In this document: positions 1-63,911 of the stretch, piece after piece | How positions within the stretch are numbered: the first letter of the stretch is position 1 | Layout: every line of letters begins with the position of its first letter | Source of the DNA: Hyphomicrobiales bacterium | Lineage (GTDB): Bacteria; Pseudomonadota; Alphaproteobacteria; Rhizobiales; HXMU1428-3 | DNA: 63,911 nt | Direction of reading: 5' to 3' | Assembly (NCBI GenBank): GCA_017640685.1 | Contig: JAEPQF010000002.1 | Coordinates: 1 to 63,911, forward strand | Notes under the pieces: generated by a model | Seen by the model: the letters and a program-made list of their open reading frames with translations, nothing else | Databases searched by the model: none | What the model was told of the DNA's origin: nothing | Made by a program: the position numbers and the translations under genes

Positions 1-162
1 GTTTTAGAATATGCAACAACAGCTGCGCTACAGAAGGATGCGCTGGATGCCCTTACATTTAAATGCAATGTGCTATGGTCTCAACTCGACGCACTTTATT
101 TAGCTTACTATTCTCCAGCACTCATTCCCCCAGGAGCATTTAGGGAAGAAGATGCAAATTAG
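1..162 (+). CDS. pqqC: Pyrroloquinoline-quinone synthase PqqC, 3' end (truncated by window)
   Basis: Frame 1 reads VLEYATTAALQKDALDALTFKCNVLWSQLDALYLAYYSPALIPPGAF..., the typical PqqC C-terminus (FKCxVLWxQLDAL); TAG at 160-162; directly upstream of pqqD/pqqE. Confidence 0.9.
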   Translation, partial: VLEYATTAALQKDALDALTFKCNVLWSQLDALYLAYYSPALIPPGAFREEDAN

Positions 163-209
163 CGCCATATGGCAGTGAGAACAAAACTCAAACAAAGCGA
201 AAAATAAAA

Positions 210-500
210 ATGACAAGAGAGCGCTTAATCGTTGAAACAAATACAACCCCGGCTCTGCCAAGGTTTGTAAAATTACGTCATGACAAGGGGCGCGACCGGT
301 GGATCATGTTAGCACCAGAGCGGATCTTAACACCAGACCCAATCGCTGTTGAAGTTTTGAACCTTTGTGATGGAGAAAAAACGGTAGGAGATATTTCTAA
401 TCACCTAGCAGAAATTTATAACGCACCTGCAGATGTGATTGAAAAAGACATCACAAACATGTTGCAGGACTTAGCGGATAAAGGATTTTTAACATCATGA
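210..500 (+). CDS. pqqD: PQQ biosynthesis peptide chaperone PqqD
   Basis: 96 aa, LAPER...LCDG..TV..I...LA..Y.A pattern; lies between pqqC and pqqE. Confidence 0.92.
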   Translation: MTRERLIVETNTTPALPRFVKLRHDKGRDRWIMLAPERILTPDPIAVEVLNLCDGEKTVGDISNHLAEIYNAPADVIEKDITNMLQDLADKGFLTS

Positions 501-1633
501 TTGAAGCTGGCGATAATAATAGTGCAGATCTTTGTGCCGTTGCCCCAATGGGACTTTTAGCGGAACTCACTCATCGCTGCCCACTTCAATGTCCTTATTG
601 CTCCAACCCAACTGAACTAGAGCGCGCAAGCGGTGAACTCTCAACAGAAGAGTGGGCTCGTGTATTCAAGGAAGCCGGAGAACTCGGCATCTTACAAACT
701 CACCTCTCAGGCGGGGAACCAACAGTTAGAAAAGATTTAGAAGAAATTCTAAAAGCTGCAGTAGACGCAGGTATTTATACAAACCTCATCACGGCAGGCG
801 TTCTCCTCTCTAAAGAAAGGTTAACTGGCCTGAAAGACCTTGGCCTCGATCACGTCCAACTCTCAGTTCAACATGTTGACGCTCAATTAGCAGATAAAAT
901 CGCTGGCTTTAAAGGAGGCTATTCAAAGAAAATTCAACTAGCAGAATGGGTAAAAGAGCTAGATCTACCTTTAACAGTGAACTCACCTATGCACCGGCAT
1001 AACGTCGAATACCTTGAAGAAATCATAGAGTTTGCCTTAAAATTAGGGGCAGAACGGCTAGAAGTTGCTCACATTCAATATTATGGTTGGGCCTTTGAAA
1101 ACCGCCACACCCTCATTCCAACAAAAGAGCAAGTTTATAGAAACGCAGACATCGTCGATGAAGCCAGAGAACGCCTAAAAGGTGTTATGTCTATCGACTT
1201 TGTGGTACCTGACTATTATGCAGTCCGCCCAAAACCATGCATGGGCGGCTGGGGAAGTTCCTTTATGACAATCTCTCCAACAGGTAAAGTTCTCCCTTGT
1301 CATGCGGCAGCTTCTATAAAAGGCTTAGAATTTGAAAATGTGAAAGATCGTCACCTACGAGACATCTGGTTGCATTCCTCTTCCTTTAATAAATATCGCG
1401 GCACAGATTATCTACCAGAGCCTTGCAAATCTTGTGAATTTAAAGAAGTTGATTTTGGCGGCTGCCGGTGCCAAGCCTTTATGTTTACTGGCGATGCAAC
1501 AAACACAGACCCAGCTTGCTCAAAATCATCATATCATAAAGAATTACTAGAAATAGCAGAACGAGAGTCAAAGCTCGCACCAAAAGAATTTCTCTATAGA
1601 AAATTTACAAAACAACACCAGCCCGCTGAATAA
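497..1633 (+). CDS. pqqE: PqqA peptide cyclase PqqE (radical SAM/SPASM)
   Basis: ELTHRCPLQCPYCSNP CxxxCxxC motif, SGGEP, KPCMGGWG, GGCRCQA; ATGA overlap with pqqD. Confidence 0.97.
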   Translation: MIEAGDNNSADLCAVAPMGLLAELTHRCPLQCPYCSNPTELERASGELSTEEWARVFKEAGELGILQTHLSGGEPTVRKDLEEILKAAVDAGIYTNLITAGVLLSKERLTGLKDLGLDHVQLSVQHVDAQLADKIAGFKGGYSKKIQLAEWVKELDLPLTVNSPMHRHNVEYLEEIIEFALKLGAERLEVAHIQYYGWAFENRHTLIPTKEQVYRNADIVDEARERLKGVMSIDFVVPDYYAVRPKPCMGGWGSSFMTISPTGKVLPCHAAASIKGLEFENVKDRHLRDIWLHSSSFNKYRGTDYLPEPCKSCEFKEVDFGGCRCQAFMFTGDATNTDPACSKSSYHKELLEIAERESKLAPKEFLYRKFTKQHQPAE

Positions 1634-1652
1634 AAAATCTTCCAAACCGATT

Positions 1653-2759
1653 TCAGCTTGTTGAAATATAATCTCGCTTATACCTCTGGCCGAGAGACGT
1701 AAGAATTTCATACCCTATAGTCCCAGCTCGATCAGCAATTTCGTCAATCAAAATTGTCTCGCCCATTACTTCCACTAGCGAACCAACATCAACTAAGTCT
1801 CTAGGTAAATCTGTTATATCGATCATAATAAGGTCCATAGTCACGCGGCCAACAATTGGCACCAAATGACCAGTAATAGCCATTTTCCCTTTACCACCTA
1901 ACGAGCGCAAATAACCGTCCGCATAACCAACCCCAATCGTTGCAATACGGCTTGGCCTTGAAGCTGTCCAGCAAGCACCATAACTCACACTATCACCAGT
2001 TTCAATTTCAGAGATTTGTAAAATCGGAGTCTCAACTGTCACGACAGGCAAACAAGGGTTTGATTGGTTCGAAAAAGGGTTACCACCATAAAGCCCAATA
2101 CCAACACGGCAAACATCAAAATGATACTCAGGCCCTAGCAGCGTTCCAGCAGAATTTGCCAGAGATAAAGACGCACCCATAAGCGCTGGCGATCGTTTTT
2201 TCATCAGCTCATTAAACAAATCAAGCTGATCTTTATTCTTTTTATTTCCAACCTCATCACCACAAGCCAAATGAGACATGATCAACTGAAGCGTTAAACC
2301 ATCAACTAATCTTTCATCAGCACACAATCGTAAAAACTCATCGGGTCTAAAGCCAAGTCGGTTCATACCCGTGTCAACCTGTAAGGCAACATCACCATAA
2401 CCACTTTGCTTTGCAAATTTTTGCCATCGTTCAAGCGAGGAAAAAGAATGTACAACTGGAATAAGACACTTTTCCTGAAACACCTCCTCTTCACCAGGAA
2501 GAGCTCCGTGAAATACATAAATTTTTGCTTGCGGTAAGAAGCCACGAAGATCACCTCCCTCAAAACCATGTGCTACAAAAAAAGTTTCACATCCAGCTTT
2601 TGAAAGAGCCATTGCAACAGGTTCACAGCCAAGTCCATAAGCATCCGCTTTAACAACCCCAGCAATTTCTGAAGATGCAGATTTTTGCGAGGCTTCAACA
2701 AAATACTTATAGTTTTCTTCAATCCGCTTTAGGTTAATCTTCAAAGTCGTGGCACTCAT
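1653..2759 (-). CDS. alr: Alanine racemase
   Basis: VVKADAYGLG (PLP lysine), DTGMNRLG, MSHLAC, GYADG, GRVTMD, TIGYEILT. ATG at 2759 preferred over the ORF-track start 2780. Confidence 0.95.
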   Translation of the reverse strand: MSATTLKINLKRIEENYKYFVEASQKSASSEIAGVVKADAYGLGCEPVAMALSKAGCETFFVAHGFEGGDLRGFLPQAKIYVFHGALPGEEEVFQEKCLIPVVHSFSSLERWQKFAKQSGYGDVALQVDTGMNRLGFRPDEFLRLCADERLVDGLTLQLIMSHLACGDEVGNKKNKDQLDLFNELMKKRSPALMGASLSLANSAGTLLGPEYHFDVCRVGIGLYGGNPFSNQSNPCLPVVTVETPILQISEIETGDSVSYGACWTASRPSRIATIGVGYADGYLRSLGGKGKMAITGHLVPIVGRVTMDLIMIDITDLPRDLVDVGSLVEVMGETILIDEIADRAGTIGYEILTSLGQRYKRDYISTS

Positions 2760-3232
2760 TAAAAACTCTCTTAAATCCAAAATTCAAAAATGATCGGAAC
2801 TATCCGTTTGATAGAACCCAAAGCAAAAAATTGAAACGATCAACCCTAGGGCAAATTCAAAAAGGCTAAAATTCAAAAAAATTTTCAAAAATTTCGAATT
2901 TGCCCAAACATTAATCACCTAAGTTACAGAAATTTCATACATTTTTTTCAATAATATCCACAGAGCCCCTTCAGCCCAACAAAAAATTATGATAGGATTA
3001 AAGCTAGTGAAGTAAAAAGCAGATTTTAACAAACATGATTGGATGGTGTTTCACTCAGAACTGACCACTTATACATCAGAGCTGATAAGTTGAAAAAACA
3101 GAAAAGCAAAATCTTTTTCGAGACCATAAAAGTTAAGAATACTTGTTTAAGATACTCTCTTTTAAGAGACTAAAGCCTTTTCAAAATTCAAAGCAATCTA
3201 AGTTTTAATTCGTTTTTTTCTACACGAGCAAA

Positions 3233-3940
3233 TTGGTTTTAACAATGAAGATATCTCGGGAGGTGTCAATGTTATTACGGTTTCTCAGTATAGCCACAGT
3301 GAGTGTCACGCTGCTGACATTCCAAGCCATTAACTCGACAGAAACAAAAAGCTCCCTTCCTGAAAAATCAATCCATGCTGCAGAAGAAAGCATCTTTTCT
3401 GAAAACAAAACATTCAGCGCCCTTTATAAAAAGAAAGAAGAAACAGCTGCTGAAAAATATTCAAAATTTATAAATACCAATTTTAACAACAAGCACAATG
3501 GCCAACCAATTATCTACCTGGCATCAATTGGTCAAATCCCTTTAAAATTTCCAAAAGTCGAACTAAAAGCAAGACCATCCTACCTGCCCCCCATTGACTT
3601 TATCTCCACTGAAGATGAAGCGAAAAACAATCCCGAACCAGTTTTAACCGCTAGCATCAATAGTGAAATAAAAATCGAAATCAGTGAACCACTTAAAGCG
3701 ATTAAAGCACATAAACTAAGCCTCAAGAAAAAATCAAAATACAAAAAATCAAGAAAAGCGAATTACAAAAAATACAAACGCACTAAAAAATACAAAAAGA
3801 AATACAGAAAAAAATATGCCAGCTATAAGAAATCAAAATATAAAAAATACAACCTAGGCAAATCTGTTAAACGCAAAAAGTCAAAACGTAAATATAGAGT
3901 GCGCTACAGACCAACAAACTATTTAGACGCCTTTAATTAA
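3233..3940 (+). CDS. Hypothetical protein with N-terminal hydrophobic segment and Lys/Tyr/Arg-rich low-complexity C-terminus
   Basis: 235-aa ORF; hydrophobic stretch LLRFLSIATVSVTLLTFQA; last ~75 aa dominated by K, Y, R, S. Start uncertain. Confidence 0.55.
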   Translation: MVLTMKISREVSMLLRFLSIATVSVTLLTFQAINSTETKSSLPEKSIHAAEESIFSENKTFSALYKKKEETAAEKYSKFINTNFNNKHNGQPIIYLASIGQIPLKFPKVELKARPSYLPPIDFISTEDEAKNNPEPVLTASINSEIKIEISEPLKAIKAHKLSLKKKSKYKKSRKANYKKYKRTKKYKKKYRKKYASYKKSKYKKYNLGKSVKRKKSKRKYRVRYRPTNYLDAFN

Positions 3941-3974
3941 TTAAAACTACTGGCTTAAAATGTTACTTTAAGCC

Positions 3975-4745
3975 TCATCTCATAGCATTTAAAACACGTG
4001 TAAAAATTTTATCGTCGCAACGTTTAACTACAATATCGCCAGGAAGTGTCACAGATTGACTAACGCAAGAATTAGCAAACTCCAGCCCCTTCATCGCACT
4101 CAAATCAACCCCACTTAAAGAAGATCCATTAATAGAAATTTGGTTTTTCTCACAATTCTGAAAACGAACATTATAAAGCATAACATTCTCAAAACGTAAC
4201 TTGCTCTGATAACCACAAGTGATACGAGAATTCGCAATAACCCCAAAAGCAAATCTAAACTGCTTTTTATCCTCAACATCTTTCCGATTATCGCCGGCAA
4301 ATATGTGAGCACCATCGAGTTCACAATTCAACAATTCACCCATTTTCAGATGCAAATAAATCGATCCCAAAACACCACCTGGGGACTCTTGATATTTACA
4401 CTGATAGATTTTTACATTCTCCCCTCTTAAAGTATCAAAAGGCCGAACGACCAATCTGTAAAAAGACAAATTACTAAGATCAATAGAACTTGTTTGAACA
4501 CCTAATTCCCTTAATGTATGAAAACTTTCAGCAACTTCAAACTTAGATCGCCCTTGATTGCGGCTTCGATCAAGGCGCACAAATAGCATTTCTTTCGCTA
4601 AGGCGCTCGTAGCCAAACGGTTTAATTGTCTGTCTGGAGCTTCAGAAAAATAAGCATAAACTGCAACCAATGCAGCAACAGAAGCAATCAAATCAAATAT
4701 TTTTAAGGATAAAACCCCAGAAATTGACCATTTTTCTTTTTTCAT
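3975..4745 (-). CDS. Hypothetical membrane-anchored protein, possibly degenerate pentapeptide-repeat type
   Basis: 256 aa; N-terminal TM (LIASVAALVAVYAYF); repeat-like segments IDLSNLSF, LLNCELDGA, LSGVDLSAM; RBS-like GGGGA upstream. Confidence 0.55.
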   Translation of the reverse strand: MKKEKWSISGVLSLKIFDLIASVAALVAVYAYFSEAPDRQLNRLATSALAKEMLFVRLDRSRNQGRSKFEVAESFHTLRELGVQTSSIDLSNLSFYRLVVRPFDTLRGENVKIYQCKYQESPGGVLGSIYLHLKMGELLNCELDGAHIFAGDNRKDVEDKKQFRFAFGVIANSRITCGYQSKLRFENVMLYNVRFQNCEKNQISINGSSLSGVDLSAMKGLEFANSCVSQSVTLPGDIVVKRCDDKIFTRVLNAMR

Positions 4746-4823
4746 TTTTCTTTCCCCAAATTCAAAACTAAGCCCAACTAAATGTAAGATCTTCTATTTG
4801 TCGCAATGGGGAAAGAAAGGTTC

Positions 4824-4853
4824 AAAAAAGCCGGGCAAAAAATTTTGCCCGGC
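4824..4853 (-). terminator. Intrinsic terminator after the SRPBCC gene
   Basis: GCCGGGCAAAA/TTTTGCCCGGC inverted repeat followed by a T-tract on the minus strand. Confidence 0.75.
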
Positions 4854-4900
4854 AATAAAAAAGTAACCAAAGTCGAGTGAAACAAGAACTCTAAATATTT

Positions 4901-5398
4901 TTAGCTATTTAATAAATTTGCTAAAACCTCATCCATAACTTTAAAGCCACTGCCCCAACCTTTTTCAAGTCCAGCTGCTTTCTCAGCAAAACAAGCCAGT
5001 TCTGCCTCTGTTGTATTAACCGCTTCTAACGTCAAACTCACATTTGTCTGATCCCCATCAGCTTCAAATTCTACTATTGTCAAAATCTCTCTAGGCCAAT
5101 TTTCCATCATAGGGTTTGCAACAACATTCCATTCATCATCGGTCGAATAATGCATCCAAACTAACTTTTTCTGAAGCTCCACTTCCTGAAACACCATCTT
5201 ACTTAAGTCAGATTTTTCACCCCACTTCATTTCGTTTAACCATTCACCGCCGGGCTTCAAATCAAATTTATGAATAATGGTCTCAACACCAGGCCCGTAC
5301 CACTGAGCTAAAATTTCAGGTTCAGTCCAAGCTCGCCAAACCAAGTCTAAGGGAGCAGCAAAAACACGATCAATGCGATATTTATTCAACTCAGCCAT
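4901..5398 (-). CDS. SRPBCC/AHSA1-like (START fold) ligand-binding protein
   Basis: RVFAAPLDLVWRAWTEPE..WYGP, DLKPGG, GWGSGF pattern; co-oriented behind ArsR regulator. Confidence 0.88.
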   Translation of the reverse strand: MAELNKYRIDRVFAAPLDLVWRAWTEPEILAQWYGPGVETIIHKFDLKPGGEWLNEMKWGEKSDLSKMVFQEVELQKKLVWMHYSTDDEWNVVANPMMENWPREILTIVEFEADGDQTNVSLTLEAVNTTEAELACFAEKAAGLEKGWGSGFKVMDEVLANLLNS

Positions 5399-5404
5399 TA
5401 CTTT

Positions 5405-5761
5405 TTAATCCTTTTTGGTCTCATTCAGTGTTTTTAGGACATGATCAAGTTGGTCAAAACTAGCCCCCCAAAACTCTTTAAATTCTGTAAGCCAATCAAC
5501 AGCAACAACTAAAGTCTCAGCTTTTAATCGTGCTGGCCTTTGCTGCTGAGCAACATTACGTTCAATCAATCCAGCGCGTTCTAAAACTTTCAAATGCCGG
5601 GAAATAGCCGGCTGGCTAATTTCAAAAGGCTCAGCAATCTCATTAACAGAAAGCTCCCCCTCAGCAAGACGAGATAAAATCTCTCGCCTCGTCGGGTCAG
5701 CCAATGCAGAAAACACAACATCTAATTGTGCAGGAGAATTTGTATAACCAACTTGTTCCAT
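5405..5761 (-). CDS. ArsR/SmtB family transcriptional regulator
   Basis: FSALADPTRREIL...ISQPAISRHLKVLERAGLI winged HTH. Confidence 0.92.
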   Translation of the reverse strand: MEQVGYTNSPAQLDVVFSALADPTRREILSRLAEGELSVNEIAEPFEISQPAISRHLKVLERAGLIERNVAQQQRPARLKAETLVVAVDWLTEFKEFWGASFDQLDHVLKTLNETKKD

Positions 5762-5780
5762 AACTATAATGTTATATAAC
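5743..5780 (-). promoter_or_regulatory. Putative ArsR autoregulatory operator overlapping the start codon
   Basis: Minus strand ATATAAC-ATTATA-GTTATG then GAAC-AAGTTG-GTTATA: tandem AAC-N6-GTT inverted repeats spanning the ATG. Confidence 0.45.
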
Positions 5781-5974
5781 TAGAAAGTAATGTCAAGTTC
5801 TAAAAAATTGCAAGTAACAAAACAAAAACGGTGTAAGCCATGCAATAAAGCTAATTTTAATAAATCTTCGCTATGATCAATCAGCTTAGTGAAATGATTT
5901 GCCTCAACTTTTTTAAATGAAAGATAAAACCGAGACGAAAATAAAAGCCAAACAATAATCTTTTGAGTATATGA

Positions 5975-8284
5975 GTGGGAACAGCGGTGAAACAATCAAA
6001 GAGCAAAAAAGGGGGTACTCCTCAAATTGTAAAATTTGAAACCACATCCAGTTCGCTAAAAGATCGTCTCGTTAGCAATCGCATTCATTCAGCTGTATCA
6101 GCTCTAGCCTCATCCTCTTCCCCCGTTTCAGAAACAGATGATTTTTTCCATGAATGCGTAAAAAATCTCTCAAAAGCTTTTGGAGTTAAATACGCTTTTA
6201 TTGGAGTATTTGAAGATGAAACAAAATCATCAATTCGCTCTCTTGCCGTCTCAACTGATTTAAAAATCACAGAAAACATCTCATATGACTTGAAGGGAAC
6301 ACCTTGTGAAGATTGTCTCAATCAACAACAAGTCTTAATTCAAGAGGATGTAGCTGAAAAATATCCTGAAGATGACATGTTAGCTGAGATGGAATTACAA
6401 AGTTATTTTGGTAGCTCTATCATCGACTCAAACGGCCATGAATTAGGGCTTGTTGTAATCCTAGACACAAAGCCAATGGCAAAAGACGAATGGATGTACC
6501 CTATATTCGCTCTTTTTGCAGATCGTATTTCATTAGAGTTAGAGCGCATCAACCGCCAAAAAGATTTAAGACTAGCTGCAAGCGTGTTTGAAAACAGTCG
6601 TGAAGGCATAATGTTGCTTGATACAGACTGGAAAATTCGAAAAGCAAACAAAGCTTTCTCTAATATATCAGGCTGGAATGAAGATGAAATTATCGGCCTT
6701 CCCGTCACAAAACTCGCAACCAAAGATCAAACAGATTTTTCAATTTGTGAAATTTCAAAACGTTTGGCGGAACAAGATCACTGGGAAAATGAAATATGGT
6801 CTCATCAAAAAAACGGTGGTATTTACCCAGAAAAACGCACAATCTCAGCTGTAAGAGATCCTCAAACAAAAGAGGTCATTCATTATATAAGCATGACAGT
6901 TGACATTTCAGAGCAAAAATATGCCGAACAGCGGATCAATCGTCTTGCAAAATATGATCAAATCACAGAGTTGCCAAACAGAAATTATTTCAATGAAAAA
7001 TTAAATGAGAACATATCTATTGCAAGAAAACAAAACACTGATCTTGCTCTCATGACATTAGATTTAGACGGTTTCAAACTCATTAATGATATGCGCGGTC
7101 ATCAAACCGGAGATAGATTGTTGAAATTAATGGGCGAACGTTTACAATATTTGCCAACAAATGAAATTTTCTGTGCCCGTATAGGCGGTGATGAGTTCAC
7201 ACTTCTTTTTAACTTTAATAAAAAACAAGATAATCTCGAAGCAATATTAAACGATCGTGCAGAAGAAATCATCGATTTAGTTAGTCACCCTTATATGCTG
7301 GATGGAGAAGAAACCGTAATCACAGCCAGCATTGGCATAGCCATTTTTTCCGATGAAAGTAATGATGCCCAAAGCCTCATTCAAAATTCTGATCAAGCTC
7401 TTTATGTAGCAAAGAAAAAGGGAAAAAATTGTTTTGAATATTACAAACCTGAATATAGCAGTAATGTAGAAAATCAATTCGCCCTAACAAATTTGCTACG
7501 CAAAGCTTTGGCAAAAAATCAATTCGAAATTCACTATCAATCAAAAAACAAAGCCAAATCCCATGAAATTGTTGGCTATGAAGCTCTCATCAGATGGAAG
7601 CTGGATGACGGTGTCTTAGTTAGCCCTGGCCAATTCATTCCCGTTGCAGAAGACACCGGCATGATCACTGAAATTGGAAAATGGGTTATCAAAGAAGTCT
7701 TTAATCAAACAAAAATCTGGAACCATAAAGGTTTCCATTTCGGGCGCATATCCATCAACATCTCAGGGCGACAACTCTCAGATGATAATTTTGTTCAGTG
7801 GATAAAAGAGCTCATTCAGGAAACAAAAACAAATCCTCAATATTATGAACTTGAAATTACAGAGAGCTGGTTAATCGAAGATCCTGACAAATCAGCAAAT
7901 GTTCTAACTCAATTACATGATCTCGGCTTCCACCTATCAATTGATGATTTCGGTGTGGCCCACTCATCGCTCAACTATTTAAAATGCTTCCCTGTTGATA
8001 CAATTAAAATTGACAGATCATTTACAAGAGACATCACAACAAGTGAAGAAAGCATGGCCATTATTTCAGCCATCATTGCTATCGGAAACAATCTAAACCT
8101 CAACATCTTAGCTGAAGGCGTTGAAACCAAAGAACAATTAGAAAAACTTGAAGCAGCGGGCTGCAATGAAATTCAAGGCTTTTATTTCTCAAAACCTCAG
8201 CCAGTAAACATTCTAGAAATGGCACAACGAGAACTGCAAAACAGTTCTGAAGAATTCCAAGCCCCTCATTCAATCAGCGCTTAA
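5975..8284 (+). CDS. GAF-PAS-GGDEF-EAL diguanylate cyclase/phosphodiesterase
   Basis: GAF (YDLKGTPC, YPEDDML, LGLVVILD), PAS (ASVFENSREGIM..NKAF..ISG), ARIGGDEF, YEALIRW, ELEITES, DDFG, AEGVET, QGFYFSKP. Confidence 0.93.
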   Translation: MGTAVKQSKSKKGGTPQIVKFETTSSSLKDRLVSNRIHSAVSALASSSSPVSETDDFFHECVKNLSKAFGVKYAFIGVFEDETKSSIRSLAVSTDLKITENISYDLKGTPCEDCLNQQQVLIQEDVAEKYPEDDMLAEMELQSYFGSSIIDSNGHELGLVVILDTKPMAKDEWMYPIFALFADRISLELERINRQKDLRLAASVFENSREGIMLLDTDWKIRKANKAFSNISGWNEDEIIGLPVTKLATKDQTDFSICEISKRLAEQDHWENEIWSHQKNGGIYPEKRTISAVRDPQTKEVIHYISMTVDISEQKYAEQRINRLAKYDQITELPNRNYFNEKLNENISIARKQNTDLALMTLDLDGFKLINDMRGHQTGDRLLKLMGERLQYLPTNEIFCARIGGDEFTLLFNFNKKQDNLEAILNDRAEEIIDLVSHPYMLDGEETVITASIGIAIFSDESNDAQSLIQNSDQALYVAKKKGKNCFEYYKPEYSSNVENQFALTNLLRKALAKNQFEIHYQSKNKAKSHEIVGYEALIRWKLDDGVLVSPGQFIPVAEDTGMITEIGKWVIKEVFNQTKIWNHKGFHFGRISINISGRQLSDDNFVQWIKELIQETKTNPQYYELEITESWLIEDPDKSANVLTQLHDLGFHLSIDDFGVAHSSLNYLKCFPVDTIKIDRSFTRDITTSEESMAIISAIIAIGNNLNLNILAEGVETKEQLEKLEAAGCNEIQGFYFSKPQPVNILEMAQRELQNSSEEFQAPHSISA

Positions 8285-8288
8285 AAAA

Positions 8289-8876
8289 TCAAAGCCTGCA
8301 AAAAATAATTTTCGCCTTAGAGCCAATAAGCTCTGAAAGGCGTTCCACAAAGTCAGGTGAAATTTCAAGCCAATTCCAGAATTTCAAAATTAAATTCCCC
8401 AAAACCATATCATTCTGAAAATCCAAATAAACGATGGGTGCTGAAAACTGACAATGCTCACAAGTCCACTCCCCAGCGCCAGTTTTTGCCAACCACTCTT
8501 CAATAGCTGAAGATACACCACCAGAATAAGAATGCCCCTTTCCACAAGAAGGACAATTAACCCCGAGCCAGTCCCCTGAAGCATTCCCAACAGTTTGATG
8601 ATCAGTTAAAACTTGCAAACCATTGACAGCAAGGCCAGTTGAAAAAGAAGCATAAGAACCATTAATACAATCCAATTGCTCCTCCTCATAAATAGTAGCT
8701 TTTATAAATTGTTTACCAGGACCATACCCCTGCTCCTTTTCAGCAAGCACACAATAAGACAATTCAGAGTTTATAATCTCATGATCAATTAAATGATTTA
8801 TTATGATCGCTCTAGCTCTTGAAACATCTTTTAAAGCAAGATGAGGAAAAGCAATCGCACAATAAGTATCCGACAT
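8289..8876 (-). CDS. Hypothetical protein with putative zinc ribbon
   Basis: 195 aa; CPSC...CEHC pair; FWNW motif; RBS GGAGAG upstream. Confidence 0.65.
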   Translation of the reverse strand: MSDTYCAIAFPHLALKDVSRARAIIINHLIDHEIINSELSYCVLAEKEQGYGPGKQFIKATIYEEEQLDCINGSYASFSTGLAVNGLQVLTDHQTVGNASGDWLGVNCPSCGKGHSYSGGVSSAIEEWLAKTGAGEWTCEHCQFSAPIVYLDFQNDMVLGNLILKFWNWLEISPDFVERLSELIGSKAKIIFCRL

Positions 8877-9096
8877 AATTTAAAACTCTCTCCTCAAATT
8901 CCCCACAAGCTCTCATTGCTATTACAATAATTAAAGATGTAATACGAAATAAGGAGACTACAAAAACAATTATTATTTGCGCTTTCATGTAAAAAAATCG
9001 ACAATAAAAAATAAAACTGGACCTTAGAACCTCTATAAACTAACGTGCTGACAATTAACAAAAATGACCTCCAAAAAGGCATAGCAATTAAGTCTA

Positions 9097-9957
9097 ATGA
9101 ATTTTGACACCACAAAACTCGATGCGACTGGCAAAGTTATTTTAGATCATATTTATGATCAAGAAACTCCGCTCCATTTTTATAATGCCTTATCTCAATT
9201 AGATTACAGCATTCCAGATCAAGCAAATCCAATTTTTGAAAAAATAATTTCATTTATCAAAAAACATAGATCTACCAAAACAGTCAAACTCATCGACCTT
9301 GGTTGTTCATATGGAGTAAACGGCGCTCTATTAAAATCAACAAAATCACTCGCTAATCTACTCTGTCGCTACCAATCTGCTGAGCTTAAAAACTTGTCTT
9401 CAAAAGAATTAACTCAACAAGATAAAACTTGGCTCAATCCAAATAAAAAAAATATCAATATAGTCGGAGCAGACGTCTCAGAACCTGCCTTAAACTATGC
9501 CTTACAAACCAACCTAATCAATAATAAACTTTGTGGAAATTTCGAAGAAAGATCACTCTCTAAAGAAGAAGAAAAAATCATCCAAGATGTGGACTTGATC
9601 ATCTCAACAGGATGCATTGGCTATGTCAGCCATCAAACCATAGGTGAATTATTAAATTCTCTCACACCCAAAGCTCCCATCATGGCGCACTTTGTTCTCC
9701 GAACCATTTGTTATAAAAATATCGAACAAGAGCTAGATCAAGTTGGCTACAAAACCTACAAATCAAAAGCCCCTTTTAAACAGCGGAGCTTTGCGTCAAA
9801 GGAAGAAAAAGAAAGCACGTTAGGACGCTTAAGAGAAATGTCGATAAATCCAAAAAACCTGGAAGATAAAGGCAGTTATTATGCCCACCTTTATCTTTCA
9901 ATACCTTCAGAGATAGAATTTTCATCTCTCCCTGAAGATATTTTGTCATATTTTTAA
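9097..9957 (+). CDS. Class I SAM-dependent methyltransferase-like protein
   Basis: LIDLGCSYGVNG (motif I), VGADVSEPAL (motif II), DLIISTGCIGYV. Confidence 0.8.
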   Translation: MNFDTTKLDATGKVILDHIYDQETPLHFYNALSQLDYSIPDQANPIFEKIISFIKKHRSTKTVKLIDLGCSYGVNGALLKSTKSLANLLCRYQSAELKNLSSKELTQQDKTWLNPNKKNINIVGADVSEPALNYALQTNLINNKLCGNFEERSLSKEEEKIIQDVDLIISTGCIGYVSHQTIGELLNSLTPKAPIMAHFVLRTICYKNIEQELDQVGYKTYKSKAPFKQRSFASKEEKESTLGRLREMSINPKNLEDKGSYYAHLYLSIPSEIEFSSLPEDILSYF

Positions 9958-9974
9958 AAGCTAAAAATCAAGCC

Positions 9975-11855
9975 TTAAGAAATTTCACTTTCCAACAAAT
10001 TTGAAAGTTCTCTTAAAGCCAAATCATAATGCTTGATAAAACTTTCCAGAGCTTCTTCCTCACCTTGTGCGGTACTCAAATAGCAGTTGATCACATCCGA
10101 GCGAACCAAATAACCAACACCAATGCACCCAGGCCCAGTTGAACCAAAACCAAAATAAAGGATCGTTGGAGATGGCGCAGAACTGGTACTCAAACTATCC
10201 TGGCGCATCTTAATCCATCCAGGACTTTCAAAAAGCTTCAATGCATTTTCACAATCATCTTTAGAAAGTTTACCACCAAGAATTTTCCCCATAAACCCAC
10301 CAGCAAACAATTCAGGATTGCGGTTATAAATATTTTGCAGCTCCCACAAATGTTGCTCAGGCGCGTGCCCCTGCTGGCACTGTTTCGCACGCTCAACATG
10401 TTTTGTGGCGGCCTCTCTAAAGGCTTTGATTTTTTCATCTTGAGAAGCATTCGAGCTTTCAATAGTTTCAACAAACTTAAAGACCTCAGGCGTCACAGTG
10501 CGCATCGCCTCCGTCCGTCCTCTACAATATTGCCGCGTTGCAATAGATTCATACGTCGCTCCAATAAACCCTTTGGTGCGATAGTGCGCCAACTGCATCG
10601 CACATTGTGCAAACGCATCGGGAGACATCCCTAAAGATTTAATATGTTTCCCCCCCCACTCAGGAAGGTCATAAGTGCGCGTAATCGTCGTTTGTCTTAA
10701 ATTTTTAAAATCTTCCGCAGCTTTAGAGACAATCCCGTCAAGCTCTGACGTCAATTTAAATTCTAGCTTTTGAAATGATGGCGTTCCTTGTGTCTCCGCT
10801 CCCATTTGAGCATCTAAACCATCAAGGTCACAGTCTAATATCGTATCAACAAAATTAAGAATGGTCGTGCCATCTAATCCGCAATGCTCAATATTAATCC
10901 CGGCCATGCCATTTTCAAAAACAATCAATTGCAATGCTGTGTCATACCAACGATTGCCTGAGCCGCCATGCAAAAGATTATCACAAGCCTCAAGCTCACT
11001 TGCTGGAGTAATATCATCGAGGTTAATCGAAAACAGAGCTGTTTCAATCAAATCAAGATTATCTTTATTTTGAAAAGATGCAGATTTTAAAACTTCACGC
11101 GCTTTAGCCCATTCAGCGCGGCGCATCGTGGTCAAATGACCAACAGATTTCTCATCGCGCTCCCCAGCGCTTGCCTCTAAAATAGCAACCATTCCAGCTT
11201 TAATATCAGCATAACTATGAGGCGTCCCATTTTCCGCCACCACATCAAGCACATAAATTTTAGCTCTAGAGAAAACAAGAATATGCCGTGCCGTCGATGG
11301 CCCTGGTTGTGCGTCACTGTAAAAACTACGCAGCGTATCTTGAGGGTCTCCAGGTATACGTGTTGCAGAAAATAAATACTTCACCTGATCCATAGATAAA
11401 GGCGTGTCTTTTAATTTCGCAACCGGTATTTCTTCTTTATCTAATAGGAGCTTGTAATTCAAAGCAGATGCTGCAATTTTCGCAGCTCTCTCAGCCTGAT
11501 TTAACTCTTCATGACGAAACAGGAAAAAGAAGTTCGCATTCAAGGCAATCGGATCTCTGCGGCCTAAATAACGCGATGGCCAAAAAACATCCAACCAACT
11601 TTTCGTATCCTTATGCGCATCAAACTCTTGTAATGCACCATGAAGTTTTTCACCTAAACCGCCATGATTGGTAAATGCCTCAAGCGCTTTTTTTGTTTCA
11701 TTTAATTCGGCTTCACTTAAGAGCGGGCTACACCATTCAATAAATTTTTCTTTTGTAACACTAAGCTCAGGTAACGGAACTTTTGGTAAAGTTTCTTCAT
11801 ATACAAAAGTGCCCTCTTGGCGCTCACCTGCTGTGTTAACTGTTGAATTACTCAT
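9975..11855 (-). CDS. Choline/carnitine O-acyltransferase family protein
   Basis: LPKVPLPEL, NRWYD..LQLIVFENG..G.N.EHCGLDG (catalytic His), SPDAFAQ..QLA, TYESIATR...GRTE, LSTS, GVGY. Confidence 0.92.
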   Translation of the reverse strand: MSNSTVNTAGERQEGTFVYEETLPKVPLPELSVTKEKFIEWCSPLLSEAELNETKKALEAFTNHGGLGEKLHGALQEFDAHKDTKSWLDVFWPSRYLGRRDPIALNANFFFLFRHEELNQAERAAKIAASALNYKLLLDKEEIPVAKLKDTPLSMDQVKYLFSATRIPGDPQDTLRSFYSDAQPGPSTARHILVFSRAKIYVLDVVAENGTPHSYADIKAGMVAILEASAGERDEKSVGHLTTMRRAEWAKAREVLKSASFQNKDNLDLIETALFSINLDDITPASELEACDNLLHGGSGNRWYDTALQLIVFENGMAGINIEHCGLDGTTILNFVDTILDCDLDGLDAQMGAETQGTPSFQKLEFKLTSELDGIVSKAAEDFKNLRQTTITRTYDLPEWGGKHIKSLGMSPDAFAQCAMQLAHYRTKGFIGATYESIATRQYCRGRTEAMRTVTPEVFKFVETIESSNASQDEKIKAFREAATKHVERAKQCQQGHAPEQHLWELQNIYNRNPELFAGGFMGKILGGKLSKDDCENALKLFESPGWIKMRQDSLSTSSAPSPTILYFGFGSTGPGCIGVGYLVRSDVINCYLSTAQGEEEALESFIKHYDLALRELSNLLESEIS

Positions 11856-11945
11856 TCATCTCCCCTATTGATAAATTAAGTTACACATATAAGATTGTTA
11901 TAATCACAGATTAGTTTGACTGTTTTTACCTTAAATGAGGCAAGT

Positions 11946-12821
11946 ATGAAAGAAAACGATCTTTTATTCCTAGAACAATTTACAAACAGTTCTACTTACC
12001 CCCTACTAAATCAAGACAGCCAAAACTATAAAACCCTCATTAAAAATCTTCAAAGTGATCTGAATAAAAAAGGGTGCGCTGTTTTAAAAGGCTTTATTAA
12101 ACCAAAATGGCACGCCCAAATTGAAAATGAAGGCGAACTGGTCGCCCCATTAGCTTATTACAAACAAGAAACAGTCAACGCCTACAACGTGCCTTTAAAT
12201 TCTGATTTGCCAGAAGACCATCCTGCAAAAATTACAATGCAGCGAGAAAATGCATTTGTAGCAAAGGATCTTATTCCTGAAACAGACATCATCCACAGGC
12301 TTTACAATAACGAGCTTTTTTCACGTTTTTTGGCAAACTGTTTTAATTACGAAAAACTCTATCAACTAGCAGACCCACTCGCCGGCCTATGTGTCAATGT
12401 CCTCAATCCTGGATGTTCTCATCCATGGCACTATGACATAAATGAATTCACGGTAAGTCTTCTCACAAAAAAACCAGAAGCAGGTGGGAATTTCAGATAT
12501 AGCCCCGGTATCCGCACCCCTGGAAATGAAAATTTAAGCGAAGTGAAAAACATTCTCTTAAATGGCGACAATCCACACAACCAAGTCACTGATTTATCTC
12601 TTGAAGTGGGTGACCTTCAACTTTTTAAAGGCAGATATTCTCTTCACCAAGTCAGCCCCGTGAAAGGTGAGGAACAACGCCACACTGCCATTTTCGCCTA
12701 CACATTAGAACCAGGCGTCATAGGAGGCGTTGAGCGAACCAAACAACTCTTTGGTCGTGCTCTTGAAGCTCACGAAATAGCTGAAAGAGAAAAAGTACGT
12801 GCTGATGAATTGTTAGATTAA
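11946..12821 (+). CDS. Fe(II)/2-oxoglutarate dioxygenase, BesD/HalD-like fold (HxD hydroxylase type)
   Basis: HPWHYD...VSLL...EAGG.F...GDLQLFKGRYSLH.V.P.....R; start ATG 11946 (GAGG RBS) preferred over 11916. Confidence 0.78.
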   Translation: MKENDLLFLEQFTNSSTYPLLNQDSQNYKTLIKNLQSDLNKKGCAVLKGFIKPKWHAQIENEGELVAPLAYYKQETVNAYNVPLNSDLPEDHPAKITMQRENAFVAKDLIPETDIIHRLYNNELFSRFLANCFNYEKLYQLADPLAGLCVNVLNPGCSHPWHYDINEFTVSLLTKKPEAGGNFRYSPGIRTPGNENLSEVKNILLNGDNPHNQVTDLSLEVGDLQLFKGRYSLHQVSPVKGEEQRHTAIFAYTLEPGVIGGVERTKQLFGRALEAHEIAEREKVRADELLD

Positions 12822-13062
12822 AATCTAATGATATAATATTGAAAAACAAATGAAAGAAACTACATAAACCAAAATAAGCAACGTTCGTATAAAATGCTAA
12901 AACGATAATCACTCAATTTATTGTTACTTGCAAAAGTAAACCCTCTACCCAACCATCAACACAATTATGTGATCTATAAAATATATAAAACTACAGTTCG
13001 CCTATAAAAATGGCAAAATCAAAAAAAAATTCTCTCAAAGCTGTTTCATATTCACAAGGAGC

Positions 13063-13533
13063 ATGAAGTCAATGCCAGTTACCTTAAATATCAACGGAGA
13101 AGATAAAAAGGTAGATGTCGCTGAAGACACCCCTCTTCTCTGGGTCATTCGTGATGAACTCAACTTAACAGGAACAAAATTTGGATGCGGCGTCGCCTCA
13201 TGCGGTGCATGCACTGTGCACATTAATGGAAAGCCTGTTCGTTCATGCCAAACCAATATTCAAGATGTTGAGAAATCCAAGATCACAACAATTGAAGGAC
13301 TTTCGGGTAAAACTTCAAAAGCCGTTCAAGACGCCTGGAGAGAATTAAATGTTGTTCAATGCGGATATTGTCAATCAGGACAAATTATGTCGGCGGTCGG
13401 CTTATTAAGCAAAAACCCCAAACCTACTGATCAAGAGATAGACACAGCCATGCAAGGCAATGCCTGCCGGTGTGCAACCTACCAACGTATCAGAGCAGCC
13501 ATTCACCTAGCTGCAACCAAATTGGAGGCCTAA
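13063..13533 (+). CDS. IorA/CoxS-like 2x[2Fe-2S] small subunit of a molybdoenzyme
   Basis: [34 protein letters not shown]. Confidence 0.93.
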   Translation: MKSMPVTLNINGEDKKVDVAEDTPLLWVIRDELNLTGTKFGCGVASCGACTVHINGKPVRSCQTNIQDVEKSKITTIEGLSGKTSKAVQDAWRELNVVQCGYCQSGQIMSAVGLLSKNPKPTDQEIDTAMQGNACRCATYQRIRAAIHLAATKLEA

Positions 13534-13535
13534 TC

Positions 13536-15737
13536 ATGACAATAGAAACTACCAGAAGAAATCTTCTCAAAGGCGTTGCAGCAACTGGCACAGCACTTTT
13601 CATTGGCTACAACACAAACGGCATTCTAAACCATACCATCGCTAATGCAGCTGAAAATTTAGATGTAACAAGCTTTAATCCATTTGTAAAAATAGCCTCA
13701 GATGGCACCGTAACCGTCATCATAAAACATTTCGAAATGGGGCAAGGCACAACAACAGGCCTCACCACACTTGTCGCTGAAGAATTAGATGCTAATTGGG
13801 AAAACATAAAAATTGAGTTTGCTCCATCTGATAATGAAAAATACAAAAACCTCGCCTTTGGCGCACAAGGTACTGGCGGCTCAACTGCAATCGCCAACTC
13901 TTTTATTCAATATAGAACAGCGGGCGCTGCCGTTCGCACTCTCCTCATAGAAGCAGCTTCCAAAAAATGGAGCATTTCTTCAAAAGAAATTTCCATTGAG
14001 AACGGTTTAATCAAAGCAGGCAATAAATCCGCTCATTTCGGAGAAGTGATTAAAGAAGCTGCAGCTTTACCTCTTCCTGAAAAACCCAACTTAAAAACAC
14101 CTGATCAGTTTAAACTCATCGGCAAAGCAAACATGCCTCGCAAAGATAATGTCGATAAAACTGATGGCACGGCTATGTTTGCTATGGATGTAAAAGTTCC
14201 AAATATGGTCTATGCGGTCATTTTAAGAAGCCCCCGCTTTGGCGGAACACTCGTTAGTTTCCAAACAGATGAAGCAAAAAGGGTCAAAGGTTTCATTGAT
14301 GCAAAACCAATGCCTTCAAAAGATGGCATTGCTGTTTATGCCAGCTCAACATGGGCAGCCATTTCTGCAAAACGAGTGATTGAAGCCAAGTGGGATTACT
14401 CAAAAGCTGAAAACAGATCAACCAAACAAATAGCTGACGCTCATTTAGAGGTTCTGAAAAAAACACCTAATTTCCAAACACGCAAAGGCGGAGATTTTGA
14501 AAAAACAAAACAAGCTATAAGTACATCAGCTAAAAAAGTTGAAGCTGAATTCACACTTCCCTATTTAGCCCATGCTCCAATGGAGCCTTTAAATTGCGTT
14601 ATTGAACCTCATTCAGACGGTGGTATAACTCTACATGATGGTTGTCAATTCCCGGGGATCGTTCATCCAACCTTAGCAAAAATCATCGGCCTGAAACCAG
14701 AGCAAGTCAAAATTAAAACTTACTATGCTGGCGGCTCCTTCGGCAGAAGAGCAACCGCAAAAAGTGATTATGCAGTAGAAGCAGCCTTTGCCTTTAAACT
14801 CTTCGGTGGGAAAAAAGCAGTGAAACTGGTCTGGACCAGAGAAGATGATTTAGCAGGTGGGTATTACCGCCCAATGGCAGCCCACCGGGTTGAAATCGGC
14901 CTTTCAGATAAAGGCGAGATTTCAGCCTGGAACCACCACATCGTCACTCAATCAATCATCAAAGGCACCCCTTTTGAAGGGGCATTGGTGAAAGATGGAG
15001 TTGACCACACCTCTGTTGAAGGCGTAGCAGATGCCGAATATGAAATTCCTGGTTTTTCAGTTGGGCTAACCGACTGGACATCAAAAATACCTGTCCTTTG
15101 GTGGCGTTCTGTTGGCCATTCCCATTCAGCTTATGTCAAAGAAGTCTCTATGGATTTAGCCGCAAAAGCTGCCGGCAAAGACCCTGTTCAATTTCGCTTA
15201 AATTACCTAAAGTCAGATAACAAAGACCAAAAAAGATTGGCCGGTGTTATAAAATTAGCAGCCAAAAAAGCCGATTGGGAAAAACCTCTTCCGAAAGGCT
15301 GGGCCCGCGGCATTGCGGCTCATAAATCTTTCAGCACATATGTCGCTGAAGTGGTTGAGATCTCTTCAACTGATGGAAATATTAAAATCGAACGGGTTGT
15401 TTGCGCAGTTGATTGTGGCCTCGCTGTAAACCCAGATGTCATAAAAGCACAAATGGAAGGTGGCATTGGTTTTGGTCTTGGTGCAATCATGCGCAATCAA
15501 ATCACCTTAGCTGAAGGCGAAGTAGAGCAAGCCAATTTCCCAGATTATGAACCATTGAGAATAAATGATATTGGTAAAATCGAAGTTCATATAACGCCAT
15601 CAGTTGAAGCACCAACTGGTGTTGGTGAACCAGGTGTTCCTCCAGCTGGCCCAGCGCTAGCAAATGCAATCATGGCTCTCAAAGGCACACCTCTTTTAAC
15701 CTTGCCTTTGAATGAAAACGGTGTTGATTTTGCTTAA
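13536..15737 (+). CDS. IorB-like xanthine dehydrogenase-family molybdopterin-binding subunit (Tat signal)
   Basis: TRRNLLKG twin-Arg, EMGQG, TGGST, HAPMEP, GGSFGRR, WWRSVG, GVGEPG; ATG 13536 follows GGAGG. Confidence 0.92.
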   Translation: MTIETTRRNLLKGVAATGTALFIGYNTNGILNHTIANAAENLDVTSFNPFVKIASDGTVTVIIKHFEMGQGTTTGLTTLVAEELDANWENIKIEFAPSDNEKYKNLAFGAQGTGGSTAIANSFIQYRTAGAAVRTLLIEAASKKWSISSKEISIENGLIKAGNKSAHFGEVIKEAAALPLPEKPNLKTPDQFKLIGKANMPRKDNVDKTDGTAMFAMDVKVPNMVYAVILRSPRFGGTLVSFQTDEAKRVKGFIDAKPMPSKDGIAVYASSTWAAISAKRVIEAKWDYSKAENRSTKQIADAHLEVLKKTPNFQTRKGGDFEKTKQAISTSAKKVEAEFTLPYLAHAPMEPLNCVIEPHSDGGITLHDGCQFPGIVHPTLAKIIGLKPEQVKIKTYYAGGSFGRRATAKSDYAVEAAFAFKLFGGKKAVKLVWTREDDLAGGYYRPMAAHRVEIGLSDKGEISAWNHHIVTQSIIKGTPFEGALVKDGVDHTSVEGVADAEYEIPGFSVGLTDWTSKIPVLWWRSVGHSHSAYVKEVSMDLAAKAAGKDPVQFRLNYLKSDNKDQKRLAGVIKLAAKKADWEKPLPKGWARGIAAHKSFSTYVAEVVEISSTDGNIKIERVVCAVDCGLAVNPDVIKAQMEGGIGFGLGAIMRNQITLAEGEVEQANFPDYEPLRINDIGKIEVHITPSVEAPTGVGEPGVPPAGPALANAIMALKGTPLLTLPLNENGVDFA

Positions 15738-15804
15738 AGAACAACAAATACAACTCGAAACACAAAAAAGTCTCTCCCCAGAAACACTGGGGAGAGTGCA
15801 AAAC

Positions 15805-16767
15805 ATGAGCAAATACACATTTGTCGAAAATGTCATTCCACATCTTTTAAATTGGAAACAACAAGGACTAAAAACCACTCTAGTCACTCTCGTTGATCGT
15901 CAAGGGTCATCTCCCCGCCCAATTGGCGCGCAAATGGCCATTAACGAAAATGGAGACGCCGTCGGCCACATCGCAACTGATTGTTTACATGATGCTCTCA
16001 TCCTTGAAGCCCAATCGGTAATGAGTTCAAAACAAAACAAACTCATTCGTTTCGGCAAAGGCTCCCCTTATATAGATCTAAAACTACCCTGCGGCAGTGG
16101 GATCGATTTATATTTTGATCAAGCCCTTTCAAAAGAACACTTAGAAAAAATGCAAACGCTCCTCAGTGATAGAAAAGCATTCACTCTTTCTATGAACATG
16201 TCTGAAGGCAGGTCCGAGATCCAGGAAATAAAAAAAGGAAGCAAGAACGAACGCTCCGCTTCAAATAAGATGATCATGCAGCGAAATTATTTCCCCGAGT
16301 TACAATTACTCATTTTAGGAAATGGGCCAACGGTTATCAATATGGCAACACTCGCCAGAGATGTGAAAATTAAAGTTCAAATCTGTGCATCAGAAACAGA
16401 CCTCCAATCACTAGCACGTTCAAAAGGCTTTGAGACTGTGAGTGACACTGAGCTTAAAAACATAGCCGCAAGTTTTGTTGATGATTTCACTGCAGTTGTT
16501 TTTCTATTTCATGACCATGAAAAAGAACTCCCTCACTATCAACCCATCGTAGAAAAATCACCTTTTTATATTGGAGCTATGGGAAGCCACACAACTCATG
16601 AACAAAGGTTAGAAACTTTAAAATCTCTTGGTTTAAAAAACGAAGCTTTAAAAAAAATCAAAGGCCCAATTGGCATCATCCCCGTTGCTAAAAACCCAGA
16701 CCTATTAGCTTTGTCAGTTATTTCTGAAATAATGAATGAAGCACAAAACAAAGACTTCATATGCTAG
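15805..16767 (+). CDS. xdhC: XdhC/CoxI family molybdenum cofactor chaperone
   Basis: GSSPRPIGAQM, LPCGSG, HDHEKE, FYIGAMGS..TH, IKGPIG; ATG 15805 after GGAGAG. Confidence 0.87.
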   Translation: MSKYTFVENVIPHLLNWKQQGLKTTLVTLVDRQGSSPRPIGAQMAINENGDAVGHIATDCLHDALILEAQSVMSSKQNKLIRFGKGSPYIDLKLPCGSGIDLYFDQALSKEHLEKMQTLLSDRKAFTLSMNMSEGRSEIQEIKKGSKNERSASNKMIMQRNYFPELQLLILGNGPTVINMATLARDVKIKVQICASETDLQSLARSKGFETVSDTELKNIAASFVDDFTAVVFLFHDHEKELPHYQPIVEKSPFYIGAMGSHTTHEQRLETLKSLGLKNEALKKIKGPIGIIPVAKNPDLLALSVISEIMNEAQNKDFIC

Positions 16768-17396
16768 ATGATAGACAAAAATTTACTGCCATTCTGCTCG
16801 CGGCTGGCCAATCATCTCGATTTGAAGATGGAGCAAAGCTCACCCATCTTATAAATGGCAAACCACTCATCGCCTGGACTTTAGCCCCCTTAATAGAAAG
16901 CAAGTTTGAGCAGATCATCATTGTAACAGGAGGGCATGCGAAAGCGATCAACTCAATACTCTCGCCTTTTGAAACTCAGCATAAAAACATAAGAACAATC
17001 CATAATGAAACTTATAACGATGGTATGAGCACTTCTATTGCGAGTGGCATGTCTCTGATCAAATCAAATATCGAAGGTGTTTTTATCTGTTTAGCAGATA
17101 TGCCGATGATCAAAGTAGAAATATTCACGAAACTCTCAAACGCATACGAAGAAGAACGAGACAACCAATCAAACAAAACCATTTTCCGCCCCGCTTATGA
17201 AGGTCAACCAGGCCACCCTGTTCTATTCAGCAAAAAACATTTTTCTAATCTCTCCTCTCTTAATGGAGATAAAGGCGCAAAAGAACTCATCCAACAAAAC
17301 AAAGATGAATTAAAACTTATCTCCGTCAATTCATCAGATATACTGATAGACATCGATAAAAAAGAAGACCTCTATAAATTACAGAGTAAAAAATAA
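16761..17396 (+). CDS. mocA: Molybdenum cofactor cytidylyltransferase (MocA-like)
   Basis: LAAGQSSRF, GMSTSI, LADMP, GHPVLF, GDKGAK, DID; adjacent to xdhC and MCD-type enzyme. Confidence 0.85.
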   Translation: MLDDRQKFTAILLAAGQSSRFEDGAKLTHLINGKPLIAWTLAPLIESKFEQIIIVTGGHAKAINSILSPFETQHKNIRTIHNETYNDGMSTSIASGMSLIKSNIEGVFICLADMPMIKVEIFTKLSNAYEEERDNQSNKTIFRPAYEGQPGHPVLFSKKHFSNLSSLNGDKGAKELIQQNKDELKLISVNSSDILIDIDKKEDLYKLQSKK

Positions 17397-17472
17397 ATTA
17401 GTGATTGCAGCACATATGCTTTGCTTTTAAAAAAACAAAAGCTCTAAGATCAACAAGTCGGATGAAAATAAA

Positions 17473-17820
17473 ATGGCAAAGCTAAATCTCTATGGTTTAA
17501 AAAACTGCGATACCTGTAAAAAAGCGATGAAAGCCTTAGAGCAAAATAATATCGACTTTGAATTTATCGACATCAGAGCAGAAGCAAATCTTAAAAACAA
17601 AGTCCCAGAGTGGCTCAAATCAGTCGGCACTGAAAAACTCCTCAATAAAAGATCAACCACCTGGCGCGCCTTATCAGAAGCTGAGCAAAACGCTGCGTTA
17701 CATGATCAAACAGAAACAACCCTTGAAACAAACCCAACACTTATAAAACGCCCTGTTATAGAAGCTGGGAAAACAACTCATATTGGCTGGACAAAAGACG
17801 TCCAGCAAAACCTGCTTTAA
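17473..17820 (+). CDS. ArsC/Spx/YffB family thioredoxin-fold protein
   Basis: YGLKNCDTCKKA, LLNKRSTTWR, PTLIKRPV. Confidence 0.88.
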   Translation: MAKLNLYGLKNCDTCKKAMKALEQNNIDFEFIDIRAEANLKNKVPEWLKSVGTEKLLNKRSTTWRALSEAEQNAALHDQTETTLETNPTLIKRPVIEAGKTTHIGWTKDVQQNLL

Positions 17821-17833
17821 AAGCCCGAGAAAA

Positions 17834-18259
17834 ATGAAAGTCAAGATCACCAATTCAATCGTGATAGATGAAAATGAATTAATAGAACGCTTTGTCCGCT
17901 CCAGTGGTTCTGGCGGGCAGAATGTGAACAAAGTTGCAACAGCCGTTCAACTTCGCTTCGATGTAAAGAACTCACCTAGCATTCCAGATTATATCCGCAA
18001 CAAAATTTTAAATCTGTCTGATAGTCGTCTCACCAAAGAAGGCACCATAATCATCTTCGCAGACCGCCACCGCACACAAGAACTAAATCGCCGCGATGCC
18101 CGTGAACGTTTGTTCGGTCTTTTAAGAGCGGCAACCAAAATACAAAAGCGCCGTGTTAAAACCAAACCAACACTCACATCTAAAAAAAAGCGATTAGATA
18201 AAAAGGCGAAAAGAAGTAATTTAAAAAAATTGCGAACAGACAAAATTCAAATAGATTGA
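17834..18259 (+). CDS. arfB: Alternative ribosome-rescue peptidyl-tRNA hydrolase ArfB
   Basis: RSSGSGGQNVNKV (GGQ), RTQELNR, basic C-terminal tail; ATG 17834. Confidence 0.93.
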   Translation: MKVKITNSIVIDENELIERFVRSSGSGGQNVNKVATAVQLRFDVKNSPSIPDYIRNKILNLSDSRLTKEGTIIIFADRHRTQELNRRDARERLFGLLRAATKIQKRRVKTKPTLTSKKKRLDKKAKRSNLKKLRTDKIQID

Positions 18260-18829
18260 TTTGCACAAAGACAAACCAAATAAGGTTTTTGGCAACCCCA
18301 ATAACATTTTACCACAAAAACATATCATACTACCTAGAGTTAACCAAAAACATTAACTACAGAAAATTTTATCTCCCCAATTCATTTGTAAAATTCCCAC
18401 AAAATCGATTTTTAACCACGTCCTATATTCATTTTTATAGATTTACTCTTGCGATGCCCCTATGCTTATCCTACAACTTACGTATGAGATTTAAGGGCTT
18501 TTACCGACTATAAAAAACGACAAAACGGTAACATACTCCCTTAACTCCCAACGTTAGTGCCGATTTAGTGAATATCTGATTTTTCAAATCGATTTTTTAC
18601 TACAGAGTGATACGGCATAAACAAGATGAACCGCAGCGGAACAAAGTGCCTATGCTCACTGCGCTCAAACCCCTGAAACACCTGGGGTGATATTCAATCA
18701 TCTAAGGTCGTTTAGACCGGGGGGCTATCTGCAAAATCTAACGAAGCAGATTAATTTAAGTACTAAAAAAGGTCTACCGTCAGTTGAAATCACACTGACC
18801 ATCAGATCATAAAACTTAAAGGGGAAGAA

Positions 18830-19120
18830 ATGACTGATACAAACTCACCCAACACGACCGGAGGCGGTGGCGATAAAAACCAAGCCTACTGGTCAGCAAA
18901 TGTTCGTATGATTATAGTTTCACTCATCATATGGGCTTTTGTCTCATTTGGTTGTGGCATTTTGCTACGCCCATTACTTGCTGACATCAAAGTCGGCGGA
19001 ACCGATCTCGGTTTTTGGTTTGCTCAACAAGGTTCAATCCTTGTATTTCTATTTCTAATCTTTTTCTACGCCTGGCGTATGAATAAACTCGACCGTGAAC
19101 ACGGCGTTGATGAAGAATAG
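18830..19120 (+). CDS. Small two-TM partner of solute:sodium symporter (DUF4212/YjcH-like)
   Basis: YW..N...GFWFAQQGS...Y..RM..LD pattern, directly upstream of the SSS permease. Confidence 0.85.
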   Translation: MTDTNSPNTTGGGGDKNQAYWSANVRMIIVSLIIWAFVSFGCGILLRPLLADIKVGGTDLGFWFAQQGSILVFLFLIFFYAWRMNKLDREHGVDEE

Positions 19121-19130
19121 GAGCTAAAAG

Positions 19131-20912
19131 ATGGATCAATATACCCTTAATCTGCTGTTCGTAGGCGCAACCTTCGCGCTTTATATCGGCATCGCTGTGT
19201 GGGCCCGTGCCGGCTCTACATCAGAATTCTACGCTGCTGGCCGTGGTGTTCACCCTGTAACAAATGGTATGGCAACAGCCGCTGACTGGATGTCTGCTGC
19301 CTCATTCATTTCAATGGCTGGCCTCATCGCCTTTGGTGGTTACATCAACTCGTCCTTCCTTATGGGTTGGACTGGTGGTTACGTGCTACTAGCTCTTCTT
19401 CTCGCACCGTACTTGCGTAAATTCGGCAAGTTTACTGTGCCAGAATTTATCGGAGACCGCTTCTACAGCCCAACGGCGCGCATCATCGCTGTTATCTGTC
19501 TCATCGTTGCATCTGTCACATATGTGATTGGTCAAATGACAGGTGTTGGCGTTGCCTTCTCTCGTTTCCTTGAAGTCAACAATACACTAGGCCTTATGAT
19601 TGGCGCTGGCGTCGTGTTCTTCTACGCGGTGCTTGGTGGTATGAAAGGTGTAACATACACCCAGGTTGCTCAATATTGTGTTCTCATCACTGCTTACACA
19701 ATTCCAGCGATCTTCATCTCACTACAATTAACAGGCAATCCAATTCCAGCCTTAGGCCTCTTTGGTGACCATGTTGAATCTGGAACAGCTTTGTTAACTC
19801 GTCTTGATCAAGTGGTAACAGAGTTAGGCTTTAAAGAATACACGGCTCAAAATGGCGATCCTTCATCAGTCATTAACATGGTCTTGTTCACATTCTCACT
19901 AATGATCGGTACAGCTGGTCTACCACACGTGATCATCCGCTTCTTCACTGTACCAAAAGTATCTGATGCACGTTGGTCAGCTGGTTGGGCACTTGTATTC
20001 ATCGCGTTGCTCTATCTAACAGCGCCAGCTGTTGGTGCTATGGCCCGTCTGAATATCATCGACACAATCTATCCTAAAGGCACTTCACAAGAATCTCTTG
20101 CTTATGAAGCACGTCCAGATTGGATGAAGAATTGGGAAGTCACAGGTCTTCTTAAATTTGAAGATAAAAACGGTGACGGCCGCATTCAGATGTATAACGA
20201 CAAGTCAAAGAGTTTTGCAGCAACCGCTGAAGAACGTGGCTGGAAAGGCTCAGAGTTAAAAGTGAATAGAGACATCCTCGTTCTTGCTAACCCTGAAATT
20301 GCCTCACTACCTGGCTGGGTCATCGCACTTGTAGCCGCCGGTGGTCTCGCCGCCGCGCTTTCAACTGCTGCTGGTCTTCTCTTGGCCATTTCATCTGCCG
20401 TTAGTCATGATCTGATTAAAGGGTCCATAAACCCCAACATCAGTGAAAAAGGCGAACTATTAGCTGCGCGGATCTCAATGGCCGTGGCCATTGCTGTTGC
20501 GACATATCTTGGACTTAATCCTCCAGGTTTCGCAGCGCAAACGGTGGCCCTCGCCTTTGGTATTGCCGCTGCTTCAATCTTCCCAGCGTTAATGATGGGT
20601 ATTTTCTCAAAACGCATCAATAACAAGGGTGCCGTTGCAGGTATGCTAACTGGCTTGATCTTTACACTCGTCTACATCTTCTTGCACAAAGGTTGGCTCT
20701 TCATTCCAGGAACAGCTTCGTTCCCAGATACAATTGCCGGTTCACTCTTTGGCATTAAGTCAACAGCAATTGGCTCCATTGGTGCCATCCTCAACTTTGC
20801 TGCTGCTTATCTTGTCTCTACAATGACAGAAGATACACCAGACGAAATTAAAGAACTCGTCGAAAGTGTCCGCATCCCTAAAGGTGCTGGTGCAGCAACA
20901 GCTGAACATTAA
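19131..20912 (+). CDS. actP: Cation/acetate symporter ActP-like (solute:sodium symporter family)
   Basis: ATAADWMSAASF, GGMKG.T.TQV.QY, GTAGLPH..IRFFTV; ~13 TM; highly biased codon usage. Confidence 0.85.
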   Translation: MDQYTLNLLFVGATFALYIGIAVWARAGSTSEFYAAGRGVHPVTNGMATAADWMSAASFISMAGLIAFGGYINSSFLMGWTGGYVLLALLLAPYLRKFGKFTVPEFIGDRFYSPTARIIAVICLIVASVTYVIGQMTGVGVAFSRFLEVNNTLGLMIGAGVVFFYAVLGGMKGVTYTQVAQYCVLITAYTIPAIFISLQLTGNPIPALGLFGDHVESGTALLTRLDQVVTELGFKEYTAQNGDPSSVINMVLFTFSLMIGTAGLPHVIIRFFTVPKVSDARWSAGWALVFIALLYLTAPAVGAMARLNIIDTIYPKGTSQESLAYEARPDWMKNWEVTGLLKFEDKNGDGRIQMYNDKSKSFAATAEERGWKGSELKVNRDILVLANPEIASLPGWVIALVAAGGLAAALSTAAGLLLAISSAVSHDLIKGSINPNISEKGELLAARISMAVAIAVATYLGLNPPGFAAQTVALAFGIAAASIFPALMMGIFSKRINNKGAVAGMLTGLIFTLVYIFLHKGWLFIPGTASFPDTIAGSLFGIKSTAIGSIGAILNFAAAYLVSTMTEDTPDEIKELVESVRIPKGAGAATAEH

Positions 20913-20918
20913 AACATA

Positions 20919-20954
20919 AAGAAAGGCGGGCCTCAAAACCCGCCTTTCTTCTTC
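20919..20954 (+). terminator. Intrinsic terminator after actP
   Basis: AAGAAAGGCGGG/CCCGCCTTTCTT 12-bp stem with pyrimidine tail. Confidence 0.8.
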
Positions 20955-21013
20955 TTAAAACGTCTCTTTTATTTTTAAGAAATCCAAATCATAAATTTCG
21001 GGGAGCACTCTCC

Positions 21014-22840
21014 ATGACACCCATTACCCTGAACACAACTTCCTTTTTAGCCGCAATTCACCCTTATGACACCCTCACTAAAGAAACATTAGAAACGCTC
21101 AGTAGCCGCATTAAAACGCTAAGCTTTGAAAAAGGACAAACAATTTACCAACAGGGTCAACATCTAGATGGTCTCTACATCATTGTTGATGGCACAGTTG
21201 AAATAACCATTGAAACGGGTGAGCATATCTCCACCCTCAGGGAAAAAAACAGCTTTGGTGAACGCGGCCTAGTGCGTGATGGTATAGCAGCCACCACTGC
21301 TATAACTGTGACAGAAACAACCCTACTTTTAATCCCCAAAGATCAATTCGATCATCTTTTTCAAACTCACGACCCTTTTAAAAGCTTTTTCACCCGCAAT
21401 CGAACTCAGTTGAAATCTCATGAACCAAATGCATTGGCCAACACTGAAGCTGAAGATTTAATGACACCAACGCTTCAATCATGCCCCCCAAATACTAAGA
21501 TTGTGGAAGCGGCCCGTTTGATGCGTGATAAAGGGATTTCATCTCTTGTAATCCTGGATAATAATGAACTAAAGGGCATTGTAACTCTGAGCGATATTTC
21601 AAAAAAAATCGTTGCTGAAGGGAAATCATCTGATGGCATCATCAGTGAAATCATGACAAGAGATCCCCTCACCTTAGGTCCAAATGCAATCGGCTCTGAT
21701 ATTCTTCATTTAATGATTGAGAAAAAAATCGGCCATATTCCAATCGCTGCAAATGGCAGTCTTTTAGGTATGGTCACCAAAACAGATCTTACAAAGTTCC
21801 AAGCCGACAACTCCGCGAATTTAGTTCACGAAATCGCGCAAAGTAATTCCAACAGCGAACTTAGCGCAGCCACAGCCCGCATCCCACAACTTCTTGCTAA
21901 TTTGGTCGGCGCAGGCAATAGACACGATATTATAACCCGTCTCATAACCGATATAGCTGATGCAGTCACACGCAAACTATTAAAACTAGCAGAAGAAAAA
22001 CTAGGCCCAGCGCCTGTTCCCTATCTTTGGTTGGCATGCGGCTCTCAAGGGCGCCAAGAACAAACCGGCGTATCAGATCAAGATAATTGCCTCATACTAG
22101 ACGACAGCGTAACCGAAGATGATAAAGCCTATTTCAAAAAACTCGCTCATTTCGTATGTGACGGTTTAAATGAATGCGGTTACGTCTATTGCCCTGGAGA
22201 CATGATGGCCACCAATGAAAGGTGGCAGCAACCTCAATCAGTATGGCGCTCTTATTTCGAAAGCTGGATAGCAACCCCAGATAAAGAAGCTCAAATGCTT
22301 GCCTCTGTAATGTTCGACCTGCGCCCAATAGGTGGAACAGAAAGCCTATTTCAAGATTTACAAAAAGAAACACTCGAAAAAGCTTCCAGTAATAGCATAT
22401 TTAAAGCTCATATGGTGGCAAACTCAATCACCCACACACCCCCTCTTGGGCTTTTACGCGGCTTTGCAACATTAAAATCTGGCGAACATAAAAACCATAT
22501 TGATTTAAAACTAAATGGCGTTGTCCCAATCGTTGATCTCGGCCGTATTTACGCACTAGAGCAACAAATTAAACCAGTGAACACAAGAGCACGCCTTTTA
22601 GAAGCAAGAGCAGCTGGTGCTGTCAGCACATCAGGTGGTCATGACCTGCTAGACGCTTATGACCTTATTGCAGAAACTCGTTTAAAGCACCAGGCAGAGC
22701 AAATCAAAAGGGGCGAAAAACCAGATAATTTCATGCGCCCAACTGTTCTCTCTGAATTTGAAAGAAGTCACTTAAGAGACGCATTTGTTGTTGTGCGCAC
22801 CATGCAAGCTTCCGCGACACAAGGCCGGGGCATTTTATAA
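21014..22840 (+). CDS. cNMP-binding + CBS pair + DUF294 nucleotidyltransferase-like protein
   Basis: cNMP domain (LYIIVDG.VE, FGER), two CBS repeats, GSQGRQEQ...DQDN NTase motif, CPGDMMATN..W, DLK..G..PIVD..R. Confidence 0.9.
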   Translation: MTPITLNTTSFLAAIHPYDTLTKETLETLSSRIKTLSFEKGQTIYQQGQHLDGLYIIVDGTVEITIETGEHISTLREKNSFGERGLVRDGIAATTAITVTETTLLLIPKDQFDHLFQTHDPFKSFFTRNRTQLKSHEPNALANTEAEDLMTPTLQSCPPNTKIVEAARLMRDKGISSLVILDNNELKGIVTLSDISKKIVAEGKSSDGIISEIMTRDPLTLGPNAIGSDILHLMIEKKIGHIPIAANGSLLGMVTKTDLTKFQADNSANLVHEIAQSNSNSELSAATARIPQLLANLVGAGNRHDIITRLITDIADAVTRKLLKLAEEKLGPAPVPYLWLACGSQGRQEQTGVSDQDNCLILDDSVTEDDKAYFKKLAHFVCDGLNECGYVYCPGDMMATNERWQQPQSVWRSYFESWIATPDKEAQMLASVMFDLRPIGGTESLFQDLQKETLEKASSNSIFKAHMVANSITHTPPLGLLRGFATLKSGEHKNHIDLKLNGVVPIVDLGRIYALEQQIKPVNTRARLLEARAAGAVSTSGGHDLLDAYDLIAETRLKHQAEQIKRGEKPDNFMRPTVLSEFERSHLRDAFVVVRTMQASATQGRGIL

Positions 22841-22950
22841 GCAGCGTGCTATAAACAGATATAAAATAGAGTAAGACAATCTTTTAAAAATCAATAACAG
22901 GACACAGCGCCCGTTAACAAACAAAAGCAAATATAAAAGGATAAGCTGTA

Positions 22951-23472
22951 ATGTTTTTAGAACTCATCGCAACTTTCGCCATAGGCTTTGCAGGCGCTGG
23001 CATTGCGTTACTAATAAACTTCATTCTTGGCAAACGCTTACCCCGCTGGATCATTCCCGTTATGGCCGGAGGTGCTATGATCAGCTTTACTATTTTCAAT
23101 GAATACACTTGGTATCAACGCACGGTAAATGCGCTTCCCAAAGGCATCCAGGTTGCACAAAAGGTTGAGCAACAAATGGCCTATCGCCCGTGGACATATC
23201 TCTGGCCATATATTGACCGTTTTATCGCCCTCGACAAACAGTCAATTAGAACAAATGAGAAATTCCCCAACCAACGCATTATGGATATGATTATTTATGG
23301 GCGTTGGGCAAGAACCAACCGCATTCGCTCAATCTTTGATTGTGAAAACGGTAAGCGAGCCGACCTAACAGACGGTGTTCGCTTTAAAGAAGATGGCAGT
23401 CTTGAAGGGGCAACATGGTACGAAACGGGCTTTAACAATCCTGTCACCAAAACAGCATGTGAGGGGGGCTAA
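22951..23472 (+). CDS. Conserved hypothetical membrane protein (two N-terminal TM, exported domain)
   Basis: MFLELIATFAIGFAGAG, LPRWIIP, EY.WY, RPWTY; translationally coupled to the next gene. Confidence 0.7.
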   Translation: MFLELIATFAIGFAGAGIALLINFILGKRLPRWIIPVMAGGAMISFTIFNEYTWYQRTVNALPKGIQVAQKVEQQMAYRPWTYLWPYIDRFIALDKQSIRTNEKFPNQRIMDMIIYGRWARTNRIRSIFDCENGKRADLTDGVRFKEDGSLEGATWYETGFNNPVTKTACEGG

Positions 23473-24887
23473 TGATAAAACGCTTTAGTTTAAGATTAAG
23501 AATTCTACTCTTTTTTGCTCTATTAGCACTCGGTTCAATTTTAATTATATCGCTTGCCTTATGGATAAGCTATCAGCGCTTAGCTACCCCTGAACTTTTC
23601 TCAGCCTTTTTAAATGTCGGCTTGATAGCTGGGTTTGGGATCTTAGGTCTTTCCGTTTTTATCTGGCTTTTATTTGATGAAAACATCGCCAAAGCTATTG
23701 AGCATATCGCAGCAAATTTACGTGTTGGAGCCCACACAGACATAACTGATGACGTCGATTTGAAAACAGGGCGTTATCTTGGAGACTTAACCCCGGCTGC
23801 CGCAGCTGTTTCAAAACGCTTATCAGAAGCAAAATATGCAACAGCTGAAGAAATCGCCCGCAAAACCTCTCAGCTCGAAACAGAAAAACAACATCTTACA
23901 AAAGTCCTCTCTGAAATCCCGCTCGGCGTCATAATGGTAGGAGAAAACGACCAAATCTCCCTTTACGATGGCCAGTCCGCCAGCGCATTTGAAAATTATC
24001 ATCCCCTCGCCCTTGGCCAACCGATCACAGATTATTTTTGCCATGAAAAGTTAGAGGAAATTCAACAACAATTAAGAGCGGAAAAATCTGGAACCATCAA
24101 AGACCTACGCTTGCCTAGCTCAGATAGATCCATCGATTTCGAAGCAAGTGTCAGGCTATTAGATGATAACTTAGGCTACGTGATTGTTCTAAGCGCCAGA
24201 GATCACGGCCTAGCACCCCGCCCACTTGTTTTTGACTTTGATATTTCAGAACACCTCGCAAACAAACAACAAGCTTCATGCAATTTAGATGACCTTTGCT
24301 TTGTTGTCTTTGATACAGAAACAACAGGCCTTTCAACCAAAGAAGATGATGTCATACAAATCGGTGCTGTAAGGCTCTTAAACGGTCAGCGCATCAATGG
24401 TGAGGTATTTAACACATATGTCAATCCCGGGCGGCCAATCCCTCCAGCGTCAACAAAAATCCATCACATAAATGACGACATGGTCAAAGAAGCCCCTGAA
24501 TTTGCAATCGCAACAAAAAAATTCCACGCCTTTAGTAACAATGCAATTCTTGTTGCCCATAACGCCCCTTTCGATCTTGCTTTTTTCAAAAGAGAAGAAG
24601 CTCAAACCAGCTGCGAATTCCATCACCCGGTATTAGACACTGTCTTATTATCAGCAGCCATTTACGGCCAAAGCGTCCCTCACACTTTAGATGCCCTAGC
24701 AGAGCGGTTAAATATCACCATTGAAGAAAGTGAAAGACACACAGCTTTAGGAGACGCCATTGCTACAGCAGATGTCTTTTTACACCTCTTGCCCATTTTA
24801 AAAGCTCAAGGCATAACAACTCTTAAAGACGCACAAAATGCTATGCGCAAACATCAAAATCTTTTATCAGTTCAAAATGCAGATTAA
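23472..24887 (+). CDS. Membrane-anchored PAS-like + DEDDh 3'-5' exonuclease-domain protein
   Basis: Two TM helices, coiled coil, PAS-like segment, then FDTETTG, AHNAPFD, HTALGDA. Confidence 0.85.
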   Translation: MIKRFSLRLRILLFFALLALGSILIISLALWISYQRLATPELFSAFLNVGLIAGFGILGLSVFIWLLFDENIAKAIEHIAANLRVGAHTDITDDVDLKTGRYLGDLTPAAAAVSKRLSEAKYATAEEIARKTSQLETEKQHLTKVLSEIPLGVIMVGENDQISLYDGQSASAFENYHPLALGQPITDYFCHEKLEEIQQQLRAEKSGTIKDLRLPSSDRSIDFEASVRLLDDNLGYVIVLSARDHGLAPRPLVFDFDISEHLANKQQASCNLDDLCFVVFDTETTGLSTKEDDVIQIGAVRLLNGQRINGEVFNTYVNPGRPIPPASTKIHHINDDMVKEAPEFAIATKKFHAFSNNAILVAHNAPFDLAFFKREEAQTSCEFHHPVLDTVLLSAAIYGQSVPHTLDALAERLNITIEESERHTALGDAIATADVFLHLLPILKAQGITTLKDAQNAMRKHQNLLSVQNAD

Positions 24888-24926
24888 ATTACCATCTCAT
24901 AAATAAGAGAAGCTCTTCTAAACCCC

Positions 24927-24940
24927 TTGATGTACATCAA
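24927..24940 (+). promoter_or_regulatory. Perfect FNR/FixK box
   Basis: TTGAT-GTAC-ATCAA exact consensus, ~75 bp upstream of the Kef-type antiporter start. Confidence 0.7.
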
Positions 24941-25014
24941 GAAAAAATCTCTAAGAAAAGTTATATCTCTGTTATTATGAAAGTGAATTAAGATAAGAAG
25001 TTGGAGAGCAAAGC

Positions 25015-26715
25015 GTGCACCATTCAAATGATCTTTTTCAAGTTCTTATTTTCTTGTCAGCCGCCGTTATTGCCGTTCCTATTTTCCGCCGGCTCAGTTT
25101 AAGCCCTATCCTTGGCTATCTAACAGCCGGTCTCATCATTGGTCCACACAGCCTTGGCCTCATTGAAGATACAGACGCGGCGCACAAATTTGCCGAATTC
25201 GGCGTCGTTTTTTTACTGTTCATGATCGGCTTAGAACTTTCAATAGACCGCTTAAAAACTCTCGGATGGAAAGTCTTTGGTCTTGGTTCATCGCAAGTTT
25301 TAATCACCGGATTGATAATAGGCGCCATAGCCTGGAGCTTGGGTGTTAATTTAAACGCTGCGACAATCATCGGCGGAGGCTTAGCTCTCTCATCAACAGC
25401 CTTTGTACTACAACTTCTCACAGAGCGAAGTGAGCGAGCCACCCCCTATGGCTTAACAACCTTTTCCATTTTGCTTCTTCAAGATTTAGCCGTTGTTCCA
25501 CTGCTCTTACTCGTCAGTTTGCTTGGCTCAAGTGAAGCGTCATTCCTCGAAGCTTTTGGTATGTCAGCCTTAAAAGGAGGTGCCGCACTCATACTCATCA
25601 TTGCATTCGGTCGCTTCTTTTTAAGGCCTTTATTTCACGTCATTGCCGCCACAAGAAATTCAGAACTCTTTGTCTCAACAACTCTACTCATCGTGCTTGG
25701 AATGGGCTGGGCTATGTCACAGGCTGGTCTCTCAATGGAACTTGGGGCACTCTTTGCTGGCGTTCTCCTGGCTGAAACGGAATATAAACATCAAATCGAA
25801 GCTGACATTAAACCTTTCAGAGGCATATTGCTTGGCCTCTTCTTCATGACCATCGGCATGTTAATTGATGTCTTCTTCATCATAAATAACATAGGCACCA
25901 TCACGCTTATTGTTATCAGTCTGCTTGTTGGTAAAACTGTCATCATCACTGCTCTTTGCAGGCTTTTTCAACTTCCACTTAGCACTTCCATTCGAACCGG
26001 CTTTGCCCTCTCACAGGGCGGCGAATTTGGCTTCGTGCTATTTGGTGCGGCCTTGGCACTAAACATCATCTCCCCGCACATCACACAAATCTTACTAGCC
26101 GTCATAGCTATTACAATGCTGCTAACCCCTTTGATGTTTTATATGGGGCATGAACTATCAAATTTCATTGATCAAAAATCAAACCAAAAACCAGAACCGA
26201 TTGGAGATGAAATCGAAGCCCTTAACAATCACATCTTGATCGCAGGATTTGGCAGAGTTGGACAAACAGTTGCAAAGGTCGTCTCAGATGCAGGTTATTC
26301 TTACGTCGCCCTCGATCTTGACCATAATCGCGTTAAAAAATGCCGTAGCAAAACAATGCAAGTCTATTATGGAGATGCCAGTCAAATCAAAGTTCTTGAA
26401 GCCGCCGGAATATCAAAAGCCACCAGCGTTGTTGTCACGCTAGACAATCAAGCGATTGCGAGTAAAACCGTGGCCGCTTTAAGAGCCCAATATCAAGACT
26501 TGCCCATTTATGTAAGAGCGCGAGACAGAAAACATATTCAGCATTTAGAAACAGTTGGCGCAACCGCAATTGTATCAGAAGCAGCTGAATCAAGTCTTCA
26601 ACTTGGCAGCATCATCCTCTCGTCTCTTGATGTCAGCACAGACGAAATCACAAGCCTCATAGACAAATATAGAGACAATGAATATGAACGTTTAGAAGAA
26701 ATCATTGATGGTTGA
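25015..26715 (+). CDS. KefB/KefC-like CPA2 K+/H+ antiporter with TrkA-N (RCK) domain
   Basis: AEFGVVFLLF.IGLE, ALSSTA, LLLQDLAVVP, LSQGGEFGFV, IAGFGRVGQ, YGDA. Confidence 0.92.
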   Translation: MHHSNDLFQVLIFLSAAVIAVPIFRRLSLSPILGYLTAGLIIGPHSLGLIEDTDAAHKFAEFGVVFLLFMIGLELSIDRLKTLGWKVFGLGSSQVLITGLIIGAIAWSLGVNLNAATIIGGGLALSSTAFVLQLLTERSERATPYGLTTFSILLLQDLAVVPLLLLVSLLGSSEASFLEAFGMSALKGGAALILIIAFGRFFLRPLFHVIAATRNSELFVSTTLLIVLGMGWAMSQAGLSMELGALFAGVLLAETEYKHQIEADIKPFRGILLGLFFMTIGMLIDVFFIINNIGTITLIVISLLVGKTVIITALCRLFQLPLSTSIRTGFALSQGGEFGFVLFGAALALNIISPHITQILLAVIAITMLLTPLMFYMGHELSNFIDQKSNQKPEPIGDEIEALNNHILIAGFGRVGQTVAKVVSDAGYSYVALDLDHNRVKKCRSKTMQVYYGDASQIKVLEAAGISKATSVVVTLDNQAIASKTVAALRAQYQDLPIYVRARDRKHIQHLETVGATAIVSEAAESSLQLGSIILSSLDVSTDEITSLIDKYRDNEYERLEEIIDG

Positions 26716-26736
26716 GATTTATTCTCAACCATCTCT

Positions 26737-28977
26737 TTAAACAAAATCAACGTGCTTGTTAAAAGGCATTTCACGAACCCGCTTACCGGTTGCTGCAAAA
26801 ATAGCATTCCCTAAAGCAGGTGCTGCTGGTGGCACAGGCGGTTCACCAATGCCGCGAACCTTTTCCCCATTCTCTAAACCTTTTACAAAAATCTCAGGGC
26901 ATTGCGACATACGCATACCATCATGACTGTCATAATTTGATTGCTCCGCCATTCCATCAGAATATGTAATTTCACAATTCATCGCATGACCAAGACCAAA
27001 GATAACACCGCCTTGAACAAGATTTTCAAAATTCACCGGGTCAACAATCCGCCCAACATCGCAAGCAATCCAAACCTTTTCAATTTTAATCCCATCTGGC
27101 AATTTCGTCACCTCAACCACTTCAGCAACAGGCACCCCAAAACTTTCAACAAAAGCAACACCCCGTCCTTGGTTTTCACCAAGCTTAGTGCCCCAAGAAC
27201 ACATCTCAGCAACAGTTTCTAAAACAATCTGAGAAGGTCTATGCCCCATTAACCGAATGCGCTCAGCCATTGGGTCAGCACCAGCTTCATGAATGAGTTC
27301 ATCAAGAAAACTATCAAAAATAAACCCAGCACCTGCAGCACCTACAGAACGCCATGAAGAAACCGGCGCAAGCTCATCAACTCTGTATGCCCGCATTCGA
27401 TAATTTGGAAAGTCATAAGGATTATTCCACGCGCCCGCTGCAATTTGAGCATCAGGACCAGGGATGCTCAAATTAGCACGGCCCATTTGAGAATTAATGA
27501 CAGATGGCGCAGCAATCTCAAGATCAATCGCCTCAACCTTACCATCTTTCACAGCCCCCTTGCCGCGACCAATTGCAATATGACGAGGGAAATCATGAGC
27601 AAAATCTTCTTCTCGGCTATAAGTCAGTTTAATCGGCACCCCGCGCATTTGGTTCGCAATTTCGGCTGCTAATTTCAGATGCTCCATTTCTAACCGATGA
27701 CCAAAACTGCCACCCATATAGAGGTTATGAAAGGTAACTTGCTCAGCCTCATGCCCAGTAACTTTAGCAACAATCTGCTGAAGCATCCGCGGCATCTGAT
27801 GCCCACTCCAAATCTCAACCTGTTCAGCTGTCACCCGGATAAGCACATTCAAAGGCTCAAGCGGAGCATGAGCAACATAAGGTGAGCGATACTCACGAGA
27901 TACAACTTTCCCCACACTTAGTGCTTTTACAATATCTCCATCATTGCGCCACTCACTATCGAGTTTATCGTCAACAAATGAGTTAGAAATTTCAGTCCAA
28001 TGATCTTTCTGTTCAGCCGGATATGGCGCTGCCTCCCATTCAAAATCAATCTCTTCTACTGCTTGTATGGCATACCAAGTGTTGCTCGCAATCACAGCAA
28101 CACCATTCGTCACGGGCAAAATTTTCTTCACGCCAGTCATTTTTTGAGCTCTAGAAACATCATATTTTTTAAGGCCCGCCCCTTGCCGCGGATTGACCTT
28201 AACAGTTGCATAAACCATATCGTCCATATCCTGGTCGATGCCGTATTTTAAAGCACCTGTTGACTTTTCAACAATGTCCACCCGTTTCATTGGCTTGCCA
28301 ACCAATCGCCACTCACTAGGCGCGCGCAACTTGACATCCTGAACAGGGTCAATTTTTGCAGCATCTCCAGCAAGCTCAGTATATTTAACCCTTTTACCAC
28401 CTGGGAAAATAACAGCAGCCCCTTCAGTTTTTAACTGATCAATCGGTGTTTTAAATTTTTTACTCGCAGTTAATTTTAAAGTCTCTCTCGCCATAGCACC
28501 GGCAACGCGCAGTTTTTCATAACTATCTGGCGTAGATGTAGAACCACCAGTGCCTTGCATCCCCATTAGCTTCAACACACCGCCCATAACATCACGCATC
28601 GCATCAGCCGCAAAACTTTTATCTGTCGCCATAAACGGCACGCCCTCATCCGCCATGGCAGTATTCCAATAAGCGGCGCTTGGTTGACCAAAACTCGTTT
28701 CAAACTGGCCGAAGTCAACATCCAGCTCCTCAGCCAAAAGGGCCGCTTGCATAGAAGTAACACCCTGCCCCTTGTCACCATGCGGCGTAATCAAAGTTAT
28801 CTTTTCACTATCAATTAAAATCCACGGATTAAAAGTAGCTGCATTCTCAGCAAGTCCTTCTTCCAAGGGGTTATCATGTGGCGTTGCTAATTTATACAAA
28901 CCAAAAGCCACACCTCCAGCAAGAGCCGCTGAACCAACAAGGAAAGTCCGCCGTGTAATTGTTCCCAATTTTCCCAT
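26737..28977 (-). CDS. Second IorB-like molybdopterin-binding subunit (Tat signal)
   Basis: TRRTFLVG twin-Arg, DKGQG, TGGSTS, HAPLEP, GGSFGHR, WRSVG, GIGEP; ATG 28977. Confidence 0.9.
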   Translation of the reverse strand: MGKLGTITRRTFLVGSAALAGGVAFGLYKLATPHDNPLEEGLAENAATFNPWILIDSEKITLITPHGDKGQGVTSMQAALLAEELDVDFGQFETSFGQPSAAYWNTAMADEGVPFMATDKSFAADAMRDVMGGVLKLMGMQGTGGSTSTPDSYEKLRVAGAMARETLKLTASKKFKTPIDQLKTEGAAVIFPGGKRVKYTELAGDAAKIDPVQDVKLRAPSEWRLVGKPMKRVDIVEKSTGALKYGIDQDMDDMVYATVKVNPRQGAGLKKYDVSRAQKMTGVKKILPVTNGVAVIASNTWYAIQAVEEIDFEWEAAPYPAEQKDHWTEISNSFVDDKLDSEWRNDGDIVKALSVGKVVSREYRSPYVAHAPLEPLNVLIRVTAEQVEIWSGHQMPRMLQQIVAKVTGHEAEQVTFHNLYMGGSFGHRLEMEHLKLAAEIANQMRGVPIKLTYSREEDFAHDFPRHIAIGRGKGAVKDGKVEAIDLEIAAPSVINSQMGRANLSIPGPDAQIAAGAWNNPYDFPNYRMRAYRVDELAPVSSWRSVGAAGAGFIFDSFLDELIHEAGADPMAERIRLMGHRPSQIVLETVAEMCSWGTKLGENQGRGVAFVESFGVPVAEVVEVTKLPDGIKIEKVWIACDVGRIVDPVNFENLVQGGVIFGLGHAMNCEITYSDGMAEQSNYDSHDGMRMSQCPEIFVKGLENGEKVRGIGEPPVPPAAPALGNAIFAATGKRVREMPFNKHVDFV

Positions 28978-28978
28978 C

Positions 28979-29440
28979 TTACTCTCCCCCACTAAGCTGC
29001 TTTGAGGCAGTTTTTATAGCCGCCTTAATGCGAGGGTATGTCCCACAACGACAAAGGTTACCAGACATCGCTTCATCAATATCATCATCGCTAGGTGAAG
29101 GGTTTTCATCTAATAGTGAAGCCGCCTGCATGATTTGACCAGATTGACAATATCCGCACTGAGCAACTTGATGTTCTATCCAAGCCTCTTGCACGACATG
29201 TAAAGAAGTCGGCGTCCCCAACCCTTCAATAGTAATTACCTCACCCTCCAAATCACCAATAGCTAATTGGCATGATCGAACGGCAACTCCATCAACATGG
29301 ACCGTACAGGCCCCGCACTGGGCAATCCCACAACCATATTTAGGGCCGGTGATTTTTAACTCATCTCGCAAGACCCAAAGAAGCGGCATGTCTGGAGAAA
29401 CATCTACTTCAGCTTCTTTTCCGTTCACTATAATTTTCAC
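28979..29440 (-). CDS. Second IorA-like [2Fe-2S] subunit
   Basis: [34 protein letters not shown]; GTG at 29440 preceded by GAGGAG. Confidence 0.9.
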
Positions 29441-29519
29441 AGCAGAACTCCTCATATTTTGAAAGCAGCAACTAAACTCAGTAAGAGAAAACTCCAAAAC
29501 CAAGAGATATTTTTTAAAC

Positions 29520-29556
29520 TACATATTGACAAAATGAATAAATTTGTCAATATGTA
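29520..29556. promoter_or_regulatory. Putative TetR operator in divergent promoter region
   Basis: Perfect 14-bp inverted repeat TACATATTGACAAA-N9-TTTGTCAATATGTA; each arm contains a TTGACA -35 hexamer, one on each strand. Confidence 0.75.
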
Positions 29557-29559
29557 AAA

Positions 29560-30120
29560 ATGAATCAAAAAGAAGAACAAATCTTAAGCGCGGCAACAGG
29601 GCTTTTCCTACGCTATGGTTTTCGCCGCACAACAATGGGGGAAGTCGCCACAGAGGCTAAAATCTCGAGGCAAACCCTTTATGAAGTCTATGCCAATAAA
29701 GAAAAGTTACTCGGAGGGGTTATTGAGTTATATTATGAAAAGCTATTCGAGACTTTAAAAATTGAATGGGAACAAAGCGAAGACCTCTCAGCCAAGCTTG
29801 ATGTGTTTTTTCAAAATGCAGTGATTGAAGCCTATCGCCTCATTCAACAATGGCCTGATGCTGAAGACATAATTTCAGAAGAGAATGTACATGCTCAAAA
29901 TGCCTATGAAGCGGGCCTTGATCAACTGACAAACTTAATGGAAAAAATCTTAACCCCTTACAAAAAACAGGTGAAACAGTCAGGGCAAACAATTCCCCAA
30001 TATGCGAATTTTATTACACTCACCTCAATGAAGTTGAAAAAAAATCTGAACAGCGAAGAAGAGTTAGTGCTTTTATTAAAGTCACTAAAAATCTCTATAT
30101 TAGCAGTCTTGGAAAAATAA
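29560..30120 (+). CDS. TetR/AcrR family transcriptional regulator
   Basis: ILSAA..LF..YGF..TTMGEVA.EA.ISRQTLY..Y.NKE.L HTH. Confidence 0.92.
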   Translation: MNQKEEQILSAATGLFLRYGFRRTTMGEVATEAKISRQTLYEVYANKEKLLGGVIELYYEKLFETLKIEWEQSEDLSAKLDVFFQNAVIEAYRLIQQWPDAEDIISEENVHAQNAYEAGLDQLTNLMEKILTPYKKQVKQSGQTIPQYANFITLTSMKLKKNLNSEEELVLLLKSLKISILAVLEK

Positions 30121-30257
30121 TTGTTGCACTTAAAAGTAACAGAACATTTTCAAACAAAAAGGCTGTAAAAATTGTATCACTTCATCTCCTCTATTTTAAA
30201 AATTTAGCGTTCTGAATTTATTCAAAATTCTCAAAATTTCGGCACAAGAAAAATCCG

Positions 30258-30274
30258 TGCCCATTTTCAAGGCA
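30258..30274 (+). promoter_or_regulatory. Possible NtrC-type enhancer site
   Basis: TGCCC-N7-AGGCA, resembling TGCAC-N7-GTGCA, ~90-105 bp upstream of the sigma54 promoter. Confidence 0.35.
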
Positions 30275-30362
30275 TATAAAACAAGCACACCCGCACTTTC
30301 AAGGGTTAGACAAAACAATGCAATAGATTGTTTTTATTGTAAAAAATAAGATAATCGCAAAA

Positions 30363-30378
30363 TGGCACACCCTTTGCT
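30363..30378 (+). promoter_or_regulatory. Sigma54 (RpoN) -24/-12 promoter
   Basis: TGGCAC-ACCCT-TTGCT, exact TGGCAC-N5-TTGCW consensus, 134 bp upstream of the next ATG. Confidence 0.82.
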
Positions 30379-30511
30379 TTTTAAGTTGTAAAATTAAAAA
30401 TGCATCAAACATGCATCAAAGAATTTCAACCATTCTTTTTTAGCTGCTTGATGCAACCAATGAATAAGCAACTTCCAAAGCTGCAAAGGAAGTCTTATCA
30501 GAGGGGGTCAT

Positions 30512-32530
30512 ATGTTGCCGACAAATCAGCTAAACACTGATTGTACAAACACGTCTAGTGATCAGAAAAGTCCGGGTTGTGATGAAAATCCGGTCATTGT
30601 TATCGGCGGTGGTCCTGCTGGCATAAGAGCAGCTGAATGTTTATCCGCTAAAAATATTCCGGTAATCATATTCAATGCCGAACGGTGGCAGCCTTATAAC
30701 AGAGTGAAGCTAACCCCACTGCTTTCCGGCGATGTACAAGTTGGCCAAGTTTATCTTGAGCCAAACTTACCCAAAGATGCAAAAGTAAAGCAATATACTT
30801 CACATCCAATCGTTAGTATTGACACTGAAAACAAAGAGGTCATCGGACAATTTGAACGCCGCTTTCCCTACAGCAAGCTCATAATTGCAACCGGATCTCG
30901 CGCCCACATTCCAGCAATTCCTGGCATTGAACTGGATGATGTTTTTAAATTTCGTAATTTTGATGATGTTGAAAAACTCGTTGCAAGAAGCATCTCAGCA
31001 AGGCGATGTGTCGTCATAGGCGGCGGCCTTCTTGGCCTAGAAGCCGCACGCGGTATGGCCAACCGTAAAATTGAAACCATCGTTGTTGAACACGAAACAA
31101 GATTAATGGCCCGTCAATTAGACGACGGTGCCGGTGCTCTCCTGGCCTCTCAAATTGAAGCTCTAGGGCTCACAGTCAAAACAGGTCTATCAGTTAAAAA
31201 AATCAACGGAACAGACAGAGTAGAAAGCATTACACTTTCAAATGGCGAAGAAATTGAGTGTGATACATTGATTGTTTGCACAGGCATCAGAGCCAATATG
31301 GAAATTGCGCGAGACGCTGGCCTTGCCGTTGGCCGCGCAATCTCAGTTGATCAATATCTTCAAACATCTGATCCAGACATTTATGCAATTGGTGAATGCG
31401 CTGAATATAAAGGCCACGTTTATGGACTTGTCGGCCCAGGGCTAGAGCAAGCCGCGATCACTGCTAATAATATCAGTGGAGAAACAGAGAGTTACTCAGG
31501 GTCTCTGCCAACAACAAAATTAAAAGTAGTCGGCTCAGATGTTTTTTCTATGGGCGATGTTGAGCAATTAGCAGAGCGAATTGATATAGACACCATCACT
31601 TATGAGAATAAAGACAAATCCATTTATCGCCGTTTAATTCTTCAAAAAAATCGCCTTGTTGGTGCAATGGCCATTGGCGAGTGGCCTGAAATCAATGTCC
31701 TTCAAAATGCAATTGTTCAACGTAAATTCATCTGGCCATGGCAAAAACTGAGCTTCCAAAAATCTGGCTTTCTCTTTTCACAAAAAAAACCTCAAAGCGT
31801 AACAGAGTGGCCAGCCGCTGCCACAGTTTGCAATTGCACCGGCGTCACGAGAGGGCAAATTGGTGAGGCAATGTCACAGGGCTGTGTCACCTTTGAAAGC
31901 TTAAAGAAAGAAACAAGTTGCTCAACCGTTTGCGGTAGTTGCAAACCATTGATCCATGAACTACTAGCTGGCAAACCAAAATATGAACCTATAGAATGGT
32001 TAAAACCCGTGCTTTTAGGTTCCACACTTGCTCTAATCGCAGCACTCATAACACTCCTTGCTCCAGGCCTTCCCTCAAGAGATAGCATCATACCCGACTT
32101 CACTATCGATATGATCTGGACAGACAGCTATTACAAACAAGTCAGCGGCTTTACTCTCCTAGGTTTGTCGGTGATTGCTGCCATACTTTCTTTGCGAAAA
32201 AACATTAAGTTTCTCTCCTTCGGAGCCTATTCAGGTTGGCGCGCCTTTCACATCCTCATCGGACTGTTAGCTGCAATCATTTTATTTCTCCATACAGGCT
32301 TCCACTTAGGAGACAATTTAAATTTCTGGTTGATGATCAGCTTTCTTGCCCTCGGGCTAACAGGAGCGCTGACAGGCCTCTTAAAAGCTGGAGAACATCG
32401 CCTCCTTAAAAAAGGAATGAAACTAAATAATGAGGCTCCCGCTCGAATAACCTTCTGGCTTCACATCATCACCTTTTGGCCACTACCCGTATTGTTGGCT
32501 CTTCATATTCTAACTGTATATTTTTATTAA
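30512..32530 (+). CDS. NirB-like FAD/NAD(P)H oxidoreductase with BFD-like [2Fe-2S] domain fused to a C-terminal multi-TM domain
   Basis: GGGPAG, PYNR..L, ATGS, IGGGLLGLEAA, YAIGEC, TKLKV; CNC...CGSC cluster; ~5 TM helices with His (AFHIL, FLHTG, WLHII, ALHIL); no siroheme/4Fe-4S domain. Confidence 0.82.
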   Translation: MLPTNQLNTDCTNTSSDQKSPGCDENPVIVIGGGPAGIRAAECLSAKNIPVIIFNAERWQPYNRVKLTPLLSGDVQVGQVYLEPNLPKDAKVKQYTSHPIVSIDTENKEVIGQFERRFPYSKLIIATGSRAHIPAIPGIELDDVFKFRNFDDVEKLVARSISARRCVVIGGGLLGLEAARGMANRKIETIVVEHETRLMARQLDDGAGALLASQIEALGLTVKTGLSVKKINGTDRVESITLSNGEEIECDTLIVCTGIRANMEIARDAGLAVGRAISVDQYLQTSDPDIYAIGECAEYKGHVYGLVGPGLEQAAITANNISGETESYSGSLPTTKLKVVGSDVFSMGDVEQLAERIDIDTITYENKDKSIYRRLILQKNRLVGAMAIGEWPEINVLQNAIVQRKFIWPWQKLSFQKSGFLFSQKKPQSVTEWPAAATVCNCTGVTRGQIGEAMSQGCVTFESLKKETSCSTVCGSCKPLIHELLAGKPKYEPIEWLKPVLLGSTLALIAALITLLAPGLPSRDSIIPDFTIDMIWTDSYYKQVSGFTLLGLSVIAAILSLRKNIKFLSFGAYSGWRAFHILIGLLAAIILFLHTGFHLGDNLNFWLMISFLALGLTGALTGLLKAGEHRLLKKGMKLNNEAPARITFWLHIITFWPLPVLLALHILTVYFY

Positions 32531-32544
32531 GGGAGCCAAAGAGG

Positions 32545-33984
32545 ATGTCTAAAAATATTCTATTCTGGTTAATTTGGCTCATAGGTACAGTTTCTGTCGG
32601 TGGATATCTTGCAGCTGCAATGTTTTACGGCGGAGATCGCTCAAACCTTCTCATAGGTAAAACAACAAGTGGCCATCATCAAATTGAACTCTCTTGCAAC
32701 ACCTGCCATGGCAACGGCTTTACCGATGCAGACACCATCCAAAAAGCGTGCCTAAGTTGTCATGAAAACGAACTCAAAGTTGCCAAAGACAGTCACCCAA
32801 TAAAAAAATTCAGAGACCCAAGAAACGCAGCCCGTCTCGAACAACTCAACGCACAAAAATGCGTGACCTGTCACACAGAACATAAACCAGAACTCGTTAG
32901 TTCAATGGGCATGGGCGTTACCCTCCCAAAAGATTTTTGCTTCAAATGCCACGCAGACGTCGGTAAAGACCGTCCTCACACCCATAAAGATTTAAATTTC
33001 GAAGGGTGCGCAAGTTCTGGTTGCCATAACTATCATGACAATCGTGCCCTTTATGAACGGTTCTTGGAGAAGCACGCCAAAGAACCTGAAATGAAATTAA
33101 CTCAGCTTATAAATAACTTAAATTATGAAAAGCTTAGCGAAGAATATGGTGGGCTAAAGCGCAGCGATCCTTTAAAACCAACAGAGGCAAACGCTCCCAA
33201 AGAGCACATCAATCAAAAATTATTAGACACTTGGCATCAAGATGCTCACGCCCAAAACGGTGTTAATTGCTCAGCGTGCCATCAACCCAATAAAGACAAA
33301 CAAGCTTGGATTAAAAAGCCAGGGATTGCTGTTTGTGCAAGTTGCCATAAAGAAGAAAACAAAAGCTTCCTTGCTGGCAAACATGGCATGCGTTTAGCGC
33401 CAGATATGCTTCAATCAAAAGCAGACCCATTTAACCTGCCATTTAAAATATTTAAAGAAAACAAACTCTCCCCTATGCGGCCAAAATTGGCACGTTTGCC
33501 CATGAAGCAATCAGCACATGGAACAGAACTAACCTGTAATACATGCCATTCAGTTGGGAAAGAAAACCACAAATTCAACGTTCAAAAAGCAAAAGTTCAA
33601 GCTTGTCTTTCTTGCCATGACGACGAACACAGCAAAGCTTATCTAACCTCACCTCATCACGAGCTATGGCAGAAAGAGATAAAAGGTGAATTACCAAAAG
33701 GCTCTGGCGTAACCTGCGCCACCTGCCACATGCCGCGCATAGCTGTTGAAGATGAGTATGAGAATGAAGTTTTCATCATCACTCATAATCAAAATGACAA
33801 TTTAAAACCAAACGAAAAGATGATCCGTTCCGTTTGTTCAGCTTGTCATGGTCTGCGCTTCAGCATCGATTCTCTCGCAGATCCAAATTTAATTAAGAAG
33901 AATTTCCATGGTCGATCAACCTTCAAAATAGAAAGCATTGATTGGGTTCTGAAACGATCATCGAAACCGGAGGAAACCAAATGA
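32545..33984 (+). CDS. Membrane-anchored multiheme cytochrome c (10 CxxCH + 1 CX4CH)
   Basis: CNTCH, CLSCH, CVTCH, CFKCH, CASSGCH, CSACH, CASCH, CNTCH, CLSCH, CATCH, CSACH; N-terminal TM; ATG 32545 preferred. Confidence 0.88.
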   Translation: MSKNILFWLIWLIGTVSVGGYLAAAMFYGGDRSNLLIGKTTSGHHQIELSCNTCHGNGFTDADTIQKACLSCHENELKVAKDSHPIKKFRDPRNAARLEQLNAQKCVTCHTEHKPELVSSMGMGVTLPKDFCFKCHADVGKDRPHTHKDLNFEGCASSGCHNYHDNRALYERFLEKHAKEPEMKLTQLINNLNYEKLSEEYGGLKRSDPLKPTEANAPKEHINQKLLDTWHQDAHAQNGVNCSACHQPNKDKQAWIKKPGIAVCASCHKEENKSFLAGKHGMRLAPDMLQSKADPFNLPFKIFKENKLSPMRPKLARLPMKQSAHGTELTCNTCHSVGKENHKFNVQKAKVQACLSCHDDEHSKAYLTSPHHELWQKEIKGELPKGSGVTCATCHMPRIAVEDEYENEVFIITHNQNDNLKPNEKMIRSVCSACHGLRFSIDSLADPNLIKKNFHGRSTFKIESIDWVLKRSSKPEETK

Positions 33985-34049
33985 TTTCCCCCTCCCCTAA
34001 GACGACTAAAAATACAACTGCTGTTTTAAAAACATTAAAGGAGATTTAC

Positions 34050-34637
34050 ATGTTTAACTTTAAAACATCACTGAAGAAGAGCACTCTATCAATCACTGTT
34101 GGCAGCCTCATATTTGGCATGTCAATGTCAGCACCAGCAACAGCGAAAACTTTTGAGCCGCAACAAGTCACAGACATGCTGCACCTGGTCCTTGAGTCAG
34201 ACAGAACCATCTATACTAAAAAAGTGGTAAAGCGCCTCGCTAACAAACACAAAGTTATCAAAGCCACCGAATCTTTTGAGGATGATAAATCATTACCTCT
34301 ACCGGCCCAGATGTTTCGTTTCGGCGCCGAAGCCGTGGCAGATAAAACGGATAAATTCTCTTATTCACTTCTCTCACTATGGCCTATTAACAAACAAAAC
34401 AAACCAACAACGGAACTAGAGAAAAAAGGTCTTGAATATATCAATGTCAATAAAGGCAAAAATTATTACGGTGAAGAAACACTGGGCGGTAAAAAATATT
34501 TCACAGCAGTCTACCCAGATGTGGCCGTTGCAACACCTTGCGTTGGTTGCCACAACAATCATAAAGACACGCCTAAAAAAGACTTCAAGATGGGTGATGT
34601 CATGGGCGGCGTTGTCATCCGCATTCCACTTCAATAA
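34050..34637 (+). CDS. Exported DUF3365/Tll0287-like monoheme c protein
   Basis: Signal peptide (..APATA), PLPAQM, PIN..N.P, C-terminal CVGCH, GDVMGG; ATG 34050 after AAGGAG. Confidence 0.75.
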   Translation: MFNFKTSLKKSTLSITVGSLIFGMSMSAPATAKTFEPQQVTDMLHLVLESDRTIYTKKVVKRLANKHKVIKATESFEDDKSLPLPAQMFRFGAEAVADKTDKFSYSLLSLWPINKQNKPTTELEKKGLEYINVNKGKNYYGEETLGGKKYFTAVYPDVAVATPCVGCHNNHKDTPKKDFKMGDVMGGVVIRIPLQ

Positions 34638-34655
34638 TTGAACAGAAACTTTCGC

Positions 34656-34696
34656 GTCTCTCTTAACCCAACACATGGGGATGGGTTGAGAGAGAC
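34656..34696 (+). other. Intercistronic stem-loop (possible mRNA stability element)
   Basis: GTCTCTCTTAACCCA/TGGGTTGAGAGAGAC 15-bp stem (one G-U), no U-tract, just upstream of the globin RBS. Confidence 0.55.
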
Positions 34697-34725
34697 ACAT
34701 CAACACTAAACAAAGGAACAAAACA

Positions 34726-35178
34726 ATGACACCAGAACAAGTAGAGCTGGTTCAATCTTCATTTAAAAAAGTAGAACCCATCGCTTCAACTGCAGGTGAT
34801 TTATTTTATGGCCGCCTATTCGAAATCGCCCCAGAAGTTAGGCCCATGTTTGCAGATAATATTGAAGAGCAACGCGACAAGCTCATGTCAATGCTGGCAA
34901 CTGCAGTGACTAACCTTCATCAAATTGAACAAATCATCGAGCCGGTAAAAACTCTAGGCGCAAAGCATGTCGATTATGGGGTGAAAGACGAACACTACGA
35001 TAAAGTCGGTGAGGCATTAATCTGGACACTTCAAGAAGGCTTAAAAGATGACTTCACACCAGAAGTAAAAGATGCATGGGTTGCAACTTACGGTACATTA
35101 GCAACTGTTATGAAAGATGCAGCTGCAGAAGCTTCAAAATCTAAAAAAGGGTTTTTAGGAAGATTATTCGGCACATAA
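34726..35178 (+). CDS. Single-domain globin (flavohemoglobin/Vgb-like)
   Basis: LVQSSF, FYGRLFEIAPEVRPMF, Q(E7), LGAKHVDYGV...HY..VGEAL, AW...Y. Confidence 0.92.
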   Translation: MTPEQVELVQSSFKKVEPIASTAGDLFYGRLFEIAPEVRPMFADNIEEQRDKLMSMLATAVTNLHQIEQIIEPVKTLGAKHVDYGVKDEHYDKVGEALIWTLQEGLKDDFTPEVKDAWVATYGTLATVMKDAAAEASKSKKGFLGRLFGT

Positions 35179-35230
35179 TTTTTATCAATTAGCATCCCCC
35201 ATGCTATATAGTAGCGCGTATAAAAACTAC

Positions 35231-35259
35231 AGACCTCATAATTTATGAGGTCTTTTTTT
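35231..35259 (+). terminator. Intrinsic terminator after the globin gene
   Basis: AGACCTCATA/TATGAGGTCT stem followed by T-tract. Confidence 0.8.
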
Positions 35260-35376
35260 CACCCTAATAATACTAACAATAAACAATCCCTCGCAAAAAT
35301 TTGATTGTAGCCAATCAAAATCATCCATTAGCATGAAAAGAAAAATCAAAACAAATTTCTGATGCGTGAGGGTGCA

Positions 35377-37668
35377 ATGAAATTCTTCTTTCAAATTTTT
35401 CTATGTTGTTTTTTTATTGTTTTTAGTCATTCAATGACTAAAGCTGAAAAGTCTGATGAAAAACAACAAACATCAGAAAAGCGCAAACCCAATCATTTAA
35501 TAGGCGCGCAATCACCTTACCTTCTTCAGCATCTTTATAACGCAGTTGATTGGCACCCATGGGGAGAGCAAGCTTTAAAAAAAGCAAAGAAAGAAAACAA
35601 ACTAATTTTTATCTCTGTTGGCTATTCAACCTGTCATTGGTGCCATGTCATGGCGAGAGAAAGTTTTGAAAATACCGAAATCGGAAAATACTTAAACGAA
35701 CATTTCATCTCAATAAAAATAGACAGAGAACAAAGGCCAGACCTTGATAACCAATTCATGCTCGTCACCGAAGCAATGACTGGGACAGGCGGATGGCCAA
35801 ACTCTGTTTTTTTAACAGCCAATGCCAAACCTTTTCACGCCTCAACATATCTCCCACCAGACCAATTGATGAATACCCTCAAACAAATTGTCAAACTCTG
35901 GCAAACAGAACAAGCAACACTCCTCGAACAGAGTGAGCAAGTCGCAAATGGCATTAATCGTTATTTGAACAGAACCGAAGCGGCAAGAAACATTACCCCA
36001 GAAGTCATAGTAGAAGCTCTGCAAATGGTCACCAAAAACAAAGATGACTTCAACGGTGGTTTTGGAGTTGCCCCGAAGTTCCCTCAAGAGGGAGCTCTTT
36101 CATTCTTGCTGGATCAAGCTACTCGTGGTGATAAAAACTCCTTAGACATCGCTATGGCCGCATTGGACGGCATGATAAAGGGCGGCATTCATGATCATGT
36201 CGGCGGAGGGTTTCATCGTTATAGTGTAGATGAAAGTTGGCTCGTCCCCCATTTTGAAAAAATGCTCTACAATCAAGCCCTCATTGGAAAATTGCTTGTA
36301 AGAGCATATGCCTTAACCGGCAAAGAAAGATACAAACAAACCGCCGCTCGATTGTTTGATTATGTCTTGAGAGATATGCAAGATAAAAATGGTGGTTTCT
36401 ATTCTGCTGAAGATGCTGAATCTTATAATGAGGAAGGAAAGAAAAAAGAAGGCGCATTTTTCATTTGGTCTCAAGAAGATATGACGAAAGCTCAAATTGA
36501 TAACAATTCTGTCCTATATAAGACATTCCCCTTAACAGAGAACGGCAACTTTGAGGGTAAGAACGTTCTTCACATGCAAGATCTACCAAATGATATCGCC
36601 AAATCTTTAAGGTTAAGCCTGACTGAATATTATAAGAAATTAAACAGCGGTCTGGATAAATTAAAACAAGCACGAGATAAAAGAAAACATCCCCACAAAG
36701 ACATCAAAATCATCGTCTCTTGGAATGCAATCATGATAGAAGCACTAGCTGAAGCTTCTTATATCTTGGAGCGAAAAGATTATTACAAAGCAGCCCGAAA
36801 AGCCGCGAACTATATCAAGCAAAACATGATGAAGAAAGATGACCTTTATCGAGTTAGCTTTAATGGCAATATCGGCATCAAAGCACAATTAGGAGATTAT
36901 GCTGGCTTTGGTCTCGCACTCCTCGCACTCGAAACTTACGCGCCAAATGACAAAACAGACAAATCAAATATTAAAATCGCAAAACAAATCGCTGATGAAC
37001 TTCAACAACGGTTCGGCAAACCATGGTCCAATGAAACAGCCCCTCTCCGTATAACTGAAATTGAAGATGGTCTTGGTGCTTACCCACCCCTTGATGACAA
37101 CCCTATTCCTTCAGGCAATGCTCTCGCACTAAAATTACTAAATGCTTTAGCTCAAATGAACGGCAAACCAATGAGGCAAAAACAGAGCTTAGCTCTAGCT
37201 TCAACACTTTCTGGCCACGCATTAAGCAACCCCCAGATGAGAGGTGTGTTAGTCAACGCTGTCAATTCAACAAATAATGGAAATACTGGTTTTGTTAGAA
37301 ACACAGCCAAAGGAAATGTAAAAGTTGCTCTTAAATTAAACAGGGCAACAAACCAAGCCTCACTTAAAATCAATATCAAACCAGGCTGGCATATTAATTC
37401 AAACAAACCTTTAGAAAACTATCTCATTCCAACCGAAATAAAACTTTATGATAATAATCTCACCCAAGAATATTACCCAAAAGCCCAAGTGAAGGCACTT
37501 GCCTTTAACAAGGAAAAACTCTCACTCTATGAAGGAAAGTTAAATATAAATATCACCTTACCAAAAACTAAAAAAAGCACCTCACATAAACTCACTTTGA
37601 ACCTTCAAGCCTGCAGCAATAAAATCTGTTTACAACCTGAAAATCTTGAGTTTCATTTTTGGCAATAG
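35377..37668 (+). CDS. YyaL/SPATA20-like thioredoxin-domain protein with signal peptide and C-terminal DsbD-N-like domain
   Basis: [34 protein letters not shown]; tail GWHINS...QACSNKIC..P. Confidence 0.87.
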
Positions 37669-37901
37669 AGGGGGGATACAATAAAAGCAGTTATATTTGA
37701 CGAGCCACTTAATAAACAAACCAAGCGACTAAACTTATGATTTAACCGAGAAAATTCGTCAAAACAAGAACATTCCAGCACCATATCATTAAGAATAATT
37801 CATGTTAGCCCATTAAAGCCAAACATTCATTTTCCATTCATGGGCCCAGCCATAGTTTTTCCCTACACGCAATACAAAGGACTAAATCAGGGACTGAAAC
37901 T

Positions 37902-38804
37902 ATGGACAAACTATCAAAAATCTTAAAAGCACAAATCACACTTTTTGTGATTTGCTTTGCAACATCTCTCACAAACATCACACCAGCCCAAGCTGCTTGC
38001 GGCGGTTATAATCAAAAAGCCTGCCCCATTTTTAAAAAGGGTAGTGTGTGCCGAAGCTGGCTCACAAATGTAAGAGGCATCTGCCGCCCTTGTGGGGGCC
38101 AAAATCAAAGAGCATGCCCCATCACAAAAAAAGGCAAAGCTTGTAAAAGAGGCCTGAAATGGAAACTCGGCAAATGCATCAAGCCCAAACAATCTGTAAA
38201 AAAGAAATTACTAAGAGACGCAAAAATTCGTGCCCAGCGCTTCAAGCCAATGATCAACACAATTGCAAATACACTTAGAAGAGTGGGTAATAAACAAATG
38301 ATCAGACGATTAAACGCGGCTTTAAAATCAAAAAATCCAGCCAGAATTAGAAACGTCATTCAAGACATGCAAACAAGAGCCGTTCGAGTAGCTTTACAAA
38401 AAGCCGGCTTTAGAACCCTAGCTGTTGGCATCCAATCTTCAGTAGCTGTAGCTGGTGGTTACGGCCGCGAAACAGGCCTTGCGCTTCCTGTAAGCGGTAG
38501 AGGACATGCACCTCTTTATGTTTCAAAAACATATTTTGGCGGTGTCATCCTTGGTGTCGGTAATGATCTTGTAATGTCAGCCTTTACTGACAACCCCAAT
38601 AATGTTGGAGGCGCCCTATACGCTGCGATCGGAAACTTTGATGTTGGCTCTGGTGTAGGTGTTGTTCTCTGGTATGACAAAAGAACACTCCTAATCAAAG
38701 GTGTCTCTGTTGGCATCGGTATCGGAAGTGTTGGTGCTGGCGGCGCGATTGGCCATGGCACAACTTACCTCTGCCCATCAAGAGCATGCAATAAAGTCTT
38801 TTAA
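37902..38804 (+). CDS. Hypothetical secreted protein with two Cys-rich repeats and Gly-rich C-terminal domain
   Basis: Signal peptide (..PAQA), CGGYNQKACP.. and CGGQNQRACP.. repeats, own terminator. Confidence 0.7.
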   Translation: MDKLSKILKAQITLFVICFATSLTNITPAQAACGGYNQKACPIFKKGSVCRSWLTNVRGICRPCGGQNQRACPITKKGKACKRGLKWKLGKCIKPKQSVKKKLLRDAKIRAQRFKPMINTIANTLRRVGNKQMIRRLNAALKSKNPARIRNVIQDMQTRAVRVALQKAGFRTLAVGIQSSVAVAGGYGRETGLALPVSGRGHAPLYVSKTYFGGVILGVGNDLVMSAFTDNPNNVGGALYAAIGNFDVGSGVGVVLWYDKRTLLIKGVSVGIGIGSVGAGGAIGHGTTYLCPSRACNKVF

Positions 38805-38814
38805 TCAATCAAAG

Positions 38815-38851
38815 AAACCCAGCTGAACATAAAAGAGTTCAGCTGGGTTTT
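38815..38851 (+). terminator. Intrinsic terminator
   Basis: AAACCCAGCTGAAC/GTTCAGCTGGGTTT 14-bp stem. Confidence 0.8.
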
Positions 38852-38899
38852 ATCTCTTCTTACTATCGTTCACACCTTGCCCCCTCAAAACAGAAGAAT

Positions 38900-38913
38900 G
38901 TGATTTAAGTCAA
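38900..38913 (+). promoter_or_regulatory. Degenerate FNR/FixK box upstream of hemN
   Basis: GTGAT-TTAA-GTCAA (2 mismatches to TTGAT-N4-ATCAA); hemN is a classic FNR/FixK target. Confidence 0.45.
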
Positions 38914-38969
38914 ATATCAAGAAAATAAATGCTGCTATAAAAATCTTAGGCAATTAAAAGAGCACATTT

Positions 38970-40262
38970 ATGGAACAAATCCCAAGATACACAAGTTACC
39001 CAACAGCCCCAAACTTTCACGAAAATGTTGATGGAAACTTATCCCAAAACTTAACTAGCCAATTACAAAGTAAAGATATTTTATCTCTCTATTTTCACAT
39101 CCCCTTTTGCCGACAGCTATGCTGGTTTTGCGGTTGCCATACAAAAATCGTAAATGGCTACAGCCCAATAAAACAATATATGGAGCTTTTAAAACAAGAA
39201 GTCATAATGCAAGCCAATTATTCTGGCGCAAATATTGTAAAATACATGCACTTTGGCGGCGGCTCTCCAACCATAATTGAACCAGATGATTTCACGAATT
39301 TCATGAATGTGCTTCGGTCTAATTATGATATTTTAGATGATGCTGAAATTGCTATTGAAATTGACCCAAGAACCATAAACAAAGAAAAAATATTGTCTTA
39401 TGCAACGAATGGTGTAAACAGGGCAAGCCTTGGCGTTCAAGATTTTAATCAACAAGTCCAGCGAGCCATAAACCGTCATCAATCATATGATCTTGTTAAA
39501 AACGTCATCGAAAAATTACACAATGCAAACATCAATGAGATCAATCTTGATTTAATTTATGGATTACCCTTCCAAACTTTAGAGACCATAAAAAAGACAA
39601 TTGATTACACACTAAAACTAGATCCCAATCGCATCTCACTATTCGGATATGCTCATGTTCCCTGGATGAAAAAACACCAAGAACTCATCCCGACTGAAGC
39701 GTTACCTAATCCTGAACAAAGAATGGAAATGTTTGATTTTGCTTGTGATTATTTAACAAAAAACGGGTATGTCTCAATCGGGTTAGATCATTTTGTAAAA
39801 CCTGATGATAGTTTAGCCATCGCACAAGAAGAACAAAAATTACAGCGCAACTTCCAAGGATATACAATAGATAGAGCTGACGCACTTTTAGGATTTGGTG
39901 TATCCTCAATCTCAACATTACCTACAGCATATTTGCAAAACACACCAAATTACAGAGAATATGTGGCTTCAATTGAAAATGGTGACTTACCCATTGCTAG
40001 AGGTATAGAGCTCACTAACGACGATATAAAAAGACGAGAAATAATCATGTCAATCATGTGTGGTCTAAAAACAAAAGTATGCGCAAACGAATTTGCAACC
40101 GAACTAGCAAGTCTAGCACTTCTCATAAAGCAAGATATCGTGAACTATAAAGACGGCTTTTTAATTATGAATAAAAAAGAGCATCATCAGTTCAGAAAAG
40201 TCGCTTCAAAATTTGACACATACCTAAAAGATAACCAATTCTCATTTTCACAAGCCGTCTGA
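38970..40262 (+). CDS. hemN: Oxygen-independent coproporphyrinogen III oxidase
   Basis: PRYTSYPTA, SLYFHIPFCRQLCWFCGC, HFGGGSPT, YAHVPW, GLDHF, RNFQGY. Confidence 0.93.
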   Translation: MEQIPRYTSYPTAPNFHENVDGNLSQNLTSQLQSKDILSLYFHIPFCRQLCWFCGCHTKIVNGYSPIKQYMELLKQEVIMQANYSGANIVKYMHFGGGSPTIIEPDDFTNFMNVLRSNYDILDDAEIAIEIDPRTINKEKILSYATNGVNRASLGVQDFNQQVQRAINRHQSYDLVKNVIEKLHNANINEINLDLIYGLPFQTLETIKKTIDYTLKLDPNRISLFGYAHVPWMKKHQELIPTEALPNPEQRMEMFDFACDYLTKNGYVSIGLDHFVKPDDSLAIAQEEQKLQRNFQGYTIDRADALLGFGVSSISTLPTAYLQNTPNYREYVASIENGDLPIARGIELTNDDIKRREIIMSIMCGLKTKVCANEFATELASLALLIKQDIVNYKDGFLIMNKKEHHQFRKVASKFDTYLKDNQFSFSQAV

Positions 40263-40575
40263 TATTTGAAACGAAGCTAAAAAGCATATCTCAATATAAA
40301 TAGTAAATTTGAGTTTGAAGAATGCTAAAATAAAGAAATAAATTAATCTGCCCTAACCAATTACCCACTTAAAGAAAAACCTTAAAATCGACGGACATCA
40401 AACGACCACCGGCCAACCATCAGCCAATGCACTGACACATCGCAAATCTAAGCAAAGAAAAAATAATCATGAAATGAAGAAATGATGTGTGTGAGAGGGT
40501 TAACCTAGAACCAAACAATGCAGGTTGTGTTGGCGGGCGGCAACCTGCAAACAAAGAATCGGAATTCGAAGAATT

Positions 40576-40662
40576 TGGTGCGGTCGAGAAGACTCGAACT
40601 TCCACCCGTGTTACCGGACAGCGACCTCAACGCTGCGCGTCTACCAGTTCCGCCACGACCGC
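40576..40662 (-). tRNA. tRNA-Leu (anticodon GAG)
   Basis: GCGGTCGTGGCGGAACTGGTAGACGCGCAGCGTT-GAG-GTCGCTG..long variable arm..GGAAGTTCGAGTCTTCTCGACCGCACCA; CCA encoded. Confidence 0.97.
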
Positions 40663-40873
40663 ACAATAAAGTAAAGGCTGGTAGGTTCACGAAAGCACCG
40701 CAAACTCCCTTACTAAGAGAAAGACATGTAACAAACATGCCATTTGAAGGCAAGTGCTTTTTCTTTCAAAAATAACAACAAAATCGATTGTTTTTTGATA
40801 ATTTGAAGATCACGAAGGCTATTTATTTTAGCCATCAATGAACATCTAAACTGACAGTTAAAAATAAAAAAAT

Positions 40874-41119
40874 TTATGCCGCCATATCGCTAAGGTTATA
40901 TTTTTGGGTGATTTCGACTGTAATGCGATCTCCCTCAACAATGACCTCACCTCTGCCAATCGGTACCATATTTGCTAAAATTTCAACTTCATCAGTTACA
41001 TTCGCTTCAAGTTCAATCACAGCCCCCCGGCCCATGCGCAAAAGATGATTGATCGGCATAACCCGCCGGCCAATGACCACGCTTAACTCTATTTCCACTC
41101 CAGAAATGGGAACCATCAC
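40874..41119 (-). CDS. FliM/FliN C-terminal (SpoA) domain small protein
   Basis: ELSVVIG...MPI..LL.MGRGAVIEL...RGEV; standalone beside lipB. Confidence 0.8.
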   Translation of the reverse strand: MMVPISGVEIELSVVIGRRVMPINHLLRMGRGAVIELEANVTDEVEILANMVPIGRGEVIVEGDRITVEITQKYNLSDMAA

Positions 41120-41305
41120 TAAAATTCCTTAAGCAATCAATTCGTAAATTAATAACAAAAATGGTATCAAAACCATAGACCGAAACAATCTATGAGCTTC
41201 TCAAGCCAATTGAGACTATAAAACTCATCAAACAAGTTTGACTGGCAAGCATATAGCCCTATATTTCGAGTCACTATTCTAATTGTGTTGGAGCTTAGTT
41301 ACCGA

Positions 41306-41968
41306 ATGGTAAACAAAATTAATTTTGAAAGTGATGTTCACTGGAAAATAAGCAAAACTCTCATTTCATACCCTGATGCTCTAACTTTTATGGAAAAAAG
41401 AGTAGAACAAATTCACAAAGGTGAAGAACCTGAGTGCATATGGCTTCTCGAACACCCACCTCTATACACAGCCGGCACCAGTGCTGAAGATAAAGATCTC
41501 CTCACCCCTAATCGCTTCCCCGTTTATAAAACAGGAAGAGGCGGCGAATACACCTATCATGGACCAGGACAAAAAATTGCATACATCATGCTAGATTTAA
41601 ACAAGCGGAAAAAAGATGTTCGCTGGTTTATTCATGAAATTGAAGGTTGGATCATTGATATTTGCGCCGAATTCAATATTGATTGCACAAGAAGAGAAGG
41701 GCGAGTTGGCCTTTGGGTACCACAGCCTCAAAGAGGGCCCAACATAGATGATAAAATTGCAGCTATTGGCATTCGTTTACGCAAATGGGTCAGTTTTCAC
41801 GGACTAAGTTTAAACCTCACCCCAAACTTAGAGCATTTTAACGGTATCGTACCATGCGGCATCAAAGACCATGGGGTAACGAGTTTTGAAAAATTAAACA
41901 TTGCCTATACTGAAGACAAAATTCATTCAGCTTTTCAAGCTCACTTTCAAAACCATTTTAAACCATAG
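41306..41968 (+). CDS. lipB: Lipoyl(octanoyl) transferase
   Basis: LLEHPPLYTAGT, RGGEYTYHGPGQ, KIAAIG, HGLSLN, IVPCGI. Confidence 0.95.
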   Translation: MVNKINFESDVHWKISKTLISYPDALTFMEKRVEQIHKGEEPECIWLLEHPPLYTAGTSAEDKDLLTPNRFPVYKTGRGGEYTYHGPGQKIAYIMLDLNKRKKDVRWFIHEIEGWIIDICAEFNIDCTRREGRVGLWVPQPQRGPNIDDKIAAIGIRLRKWVSFHGLSLNLTPNLEHFNGIVPCGIKDHGVTSFEKLNIAYTEDKIHSAFQAHFQNHFKP

Positions 41969-41973
41969 AAAAA

Positions 41974-42498
41974 CTATTCCATACAATCAATTAATGCAAG
42001 CGCCCGCTCTTCACCTGAAATATGCATGCGAGACGGTTGAGCATATTTTCGCATGTCTTCTTGAACATCAGCTACATCATTTAAAGTAAACACACCGCTT
42101 CGAATTAAAGATCGAATGGCATAACAATCTGCCTCTTGCTCAGCCATTTGCCCCGGTTGTCGAAAATACAGATGCCCGAGCACATGATGACCACATTCAT
42201 GAGCAATAAAAAACAATTGTGAAGCTTTCGATAGTTTGGTTAAACGACGAATGTTCAAAATCGTCATCGGCCCCATAGGAACACCGCGATGACGCATCAA
42301 ATCTGAAAACGCAACATCATTTAAACTATCATTTCGAACATGAAGCACAGGACGGCTATAATAATCCGTACAGCGCGTATCTAGATATTTATGTCCTTCT
42401 GAAGGAAGAACTCGTCCCTGTTTAGCTTGAGAAAATACGGCCGGAATACTTAAAAAGGACAGGCATAAAAACAGAACAAAGGTTGTTTTTAATCTCAT
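41974..42498 (-). CDS. Secreted zincin-like (HExxH) hypothetical protein
   Basis: Signal peptide; FFIAHECGHH and EQEADCYA. Confidence 0.7.
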   Translation of the reverse strand: MRLKTTFVLFLCLSFLSIPAVFSQAKQGRVLPSEGHKYLDTRCTDYYSRPVLHVRNDSLNDVAFSDLMRHRGVPMGPMTILNIRRLTKLSKASQLFFIAHECGHHVLGHLYFRQPGQMAEQEADCYAIRSLIRSGVFTLNDVADVQEDMRKYAQPSRMHISGEERALALIDCME

Positions 42499-42605
42499 GA
42501 GAAGCAGTCTCCTTTAATAAATTAAAGTCTCACTCCCTAACCTCATGATGACATTAGTTCTGTTTCTATGTCAAATCGCTTCAATTTTGTAAGTGAATAA
42601 ACCCC

Positions 42606-44621
42606 TTATTCAAATTCCATAATAATCGCATCAACAGCCAAACTATCACCTGGAGCTGCATTAATCTTAGTCACCACAGTATCACGCTCAGCTCTGAGGA
42701 TGTTTTCCATCTTCATCGCTTCAACAATACAAAGTGATTGTCCAGCTTTAATCTCATCACCTTCTTCAACCATGATGTTAACCACCAAACCGGGCATAGG
42801 ACAAAGCAGAAGTTTAGATGTGTCTGGTGCTTCTTTAATAGGCATTAAAGATGAAAGCTCAGCTTCTCGTTTTGTATAAACATAGGCTGGTGAGGTCACA
42901 CCTGAATAAGAAAGTTCATAACCATTATCAATCGGTCGAACTTGAACAGCCACCTCTTTACCATCAACAGAGCCAACCCATAAAGGCTGACCAAACCACC
43001 AGTTTGATGAAACAGAAACGTCTCCAGCACCTTCACCTTGGAAATGAATGGTTAAATCGTCCGCCTCAGCTGAAACCTGCTCAACGCGAAGTTCCTGACG
43101 CACATCAGAAATAACAACAACTCTGTCTTCAGCAAAAACAACTGGACGCCCTTCCATCTGATCAGAAATATGACGGCGCCGTGTATTACCAAGATAATCA
43201 ATCGCGGCAGCCACACAAGAAAGCACCTTCAACTCTTCACCTTCAGCAGCACGAGGTTCAAAACCATCCGGATATTCATCCGCAATAAAGCTGGTCGAAA
43301 TATTTCCAGATACCCAGCGCTCATGTTGCATAATCGCACTCAAGAAAGGAACGTTATGTTGAATACCATCAATATAGAACCGGTCCAATGCACCAGCCAT
43401 ATGCTCAATCGCTTCAGCACGTGTCGGTGCATGAGTAATAAGCTTTGCGATCATAGGGTCATAAAACATTGAAATTTCACCGCCCTCATAAACACCGGTA
43501 TCATTTCTAATGGTCAAACCGTTTTCAGTGCTCTCTGCAGGCGGTTGATAGCGCACCAAACGACCAATTGATGGCAAGAAATTACGATACGGATCTTCCG
43601 CATAAATCCGGCTTTCAATTGACCAACCATTGATTTTAATATCAGATTGAGAAATTTCGAGCTTTTCACCAGCAGCCACTTTGATCATCTGCTCAACAAG
43701 ATCAACATCCGTGATCAACTCAGTCACCGGATGTTCCACCTGCAAGCGGGTATTCATTTCAAGGAAATAAAAATTGCGATCTTTATCAACGATAAACTCA
43801 ACAGTACCCGCACTTTCATATTCAACAGCCTTAGCAAGTGCTACAGACTGCTCGCCCATTTCCTTGCGGGTTGCTTCATCAAGAAATGAACTTGGCGCCT
43901 CTTCTAGAACTTTTTGGTTCCGGCGTTGAATAGAACATTCACGCTCATTGAGATAAACCACATTACCATGCTTATCAGCAAGCACCTGAATTTCAATATG
44001 ACGAGGTTCTACAATAAATTTTTCAATAAAAATTCGGTCATCACCAAAGCTAGACATCGCTTCAGATTTAGAAGCATTGAAGCCTTCTTCAACTTCTCCC
44101 TCAGAATGAGCAATCCGCATGCCCTTACCGCCACCACCAGCTGACGCTTTAATCATCACCGGATAGCCAATGTCATTAGCAATTTTAATCGCTTCTTCAG
44201 CGGTTTCAATTTCACCCATATAACCAGGAACGGTATTCACCTTGGCATCATTAGCAAACTTCTTTGATTCAATCTTATCGCCCATCACTTCGATGGCTTT
44301 TACATTCGGTCCGATAAAAGCAATGCCTGCATCTTTCAATGCTTTCGCAAAATCAGCATTTTCAGATAAAAAGCCATAGCCAGGATGAATTGCTTCAGCG
44401 CCAGTTTCCTTGGCAGCTGCGATAATTTTCTCAATGACCAAATAACTTTCAGCCGCTGCCGCCGCGCCTACGTGAACAGCTTCATCTGCCATTGCAACAT
44501 GAAGTGCATTTTTATCGGCATCAGAATAAACAGCAACAGTTGCAATGCCCATTTTTCTGGCTGATTTAATCACTCGGCAAGCAATTTCACCACGATTAGC
44601 TATAAGAATTTTTTTGAACAT
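42606..44621 (-). CDS. pccA: Propionyl-CoA carboxylase alpha subunit (biotin carboxylase + biotin carrier)
   Basis: MFKKILIANRGEIA, HPGYGFLSEN, GGGGKGMR, EMNTRLQVEH, EAMKME biotin site; start 44621. Confidence 0.92.
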   Translation of the reverse strand: MFKKILIANRGEIACRVIKSARKMGIATVAVYSDADKNALHVAMADEAVHVGAAAAAESYLVIEKIIAAAKETGAEAIHPGYGFLSENADFAKALKDAGIAFIGPNVKAIEVMGDKIESKKFANDAKVNTVPGYMGEIETAEEAIKIANDIGYPVMIKASAGGGGKGMRIAHSEGEVEEGFNASKSEAMSSFGDDRIFIEKFIVEPRHIEIQVLADKHGNVVYLNERECSIQRRNQKVLEEAPSSFLDEATRKEMGEQSVALAKAVEYESAGTVEFIVDKDRNFYFLEMNTRLQVEHPVTELITDVDLVEQMIKVAAGEKLEISQSDIKINGWSIESRIYAEDPYRNFLPSIGRLVRYQPPAESTENGLTIRNDTGVYEGGEISMFYDPMIAKLITHAPTRAEAIEHMAGALDRFYIDGIQHNVPFLSAIMQHERWVSGNISTSFIADEYPDGFEPRAAEGEELKVLSCVAAAIDYLGNTRRRHISDQMEGRPVVFAEDRVVVISDVRQELRVEQVSAEADDLTIHFQGEGAGDVSVSSNWWFGQPLWVGSVDGKEVAVQVRPIDNGYELSYSGVTSPAYVYTKREAELSSLMPIKEAPDTSKLLLCPMPGLVVNIMVEEGDEIKAGQSLCIVEAMKMENILRAERDTVVTKINAAPGDSLAVDAIIMEFE

Positions 44622-44885
44622 ATATTTCGACTTTTTCTTTATCTCTATTTTGCGAAAGCTAGTAGTAATCTGAAAACTACCAGCTGAAGCTGCGTTAAAA
44701 AGAGGCATCTAACGCTTAGCAAAATTTCATACGATCCATATTATTTATCAATTTACCGTGTCTCTTTTAAACATTGTTTGTCAGAGGAACAAGCTCTCAC
44801 ATTAAATTTTCTTATAAAGAATAAGAAAAAGTGGGGTAGAAGAATATTTTAAAGATAATTTTTCAAAAATTCTTAGGGATAAGCA

Positions 44886-46376
44886 CTATAAAATTAATCG
44901 ATAGATTAAAGTCGCAATCAAACCAATCCCTGCCATTCCTACAATAAAATCAAACAAAGCTTTAAATCCACCTCTGCCAATAGATGCTAATTTTTTAAGC
45001 TTTTCTTCTTCTGAAAGTGGCTCACCATTGTGTAAATCCTGCAATGTGTTTGCTAATGTCGTCACAACCAACTTTCTCCCATAAATCCCAACAAGAACAT
45101 GCAAAGAAAGAATAATGAGACTGGCTAATAAAGTGGCTATCAAACTAGGCGCCGTTAAACCATAATGAAGAATAATAAGGGCTAGGATGTAAAACATGCC
45201 AGCAAGTGCCTCTAACCCATCATTACAGCGATGCGCTAACCAAAGAGGAGAAAAAATAAAACCAGGCCAACACCAAGATGGTTTCAACTCTCGTCCATCC
45301 TCACGGCTTGTTTGATAATATTTTTCATAAACACTATCATTTTTGCCTAAATAGTCTTTGAAATGCTCTGCTGTCAGCAATGGAAACCCAAAAGCATCAT
45401 AATATGTCTCGGACGTGCCATGAGAAACACCACTTTCACCATGGCGTAAATAATCCATCAAAATTTCAGATTGTTCATGAGATAAAATCCCGTAAACCCG
45501 GCGGTCATTTTGCGTCCAGCCATATTCTTCATCCAAATAATAAAGAATATTCAGCCGCGCATCTCGCTTATACGAGCTTTCAATTTTTCCTTCTGTAAGG
45601 TTTTCTCCCAGCGCCCGTAAAATCTCATATTCAGCATAGTTGGATATATCAAAAGACGCTTCACGAACACGATTGATAAATCTTTTCCATTCATTCCTAT
45701 CCCAAAGTGACCACGGCCCCATTAAGTTCTCAACTTCATCATCAATTTGTTCATAGGTCACATCATCAATATCTGTATCATAAAAGCTGATATCAGGAGA
45801 AGCATCAGAACCAATATCTAGGGCAGTATCTATGTCATCACTTAGTGATTGGTCTTTTTCTTCAAGAGGTTCCTCTAAAGTAAGCGGATCATTAATCCCC
45901 CTTGTCACTTCATCATCTCTAACCAACTCAGCTGATTGGCCAGCAACATGAGATGTATCTGCTCCTCCCTCATCTAAAGTTAAAACATAAGTCTCATCAG
46001 AGCACGGCTCCCCCTTTTCCAAGGCACGTTCAAGAGCATTATTTATAGGAGTATCAACAGTAGTTTTTGCTGTCTCTAGATTATCACATTGATTATCAGA
46101 AGGTTGAGATACATCTTCTTCATGACTAGTGGCCTCTGAACGCGGTGCATCTGGGTCATCATCTTCCTCCTCCCAATCATACTCATAATCAAAATCATAT
46201 TTCGCTAAATAAATAGCTTCATCACGGGCTTCTCTAAGAGTTTGAAAATGTTGTGGATCTTCATCTGGGCGAATGGTTTTCAGCTGTTTGGCGTACGCTC
46301 TCTTAATCGCACGCTCATCATCCGTTTTCTCTATGCCCAAGCGTTCCCAAACGGTTTGATAGGTCTCATTTTCCAT
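44886..46376 (-). CDS. DjlB/DjlC-like J-domain membrane protein (copy 2)
   Basis: WERLGIEKTDDERAIKRAYAKQLK..RPDEDP..FQ.LREA; acidic linker; C-terminal W.W.GFIF..LWL and TM helices. Confidence 0.75.
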   Translation of the reverse strand: MENETYQTVWERLGIEKTDDERAIKRAYAKQLKTIRPDEDPQHFQTLREARDEAIYLAKYDFDYEYDWEEEDDDPDAPRSEATSHEEDVSQPSDNQCDNLETAKTTVDTPINNALERALEKGEPCSDETYVLTLDEGGADTSHVAGQSAELVRDDEVTRGINDPLTLEEPLEEKDQSLSDDIDTALDIGSDASPDISFYDTDIDDVTYEQIDDEVENLMGPWSLWDRNEWKRFINRVREASFDISNYAEYEILRALGENLTEGKIESSYKRDARLNILYYLDEEYGWTQNDRRVYGILSHEQSEILMDYLRHGESGVSHGTSETYYDAFGFPLLTAEHFKDYLGKNDSVYEKYYQTSREDGRELKPSWCWPGFIFSPLWLAHRCNDGLEALAGMFYILALIILHYGLTAPSLIATLLASLIILSLHVLVGIYGRKLVVTTLANTLQDLHNGEPLSEEEKLKKLASIGRGGFKALFDFIVGMAGIGLIATLIYRLIL

Positions 46377-46422
46377 ATATAAAACCCCTTATCCCTCATG
46401 GCATATGAAAAAAATGCACAAC

Positions 46423-47931
46423 CTAAGCATTCATCAAAACAATAAATTTAATCGTGAATATAAAAATAAACAAACTTAAAAAAAGCAAACGCATACTTAG
46501 ACCAAATTTCATTTGCCCTACAGCGTCAAAAAGCAGTCTCATCGGCTGCAAAGAATTAGCTTGGCTGTCATCTTTATCAGATGAATGTCTCTCGATTAAG
46601 TAGGTGTTAAAATTGTTAGCCATTGAGCTAACAGCCAATCTATTTCCCCAAAGGCCACAAAAAATATGCATCAATGATAAAAGAAGTGATCCCGGAAGTA
46701 AAAATTCAAATCGCCAACCATAAGACAATAATCCTGAACCCACCCCAAAAAGAACAAGAAACAAACCGAGCCAATATAAAATACCTAGAAAAATTGAAAA
46801 ATTACTAAGGCGCATCCCCCCCCTTTTAAACTTCAAATCCCGGGCAGCTAAAAAGAAGTTACAAAAGATAAAAGCCTTCCAATTCCAAATATAAAGATAC
46901 GTCTTCCCAGCCTTCATACATTTACGATAATACTCTTTATGCCCTGAATTTTCTCGACCATAATAAAGGTCAAATTCCGGCTCTTTCAAATCTGGAAAAT
47001 TATTGTAAAAATTAAAATTATTTCGCAATCGAACGGCTTCAGGTCGCTTAGAAGCATTAATTAATTTCATCAAACGTGAAGCGTGTTCATCTGATAATTT
47101 TAAAAATAGTTTTCGAAAGTTTTCGTTCCAAAGAAAATTACGATCTAATTCGTATAAAACGCTTTGTATTTTTGAAATATCTGCCTCTGATGCAGTCTCA
47201 AGGTCAGGCAAATGATCAGCAATAACGTCAAGCAATTTCTCTTCAAAAAAATACTTCTGGTCAAACGACCATTCATGCATTGTTTGAAAAATTAAATCCC
47301 ATTTTTCTTCATTCCAAAAATCATTACCAGAAAGATCTTCAGCAAAAATTTTTGAAATTTCTTGAAAGTGAAGAGAGGCATTTCCCTCAAACTCTTTGTC
47401 ATTTGTTTTTATGTTTATAATCTCAGATGAAGGAACCAAATGAGAATTATCAGAACCATCTAACACGTCTGATATTACACGATCTTGAACGAATTCCGCA
47501 GATTGAACTTCTATGTTAGTTGGACTAGAGACACTTTCATCTAAAGTTAAAACATAAGCCTCATCAGAGTGCAGCTCACTATTTTGCAACTCAAGTTTAA
47601 GAGCATTATCTATGGGAGTATCAATTGAGTTTTTTTCAGTTTCTAAATCAGGGTTATGATGAGGATCATCAGAAAGTTGAGAAGTAAGTTCTTGATCAAT
47701 ATCACCCTTCTCTACAGAACTAAATGAGCTTGGGACCTCTTCTCCGTACCACTCATACTCAAATTCATATTTCGCTAAAGATATAGCCTTATCTCGCGCT
47801 TCTCTAAGACTTTGAAAATATTTAGGGTCTTCATCTGGACGAGTAATTTTCAGCTGTTTAGCATAAGCCCGCTTAATTGCACGCTCATCATCCGTTTTCT
47901 CAATGCCCAACCGCTGCCAAACATCCATCAA
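46423..47931 (-). CDS. DjlB/DjlC-like J-domain membrane protein (copy 1)
   Basis: Same N-terminal J-like domain with RPDEDP; WNWKAFIF and C-terminal TM helices. Confidence 0.75.
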   Translation of the reverse strand: MMDVWQRLGIEKTDDERAIKRAYAKQLKITRPDEDPKYFQSLREARDKAISLAKYEFEYEWYGEEVPSSFSSVEKGDIDQELTSQLSDDPHHNPDLETEKNSIDTPIDNALKLELQNSELHSDEAYVLTLDESVSSPTNIEVQSAEFVQDRVISDVLDGSDNSHLVPSSEIINIKTNDKEFEGNASLHFQEISKIFAEDLSGNDFWNEEKWDLIFQTMHEWSFDQKYFFEEKLLDVIADHLPDLETASEADISKIQSVLYELDRNFLWNENFRKLFLKLSDEHASRLMKLINASKRPEAVRLRNNFNFYNNFPDLKEPEFDLYYGRENSGHKEYYRKCMKAGKTYLYIWNWKAFIFCNFFLAARDLKFKRGGMRLSNFSIFLGILYWLGLFLVLFGVGSGLLSYGWRFEFLLPGSLLLSLMHIFCGLWGNRLAVSSMANNFNTYLIERHSSDKDDSQANSLQPMRLLFDAVGQMKFGLSMRLLFLSLFIFIFTIKFIVLMNA

Positions 47932-47934
47932 ACA

Positions 47935-49638
47935 TCAATCCATATCGAACATATTATTCTCTAGGGTCTCTAAACTTTCTGAAAATCGTTCTCTCACCTT
48001 ATCAAGCTCCCGGTTTGATTGATCAGTAATAGCTTGCTCAAAATCAAGAATTAAAGAGCGAACATAATCACGTTGTGCCTTCAAGCTTTCCGCATAAATT
48101 CGCTCAGCTTTCGCAATTAACACAGCATTTTCAGCATGTTCTCTTGGGTGTAGCTTAATCCCGCTTAACGCTTTAAACCGTTTCTCTAATTCTTCATCGG
48201 AAAGGTTGGCCTGGTTTTTAAAAATTTTACGAACTACTTTTTCAGTTGAAAGTGCCTTCACCTCAACTTCAAGTGCACCATTGATGTCATAAGTAAAACG
48301 AACATCAACACCCTCTTTACCAGCCGCCGCCGCTGGCACTTCAACCTTCAAGTCACCAAGCAGAATATTATCTTCAGGGCGCATATTTTCTCCCTGATAA
48401 ATATCTAAATTAATCTGTGTTTGCTTATCTCGGATGGTGAAAAAGTGTTGGCTTTCACTAATTGGTACAACAGCATTGCGCTCAATAATAGGCACAATCA
48501 CCAAGTTATCATAATTGTCATCAACCACAGCAGATGTCCCCAATGTATAAGGGCAAACATCGGTCATCACCACATCTTCAAGCGATTCATTACGCGTCTT
48601 AAGGCCTGTTTGAACGGCAGCCCCCAGAGCTACAATTTCATCTGGGTTTAAATGAGAAAGTGGTAATTTTTGAAATAAGCGACCAACCATCCGGCGGATC
48701 ATAGGGCTACGAGAGGCACCACCAACCATCACAACATTTTCAATATTCTCTGGCCGCAAGGTTGCATCATTAATCGCCCGCTCCATCGGCACCCGCAAAC
48801 GGCGGCGCAATGAATTCGCCAATTCCTCAAATCGATCACGTTGAAACGAACCTTCTAATTTCATTTCGCCAATTTGCGCTGAATAAGTCGCCACTTCACG
48901 AGCAGACAAATCCTTCTTTACCAACTCAGCTAAGCGCAAAACTTTATTCTTATCAGATGCACTCAAGCTTTCCAAATCAAACTCATGATCCGTTGCTAAA
49001 GTCTCAACCAACAAATCCCGAAAATCATTTCCTCCAAGAAAGTTATCGCCAGCTGTTGCCCGCACTTCCATCACATTGTCATACTTATCAAGAATGGAAA
49101 CATCAAAAGTCCCACCACCAAGATCGAAGATGAGAAACTGGCTCTCTTCCACTTCATTTAAGCCATAAGCAAGTGCAGCAGCTGTTGGCTCATTAATAAG
49201 GCTCTCCACCTTAAGACCCGCAAGTTTCCCCGCATCAATCGTGGCCTTGCGTTGAATGTCATTAAAATAAGCCGGAACAGAAATAATCGCTTCAGTCACC
49301 TCTTCACCAAGATGCTGCTCAGCATCAGCTTTTAAAGAGCGAAGTACAAAGGCCGAAAGCTCTTCAGGGCGAAATTGATAAGAAGAAGCGCCATCTCCCA
49401 AAGTCACTTGTTTATCGCTGCCCATCGTCCGCTTAAAATCAGCAATGGTCAAATGAGGGTGTGTAATAAGGCGCTCTTTCGCAGCCTCTCCAATCAAGAT
49501 ATCACCTTGGTCATCAACACCGACAACAGAAGGTGTCAAAAAAGACTTGAGCGCATTCGGAATGAGTTTCGGACCATCATCACTCCAATAAGAAACTAAA
49601 GAATTCGTAGTTCCTAAATCGATACCAACAATAGTCAT
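47935..49638 (-). CDS. hscC: Hsp70 family chaperone HscC
   Basis: [53 protein letters not shown]...N; 567 aa; next to Djl-like proteins. Confidence 0.85.
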
Positions 49639-49686
49639 TCAACCCTCTTACACTCAAAATTCATCAATAAAAACGGTAACCTAGTT

Positions 49687-49730
49687 AAAACGAAGCCGCA
49701 AACTCAAAAATTAGAATTCACGGCTTCGTT
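49687..49730 (-). terminator. Intrinsic terminator after pccB
   Basis: AACGAAGCCG/CGGCTTCGTT stem with T-tract on the minus strand. Confidence 0.65.
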
Positions 49731-49768
49731 ACTCATTCTCAATAATAGTTAAAAAGGTTAGTCTTTAA

Positions 49769-51301
49769 CTATAGCGGAATATTGTCGTGTTTTTTCCATG
49801 GGTTCTCAACTTGCTTATTTTTAAGCATATTAAGCGCACGACTAATTCTGCGGCGGGTATTGCGAGGTAAAATAACCTCATCAATATACCCGCGTTCCGC
49901 TGCCACAAATGGTGAACAAAAACGATCTTCGTAATTCTTCGTGTGTTCTGCGATTTTTTCAGGGTCATCCAAGTCTTTACGATGAATAATCTCAACAGCG
50001 CCCTTTGCACCCATCACAGCAATTTCAGCTGTTGGCCAGGCGTAGTTCATATCACCGCGAATGTGCTTAGAGCTCATCACATCATACGCACCGCCATAAG
50101 CTTTACGTGTAATCACTGTGATTTTCGGCACTGTCGCTTCCGCATAAGCAAATAAGAGTTTGGCACCATGCTTAATCAAGCCACCATACTCTTGCGCCGT
50201 ACCTGGCAAGAAGCCTGGCACATCAACAAAAGTAACCAGCGGAATGTTAAAGCAATCACAAAAACGAACGAACCGCCCAGCTTTACGTGATGCATCACTA
50301 TCTAGAACACCAGCTAAAACCATGGGTTGGTTCGCAACTATACCTACTGTTTGCCCTTCAACGCGACCAAACCCACAAATGATATTACCGGCAAATTTCT
50401 CTTGAATTTCAAAGAAATCACCTTCATCAACCACTTTTGTGATCAATTCATGCATATCATAAGGTTGGTTCGGGTTTTCAGGTACCAAACTATCAAGACT
50501 TGTCTCAACGCGGTCTGGACAATCTTTTGTCGGTAAAACTGGCACATCAGACATATTATTGCCTGGCAAAAAGTCCATCAAGCGGCGCATTTGCAGCATC
50601 GCCTCAACATCATTCTCATAGCCCTTATCAGCAATAGAAGACTTAACAGTGTGTACACTCGCACCGCCAAGTTCTTCCGCTGTCACTTCTTCATTCGTCA
50701 CAGTTTTCACAACATCTGGCCCTGTTACAAACATATAAGAAGTATCTTTAACCATGAAGATAAAGTCAGTCATCGCAGGAGAATAAACATCACCACCAGC
50801 GCATGGCCCCATAATCACTGAAATTTGCGGGATAACACCACTGGAAAGAACATTGCGTTGGAAAACTTCACCATATCCACCAAGCGCGGCCACACCTTCT
50901 TGAATACGGGCACCACCAGCGTCAAACAAACCAATAATCGGTGCACGGTTGCGAAGTGCCATATCTTGAATTTTAGTGATTTTTTTCGCATGCTCTTCTG
51001 AAAGAGAACCACCAAACACTGTAAAATCTTTCGCAAAAACATAAATCACACGGCCATTAACAGTTCCCCAGCCGGTCACAACGCCATCACCAGAGATTTT
51101 GTTCTTTTCCATGCCAAAATCTGTGCAGCGATGCTCAACATACATGTCAAGTTCTTCAAACGAATTCTCATCAAGCAAAAGCTCAATACGCTCACGGGCT
51201 GTTAGCTTCCCCCGTTGATGTTGAGCATCAATCCGTTTCTGCCCACCACCAAGACGCGCATTTTCACGGCGTTTCTCAAGCTCTGCGATAATATCGTTCA
51301 T
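49769..51301 (-). CDS. pccB: Propionyl-CoA carboxylase beta subunit
   Basis: [41 protein letters not shown]. Confidence 0.95.
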
Positions 51302-51384
51302 AATCTCTCCATCAGTCTTACTATTTTTGACATTTCTTTTATCACAGAGAATTCATGCGTCAAACTGTGTTTTAAGATGTTTAT

Positions 51385-52170
51385 TTAAGACTTACGGCTC
51401 AATTGATAAAACTTATAAGTCTCCAAAAACTCACCATGTCTAATTTCTCTACGATTTTGAGCTTGTTCATCTTGCCCCCATCGCTGAATTTGAAAATCTT
51501 CTTCCAAATGCGCGGCAGACCAAACTTCCTCATGCTCCCAATCACCAAGAATAAGTGCCAAGGGCAACAAGGCCGATCCCAACATCGTTGTCATATTGTG
51601 GAGTGCGGTAAGTGCAAATTCATCAAACTGATCATAAAGAGCTTCTAATTTCTCAAGCTCTATTGCCTCTTGCGCAACATGAATAACACCAGCTGCAAGC
51701 TGCATGCGTATATCATGCTGGTCTGAAAACCAATTTAGAACTGGGTCCCAAACTTTTCGCTCTAACTCAACCAAACTATTCGGCTCTGTTGCCCGATAAC
51801 ATAAAAGATCATTCCCCCCATAACTCACCAGTTCAGCCAAAATGTCAGCACGCCGCGGCGCCACGCGATCAATCCCAGTGTTAGCAAGTTTGGTCAAAAT
51901 CATAGTTTCACTATCAATCTCTTCCTCTTGAGAGGCCCATTCTCCTTGAATAGCTTTAGCCAATGCTTCCGTTTTCACCGCTAAAGTTTCCTTCATCGGC
52001 GTCTTAATCACCCGTCCATCGAGTAAAATTTTATGGGCTTCTCCCTCGACCTCTAATGTCACCTCTTTATAAAACCGTTTTGGTTTTGGGCGTACATCAT
52101 CCGCTTTAGACATATATTTAGGACCAGACGGCAATGCACCATCTTCAGGAGTAGAATTATCTTTAGTCAT
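51385..52170 (-). CDS. ATP12 family F1-ATPase chaperone
   Basis: KRFYKEV, LLDGR..KTP, EW..Q, DLLCYRA, EEDFQ...WG.D. Confidence 0.9.
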   Translation of the reverse strand: MTKDNSTPEDGALPSGPKYMSKADDVRPKPKRFYKEVTLEVEGEAHKILLDGRVIKTPMKETLAVKTEALAKAIQGEWASQEEEIDSETMILTKLANTGIDRVAPRRADILAELVSYGGNDLLCYRATEPNSLVELERKVWDPVLNWFSDQHDIRMQLAAGVIHVAQEAIELEKLEALYDQFDEFALTALHNMTTMLGSALLPLALILGDWEHEEVWSAAHLEEDFQIQRWGQDEQAQNRREIRHGEFLETYKFYQLSRKS

Positions 52171-52237
52171 GAAATTTCTTTATTAAAGGTTTTAAATCAG
52201 CTGTTAAAAATCAATCTTTATCAATAGAATCTATCAA

Positions 52238-52927
52238 TCAAAGCGTATCAATTGAGAGAGTTTCCTGTATAGCAGATAAAAGATGAGAAAACTCATCAAC
52301 AATCACCCTCGGGCCAAAAGAAAGCAACTCTTGCTCTTCATGATGCCCCCAGGTCACCCCAATTGAAGGCACACCAGCATTTTGCGCCATTTCCATATCA
52401 AAAGTCGTGTCACCAATCATAACCGTGCGATGCGCATCAACGCCCGTTTCACGAAGGGCCTGCTCAATCATCGCTGGATGCGGTTTAGAAGGTGCATTAC
52501 AAGAGGTCTGTATTGTGTGAAAATAGCCCTTTAGCTCAAAACGTTCAATTAAACTCAGCACCCCCTTCATTGATTTTCCCGTTGCTAATCCAAGCAAAAC
52601 CTCATCCTGGCTCTTTAACCTGTCAAGCAACTCAAGAGTGCCCTCAAACAACGGCTCTGGATGCCCAAGCTCATCTCTCAAATGCTGATAAGAAGTTTTA
52701 TACCCCTCTCCAATGCGATCAATTAAATCTTCATTAACCTGAACACCTTCAAGCGGCATACAAAGCACTTCAACGGCAATCGGTAAAGAAAGACCGATAA
52801 TTTGTTGAATCTCTTTTGCCGCCGGTGCAGCTAATGATTGAGCTTCAAACGCATCTTGCATCGCCCGAACAATCAAAGCCTCGCTATCAACAATTGTCCC
52901 ATCTACATCAAACAAAATGCAATACAT
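52238..52927 (-). CDS. HAD-IA family hydrolase (phosphoglycolate phosphatase-like)
   Basis: FDVDGTIVDS, ATGKS, SKPHP, MIGDTTFD. Confidence 0.9.
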   Translation of the reverse strand: MYCILFDVDGTIVDSEALIVRAMQDAFEAQSLAAPAAKEIQQIIGLSLPIAVEVLCMPLEGVQVNEDLIDRIGEGYKTSYQHLRDELGHPEPLFEGTLELLDRLKSQDEVLLGLATGKSMKGVLSLIERFELKGYFHTIQTSCNAPSKPHPAMIEQALRETGVDAHRTVMIGDTTFDMEMAQNAGVPSIGVTWGHHEEQELLSFGPRVIVDEFSHLLSAIQETLSIDTL

Positions 52928-53100
52928 ACCTAACTTCCATCCAATTCAGTTAAAGTCTAATCAAGAGCCCACCATCCCATATTGAGGATGAACGTATCAC
53001 CTTACATTTTATTGACAATCTCTTACATGTTTTGAATTGCCTCACGCGCCTACCTACCGTTAGGTTAGCAAAAAACGCTTTATAAAGAGGGAAGCAACCA

Positions 53101-53676
53101 ATGAGATCAAAATTCAAAACAATTATTCTTGCAACCAGTTTCTTTTATTCTTTATCAGTTACCGCACTATCACAATCAGCGTTAGCCTGTGACAACACAA
53201 ACAGTGCGAATTCCATAAATCAAGATTTCATAATCAATGATAGAACAATCACTCACAAAATCTCAAAGCTTGAATTCAAAAGATGTTTAGAAGGACAAAC
53301 CCTTTCCAAAAATAATTGTAAAGGAAAAGCCAAGTCAATGAGTTGGTTAGAAGCAGAGGCCCAAGCAAACACACATAGCTTCAATGCAAAAGAAGATTGG
53401 CGCTTACCCAAAATTGAAGAACTCCAAATTCTCTTAAAGCTTTCCTGTAACAAATCAACTATCGATAAAACTTTATTTCCCTCGCTTACAACAGAACAAA
53501 TCTGGTCAGCTTCACCTGGCGCACCAGTTAACGATCACTCGGTTGTTCTCAATGTAAGTGATGGTGAAATCTATGGTGTTGGCCGCGGCGTTAAAAGAGA
53601 AATCCTGCTCGTTCGCGGCAAACCATCAAGAGAATGGCTAGAACAAGAACCACCTTCAGATTGGGTCTCAAGATAA
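53101..53676 (+). CDS. Secreted DUF1566 (Lcl C-terminal) domain protein
   Basis: Signal peptide; RCLEGQ, W..A, DWRLP.IEEL, FP....WSAS, LLVRG. Confidence 0.75.
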   Translation: MRSKFKTIILATSFFYSLSVTALSQSALACDNTNSANSINQDFIINDRTITHKISKLEFKRCLEGQTLSKNNCKGKAKSMSWLEAEAQANTHSFNAKEDWRLPKIEELQILLKLSCNKSTIDKTLFPSLTTEQIWSASPGAPVNDHSVVLNVSDGEIYGVGRGVKREILLVRGKPSREWLEQEPPSDWVSR

Positions 53677-53717
53677 AAGAAGATATTGAATGATCAGCTT
53701 GTTCGTGCTCGCTTTTT

Positions 53718-53787
53718 TATGGCGCTTTAGTTGCCCACTTGCAACCGCACTTTCTCATAGCGCTTCAGGTTGCCCACTTGCAACCGC
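53718..53787. repeat. Two tandem ~39-bp REP-like units with palindromic core
   Basis: GTTGCCCACTTGCAACCGC exact at 53730-53748 and 53769-53787; GTTGC-ccactt-GCAAC hairpin; flanks partly conserved. Confidence 0.7.
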
Positions 53788-53806
53788 GTTACTCCGCTCG
53801 GGCTGA

Positions 53807-54835
53807 TCACTCCACTTCCTGTTCCACATCATAACGCTGTGCATCAAAATCAAGGCTAGCCCAACTCTTTTGCATATGGGCTGGCAAAGGCGCTGTCACA
53901 TCAAGCGTACCACCCCTCGGGTGAGGAATAACTAAACGACGTGCATGCAAATGAAGCCGATCCGTCAAACCTTCAATAGGCTCAAAATCTGGTAAGTTAA
54001 AATATTTTGGATCACCCAATATCGGCGTACCAAGTTCAGCCATATGCACCCGCAATTGGTGGGTCCGCCCTGTCACAGGTTTCAGCGATACCCAAGCAAG
54101 TTTCTGCCCGGCTTGTTCAATCACCGAATAATAAGAATGAGAATGCTGTGCCCCAGGTGTTCCCGGTTTCACAACCTGAACAATCTCACCAACATTACCC
54201 TGTACTGGTCTTACCTGCGTTGGTCCATCCCCTTTGGCAATAAAACATGAAATCTCACCTTGATGCGGACGAGGCACACCATAAGTCAATGCCCAATAGA
54301 TTTTCCGAGCAGACCTTGTGCGAAACACAGCCCCTAATTTAGAGGCCGCCTGGCGCGTTTTCGCAACCAACAAACAACCAGACGTATCACGATCTAATCT
54401 ATGCACTAATTTAGGGCGATCATCCCCTTGGCCCAAAGCACCAAGCATACCGTCAACATGATGCGCTGTTTTCGTCCCCCCCTGCACGGCAAGTCCAGAA
54501 GGTTTGTTCAAAACCATCAAATCATCATCTTCATGAATGACCAGTGAGCGAATATAGTCCCAATCACCTTTATTGACTTTTTTAGGTTTTTTAGCTGGAG
54601 CGGCTACCACCTCTTGCCCAATCGGAGGCACGCGAACAACCTGCCCCTCTTCAATCCGCGCATTGGTCTTCACCCGTTTGCCATTAAGTCGAACTTGCCC
54701 AGTGCGTAGCAATTTTTGTAATTGCCCAAAACTAATGTGCGGATAATTTTCTTTAAACCAGCGATCAAGCCTCAGGCCATCATCTTTTTCAGTTATCGTA
54801 ACATTCGCAACTTTGCTCACACACTCGCTCCCCAT
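53807..54835 (-). CDS. rluC: RluA/RluC family 23S rRNA pseudouridine synthase
   Basis: S4 domain RLDRW, NKPSGLAVQGG, HRLDRDTSG, GRTHQLRVH, GDPKY. Start uncertain. Confidence 0.88.
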   Translation of the reverse strand: MGSECVSKVANVTITEKDDGLRLDRWFKENYPHISFGQLQKLLRTGQVRLNGKRVKTNARIEEGQVVRVPPIGQEVVAAPAKKPKKVNKGDWDYIRSLVIHEDDDLMVLNKPSGLAVQGGTKTAHHVDGMLGALGQGDDRPKLVHRLDRDTSGCLLVAKTRQAASKLGAVFRTRSARKIYWALTYGVPRPHQGEISCFIAKGDGPTQVRPVQGNVGEIVQVVKPGTPGAQHSHSYYSVIEQAGQKLAWVSLKPVTGRTHQLRVHMAELGTPILGDPKYFNLPDFEPIEGLTDRLHLHARRLVIPHPRGGTLDVTAPLPAHMQKSWASLDFDAQRYDVEQEVE

Positions 54836-55206
54836 AAATACCGCCCGAGATACAACCCGGCAAACAAAGCAGCAACACTAAAAACAACTGATGCGCAAGC
54901 ATAAAACAAAGCAACCGACCATTGATCCCGCTCAATCATATTTGCAACTTCAAGAGAAAAGGCTGAAAAGGTCGTAAAGCCACCAAGAACACCCGTTGCT
55001 AAAAGCGTGCGCAATTCAGAAGATCCTTGAAACCGAAGCGCCAAAGCTTCAATCAAAACGCCCATCAAAAGCGCCCCCACTATATTGACTATAAAAGTCC
55101 CATAAGGAAAACCAATCCCCAAAAGACGAACAGCCAAGAGCCCAACCAAATAGCGCCCACTGGCGCCAATAGCTCCACCCAGCGCTGCATAGGCAATAAA
55201 TTTCAT
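54817..55206 (-). CDS. crcB: Fluoride efflux channel CrcB/Fluc
   Basis: GGAIGA..RY, FPYGT..VN, TGVLGGFTTFSAF. Confidence 0.95.
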   Translation of the reverse strand: MKFIAYAALGGAIGASGRYLVGLLAVRLLGIGFPYGTFIVNIVGALLMGVLIEALALRFQGSSELRTLLATGVLGGFTTFSAFSLEVANMIERDQWSVALFYACASVVFSVAALFAGLYLGRYLWGASV

Positions 55207-55287
55207 GAAACCTGTCTTTCTATTTCTGAAAGCTACGGATTTGGAGGAAAGTTAAAACTAATCATTTGCAAAAAGTGCAAATCTAGC

Positions 55288-55518
55288 TCACCCAAAAATC
55301 CAATCTAAAACTCGCCCAATAATACGACCAATTATAAGCCCAACAATCAAACAAACAGCGATCGCCCCAAGATATATAAAGCTATGATAAATCATTGCAT
55401 CTTCAGGGCTTTCAAAAGTCTTGTTCGCCAAATACGTATCACTCGCCAAAGAGCCTAAATAAAACACAGCCGCAAGTGCGCCAGCCACAGCCCCTAAAAA
55501 ACCGAATAAGAGTCTCAT
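55288..55518 (-). CDS. Small two-TM membrane protein
   Basis: MRLLFGFLGAVAGALAA...FESPE...IGLIIGRIIG; ATGA overlap with the upstream amidase-like gene. Confidence 0.65.
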   Translation of the reverse strand: MRLLFGFLGAVAGALAAVFYLGSLASDTYLANKTFESPEDAMIYHSFIYLGAIAVCLIVGLIIGRIIGRVLDWIFG

Positions 55519-56018
55519 TTCACCTCCCAAAACCAAATTTCAGTTGCCTTATCATAGCCACCATAGTAGCCCGCCCAGAAAAACCAGTTAATCAACCAGG
55601 CCGAAGCTGTTCGCTGCCCATTCCAAACATCAATATGATCACCAGAAGGCTCGCGCGCTTCACCTGTTCGAAACCAATAATTACGAATGAGTATAATCCC
55701 TGTGCGGCCAAACAAATCCCGATAATAATTTTTCGGATTCTTCAAAATTTCGACTTTCCCAATTCCTGGGATGCGTGCCATGGTAAGCCCCTTAGCAAGC
55801 TCTTCAGCGCGCAAATAATGCATCTCACTTCTAGGGTGCACAGAACAGGTCACGATACCACGCGGCAACATATCATGTGTCACCCCGGCCGCTTTCAGTG
55901 CAACTCCCATACGAATAGCACATTGATTTCTATATGTAGGAAACCCTAATGAGCGACAAGGAAATCGCTCACTTTTATTCAGCGGATGATTATTCCACAA
56001 ATCCTTAAATTTAATCAT
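55515..56018 (-). CDS. Tae4-like (NlpC/P60-type) peptidoglycan amidase
   Basis: NQCAIRMG (catalytic Cys), GII....YW, GDHIDVWNG (catalytic His), terminal IWFW. Confidence 0.72.
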   Translation of the reverse strand: MIKFKDLWNNHPLNKSERFPCRSLGFPTYRNQCAIRMGVALKAAGVTHDMLPRGIVTCSVHPRSEMHYLRAEELAKGLTMARIPGIGKVEILKNPKNYYRDLFGRTGIILIRNYWFRTGEAREPSGDHIDVWNGQRTASAWLINWFFWAGYYGGYDKATEIWFWEVK

Positions 56019-56221
56019 TTAACGCAACCCTTACCCAAAAACACACAGTCAAGCCATCTCAACAGACAAACAATCTCTTAAGTCTTTTCAATTGATTTTA
56101 AAAAGAAGCACAGAACTTATAATCAAAATCTTTTATGGGCCTAAACCCTAGCAGCTAAAAAGAGTTAACCAAAGCTTAAATCTGGAAGCTCAAACTTTTT
56201 TCTTAAAATCAACCCAAAAGG

Positions 56222-57568
56222 CTACTGCTCACCATCTTCATCTTTTTTCGTTTTTTCGCCCCCGCCTTCACCATCTCTCAGGCTCTGCCAATAGCTCATT
56301 CGTTTCCCAACTTCTCTCTCAAAGCCACGAGGAACAGGCTGGTAAAAATGAGGACGCTCACCATACTCATCAGGAAAATAATCTTGACCAGAAAAACAAT
56401 TGGGCGTGTCATGGTCATAAATATACCCGTCCCCATAGCCTTGCTCTGCCATCAAACTCGTAGGCGCATTGAGCGCAATCTTTGGCGGGAGCAGTGCTCC
56501 ACTTTCCTTAGCCGCTATTCGAGAGGCTTTGTAAGCCACATAAGCTGAATTTGATTTTGGAGCCGTTGCTAAATACAGCACTGTTTGCGCCAAAGCCAAC
56601 TCCCCTTCAGGGCTCCCAAGAAAATGAAACGCATCTTTAGATGCATTTGCCTGAACCAGCGCATTCGGATCAGCCAAACCAATATCCTCAACCGCCATTC
56701 GCACTAACCGCCTTGCTATATAAATAGGGTCCTCGCCCCCCTCTAACATCCGCGCAAACCAATAAAGCGCCGCATCCGGGTCAGACCCGCGAACAGATTT
56801 ATGCAACGCAGAAATTAAGTTGTAATGCCCATCTCCCGCCTTGTCATAAGTGGGCCGCCGCCGAAATAACACGCGTCCCAAATCTTCTTTCTTGAGGATT
56901 TTTTCTTCCCCCAAATCAAGAAACAATTCTTCCGCCATATTAATGATCATCCGGCCATCACCATCAGCCAACGCCAACAGATGTTGCCGCGCTTCGGCGT
57001 CAATTGGGAGCGGCCTGCCAATTTCAACTTCGGCACGTTGTAAAAGATTTTCCAAATCCTTTGCACTATGTCGCTCAAAGGGGAGCACTTGGCTGCGAGA
57101 CAAAAGCGCATTGTTCAACTCAAAAGAAGGGTTCTCGGTTGTCGCCCCAATAAGAATAATCGTGCCATCTTCCATCACTGGCAAAAAGCTATCTTGCTGG
57201 GCTTTGTTAAAACGGTGGATCTCATCAACAAAGAGTAGCGTCCCTCTCCCTTCTCGGCGACGCATGCGAGCTTGCTCAAACGCAGCTTTTAAATCTTTAA
57301 CCCCAGAAAAAATCGCAGAGAGTTGTTCAAAATATAAATCAGTTTCATTCGCTAGAGCTTGCGCCAATGTGGTCTTGCCAGTACCAGGAGGGCCCCATAA
57401 AATAAGGTTCGTAATCCGCCCTTGCGCAACCATGCGAGTAAGCAATCCCCCTTCACCAAGAAGATGAGATTGGCCGGTAATATCTTTAATCGTTTTTGGA
57501 CGCAATCGATCAGCCAACGGACGGGGGACATCATCACTCACCCCAGCTGCATCAAATAAATCTTCCAT
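56222..57568 (-). CDS. rarA: Replication-associated recombination protein A (MgsA/RarA)
   Basis: PLADRLRP, WGPPGTGKTT, DEIHRF, GATTENPSF, ISALHKSVRGSD, EDIGLADP. Confidence 0.95.
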   Translation of the reverse strand: MEDLFDAAGVSDDVPRPLADRLRPKTIKDITGQSHLLGEGGLLTRMVAQGRITNLILWGPPGTGKTTLAQALANETDLYFEQLSAIFSGVKDLKAAFEQARMRRREGRGTLLFVDEIHRFNKAQQDSFLPVMEDGTIILIGATTENPSFELNNALLSRSQVLPFERHSAKDLENLLQRAEVEIGRPLPIDAEARQHLLALADGDGRMIINMAEELFLDLGEEKILKKEDLGRVLFRRRPTYDKAGDGHYNLISALHKSVRGSDPDAALYWFARMLEGGEDPIYIARRLVRMAVEDIGLADPNALVQANASKDAFHFLGSPEGELALAQTVLYLATAPKSNSAYVAYKASRIAAKESGALLPPKIALNAPTSLMAEQGYGDGYIYDHDTPNCFSGQDYFPDEYGERPHFYQPVPRGFEREVGKRMSYWQSLRDGEGGGEKTKKDEDGEQ

Positions 57569-57692
57569 TTAAAGGTCCACAATAAAAATGATATTACCAA
57601 ACATATGAGCGCAAATCTCACTTAGAAAAGCAAACAGAGATGCAAAAACAAATTCGCATCTCTCATAATAAAATTATATCAAGCAACAGGCT

Positions 57693-59126
57693 TTAATTCC
57701 CGCCCGGTAAAACAAGACGCAAAATGCGTTTGCCCCGCTTAATTTCAATCCGCCACACACGGAAATTATTACGAACGGCAGAGCGCAATTGTTTCACAGA
57801 TAAAATAGGATTGTTGTTCAAGCTTACAATAATATCATTTTTGCGAAGCCCGACTGAAGACGCAAAGCTACGGCGAACAACATCAGTAATCACCACCCCA
57901 TCAATATCATCCAAGTCCACCTCTTCTGCTAACCCCGGAGAAAGGTTCGCCACATGCGCACCACTAAAAGGGTGGTTCCCCCGAAGTACTTTTTTATTCG
58001 GTGCTGGTGTAAAAGGCGCTTCGATTAGGGCAATATCTTTGCGAAGTTTTTTCCCACGGCGATAAACCGTCACTCGAGCACGTCCACCAATTTCCATTGT
58101 TGCAAACCTAAAATGAAAACTACGAGGATTATCAACCAAATGCTTGCCAACATCTAAGACAACATCACCAATTTTCAAACCGGCAAATTGAGCCGGACTG
58201 GCCTCATAAACTTGCGTGATAAGTGCCCCAGCTGGCCGGTCAAGTCCTAAAGAACGCGCAATATCGGGCGTAACTCTTTGTAGTTTTGCCCCAAACCAAG
58301 GGCGTGTCACCTTTTTCCCTTTTAAAGCAGAGTTCACAACCAACTTGACCATATTAGAAGGAATGGCAAAACCAATGCCGTTGGACCCACCTGATTTAGA
58401 ATAAATTGCAGTGTTAATCCCAATCAAACGGCCATGCATATCAACCAAGGCACCGCCTGAATTACCAGGATTAATCGCCGCATCCGTTTGAATAAAAGAT
58501 TGAAAGTCAGCAGCACCAACGCGTGTACGAGCTAAGGCAGATACAATCCCGCTTGTCACAGTTTGGCCAACACCAAACGGATTACCAATTGCCAAAACTA
58601 AATCACCAACTTCTAATTTGTCAGAATCTTCAAATCTCAAAAACGGAAATTTTTCTCCGCCCCGGTTATCAATTTTTAAAACGGCTAAGTCCGTTTCTTC
58701 ATCTTTCAAAATGATGTGTGCAACAAATTCGCGCTTATCTTGTAACGCGACTTTAATCTCACCATTCTCACCGCCTTTAATCACATGATAGTTTGTCACC
58801 ACAATGCCATTTGGCCGCAAGATAACACCTGAGCCGAGAGAATTTTTCATACGGTTCCGCCGCTGGCGGTTAAGCTTGTCTCCAAAGAAATGTCTAAAAA
58901 ATGGATCTCGAAGAAGGGGGGAGCGAAATTGTTTTTGCACCGCCTTATGACGCACATAAACATTCACCACAGCTGGCGCTGCATCTTTAACAATCGGCGC
59001 ATAAGACAGTTTAATTTCCGCCTGAGACTCAGGCACACGAGCAAATGCCGGCGCACTAAAAACCACTTCTAAAAGTAACGAAAACAAACTCAGCAATAAG
59101 GCAGCCTGCCTTAATTTACGATACAT
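57693..59126 (-). CDS. Do/DegQ family periplasmic serine protease with two PDZ domains
   Basis: Signal peptide, SLGSGVI, TNYHV, DLAVL, TDAAINPGNSGG; ATG 59126 preferred. Confidence 0.93.
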   Translation of the reverse strand: MYRKLRQAALLLSLFSLLLEVVFSAPAFARVPESQAEIKLSYAPIVKDAAPAVVNVYVRHKAVQKQFRSPLLRDPFFRHFFGDKLNRQRRNRMKNSLGSGVILRPNGIVVTNYHVIKGGENGEIKVALQDKREFVAHIILKDEETDLAVLKIDNRGGEKFPFLRFEDSDKLEVGDLVLAIGNPFGVGQTVTSGIVSALARTRVGAADFQSFIQTDAAINPGNSGGALVDMHGRLIGINTAIYSKSGGSNGIGFAIPSNMVKLVVNSALKGKKVTRPWFGAKLQRVTPDIARSLGLDRPAGALITQVYEASPAQFAGLKIGDVVLDVGKHLVDNPRSFHFRFATMEIGGRARVTVYRRGKKLRKDIALIEAPFTPAPNKKVLRGNHPFSGAHVANLSPGLAEEVDLDDIDGVVITDVVRRSFASSVGLRKNDIIVSLNNNPILSVKQLRSAVRNNFRVWRIEIKRGKRILRLVLPGGN

Positions 59127-59334
59127 CCAACATCTCCAACTTCTCAAATTCTAAATATCAACAGCTTACATTTAGCAACTTTATAATAAAAACAGCACAT
59201 TAAATCCAATTTATGATTTTCTCAGAAAAATGTCATGATTTATGACGTTTCATTACATATTTCTTACTAAAGGTGCATTGCTATTAAGCAATGAAACAAT
59301 AATGCTGACAACTGAAACTTAAGGGAGAGTTGAA

Positions 59335-59814
59335 ATGTTAAAAACCATAACAAAAACAGCAATTATCGGCGCGTTTTGCGCACTAACAAGCACAGCAGCC
59401 ATGGCTGTTGAAGTTAAAAAAGAAGTTGTTCTAGGCGCTGACACAGCAACCACGTGGAAAAAAATCGGCGGATGGTGCGCAATTGCAGATTGGCACCCAG
59501 CTGTTGCAAAATGCGAAGAAGTGAAAAAAGGTGATGACCTCATTCGCAATCTCACATTAGGCAATGGTGCACTCATTGTCGAAAAATTCACAAAGAGAAC
59601 AGATACAAGCTATTCCTACACTATTGAGAAAAGCCCCCTTCCAATTGCAAATTATGCAGCAACCATTGAAATCGCCCCGGAAGGCAAAAAAACCAAATTC
59701 ACATGGTCAAGCAAGTTCGATGCAAAAGGGAAAACTGACAAAGAAGCAGCTGAGATCATAGCAGGCATTTACCAAGCTGGTTTCGATGCCCTTTCAAAAG
59801 AATTAGGAAATTAA
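59335..59814 (+). CDS. Exported SRPBCC/polyketide-cyclase (MxaD-like) protein
   Basis: Signal peptide (..AAMA), W..IG.W..IADWHPAV, R.LTL, Y.Y.I...PLP..NY, IYQAG. Confidence 0.78.
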   Translation: MLKTITKTAIIGAFCALTSTAAMAVEVKKEVVLGADTATTWKKIGGWCAIADWHPAVAKCEEVKKGDDLIRNLTLGNGALIVEKFTKRTDTSYSYTIEKSPLPIANYAATIEIAPEGKKTKFTWSSKFDAKGKTDKEAAEIIAGIYQAGFDALSKELGN

Positions 59815-59866
59815 GTCATCCCCAATACTTAATAATAAAACTTCTTAACGTGAAGTTCCCTATCTT

Positions 59867-59904
59867 AGCCCCTCACAGAACACATTTTCCGTGGGGGGCT
59901 TTTT
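59867..59904 (+). terminator. Intrinsic terminator
   Basis: AGCCCCTCAC/GTGGGGGGCT stem followed by TTTT. Confidence 0.7.
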
Positions 59905-59994
59905 AGTTAATTTATCAGTCTACGGCCTTGTATCCCCTACAGCATAAACATCTCTAGAACAAGAAAATATTTGATAAAGCCAATATATTCACAC

Positions 59995-60022
59995 TTGACA
60001 ATTCATTTTGCGGGTATATACC
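59995..60022 (+). promoter_or_regulatory. Promoter with palindromic MarR operator
   Basis: TTGACA at 59995-60000; perfect palindrome GGTATATACC at 60013-60022 just before the marR ATG. Confidence 0.5.
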
Positions 60023-60028
60023 TACAAT

Positions 60029-60454
60029 ATGTTGGTAAAATCATGCCTTTGCACATCGTTACGTGAAGCAGCCCTTGCATTAACAGAAATGTATGACCGG
60101 GCCATAGCACCTTCTGGCCTTAAAATAACGATGTTTCGCCTACTTAGACGGTTACAAAACGCTGGCCCATCAACCATTAGTGAGTTCGCAGCAATCGTCA
60201 ATTTAGATAGAAGCACTTTAGGACGAAACCTAAAAGTACTGGAACGTGATGGCTTTGTTACCCTCAATTCAGGAAAAGATGAAAGATCAAAGGTCATTCA
60301 TCTAACCAAAAAGGCGGAAGACGCCATCAAAATCGCAACGCCTTATTGGGAAAAAACGCAAAAGCAAATCCAAGAAATCTTGGATGAAGAGACAGAAAGA
60401 CGTCTCAACCAACTCACTGAATTTAATAAACTTGCTAAAGATCAATCGAAATAA
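60029..60454 (+). CDS. MarR family transcriptional regulator
   Basis: CLC..LR.A...LT..YD, LDRSTLGRNLK.LE..G, D.R....LT; ATG 60029. Confidence 0.9.
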   Translation: MLVKSCLCTSLREAALALTEMYDRAIAPSGLKITMFRLLRRLQNAGPSTISEFAAIVNLDRSTLGRNLKVLERDGFVTLNSGKDERSKVIHLTKKAEDAIKIATPYWEKTQKQIQEILDEETERRLNQLTEFNKLAKDQSK

Positions 60455-60493
60455 ATACGGCTTATTTCAACACGAACTTTAAAGGAAAAGACC

Positions 60494-61831
60494 GTGAATA
60501 GCTCGTCTAGTCAATTAACAAAGCAAAACAAAGACTACACCTCAAAGTGGGGCGCAGCTTTAATTGCCCTCATTTGTGGCTCAATCATCATTTTATTTTC
60601 CCTTGGCATTCGCCATGGCTTTGGCCTGTTTTTAAAACCAGTGAGCGCTGAAATGCAATGGCCCGTAGAAGTTTTTGCTTTTGCGATTGCCCTTCAAAAC
60701 CTTATATGGGGCGTCACACAGCCTTTCACGGGGCTTTTGTCAGATAAATACGGTTCACCTATCATTGTAACCACTGGCGCCATTCTCTACGCTGCAGGCC
60801 TTTGGGTGATGGCAGATATCACAAATGTAACGACTTACGTCATCCAAACGGCTTCAACACTAGGCTTCAATGCTGATCTGTTGAACGCTAATTTTGATGA
60901 AATCGCTCAAACATGTTTTATTTTAGGGGCTGGCATTTTCATTGGCTTAGGCCTATCAGGCACAACTTTTCCTGTCATTTTTGGCACCATTAGCCGCTTG
61001 GTAAAACCAGAGCAAAGGTCTTTAGCTATGGGCATTGCCATGTCCGTTGGCTCGTTCGGTCAATTCATTATGCTCCCTGTCAGCCTAGGCCTTCTCACAT
61101 GGTTAGATTGGCATGGCGCACTCATCGCTCTTTCTTTAATGGCGTTGATTATGTTCCCACTTGCTTTTGGCTTAAAAGAACCAAATCTAAAAGACACTGA
61201 CCCTAAAGTCATAAATGTAAGCCCTCTTGAAGCCATTAAAGAAGCGTTATCCATGCGTGACTTCTGGCTACTATCACTTGGCTTCTTTGCCTGTGGCTTC
61301 CAAGTTGTTTTCATCAGCGTTCATTTACCACTTTATTTGTCAGATAGAAATCTTGACGCTTCTGTCGCCACCACAGTATTAGCGCTAATCGGCCTAATTA
61401 ACATCATAGGAACTTACTATGCCGGTCTCTGGGGGGGCAGAAAACGCAAACCAATGCTGCTCTCTTGGCTTTATCTATTAAGAGGTCTGGTTATCGCAGC
61501 CTTTATACTCTTGCCAATCTCAACATATACCGCTTATGCATTCGGTATGCTGATGGGCCTATTCTGGCTCTCTACAGTGCCGCTAACAAACGGCACCGTG
61601 GCTTCTGTATGGGGGGTAAAACATATGTCTATGCTCGGCGGTGTGGTGTTCTTCTGGCACCAGCTTGGCTCCTTCATTGGGGGCTGGTTAGGCGGCTACG
61701 TTTATGACAAAACCGGAAATTATGATATAGTATGGTATCTGGCTATTGGGTTTAGCCTACTTTCAGCCCTATTAAACTGGCCAATCACTGAAACACCAGT
61801 GGCAGAGCGAGAAAAACGAGCAGCAGCATGA
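60494..61831 (+). CDS. MFS transporter
   Basis: ~12 TM; GIRHGFGLF, QPFTG..SDKYG, GFFACGFQ, HQLGSFIG. Confidence 0.92.
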   Translation: MNSSSSQLTKQNKDYTSKWGAALIALICGSIIILFSLGIRHGFGLFLKPVSAEMQWPVEVFAFAIALQNLIWGVTQPFTGLLSDKYGSPIIVTTGAILYAAGLWVMADITNVTTYVIQTASTLGFNADLLNANFDEIAQTCFILGAGIFIGLGLSGTTFPVIFGTISRLVKPEQRSLAMGIAMSVGSFGQFIMLPVSLGLLTWLDWHGALIALSLMALIMFPLAFGLKEPNLKDTDPKVINVSPLEAIKEALSMRDFWLLSLGFFACGFQVVFISVHLPLYLSDRNLDASVATTVLALIGLINIIGTYYAGLWGGRKRKPMLLSWLYLLRGLVIAAFILLPISTYTAYAFGMLMGLFWLSTVPLTNGTVASVWGVKHMSMLGGVVFFWHQLGSFIGGWLGGYVYDKTGNYDIVWYLAIGFSLLSALLNWPITETPVAEREKRAAA

Positions 61832-61965
61832 TGCAATCACTTCCAATGAAATTGGCAATAAAACTGGCTTTATTGTTGATAGCGCTCCTCCTTGCGAGCG
61901 CTATCATCAGCCTCTATCAAACGCCAGCAATGTCATATTTACTGGAAGAATTCCGTATCTGTTAA
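61828..61965 (+). CDS. Small (45 aa) single-TM protein coupled to the MFS gene (not in ORF track)
   Basis: ATGA overlap with MFS stop; MMQSLPMKLAIKLALLLIALLLASAIISLYQTPAMSYLLEEFRIC*. Confidence 0.55.
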   Translation: MMQSLPMKLAIKLALLLIALLLASAIISLYQTPAMSYLLEEFRIC

Positions 61966-62726
61966 GCTAGAGCGTTTGCCCTGATCGCAGCACATACAAA
62001 AGGTGTCAATCCCTCAGCATATTTATCAATGTTTACTTGAAACCGCGCATCCGCTTCATAAAGATCTGCCAACCCTTTATGCAGTTCCAGGCTACAAGGA
62101 TAAAACCAACGGTCAAGAAACTGACGATGCGTTTCTGCAAGCTCCATCACCCCCTCATCTTGTGGGTTTTTACCTAGCTGAAGAGCCATGGCGAACTGCT
62201 GATAAATATCATCTTGGCCCTGTTTTATTTGTTGCCACTCACCATCTGAATAATTTCTAGTCCGTTCAGCCGAAATTTTAAAAGCCTCCGTTTCCCCCCA
62301 TCGCTCAGCAACTTCTGCCTCATAATCTTGTGAAACAAACCCAGAAAAAAGTTGTTCAATAGACATGTCATCACCTTTCATCTCTTTTGAAAGTAGTTCA
62401 ATTGCTTTATCTACGGCTTGGATCATCTCTGTGGTAGATAAAACCTGGCTGACAAGTTGGCGACGCTGATTGAACAAAGTCGCTTTTAAATCAAAGTTCT
62501 CATCATCCAAAGATTTCCGAATATCTTCAAGCGACAACCCAAGCTTTCGTCCAATCATAATTTGCTGGAGACGCAAAAGGTTTTCACTATCGTAAAGACG
62601 ATATCCTGCTTTAGATCGCAACACTGGCACAAGCAAACCTATCTCATCATAATAATGAAGCGTTCGCACAGAGACATTAGCAAAGAGCGCCACTTGTTTA
62701 ACTTGATATGTACCGATTTTCTTCAT
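61962..62726 (-). CDS. MerR family TipA/Mta-like multidrug regulator with TipAS domain
   Basis: VSVRTLHYYDEIGLL.P, GYRLY, Y..EV..RWG.T, LADLY..D.RF. Confidence 0.9.
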   Translation of the reverse strand: MKKIGTYQVKQVALFANVSVRTLHYYDEIGLLVPVLRSKAGYRLYDSENLLRLQQIMIGRKLGLSLEDIRKSLDDENFDLKATLFNQRRQLVSQVLSTTEMIQAVDKAIELLSKEMKGDDMSIEQLFSGFVSQDYEAEVAERWGETEAFKISAERTRNYSDGEWQQIKQGQDDIYQQFAMALQLGKNPQDEGVMELAETHRQFLDRWFYPCSLELHKGLADLYEADARFQVNIDKYAEGLTPFVCAAIRANALA

Positions 62727-62732
62727 GTAATA

Positions 62733-62763
62733 TCCCTACCCTCTCACGCCACGTAAAGGTCAA
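62733..62763 (-). promoter_or_regulatory. MerR-type promoter/operator with 19-bp spacer
   Basis: Minus strand TTGACC-TTTACGTGGCGTGAGAGGG-TAGGGA with dyad (C)TTTACG..CGTGAG, resembling tipA/mta promoters. Confidence 0.7.
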
Positions 62764-62771
62764 GAGAAAAA

Positions 62772-62807
62772 GAAAAAGCCCACCTAAAAATTTTAGGCGG
62801 GCTTCTT
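62772..62807. terminator. Intrinsic terminator after rplQ
   Basis: AAGCCCACCTAAAA/TTTTAGGCGGGCTT stem with T-tract on the minus strand. Confidence 0.75.
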
Positions 62808-62836
62808 AAATTTATTTAACTATTAAAGTTCAAGCT

Positions 62837-63268
62837 TTATGCGGCAACTTCAGCATCTTCATCTTTTGTGAAATCAGCAGTTGGCCCTGAATCTTGACCA
62901 CGTGCACTTTCATCACGATCAACAAGTTCAATCACAGCCACAGGCGCGCTATCACCATAACGGTAACCAGCTTTAAGAACGCGGGTATAACCACCATTGC
63001 GGTCTTTATAACGCTCAGCCAATACATCAAATAACTTCTTCGCCATAGCTTCATCACGAAGACGAGCAGCAGCTAAACGGCGAGAATGAAGGTTGCCTCT
63101 TTTACCAAGGGTAACAAGGCGATCCATAACACGCTTCAGCTCTTTAGCTTTTGGCAATGTTGTAATAATTTGCTCGTGCTTAATAAGCGCTGATGCCATA
63201 TTGGCAAACATTGCTTTCTTATGACTAGAGGTCTTATTTAACTTCCGCCCCTTCATACCATGGCGCAT
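62837..63268 (-). CDS. rplQ: 50S ribosomal protein L17
   Basis: [26 protein letters not shown]; start 63268 after AGGAG. Confidence 0.97.
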
Positions 63269-63381
63269 GGTTTTTCTCCTAAATACTCGCTTCGCTGTTC
63301 TTTGAACAGAATAAGGCGTTAAAAATGTTCTCTTTCGCGAATTCTTATCTGAAAAGTCTATCAACTTTTCAGGAATGCACT

Positions 63382-63911
63382 TTAATAATGATCTTCAAAG
63401 CGTTTAGCGAGTTCTTCGATATTCTCAGGTGGCCAATTCGGCACTTCCATGCCCAAATGCAGCCCCATACCAGCTAAAACTTCTTTAATTTCGTTCAAGG
63501 ACTTCCGTCCAAAGTTCGGTGTACGTAACATTTCAGCTTCGGTTTTCTGAATAAGATCACCAATATAAACAATGTTATCGTTTTTAAGGCAATTTGCAGA
63601 GCGAACAGAAAGCTCAAGCTCATCAACCTTCTTCAGAAGAGCAGCATTGAACTCAAGTTCAGGTTGCTTCTCTTCAACAACTTCTTTTTGTGGCTCTTCA
63701 AAGTTCACAAAAATGCTGAGCTGATCTTGAAGAATTCGTGCAGCAAGTGCGATTGCATCTTCAGGAACAATAGAACCATCCGTATGGATGTCTAAAATCA
63801 ATTTATCATAGTCAAGGATTTGACCTTCACGTGTATTCTCAACACGGTAAGAAACTTTACGAACCGGGCTATAAAGCGCATCAACAGGAATAAGACCAAT
63901 TGGCGCGTCTT
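63382..63911 (-). CDS. rpoA: RNA polymerase alpha subunit, 3' part (truncated by window)
   Basis: [57 protein letters not shown]. Confidence 0.97.

Follow-up and report, generated by a model that had tools for sequence, protein, structure and literature searches.

Does the cluster of a methyltransferase (MT), a choline/carnitine acyltransferase (AT) and a BesD-like oxygenase (OX) gene in a Hyphomicrobiales genome encode a pathway, and if so, to which product? The first-pass annotation of the window (the whole stretch of 63,911 nucleotides analysed here) had proposed that the three enzymes make or salvage a carnitine-like ester. The three genes at 9097-12821 are indeed adjacent and intact (Table 1), with the MT and AT stop codons 17 bp apart and, as claimed, less than 100 bp between the divergent AT and OX. 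The OX start called by the ORF finder, a TTG at 11916, was ruled out by the start of the database protein at 11946, by a GAGG just upstream of this ATG in 9/9 aligned loci and by one-base indels between the two positions in several relatives. OX therefore most likely starts at ATG 11946 and has 291 aa, so that it diverges from AT across 90 bp.

Table 1. Features of the MT-AT-OX locus (positions in the window)
Feature	Position	Strand	Description
MT	9097-9957	+	286 aa; class I (Rossmann) SAM-dependent transferase, uncharacterised family; from ORF and structure model
MT motif I, D67-L-G-C-S-Y-G73	9295-9317	+	
MT further marks			Acidic D126; conserved S170-T-G-C-I-G-Y176
MT/AT gap	9958-9974		17 bp between convergent stop codons
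AT	9975-11855	-	626 aa; choline/carnitine O-acyltransferase, PF00755
AT catalytic H324	10884-10886 (codon)	-	
AT Q501	10353-10355	-	At the CrAT Arg518 position
AT other residues			D328; STS 556-558; Y435, S437 and T448 kept; F568 at Met564
AT/OX intergenic region	11856-11945		90 bp, divergent, common to AT and OX; conserved GAGG before the OX ATG
OX	11946-12821	+	291 aa; BesD/HalD-fold Fe(II)/2-oxoglutarate dioxygenase
OX H162-x-D164	12429-12437	+	
OX H234	12645-12647	+	
OX other marks			R245; R100, on the predicted substrate hairpin; R-x-D-x-L-[LM]-D tail conserved at the C terminus

Of the contigs matched in four runs, two cover the whole stretch, and among the indels listed, none causes a frameshift inside the genes. 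Comparisons of the three genes with four congener loci gave dN/dS of 0.05-0.15 in 11/12 cases, one being saturated. Promoter-like matches between AT and OX were no commoner than in shuffled sequences, and a terminator scan was likewise at shuffle level.

The three family calls of the first-pass annotation held. AT matches PF00755 with 527 bits (cut-off 22.3) over model positions 1-569 of 574. H324, D328, S556-T557-S558, W92, Y96, Y435, T448, E449 and F570 are invariant in 155/155 ATs, S437 is found in 153/155 and Phe568 in 145/155. OX matches PF23169 (HalD) with 45.3 bits (cut-off 26), and the best 16 Foldseek ranks listed for its model are all BesD-family chains; comparison of the OX and AT profiles revealed no similarity. 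For MT, methyltransferase profiles gave sub-threshold matches only, NCBIfam gave no match, PDB sequence searches returned nothing significant, and the Atlas yielded only unnamed MT clusters and, below 0.9, a lead to PF12147. The MT model (pLDDT 94) has the class I SAM-transferase fold, with a top VIA Z of 12.3 (rmsd 3.7, 172 aligned). Its motif I is atypical (D-x-G/C-C-S-Y-G); D67xG69xSYG73 and D126 are invariant in the MT alignment (84 aligned). Since MT lacks a close solved relative and N-, O- and C-methyltransferases are tied as its fold neighbours, N- or S-methylation by this enzyme is something that we only infer.

OX had been taken for a hydroxylase, and the alignments agree. The HxD…H motif and R245 are present in 131/131 OXs, as is Arg or Lys at position 100; a halogenase, whose HxG/A motif leaves a chloride site, is ruled out by H162-x-D164. 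In the same alignment HalB and HalD have HWG, and the lysine hydroxylase Hydrox has HWD. The cassette OXs form one clade (17/17 rows, SH-aLRT 100). We take Glu120 and Asp140 of BesD to be the acidic residues holding the substrate alpha- and epsilon-amines. The aligned OX positions are L145 (125/131) and T/I165 (123/131) and are never acidic, in an alignment of ~15% identity; D143 and E167, close to these positions, are conserved. Lysine, considered earlier as a substrate, is thus disfavoured, since BesD-type acidic amine ligands are absent. R100 lies within one position of HalB Arg83 as placed by sequence offset, the hairpin of the model matches, and R100 may be a carboxylate-binding Arg; PMC10041140 describes HalB Arg83 as a substrate carboxylate ligand.

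The suggested check for co-occurrence or fusion gave a positive result: the three genes stay together in two phyla, in marine alphaproteobacteria and many soil actinomycetes. Among the best 80 GTDB loci of 591 confirmed AT relatives, which are related by descent, MT, AT and OX occur together in 66. OX-AT adjacency is far above chance: a search of 300 further genomes from the class found PF00755 in none, whereas all 80 GTDB loci have OX next to AT; four AT-less congeners lack OX as well. All three genes are present in 46/80 metagenome loci, most of the incomplete ones being cut by contig ends, and three have AT alone despite adequate flanks. A co-directional ox-mt-at run is seen in 62/80 loci; other gene orders and strand layouts exist, and MT-AT fusions account for 8/9 AT matches longer than 700 aa. 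MT is missing from 14/80 GTDB loci; an MT-family gene is found elsewhere in 7/10 genomes with such a locus, and no MT homologue in 3/10. Beyond lineage synteny, no fourth conserved gene was found among the neighbours of cassette loci, be it a transporter, regulator, dehydrogenase or downstream catabolic gene, or an NRPS, PKS or lipid gene, with an ORF filter for GC-rich DNA that can lose real genes and missed several known OX ORFs. The largest neighbour cluster (41 loci, protein-kinase-like representative) fell outside the family scan.

Linkage, fusions, conserved catalytic motifs and folds are direct observations, from which we infer substrate, methyl acceptor and direction. Tentatively, we favour a conserved, self-contained cassette whose product would be an onium acid that is methylated, hydroxylated and O-esterified with a short acyl (probably acetyl) chain; the product would probably resemble acetylcarnitine without being identical to it. 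The starting compound would be a small omega-amino acid or thio acid, whose amine (or thioether) MT would turn, with SAM, into a betaine-type cation. OX, with Fe, O2 and 2-oxoglutarate, would add a hydroxyl to one of the carbons of this acid, in the simplest case the carbon that yields a choline-like X+-C-C-OH unit; MT and OX may act in either order. AT would transfer the acyl group of a short acyl-CoA to that hydroxyl via His324. Loci without MT would obtain the methylated precursor through a paralogue or by taking it up.

That the substrate is an onium compound is suggested through guilt by association with the sister clades. Among AT-free OX relatives, a homologue of the DMSP lyase DddP (PDB 4S01, 4RZY) lies directly downstream in 10/34 loci, in both phyla, and is lacking in 22/34. 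Others are near betA, dmdA, an MttB gene, or dimethylglycine-dehydrogenase-like and BBOX-like genes. The six DddP-like neighbours scanned score 285-430 bits against a family cut-off of 600, and an Asp at the DddP active-site position is present in one of ten adjacent proteins. A route from DMSP via 2-hydroxy-DMSP to pyruvate for the OX/DddP-like pair is weakened by the absence of this Asp from the other nine. Neither the source genome nor any of the 160 cassette loci yielded a DddP match, and the native substrate of DddP is disputed in 10.1101/168930. In the MT tree, a branch has 22 of the 23 cassette rows on the same side; the exception, L162, is an MT of the stand-alone clade that adjoins OX-AT, which suggests re-recruitment of a stand-alone MT. 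Some stand-alone MTs are near betaine ABC transporter, GbcA-like and sarcosine-oxidase-like genes, neighbours that probably stem from one lineage.

An unlikely alternative is that the cassette acts on something other than an onium compound, for instance an amino acid (free or N-acylated), the head group of a lipid or a precursor of a secondary metabolite, with MT being an O- or C-methyltransferase or moving another part of SAM. The tied fold neighbours and atypical motif I of MT are consistent with this, as are the Atlas lead to PF12147, which is below 0.9, and the commonest neighbours of stand-alone MTs, an AsnB-like amidotransferase and a carbon-nitrogen hydrolase; in addition, characterised BesD-fold enzymes use lysine or ornithine, according to PMC10041140. 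However, the Glu and Asp of the lysine hydroxylase correspond to Leu and Thr/Ile in OX, and the lack of a conserved NRPS, PKS or lipid gene also argues against it. So does the invariant retention in AT of the aromatic and Ser/Thr pocket seen in choline/carnitine enzymes, while L010, a cassette-derived AT whose partners are lost, has lost this pocket too.

It is improbable that the cassette runs in the catabolic or salvage direction, with AT deacylating acyl-betaines or choline esters from the environment by transfer to CoA, OX oxidatively demethylating or cleaving the freed alcohol and MT being accessory. OX and AT make up the invariant core, the 14 loci mentioned above do without MT, sister OXs sit in LysR-regulated, catabolic-looking operons, and AT-type reactions are reversible, as stated in PMC11852590, which also gives CrAT His343 as the catalytic His. 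Yet no transporter, regulator or downstream catabolic gene travels with the cassette, a SAM-consuming enzyme fused to AT fits synthesis better, and an OX working on the freed alcohol after AT needs no methylase. The source genome (96.7% complete) has no BBOX, carnitine dehydrogenase, BKACE or BCCT transporter gene over cut-off, the BBOX search being a weak one that matched no control genome either, and no carnitine salvage or catabolic genes are conserved beside the cassette. A salvage route, which the first-pass annotation had left open, is thus disfavoured in the form that would feed known carnitine catabolism: the search of this genome revealed none of the genes for the latter, and neither a transporter nor a dehydrogenase accompanies the cassette.

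Acetylcarnitine itself is likewise improbable as the product. MT would trimethylate GABA to gamma-butyrobetaine, OX would replace BBOX and AT would acetylate carnitine, a minimal three-step chemistry with which the missing BBOX match agrees, subject to the weakness of that search. Some stand-alone MTs are near 4-hydroxybutyrate-dehydrogenase-like, AttM lactonase and BKACE genes, and the Tyr/Ser/Thr residues found in carnitine enzymes, as well as their Thr-Glu pair, are retained in AT. We take Tyr452, Ser454 and Thr465 of CrAT to be the carboxylate site and Arg518 to lie near the carnitine carboxylate; in choline acetyltransferase, Val presumably replaces Thr465 and there is no carboxylate clamp. 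The equivalents of the first three are kept in AT, that of Arg518 is not, and the Val of choline acetyltransferase is not seen, Thr448 being invariant. Carnitine is doubtful as a substrate, since Gln501 replaces Arg518 in 155/155 cassette ATs; Arg is present in the aligned 1NM8, CPT2 and CrOT and is kept in two non-cassette bacterial ATs (L011, L279). The lack of carnitine catabolism and of a BCCT transporter in the source genome also speaks against carnitine. The catalytic His and most of the carnitine site are nevertheless retained in AT.

Hitch-hiking neighbours with unrelated jobs are very improbable: the loci share descent and were chosen as the closest AT relatives, but the linkage persists in two phyla through several gene orders and strand arrangements, through gene fusion and through turnover of the flanking genes, and the AT-less congeners are without OX too.

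We compared the proposed acyl-onium ester cassette with known systems. CrAT, CrOT, CPT2 and ChAT (PDB 1NM8, 1NDB, 1XL7, 2DEB, 1Q6X) match AT with E 1e-66 to 1e-58 and have, like AT, a full-length PF00755 match, the catalytic His, Asp and STS, and the equivalents of K423, D430, E453, Y452, S454 and T465. Unlike them, AT is bacterial, has Gln, Gly and Phe at the positions of Arg518, K419 and Met564, and comes with a methyltransferase, as a separate gene or as a fusion, and next to a dioxygenase. OX shares with BesD, HalA, HalB, HalD and Hydrox (PDB 6NIE, 7U6H, 7U6J, 7JSD) the fold (Foldseek E 5e-15, TM 0.62-0.70), the HxW-H motif, the second His and the 2-oxoglutarate Arg, and may share the carboxylate Arg. 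It differs in identity (14-18%), in HxD instead of HxG, in the replaced lysine-site acidic residues, in a longer conserved acidic C-terminal tail and in gene context. The eukaryotic carnitine route (TMLH, BBOX, then CrAT) has a comparable logic, in which a methylated onium acid is hydroxylated by an Fe/2-oxoglutarate enzyme and then O-acetylated, whereas the cassette has a BesD-fold rather than TauD/BBOX hydroxylase, a dedicated candidate small-molecule methyltransferase, and no aldolase or dehydrogenase steps alongside. BbChAT and PpChAT, bacterial acetylcholine synthases reported in 2026, O-acetylate a quaternary amine alcohol, as AT would; according to PMC13391359 they are hexapeptide-repeat enzymes, unrelated to PF00755, that use imported choline and come with no methylase or hydroxylase.

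No published description of the cassette and no paper assigning a function to this bacterial AT clade were found in a literature search mostly outside subscription journals and supplements, and the three-enzyme route appears undescribed in bacteria. We would regard as rather doubtful the broader proposition that actinomycetes and some marine alphaproteobacteria make a betaine or sulfonium acetylcarnitine-like ester de novo with three enzymes, a BesD-fold hydroxylase replacing BBOX. If so, this bacterial acyltransferase clade would receive a function for the first time, and the cassette OX would be a branch of a larger, uncharacterised onium-acid oxygenase family whose sister branch is paired with DddP-like enzymes for breakdown. 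A three-gene unit without other conserved partners is directly testable. If true, common soil actinomycetes would hold a new onium metabolite (an osmolyte, acyl-CoA buffer or signal), proteins annotated "HalD/BesD family halogenase" though carrying the hydroxylase motif would gain a function, and there would be a handle on the real role of DddP-like paralogues.

Among bacteria, the choline/carnitine acyltransferase family has a scattered distribution. In a FastTree phylogeny of ATs (68/158 rows, long-branch outgroups), a recent transfer from actinomycetes to the source lineage is not supported: a branch separates the ATs of alphaproteobacteria from those of actinomycetes.

The three adjacent genes from which the first-pass annotation proposed an acylated quaternary-amine pathway are indeed three intact ORFs, encoding a methyltransferase (MT), a choline/carnitine acyltransferase (AT) and a BesD/HalD-fold Fe/2-oxoglutarate enzyme (OX). 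MT and AT converge, with stop codons 17 bp apart, and the AT/OX divergence, claimed to span less than 100 bp, spans 90 bp. The most likely start of OX is ATG 11946, not TTG 11916: the database protein begins there, GAGG directly precedes this ATG in 9/9 aligned loci, and between the two positions one-base indels occur in relatives. Against four congener loci, dN/dS was 0.05-0.15 in 11/12 comparisons, the remaining one being saturated.

Features of the window and of compared loci (L-numbers)
Feature	Position	Strand	Remarks
235-aa protein	3233-3940	+	N-terminal hydrophobic stretch; long Lys/Tyr/Arg-rich C-terminal tail
GAF-PAS-GGDEF-EAL protein	5975-8284	+	
195-aa protein	8289-8876	-	two CxxC pairs; divergent from MT
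MT	9097-9957	+	intact ORF
AT	9975-11855	-	intact ORF
OX	11946-12821	+	intact ORF; ATG start most likely
Molybdopterin module	13063-17396		
AT of genome G037	L010:1441-3360 / L309:6921-8840		
Sister OX + DddP-like M24 unit	L202:5924-8228; L203:4916-7017		OX, then DddP-like
Same unit, remaining loci	L204, L206, L296, L298, L300, L301, L302, L303		

Co-occurrence and fusion across genomes bear out the association. Among the best 80 of 591 GTDB AT loci, OX adjoins AT in all 80 and the trio is complete in 66, across 7 named orders of Pseudomonadota and Actinomycetota; 62 have a co-directional ox-mt-at run (2 with MT-AT as a single ORF), 4 the layout of the window, and 14 are missing MT. MT-AT fusions account for 8/9 AT matches longer than 700 aa. 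The best 80 of 166 metagenome loci comprise 46 trios, 10 OX+AT, 10 MT+AT and 14 AT only, with additional gene orders among them; all 10 MT+AT and 11/14 AT-only loci lie near contig ends. AT is present in 8/13 congeners, each with both partners, and of the 5 AT-less ones OX was found in 0/4 tested and a stand-alone MT in one; because the GTDB, metagenome and congener sets overlap and are kin, none of their counts is independent. Background frequencies are low: PF00755 occurs in 0/300 other genomes of the class and 3/351 Actinomycetota genomes, OX-family genes in 40/300 and 14/351, and MT-family genes in 16/351 Actinomycetota genomes. The cassette is real and conserved, and the three enzymes very probably act in one pathway.

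AT matches the PF00755 profile over its full length (527 bits) and CrAT, CrOT, ChAT and CPT2 with E of 1e-66 to 1e-58. By alignment, H324 is the counterpart of CrAT H343, the general base according to PMC11852590. H324, D328, the STS motif, W92, Y96, Y435, T448, E449 and F570 are invariant in 155 cassette ATs, and S437 is kept in 153/155. The Arg518 position holds Gln in 155/155 and is still Arg in two non-cassette bacterial ATs; Phe stands at the Met564 position in 145/155, suggestive of a short acyl group. With the roles that we presume for positions equivalent to CrAT Y452, S454, T465, R518 and M564, the predicted AT site is carnitine-like, changed in one fixed way (Arg518 to Gln). AT is thereby set apart from carnitine acyltransferases proper, and from ChAT by the retained Thr.

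Within the cassette clade, one rapidly evolving AT (G037) comes from a genome without OX or MT; EamA, rhodanese and hexapeptide acetyltransferase genes are close by. Its catalytic His is retained, but it carries Y435G, S437N, T448V, E449Q and S556N; its substrate has apparently changed. Since it has lost both partners together with the Tyr/Ser/Thr/STS residues, the pocket appears tied to the cassette's substrate.

OX passes the HalD cut-off (45.3 bits), and the best structural matches of its predicted model (pLDDT 93.5) are BesD-family enzymes (E 5e-15, TM 0.62-0.70, 14-18% identity). H162-x-D164, H234 and R245 occur in 131/131 sequences; OX is therefore of hydroxylase type and no halogenase, the HxD separating it from BesD halogenases. 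The invariant R/K100 lies on a hairpin that sequence offset places as the counterpart of the HalB carboxylate hairpin, whose Arg83 is a carboxylate ligand (PMC10041140). At the acidic positions of the BesD-type lysine hydroxylase Hydrox, a low-identity alignment places Leu145 and Thr/Ile165, and OX thus lacks the acidic ligands of lysine hydroxylases. If those positions have the substrate-binding roles that we assume, these residues and R/K100 suggest that the substrate is a carboxylic acid with no free primary amine.

MT has only sub-cut-off Pfam matches and none in NCBIfam. Its predicted model (pLDDT 94) has the class I SAM-transferase fold, with motif I and D126 invariant; the best structural match has Z 12.3 and rmsd 3.7 over 172 aligned residues.

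Linkage, folds and catalytic motifs are established, and we infer substrate, acceptor atom, order and direction: MT would produce a cation, OX would install a hydroxyl on it, and AT would acylate that hydroxyl. In our leading, still tentative reading, the cassette builds an ester in which a short acyl chain is O-linked to a hydroxylated methyl-onium acid that is not carnitine. A non-onium substrate is rather unlikely beside the carnitine-like AT site; N-, O- and C-methyltransferases tie as structural neighbours of MT, none a close solved relative. A catabolic or salvage role, of the kind possible for OX relatives (below), is improbable: the window's own genome (96.7% complete) yielded no BBOX, BKACE, BCCT or DddP (the BBOX control matched nowhere) and no carnitine dehydrogenase over cut-off, which disfavours a feed into known carnitine catabolism. 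Acetylcarnitine itself is slightly less probable still; the cassette's logic resembles the last steps of eukaryotic carnitine synthesis followed by CrAT, set against the fixed Gln. That the genes merely hitch-hike is scarcely credible: flanking genes vary between loci. When 1,029 neighbouring ORFs were clustered, no further gene proved to be conserved with the three. No description of the cassette was found in the literature searched, which excluded most subscription journals; the acetylcholine synthases known from bacteria belong to the hexapeptide-repeat proteins (PMC13391359).

The GAF-PAS-GGDEF-EAL gene accompanies the cassette solely in close congeners and is outside the conserved unit. 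The 195-aa protein, without Pfam or NCBIfam match over cut-off, adjoins the cassette only in L012 among 12 loci compared, and the 235-aa protein, without Pfam match, has an N-terminal part conserved in congeners. Downstream, 2Fe-2S and molybdopterin oxidoreductase subunits precede two genes, presumably XdhC-like and MocA-like; because L012 and L015 lack this module at the position where L013 and L092 have it, it is an insert that varies between loci and has no connection with the cassette.

Cassette OXs form a single clade (17 rows, SH-aLRT 100). In 3/4 of its nearest relatives a DddP-like M24 gene lies directly downstream, the fourth stopping at a contig edge; the same holds for 10/34 sister loci, with 2 more within about 5 kb, and neither gene nor arrangement was found in 160 cassette loci or the window's genome. 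These DddP-like proteins score under cut-off and keep most metal ligands; the DddP active-site Asp, whose role is described in PMC5395565, is kept in 1/10 and missing in 9/10. The native role of DddP is itself disputed (10.1101/168930). The pair, which occurs in Alphaproteobacteria and Actinomycetota, often beside a divergent LysR gene, is possibly an undescribed catabolic pathway. Scans of 97/204 called ORFs and, in another pass, 30 ORFs found betA and dmdA (both over cut-off), MttB, dimethylglycine-dehydrogenase-like and BBOX-like genes by other sister OXs. At E up to 1e-10 the wider OX family numbers 1,243 representatives, with 7 and 6 matches in two alphaproteobacterial genomes (G132, G329), and HxD stands in 29/29 aligned sisters.

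In the MT tree, from which one split copy was left out for length, 22/23 cassette rows share the same side of a branch with support of 94; in L162 an MT of the stand-alone clade adjoins OX-AT. Of 10 genomes in which the locus has no MT, 7 carry an MT-family gene elsewhere, and in one case this gene follows a second OX fragment. Scans of 83 and 42 chosen ORFs placed AsnB-like amidotransferase and carbon-nitrogen hydrolase genes by stand-alone MTs, and GbcA-like, sarcosine-oxidase-like, BKACE and betaine ABC genes in a few genomes that are probably related. Stand-alone paralogues with the motif D-x-C-C-S-Y-G (L261-L263, L265-L267, L270, L275) recur with LysR and a GbcA-like Rieske oxygenase, AttM lactonase and iron alcohol dehydrogenase, BKACE, AsnB-like amidotransferase, carbon-nitrogen hydrolase and a betaine ABC transporter.

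Follow-up and report, generated by a model that had tools for sequence, protein, structure and literature searches.

Organization and conservation of the operon

Four co-oriented genes form an operon within the window, the whole analysed stretch of 63,911 nucleotides from a Hyphomicrobiales genome (contig JAEPQF010000002.1, Table 1). The perfect sigma54 promoter, the four genes, and the single terminator described in an earlier sequence-only reading were all found again as an exact site, plus-strand ORFs, and a hairpin followed by a T run. The domain calls of that reading also agree with the present ones (Pyr_redox_2/Rubredoxin_C/Fer2_BFD in gene 1, Tll0287-like/DUF3365 in gene 3, and Globin in gene 4). 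Its count of 11 haems in gene 2 is retained but can be refined, as the 11 motifs comprise ten CXXCH and one CX4CH.

Table 1. Positions of the operon features within the window.
Feature	Position	Strand	Description
TGC-N11-GCA inverted repeat	30258..30274	+	Probable NtrC-type enhancer; 105 nt 5′ of the sigma54 site
Putative sigma54 (-24/-12) promoter	30363..30378	+	Exact consensus match
Gene 1 (P0001)	30512..32530	+	672 aa; NirB-type flavoprotein with membrane domain
Gene 2 (P0002)	32545..33984	+	479 aa; 11-haem cytochrome c with an N-terminal anchor
Gene 3 (P0003)	34050..34637	+	195 aa; stand-alone sCache_heme (DUF3365/Tll0287) monohaem protein
Gene 4 (P0004)	34726..35178	+	150 aa; single-domain globin, Vgb/flavohaemoglobin type
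Intrinsic terminator-like element	35231..35260	+	10-bp hairpin and T run at 35231-35253

The four-gene arrangement is a real, conserved bacterial operon. The earlier reading had named conservation of the cassette as a check on its proposal, and genes 1-2-3 are collinear in 79 of 80 related loci, the 80th being interrupted by a contig end. A globin gene follows in 72/80 (Vgb type in 57, truncated globin in 15, never both); eight loci have no globin, one of which ends at a contig edge. Of 300 genomes sampled without bias, two are carriers, and each of these possesses genes 1-3 and a globin. The cassette is spread over Alpha-, Beta-, and Gammaproteobacteria, Myxococcota, and Planctomycetota. A search of 72,556 plasmid records gave only one weak, unrelated match. 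No description of the cassette was found in the literature searched, nor in the available parts of papers on Ferrigenium, Sideroxydans, and Methylomonas NtrC. In two marine metatranscriptome runs, genes 2-4 are partly covered by contigs, and that of one relative spans gene 2 into the globin; at shares of 0.06-0.07 they may derive from DNA and are not evidence of expression.

Promoter conservation and nitrogen context

The element TGGCAC-N5-TTGCT is the sole zero-mismatch sigma54 match within the window. The genome of 3.5 Mb, which encodes both rpoN and ntrC, contains six such exact sites in total. With up to one mismatch allowed, chance alone predicts 3.1 matches in the window, which holds two; a single site is thus little proof on its own. 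Assignment as a sigma54 promoter is supported by conservation across loci: of the 66 related loci, 39 have a site with at most one mismatch 5′ of gene 1 (compared to 0.45% of shuffles), or 32/59 once seven matches inside an upstream porin gene are removed. The TGC-N11-GCA repeat, which we take to be NtrC-type from the general consensus, also occurs 5′ of nirB and nrtA in the same genome and is found upstream of none of the five other exact sigma54 sites. It is present upstream in 19 of 42 related loci, compared to frequencies of 2.5% in shuffles and 4.0% in genome windows. NasT-like leaders occur at cassette loci. The dual hairpin leader was not found in this genome; a search of the genome for an ANTAR protein returned no match, with the control search likewise blank.

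The nas genes are close by in 35/80 loci, and the available flanks of the other 45 contain none. Full NirB is encoded by 42 of 50 cassette hosts, compared to 131 of 300 background genomes. With another nitrite-reductase-like gene in seven further hosts (broken in two of them), 49/50 own a sirohaem-type gene. In the remaining host, G102, none was found, and its genome is probably incomplete. The source genome has separate NirB, NirD, and NasA. The cassette is not required for nitrate use, since NirB is present in five of six same-genus genomes that lack it. Genes resembling nirK were detected in 8/60 hosts (three over the cut-off) and genes resembling nirS in 9/60, giving either in 16/60 as raw counts from many incomplete genomes.

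The cassette is thus very probably tied to nitrate assimilation, and the low number of hosts with nirK- or nirS-like genes points to this link rather than to denitrification. The tie to nitrogen control expected by the sequence-only reading is borne out by the NtrC-like sites, the NasT-like leaders, the neighboring nas genes, and the conserved sigma54 sites. A function of the cassette as the nitrite reductase of the cell is weakened, as nearly all hosts already own a full NirB or sirohaem-type gene. For the same reason, the cassette was rejected as a general replacement of the assimilatory nitrite reductase.

Gene 1: a NirB-type flavoprotein fused to a membrane domain

The profile search found Pyr_redox_2, Rubredoxin_C, and Fer2_BFD domains in gene 1. 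Its best family is NirB (TIGR02374, 403 bits against a cut-off of 578), where residues 29-488 cover only positions 2-468 of the 794-position profile. The protein has a single BFD [2Fe-2S] domain with C440, C442, C474, and C477 as ligands, and it lacks the sirohaem domain. The operon is therefore distinct from NirBD, as had been claimed. It also differs from NorVW and Hcp/Hcr: the NorW model scores 172 bits against a cut-off of 392, and no flavorubredoxin or hybrid-cluster partner occurs among the four genes or the recurring neighbors scanned.

The C terminus contains five hydrophobic segments. By hydropathy, H580, H594, H651, and H665 lie in membrane helices 3 and 5, and these four histidines and the four [2Fe-2S] cysteines are invariant wherever aligned. 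The membrane domain is therefore predicted to bind two b-type haems. Four conserved histidines in the third and fifth helices define ferric reductase domains in the available part of PMC3591440, and gene 1 has all four. The spacing is similar, at 14/14 in gene 1 and 14/13 in the ferric reductase domains described there. Ferric_reduct (PF01794) matches 5 of 75 gene 1 members, all below the cut-off (E 0.008 or worse), while cytochrome b561 matches 7/75 and DUF4405 23/75. The domain has no match among PDB sequences, and an Atlas search with it gave only matches below 0.9.

The arrangement resembles that of NOX/DUOX, FRE, SpNOX, and MsrQ/MsrP, in which an NAD(P)H-linked flavin feeds a membrane domain with two histidine pairs in helices 3 and 5. 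MsrQ hands its electrons to a periplasmic enzyme (PMC12525009, available in part). Unlike in the ferric reductase enzymes, the flavoprotein of gene 1 takes on the NirB (Pyr_redox) fold, forms the N-terminal part, and includes a BFD [2Fe-2S] domain, the PF01794 cut-off is not reached, and the partner is an 11-haem cytochrome.

An NADPH oxidase-like activity could be derived from this similarity. Electrons would then reach periplasmic oxygen for O2 scavenging, NADH burn-off, or the formation of NO-destroying superoxide. The four-histidine membrane domain would suit this function, globins bind O2 as well, and sCache_heme proteins readily yield superoxide with O2 (PMC12889525, available in part). 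However, the NOX-specific histidine four residues past the second histidine of TM3 (the His-119 equivalent, His598 here) is present in only 12/80, and the flavin module is an N-terminal Pyr_redox_2 instead of C-terminal FAD/NADPH domains. A NOX also needs no multihaem wire, and the regulatory sites indicate nitrogen. This function is improbable.

Gene 2: an 11-haem cytochrome on an HAO scaffold

Gene 2 has one hydrophobic segment, which is N-terminal. Haems 6-11 correspond to haems 2, 3, 5, 6, 7, and 8 of the hydroxylamine oxidoreductase (HAO) family, flanking motifs included, while haems 1-5 form a separate module with no match to HAO (score 33). The structure model is weak (mean pLDDT 65.5). 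Its top seven fold matches are all HAO-family octahaems, with Foldseek E-values of 1.6e-3 or higher and a VIA Z of 8.5 (rmsd 3.6-3.8 Å over about 190 residues), where a Z near 8 is borderline for the tool. A profile alignment to one HAO-family protein scored 104, compared to no more than 55 for 25 shuffles that kept the motifs; PF13447 gave no match to gene 2, and solved-structure sequences gave only scattered haem-motif matches. With modest model confidence, an HAO-type fold and haem arrangement can be assigned to the C-terminal half of gene 2 only. The fold and the six haem positions are shared with HAO, hydrazine dehydrogenase, Kustc0458, and the 4qo5 octahaem. In contrast to these octahaems, gene 2 adds the five-haem N-terminal module and a membrane anchor.

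The long C-terminal helical region of HAO carries the tyrosine cross-link in oxidative members, and the tail of gene 2 past its last haem is shorter (36-71 aa, compared to 147 in HAO). The segment between haems 7 and 8 has no cysteine in 81/81 copies, so the five-coordinate haem 4 is missing, which is the catalytic haem of HAOs (PMC8042395, available in part). As its HAO-type scaffold lacks the catalytic haem, gene 2 probably does not encode the catalyst, which speaks against the earlier proposal that the multihaem protein itself reduces nitrogen compounds. The number of invariant extra histidines, 11, equals that of the haems; gene 2 may have an open catalytic site. The motif of a lysine-ligated catalytic haem, CXXCK, occurs in 0 of 176 near-full-length homologs, and NrfA models score far under their cut-off, which upholds the stated distinction from NrfAH. 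Relatives of gene 2 are sometimes labeled “NrfA” or “ammonia-forming nitrite reductase” in databases, and single odd fusions to MFS, HTH, SecA, and BFD were seen.

As oxidases exist among HAO scaffolds and haem wires are not bound to one direction, electrons might also flow inward, from an oxidized periplasmic substrate to NAD+ or the globin. Neither NO nor hydroxylamine is, however, a strong enough donor for NAD+ reduction. The tyrosine cross-linked haem 4 that oxidative HAOs require according to the available part of PMC8042395 is also absent here, and inward flow is very unlikely.

Gene 3 and the globin

Gene 3 is a Tll0287-like/DUF3365 protein (E 1e-21; PF11845, 78 bits against a cut-off of 24). 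It matches the fold of 5b82 (Z 11.9, rmsd 3.3 Å, 141 residues) and belongs to sCache_heme, a Cache fold with an inserted CXXCH helix. The protein is likely exported and lacks both a membrane helix and an output domain. Of the cassette genes it is conserved best, ranking above gene 2 in 80/80 loci (median 62% versus 47%). No match was found among solved-structure sequences. The fold and CXXCH motif are shared with Tll0287, GSU0935, and GSU0582. In contrast to the Tll0287 type, the stand-alone gene 3 lacks the distal cysteine (third Cys absent in 78/78), has a fixed multihaem-cytochrome partner, and is unusually conserved. Met88 is invariant in 81/81 cassette copies and is a candidate distal ligand from a low-probability alignment (16%); in unlinked relatives, of which some are named Nitrospina, this position is mostly Phe. 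Most long gene 3 forms inspected resemble tandem duplications (4/5; 120 among 133 listed). At 80 metagenome loci, many on short contigs, gene 3 relatives had neither gene 1 or 2 nearby nor a steady neighbor.

Members of sCache_heme that lack the cysteine or have a labile methionine bind NO (PMC12889525, in its available part; PMC8396549). The stand-alone protein in the former binds NO weakly, even after Cys-to-Ala exchange, so the absence of the cysteine alone does not identify an NO binder. NO is a tentative candidate for the substrate of gene 3, at slightly below even chances.

The conduit might merely keep the haem of gene 3 reduced, with gene 3 buffering or sensing NO in the periplasm but not truly turning it over. 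When compared with six other sCache_heme proteins, gene 3 matches two sensor domains of membrane receptors best (probability 98%), and such domains bind NO tightly (PMC12889525, available part). Against this stand the absence of a membrane helix and output domain, the expense of an 11-haem wire for sensing, and the neighborhood, in which nasST is the only regular sensor gene. A buffer or sensor is rather improbable.

Alternatively, the haem of gene 3 could take over the position of the missing haem 4. Genes 2 and 3 would then form a split HAO-type reductase that is fed by the same conduit and makes ammonium for assimilation from nitrite, hydroxylamine, or NO by multi-electron reduction. Gene 2 offers the HAO scaffold, and its His362 (invariant in 81/81) aligns with the histidine just past HAO haem 6, which has an active-site role in HAO. 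Control by nitrogen shortage would fit the retention of nitrogen. HAOs without the cross-link are able to reduce nitrite, NO, and hydroxylamine (PMC8042395), and Nitrospira provides a precedent for a periplasmic assimilatory nitrite reductase (PMC6606698), each as given in the available part of the source. On the other hand, nearly all hosts already own NirB or another sirohaem-type gene, CXXCK is absent from the homologs, and the available part of PMC12889525 reports no multi-electron catalysis by any sCache_heme protein. A split reductase is unlikely, though less so than an oxidase or a sensor.

Gene 4 is assigned to the single-domain globins of the Vgb/flavohaemoglobin type by its predicted fold and key residues. 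Y28, F42, Q49, and L53 are invariant in 58/58 and H81 is present in 57/58; TyrB10, PheCD1, GlnE7, and HisF8 are presumably among these positions. Of the loci with a truncated globin, 14/15 have a reductase of their own. In Bradyrhizobium, the assimilatory nitrate reductase produces NO, against which a co-encoded globin gives protection (PMC4724949, available in part). As described there, narK-bjgb-flp-nasC combines a single-domain globin with a flavoprotein under NasST control and clears the NO from nitrate assimilation. This system is cytoplasmic, and the membrane conduit and periplasmic cytochromes of the cassette have no counterpart in it.

Proposed electron flow

The architecture of a transmembrane conduit is probable. 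Nitrogen shortage would switch the operon on through the sigma54 and NtrC-like sites, and in many hosts nitrate would act through NasT. FAD would be reduced by NAD(P)H and pass electrons to the [2Fe-2S] cluster, as in NirB. From there, putative b-haems at the inner (His580/His651) and outer face (His594/His665) would carry them across the membrane without quinone. The 11-haem protein, having lost haem 4, would serve as wire and electron store, and the reactive haem would be supplied in trans by gene 3. The globin would act as an NO dioxygenase and probably be re-reduced by gene 1. The full preferred reading, in which NO arises during growth on nitrate, gene 3 reduces periplasmic NO at the end of this chain, and the globin converts cytoplasmic NO to nitrate, is favored only tentatively.

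Relation to known systems and significance

The N-terminal module of gene 1 is shared with NirBD, and haem motifs of gene 2 are shared with NrfA and ONR. Unlike NirBD, NrfAH, and the Nitrospira ONR with Rieske/cytochrome b (available part of PMC6606698), the cassette has no sirohaem domain, CXXCK, or NrfH/Rieske subunit, and its donor would be NAD(P)H instead of quinol. The undecahaem UetJ of Tenderiales is set apart by gene context alone in the available part of its description.

The cassette can be tested now, as cultured hosts (Alcanivorax, Hahella, and Neptuniibacter) are among the carriers. Periplasmic nitrogen-oxide reductases usually obtain their electrons from quinol or cytochrome c. 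If the proposed conduit is true, a direct feed from NAD(P)H would provide a much stronger periplasmic reductant that is independent of respiration. A split HAO enzyme, if true, would give bacteria a new route to retain reactive nitrogen and be the first example of catalysis by a Cache domain. Gene 2 represents a haem-pruned branch in HAO evolution, and “NrfA”-type names on its relatives may inflate gene counts for nitrate ammonification. The cassette further suggests a function for the stand-alone DUF3365 subfamily.

Organization and spread of the cassette

The four genes encode a NirB-like flavoprotein with a membrane domain (gene 1), an 11-haem cytochrome (gene 2), an sCache_heme protein (gene 3) and a globin (gene 4). 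The sequence-only reading had proposed a perfect sigma54 promoter, four co-oriented genes and a terminator; the promoter match and the four genes were found together with a terminator-like hairpin, and its domain calls agree with our domain searches. Taken alone, the promoter match is weak as a prediction, because the window holds two matches with at most one mismatch, compared with 3.1 expected by chance. It is one of six exact sigma54 sites in the whole genome, which encodes rpoN, ntrC and a CcmF-type haem lyase. The aldehyde-oxidoreductase-like genes just upstream are divergent from a TetR regulator and are absent among the cassette's recurring neighbors that were scanned.

Coordinates of the operon features and of additional loci
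Feature	Sequence	Position	Strand	Remark
sigma54 site	window	30363-30378		exact consensus match
Genes 1-4	window	30512-35178	+	672, 479, 195 and 150 aa
Terminator-like hairpin	window	35231-35253		
Aldehyde-oxidoreductase-like gene pair	window	26737-30120	-	molybdenum type, read by eye
ORF	window	37902-38804		300 aa, likely signal peptide, short Cys-rich repeats, no Pfam match
Likely uptake hydrogenase genes	contig C81, window's genome	685-3722		small and large subunits (by eye), preceded by an exact sigma54 site
Divergent haem-copper oxidase subunit I	L138 (contig C102, window's genome)	28-3034		479 aa; accompanied by a short COX2-like subunit and an SCO-like gene
Tandem cassette	locus L080	4430-13782		two complete gene 1-2-3 copies, truncated globin between, then nrtABC
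Split gene 2	genome G007, contig C10	9482-11034		several frames, assembly errors or decay; 70%-complete genome

Among 7,998 candidates scored, the relatives of gene 2 number at least 3,835 when clustered at 90%. For the comparison of loci, one genome per species was scanned, at least 583 relatives were confirmed and the best 80 of them were used, so that the set leans towards close relatives. Hyphomicrobiales genomes are the best named relatives among the matches listed. The cassette is conserved in these neighborhoods: 79 of the 80 loci keep the gene order 1-2-3, and the remaining one is interrupted by a contig end. A Vgb-type globin is present in 57 loci, a truncated globin in 15, both in none and neither in eight, and 14 of the 15 truncated-globin loci carry their own ferredoxin-type reductase. 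The distribution is patchy (7/13 same-genus genomes, 0/47 from other families of the order), and both cassettes found among the 300 genomes of a phylum sample consist of genes 1-3 and a truncated globin. A single 831-aa protein (P0209) fuses an MFS transporter to a gene 2 relative; it is the only such member and may be an artefact.

Membrane flavoprotein and 11-haem cytochrome

Residues 29-488 of gene 1 match the flavin, NAD(P)H and first [2Fe-2S] modules of NirB and are followed by five hydrophobic segments, of which loops 2-3 and 4-5 are predicted to lie inside from Lys/Arg counts. His580/594 and His651/665 in helices 3 and 5 are invariant wherever aligned (79-80 of the best 80 loci). Such a pattern is described for the two stacked haems of ferric reductase domains (PMC3591440), a resemblance that may not reflect homology, and in gene 1 conservation does not extend to the NOX-specific His. 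The logic of the cassette is similar to that of NOX/FRE and of MsrPQ. Gene 1 would bind these cofactors and, in a complex with its partners, would send electrons outward past the quinone pool; the same chain run inward is a reading to which we give very little credence.

Gene 2 contains 11 haem motifs, a number shared by 164 of 176 near-full-length homologs, and CXXCK occurs in none of the 176. Its AlphaFold model is modest and poor in the region of haems 1-5. The seven best fold matches are octahaem proteins of the hydroxylamine oxidoreductase (HAO) family, which cover residues 207-457 (Z 8.5, rmsd 3.6-3.8 Å). As an independent check, a profile of residues 215-479 was aligned to one HAO-family protein (PF13447, E 9e-25), in which gene 2 haems 6-11 pair with HAO-family haems 2, 3, 5, 6, 7, and 8 along with their flanking motifs, and haem 4 has no partner. 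This alignment scored 104, whereas 25 shuffles with the haem motifs left in place reached 22-55; for the N-terminal half the score was 33. No Cys is found at the place of haem 4, described as the catalytic haem of HAOs (PMC8042395), in any of 81 gene 2 homologs, and another 11 His vary little or not at all. Because the HAO scaffold lacks its catalytic haem, gene 2 looks like a wire derived from an enzyme, in agreement with the pruning and grafting described in PMC9250108. An open site on gene 2 is possible. A split HAO-type enzyme that reduces its substrate to ammonium is a rival reading that we hold to be unlikely.

sCache_heme protein and globin

The model of gene 3 is confident (pLDDT 93.8), and its best match is Tll0287, whose DUF3365 family has been reclassified as sCache_heme (PMC12889525). 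As described there, a stand-alone His/Cys member resembles a redox protein, and its NO binding is weak and stays so when the Cys is removed, whereas a Cys-free receptor member binds NO tightly. Gene 3 is likewise a stand-alone protein but lacks the Cys in 78 of 78 copies. Receptor sensor domains are its closest kin among six other sCache_heme proteins compared, and in light of this kinship a role of the system as NO buffer or sensor was considered, which seems rather improbable. Met88 adjoins the position at which the Cys aligns, in a weak alignment, and is present in 81 of 81 cassette copies; relatives unlinked to the cassette mostly carry Phe instead. A labile Met and NO binding are reported for Geobacter members (PMC8396549). 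In all 80 best loci conservation is higher for gene 3 than for gene 2, which would fit a part in contact with the substrate. Separately, tandem two-domain and single-domain relatives (P0296-P0408, L139-L218; ~40-50% identical), some named Nitrospina, carry Phe at the position of Met88 and are not linked to the cassette.

Gene 4 is a single-domain globin with the bacterial haemoglobins 3wfw, 3s1i, and Vgb as nearest solved structures and with invariant distal Tyr and Gln. Its replacement by a truncated globin with a reductase suggests a need for cytoplasmic NO or O2 chemistry and a possible role of gene 1 in re-reducing the Vgb-type globin. An oxidase was weighed as well and is held to be about as improbable as the buffer or sensor, if not slightly more so.

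Regulation and nitrogen context

Of the best 80 loci, 66 have enough DNA ahead of gene 1, and 39 of these show a sigma54 site there with at most one mismatch, versus 0.45% of shuffles; the count is 32 of 59 once seven porin-internal matches are dropped. These seven words (L059, L064, L068, L071, L082, L087, L088; Alcanivorax-type loci) lie inside the upstream porin gene, ~460 nt from gene 1, and are probably coding sequence; an internal promoter is possible. A TGC-N11-GCA repeat, which we take to be NtrC-like, occurs 40-200 nt upstream of the sigma54 site in 19 of 42 loci (background: 2.5% of single-base shuffles, 4.0% of genome windows). In the window's genome the repeat is found ahead of the operon, of nirB and of nrtA, and it is missing upstream of all five remaining exact sigma54 sites. 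The nirB and nrtA upstream regions (contigs C32 and C24) each have two such repeats and sigma54-like sites whose -12 element is non-standard.

Words that we presume to be NasT-like occur in 22 of 50 leaders versus a 5% background. Paired hairpins with AxxG loops, the leader feature described for NasT-type control (PMC10783516), were found in 33 of 67 upstream regions versus 15%, and none in the window's own leader. A search of its genome for ANTAR proteins or NasT was blank, as was the control search, and nitrate sensing here may therefore rely on another regulator.

Nitrate-assimilation genes flank 35 of the 80 loci. Among 50 host genomes of these loci, picked for long flanks, 42 encode full NirB versus 131 of the 300 in the phylum sample, but since kin are not independent, such counts do not amount to statistical tests. 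Seven of the remaining eight carry a sirohaem-type gene, putatively NirA-like or a broken NirB from its domain and position. NO-forming respiratory nitrite reductases were found in 16 of 60 hosts. The L138 oxidase, which is closely matched in 9 of 66 genomes, may belong to one of the non-canonical NO reductase families.

Each part of the cassette has known kin. A full-text literature search, covering mostly open papers without their supplements, found no published description of the cassette; gene 3 relatives could appear in the PMC12889525 datasets. In Bradyrhizobium, a globin of this type is described as guarding against NO from assimilatory nitrate reductase (PMC4724949). Our preferred reading, held tentatively and at a little under even odds, is that the cassette removes NO on both sides of the membrane during nitrate assimilation.
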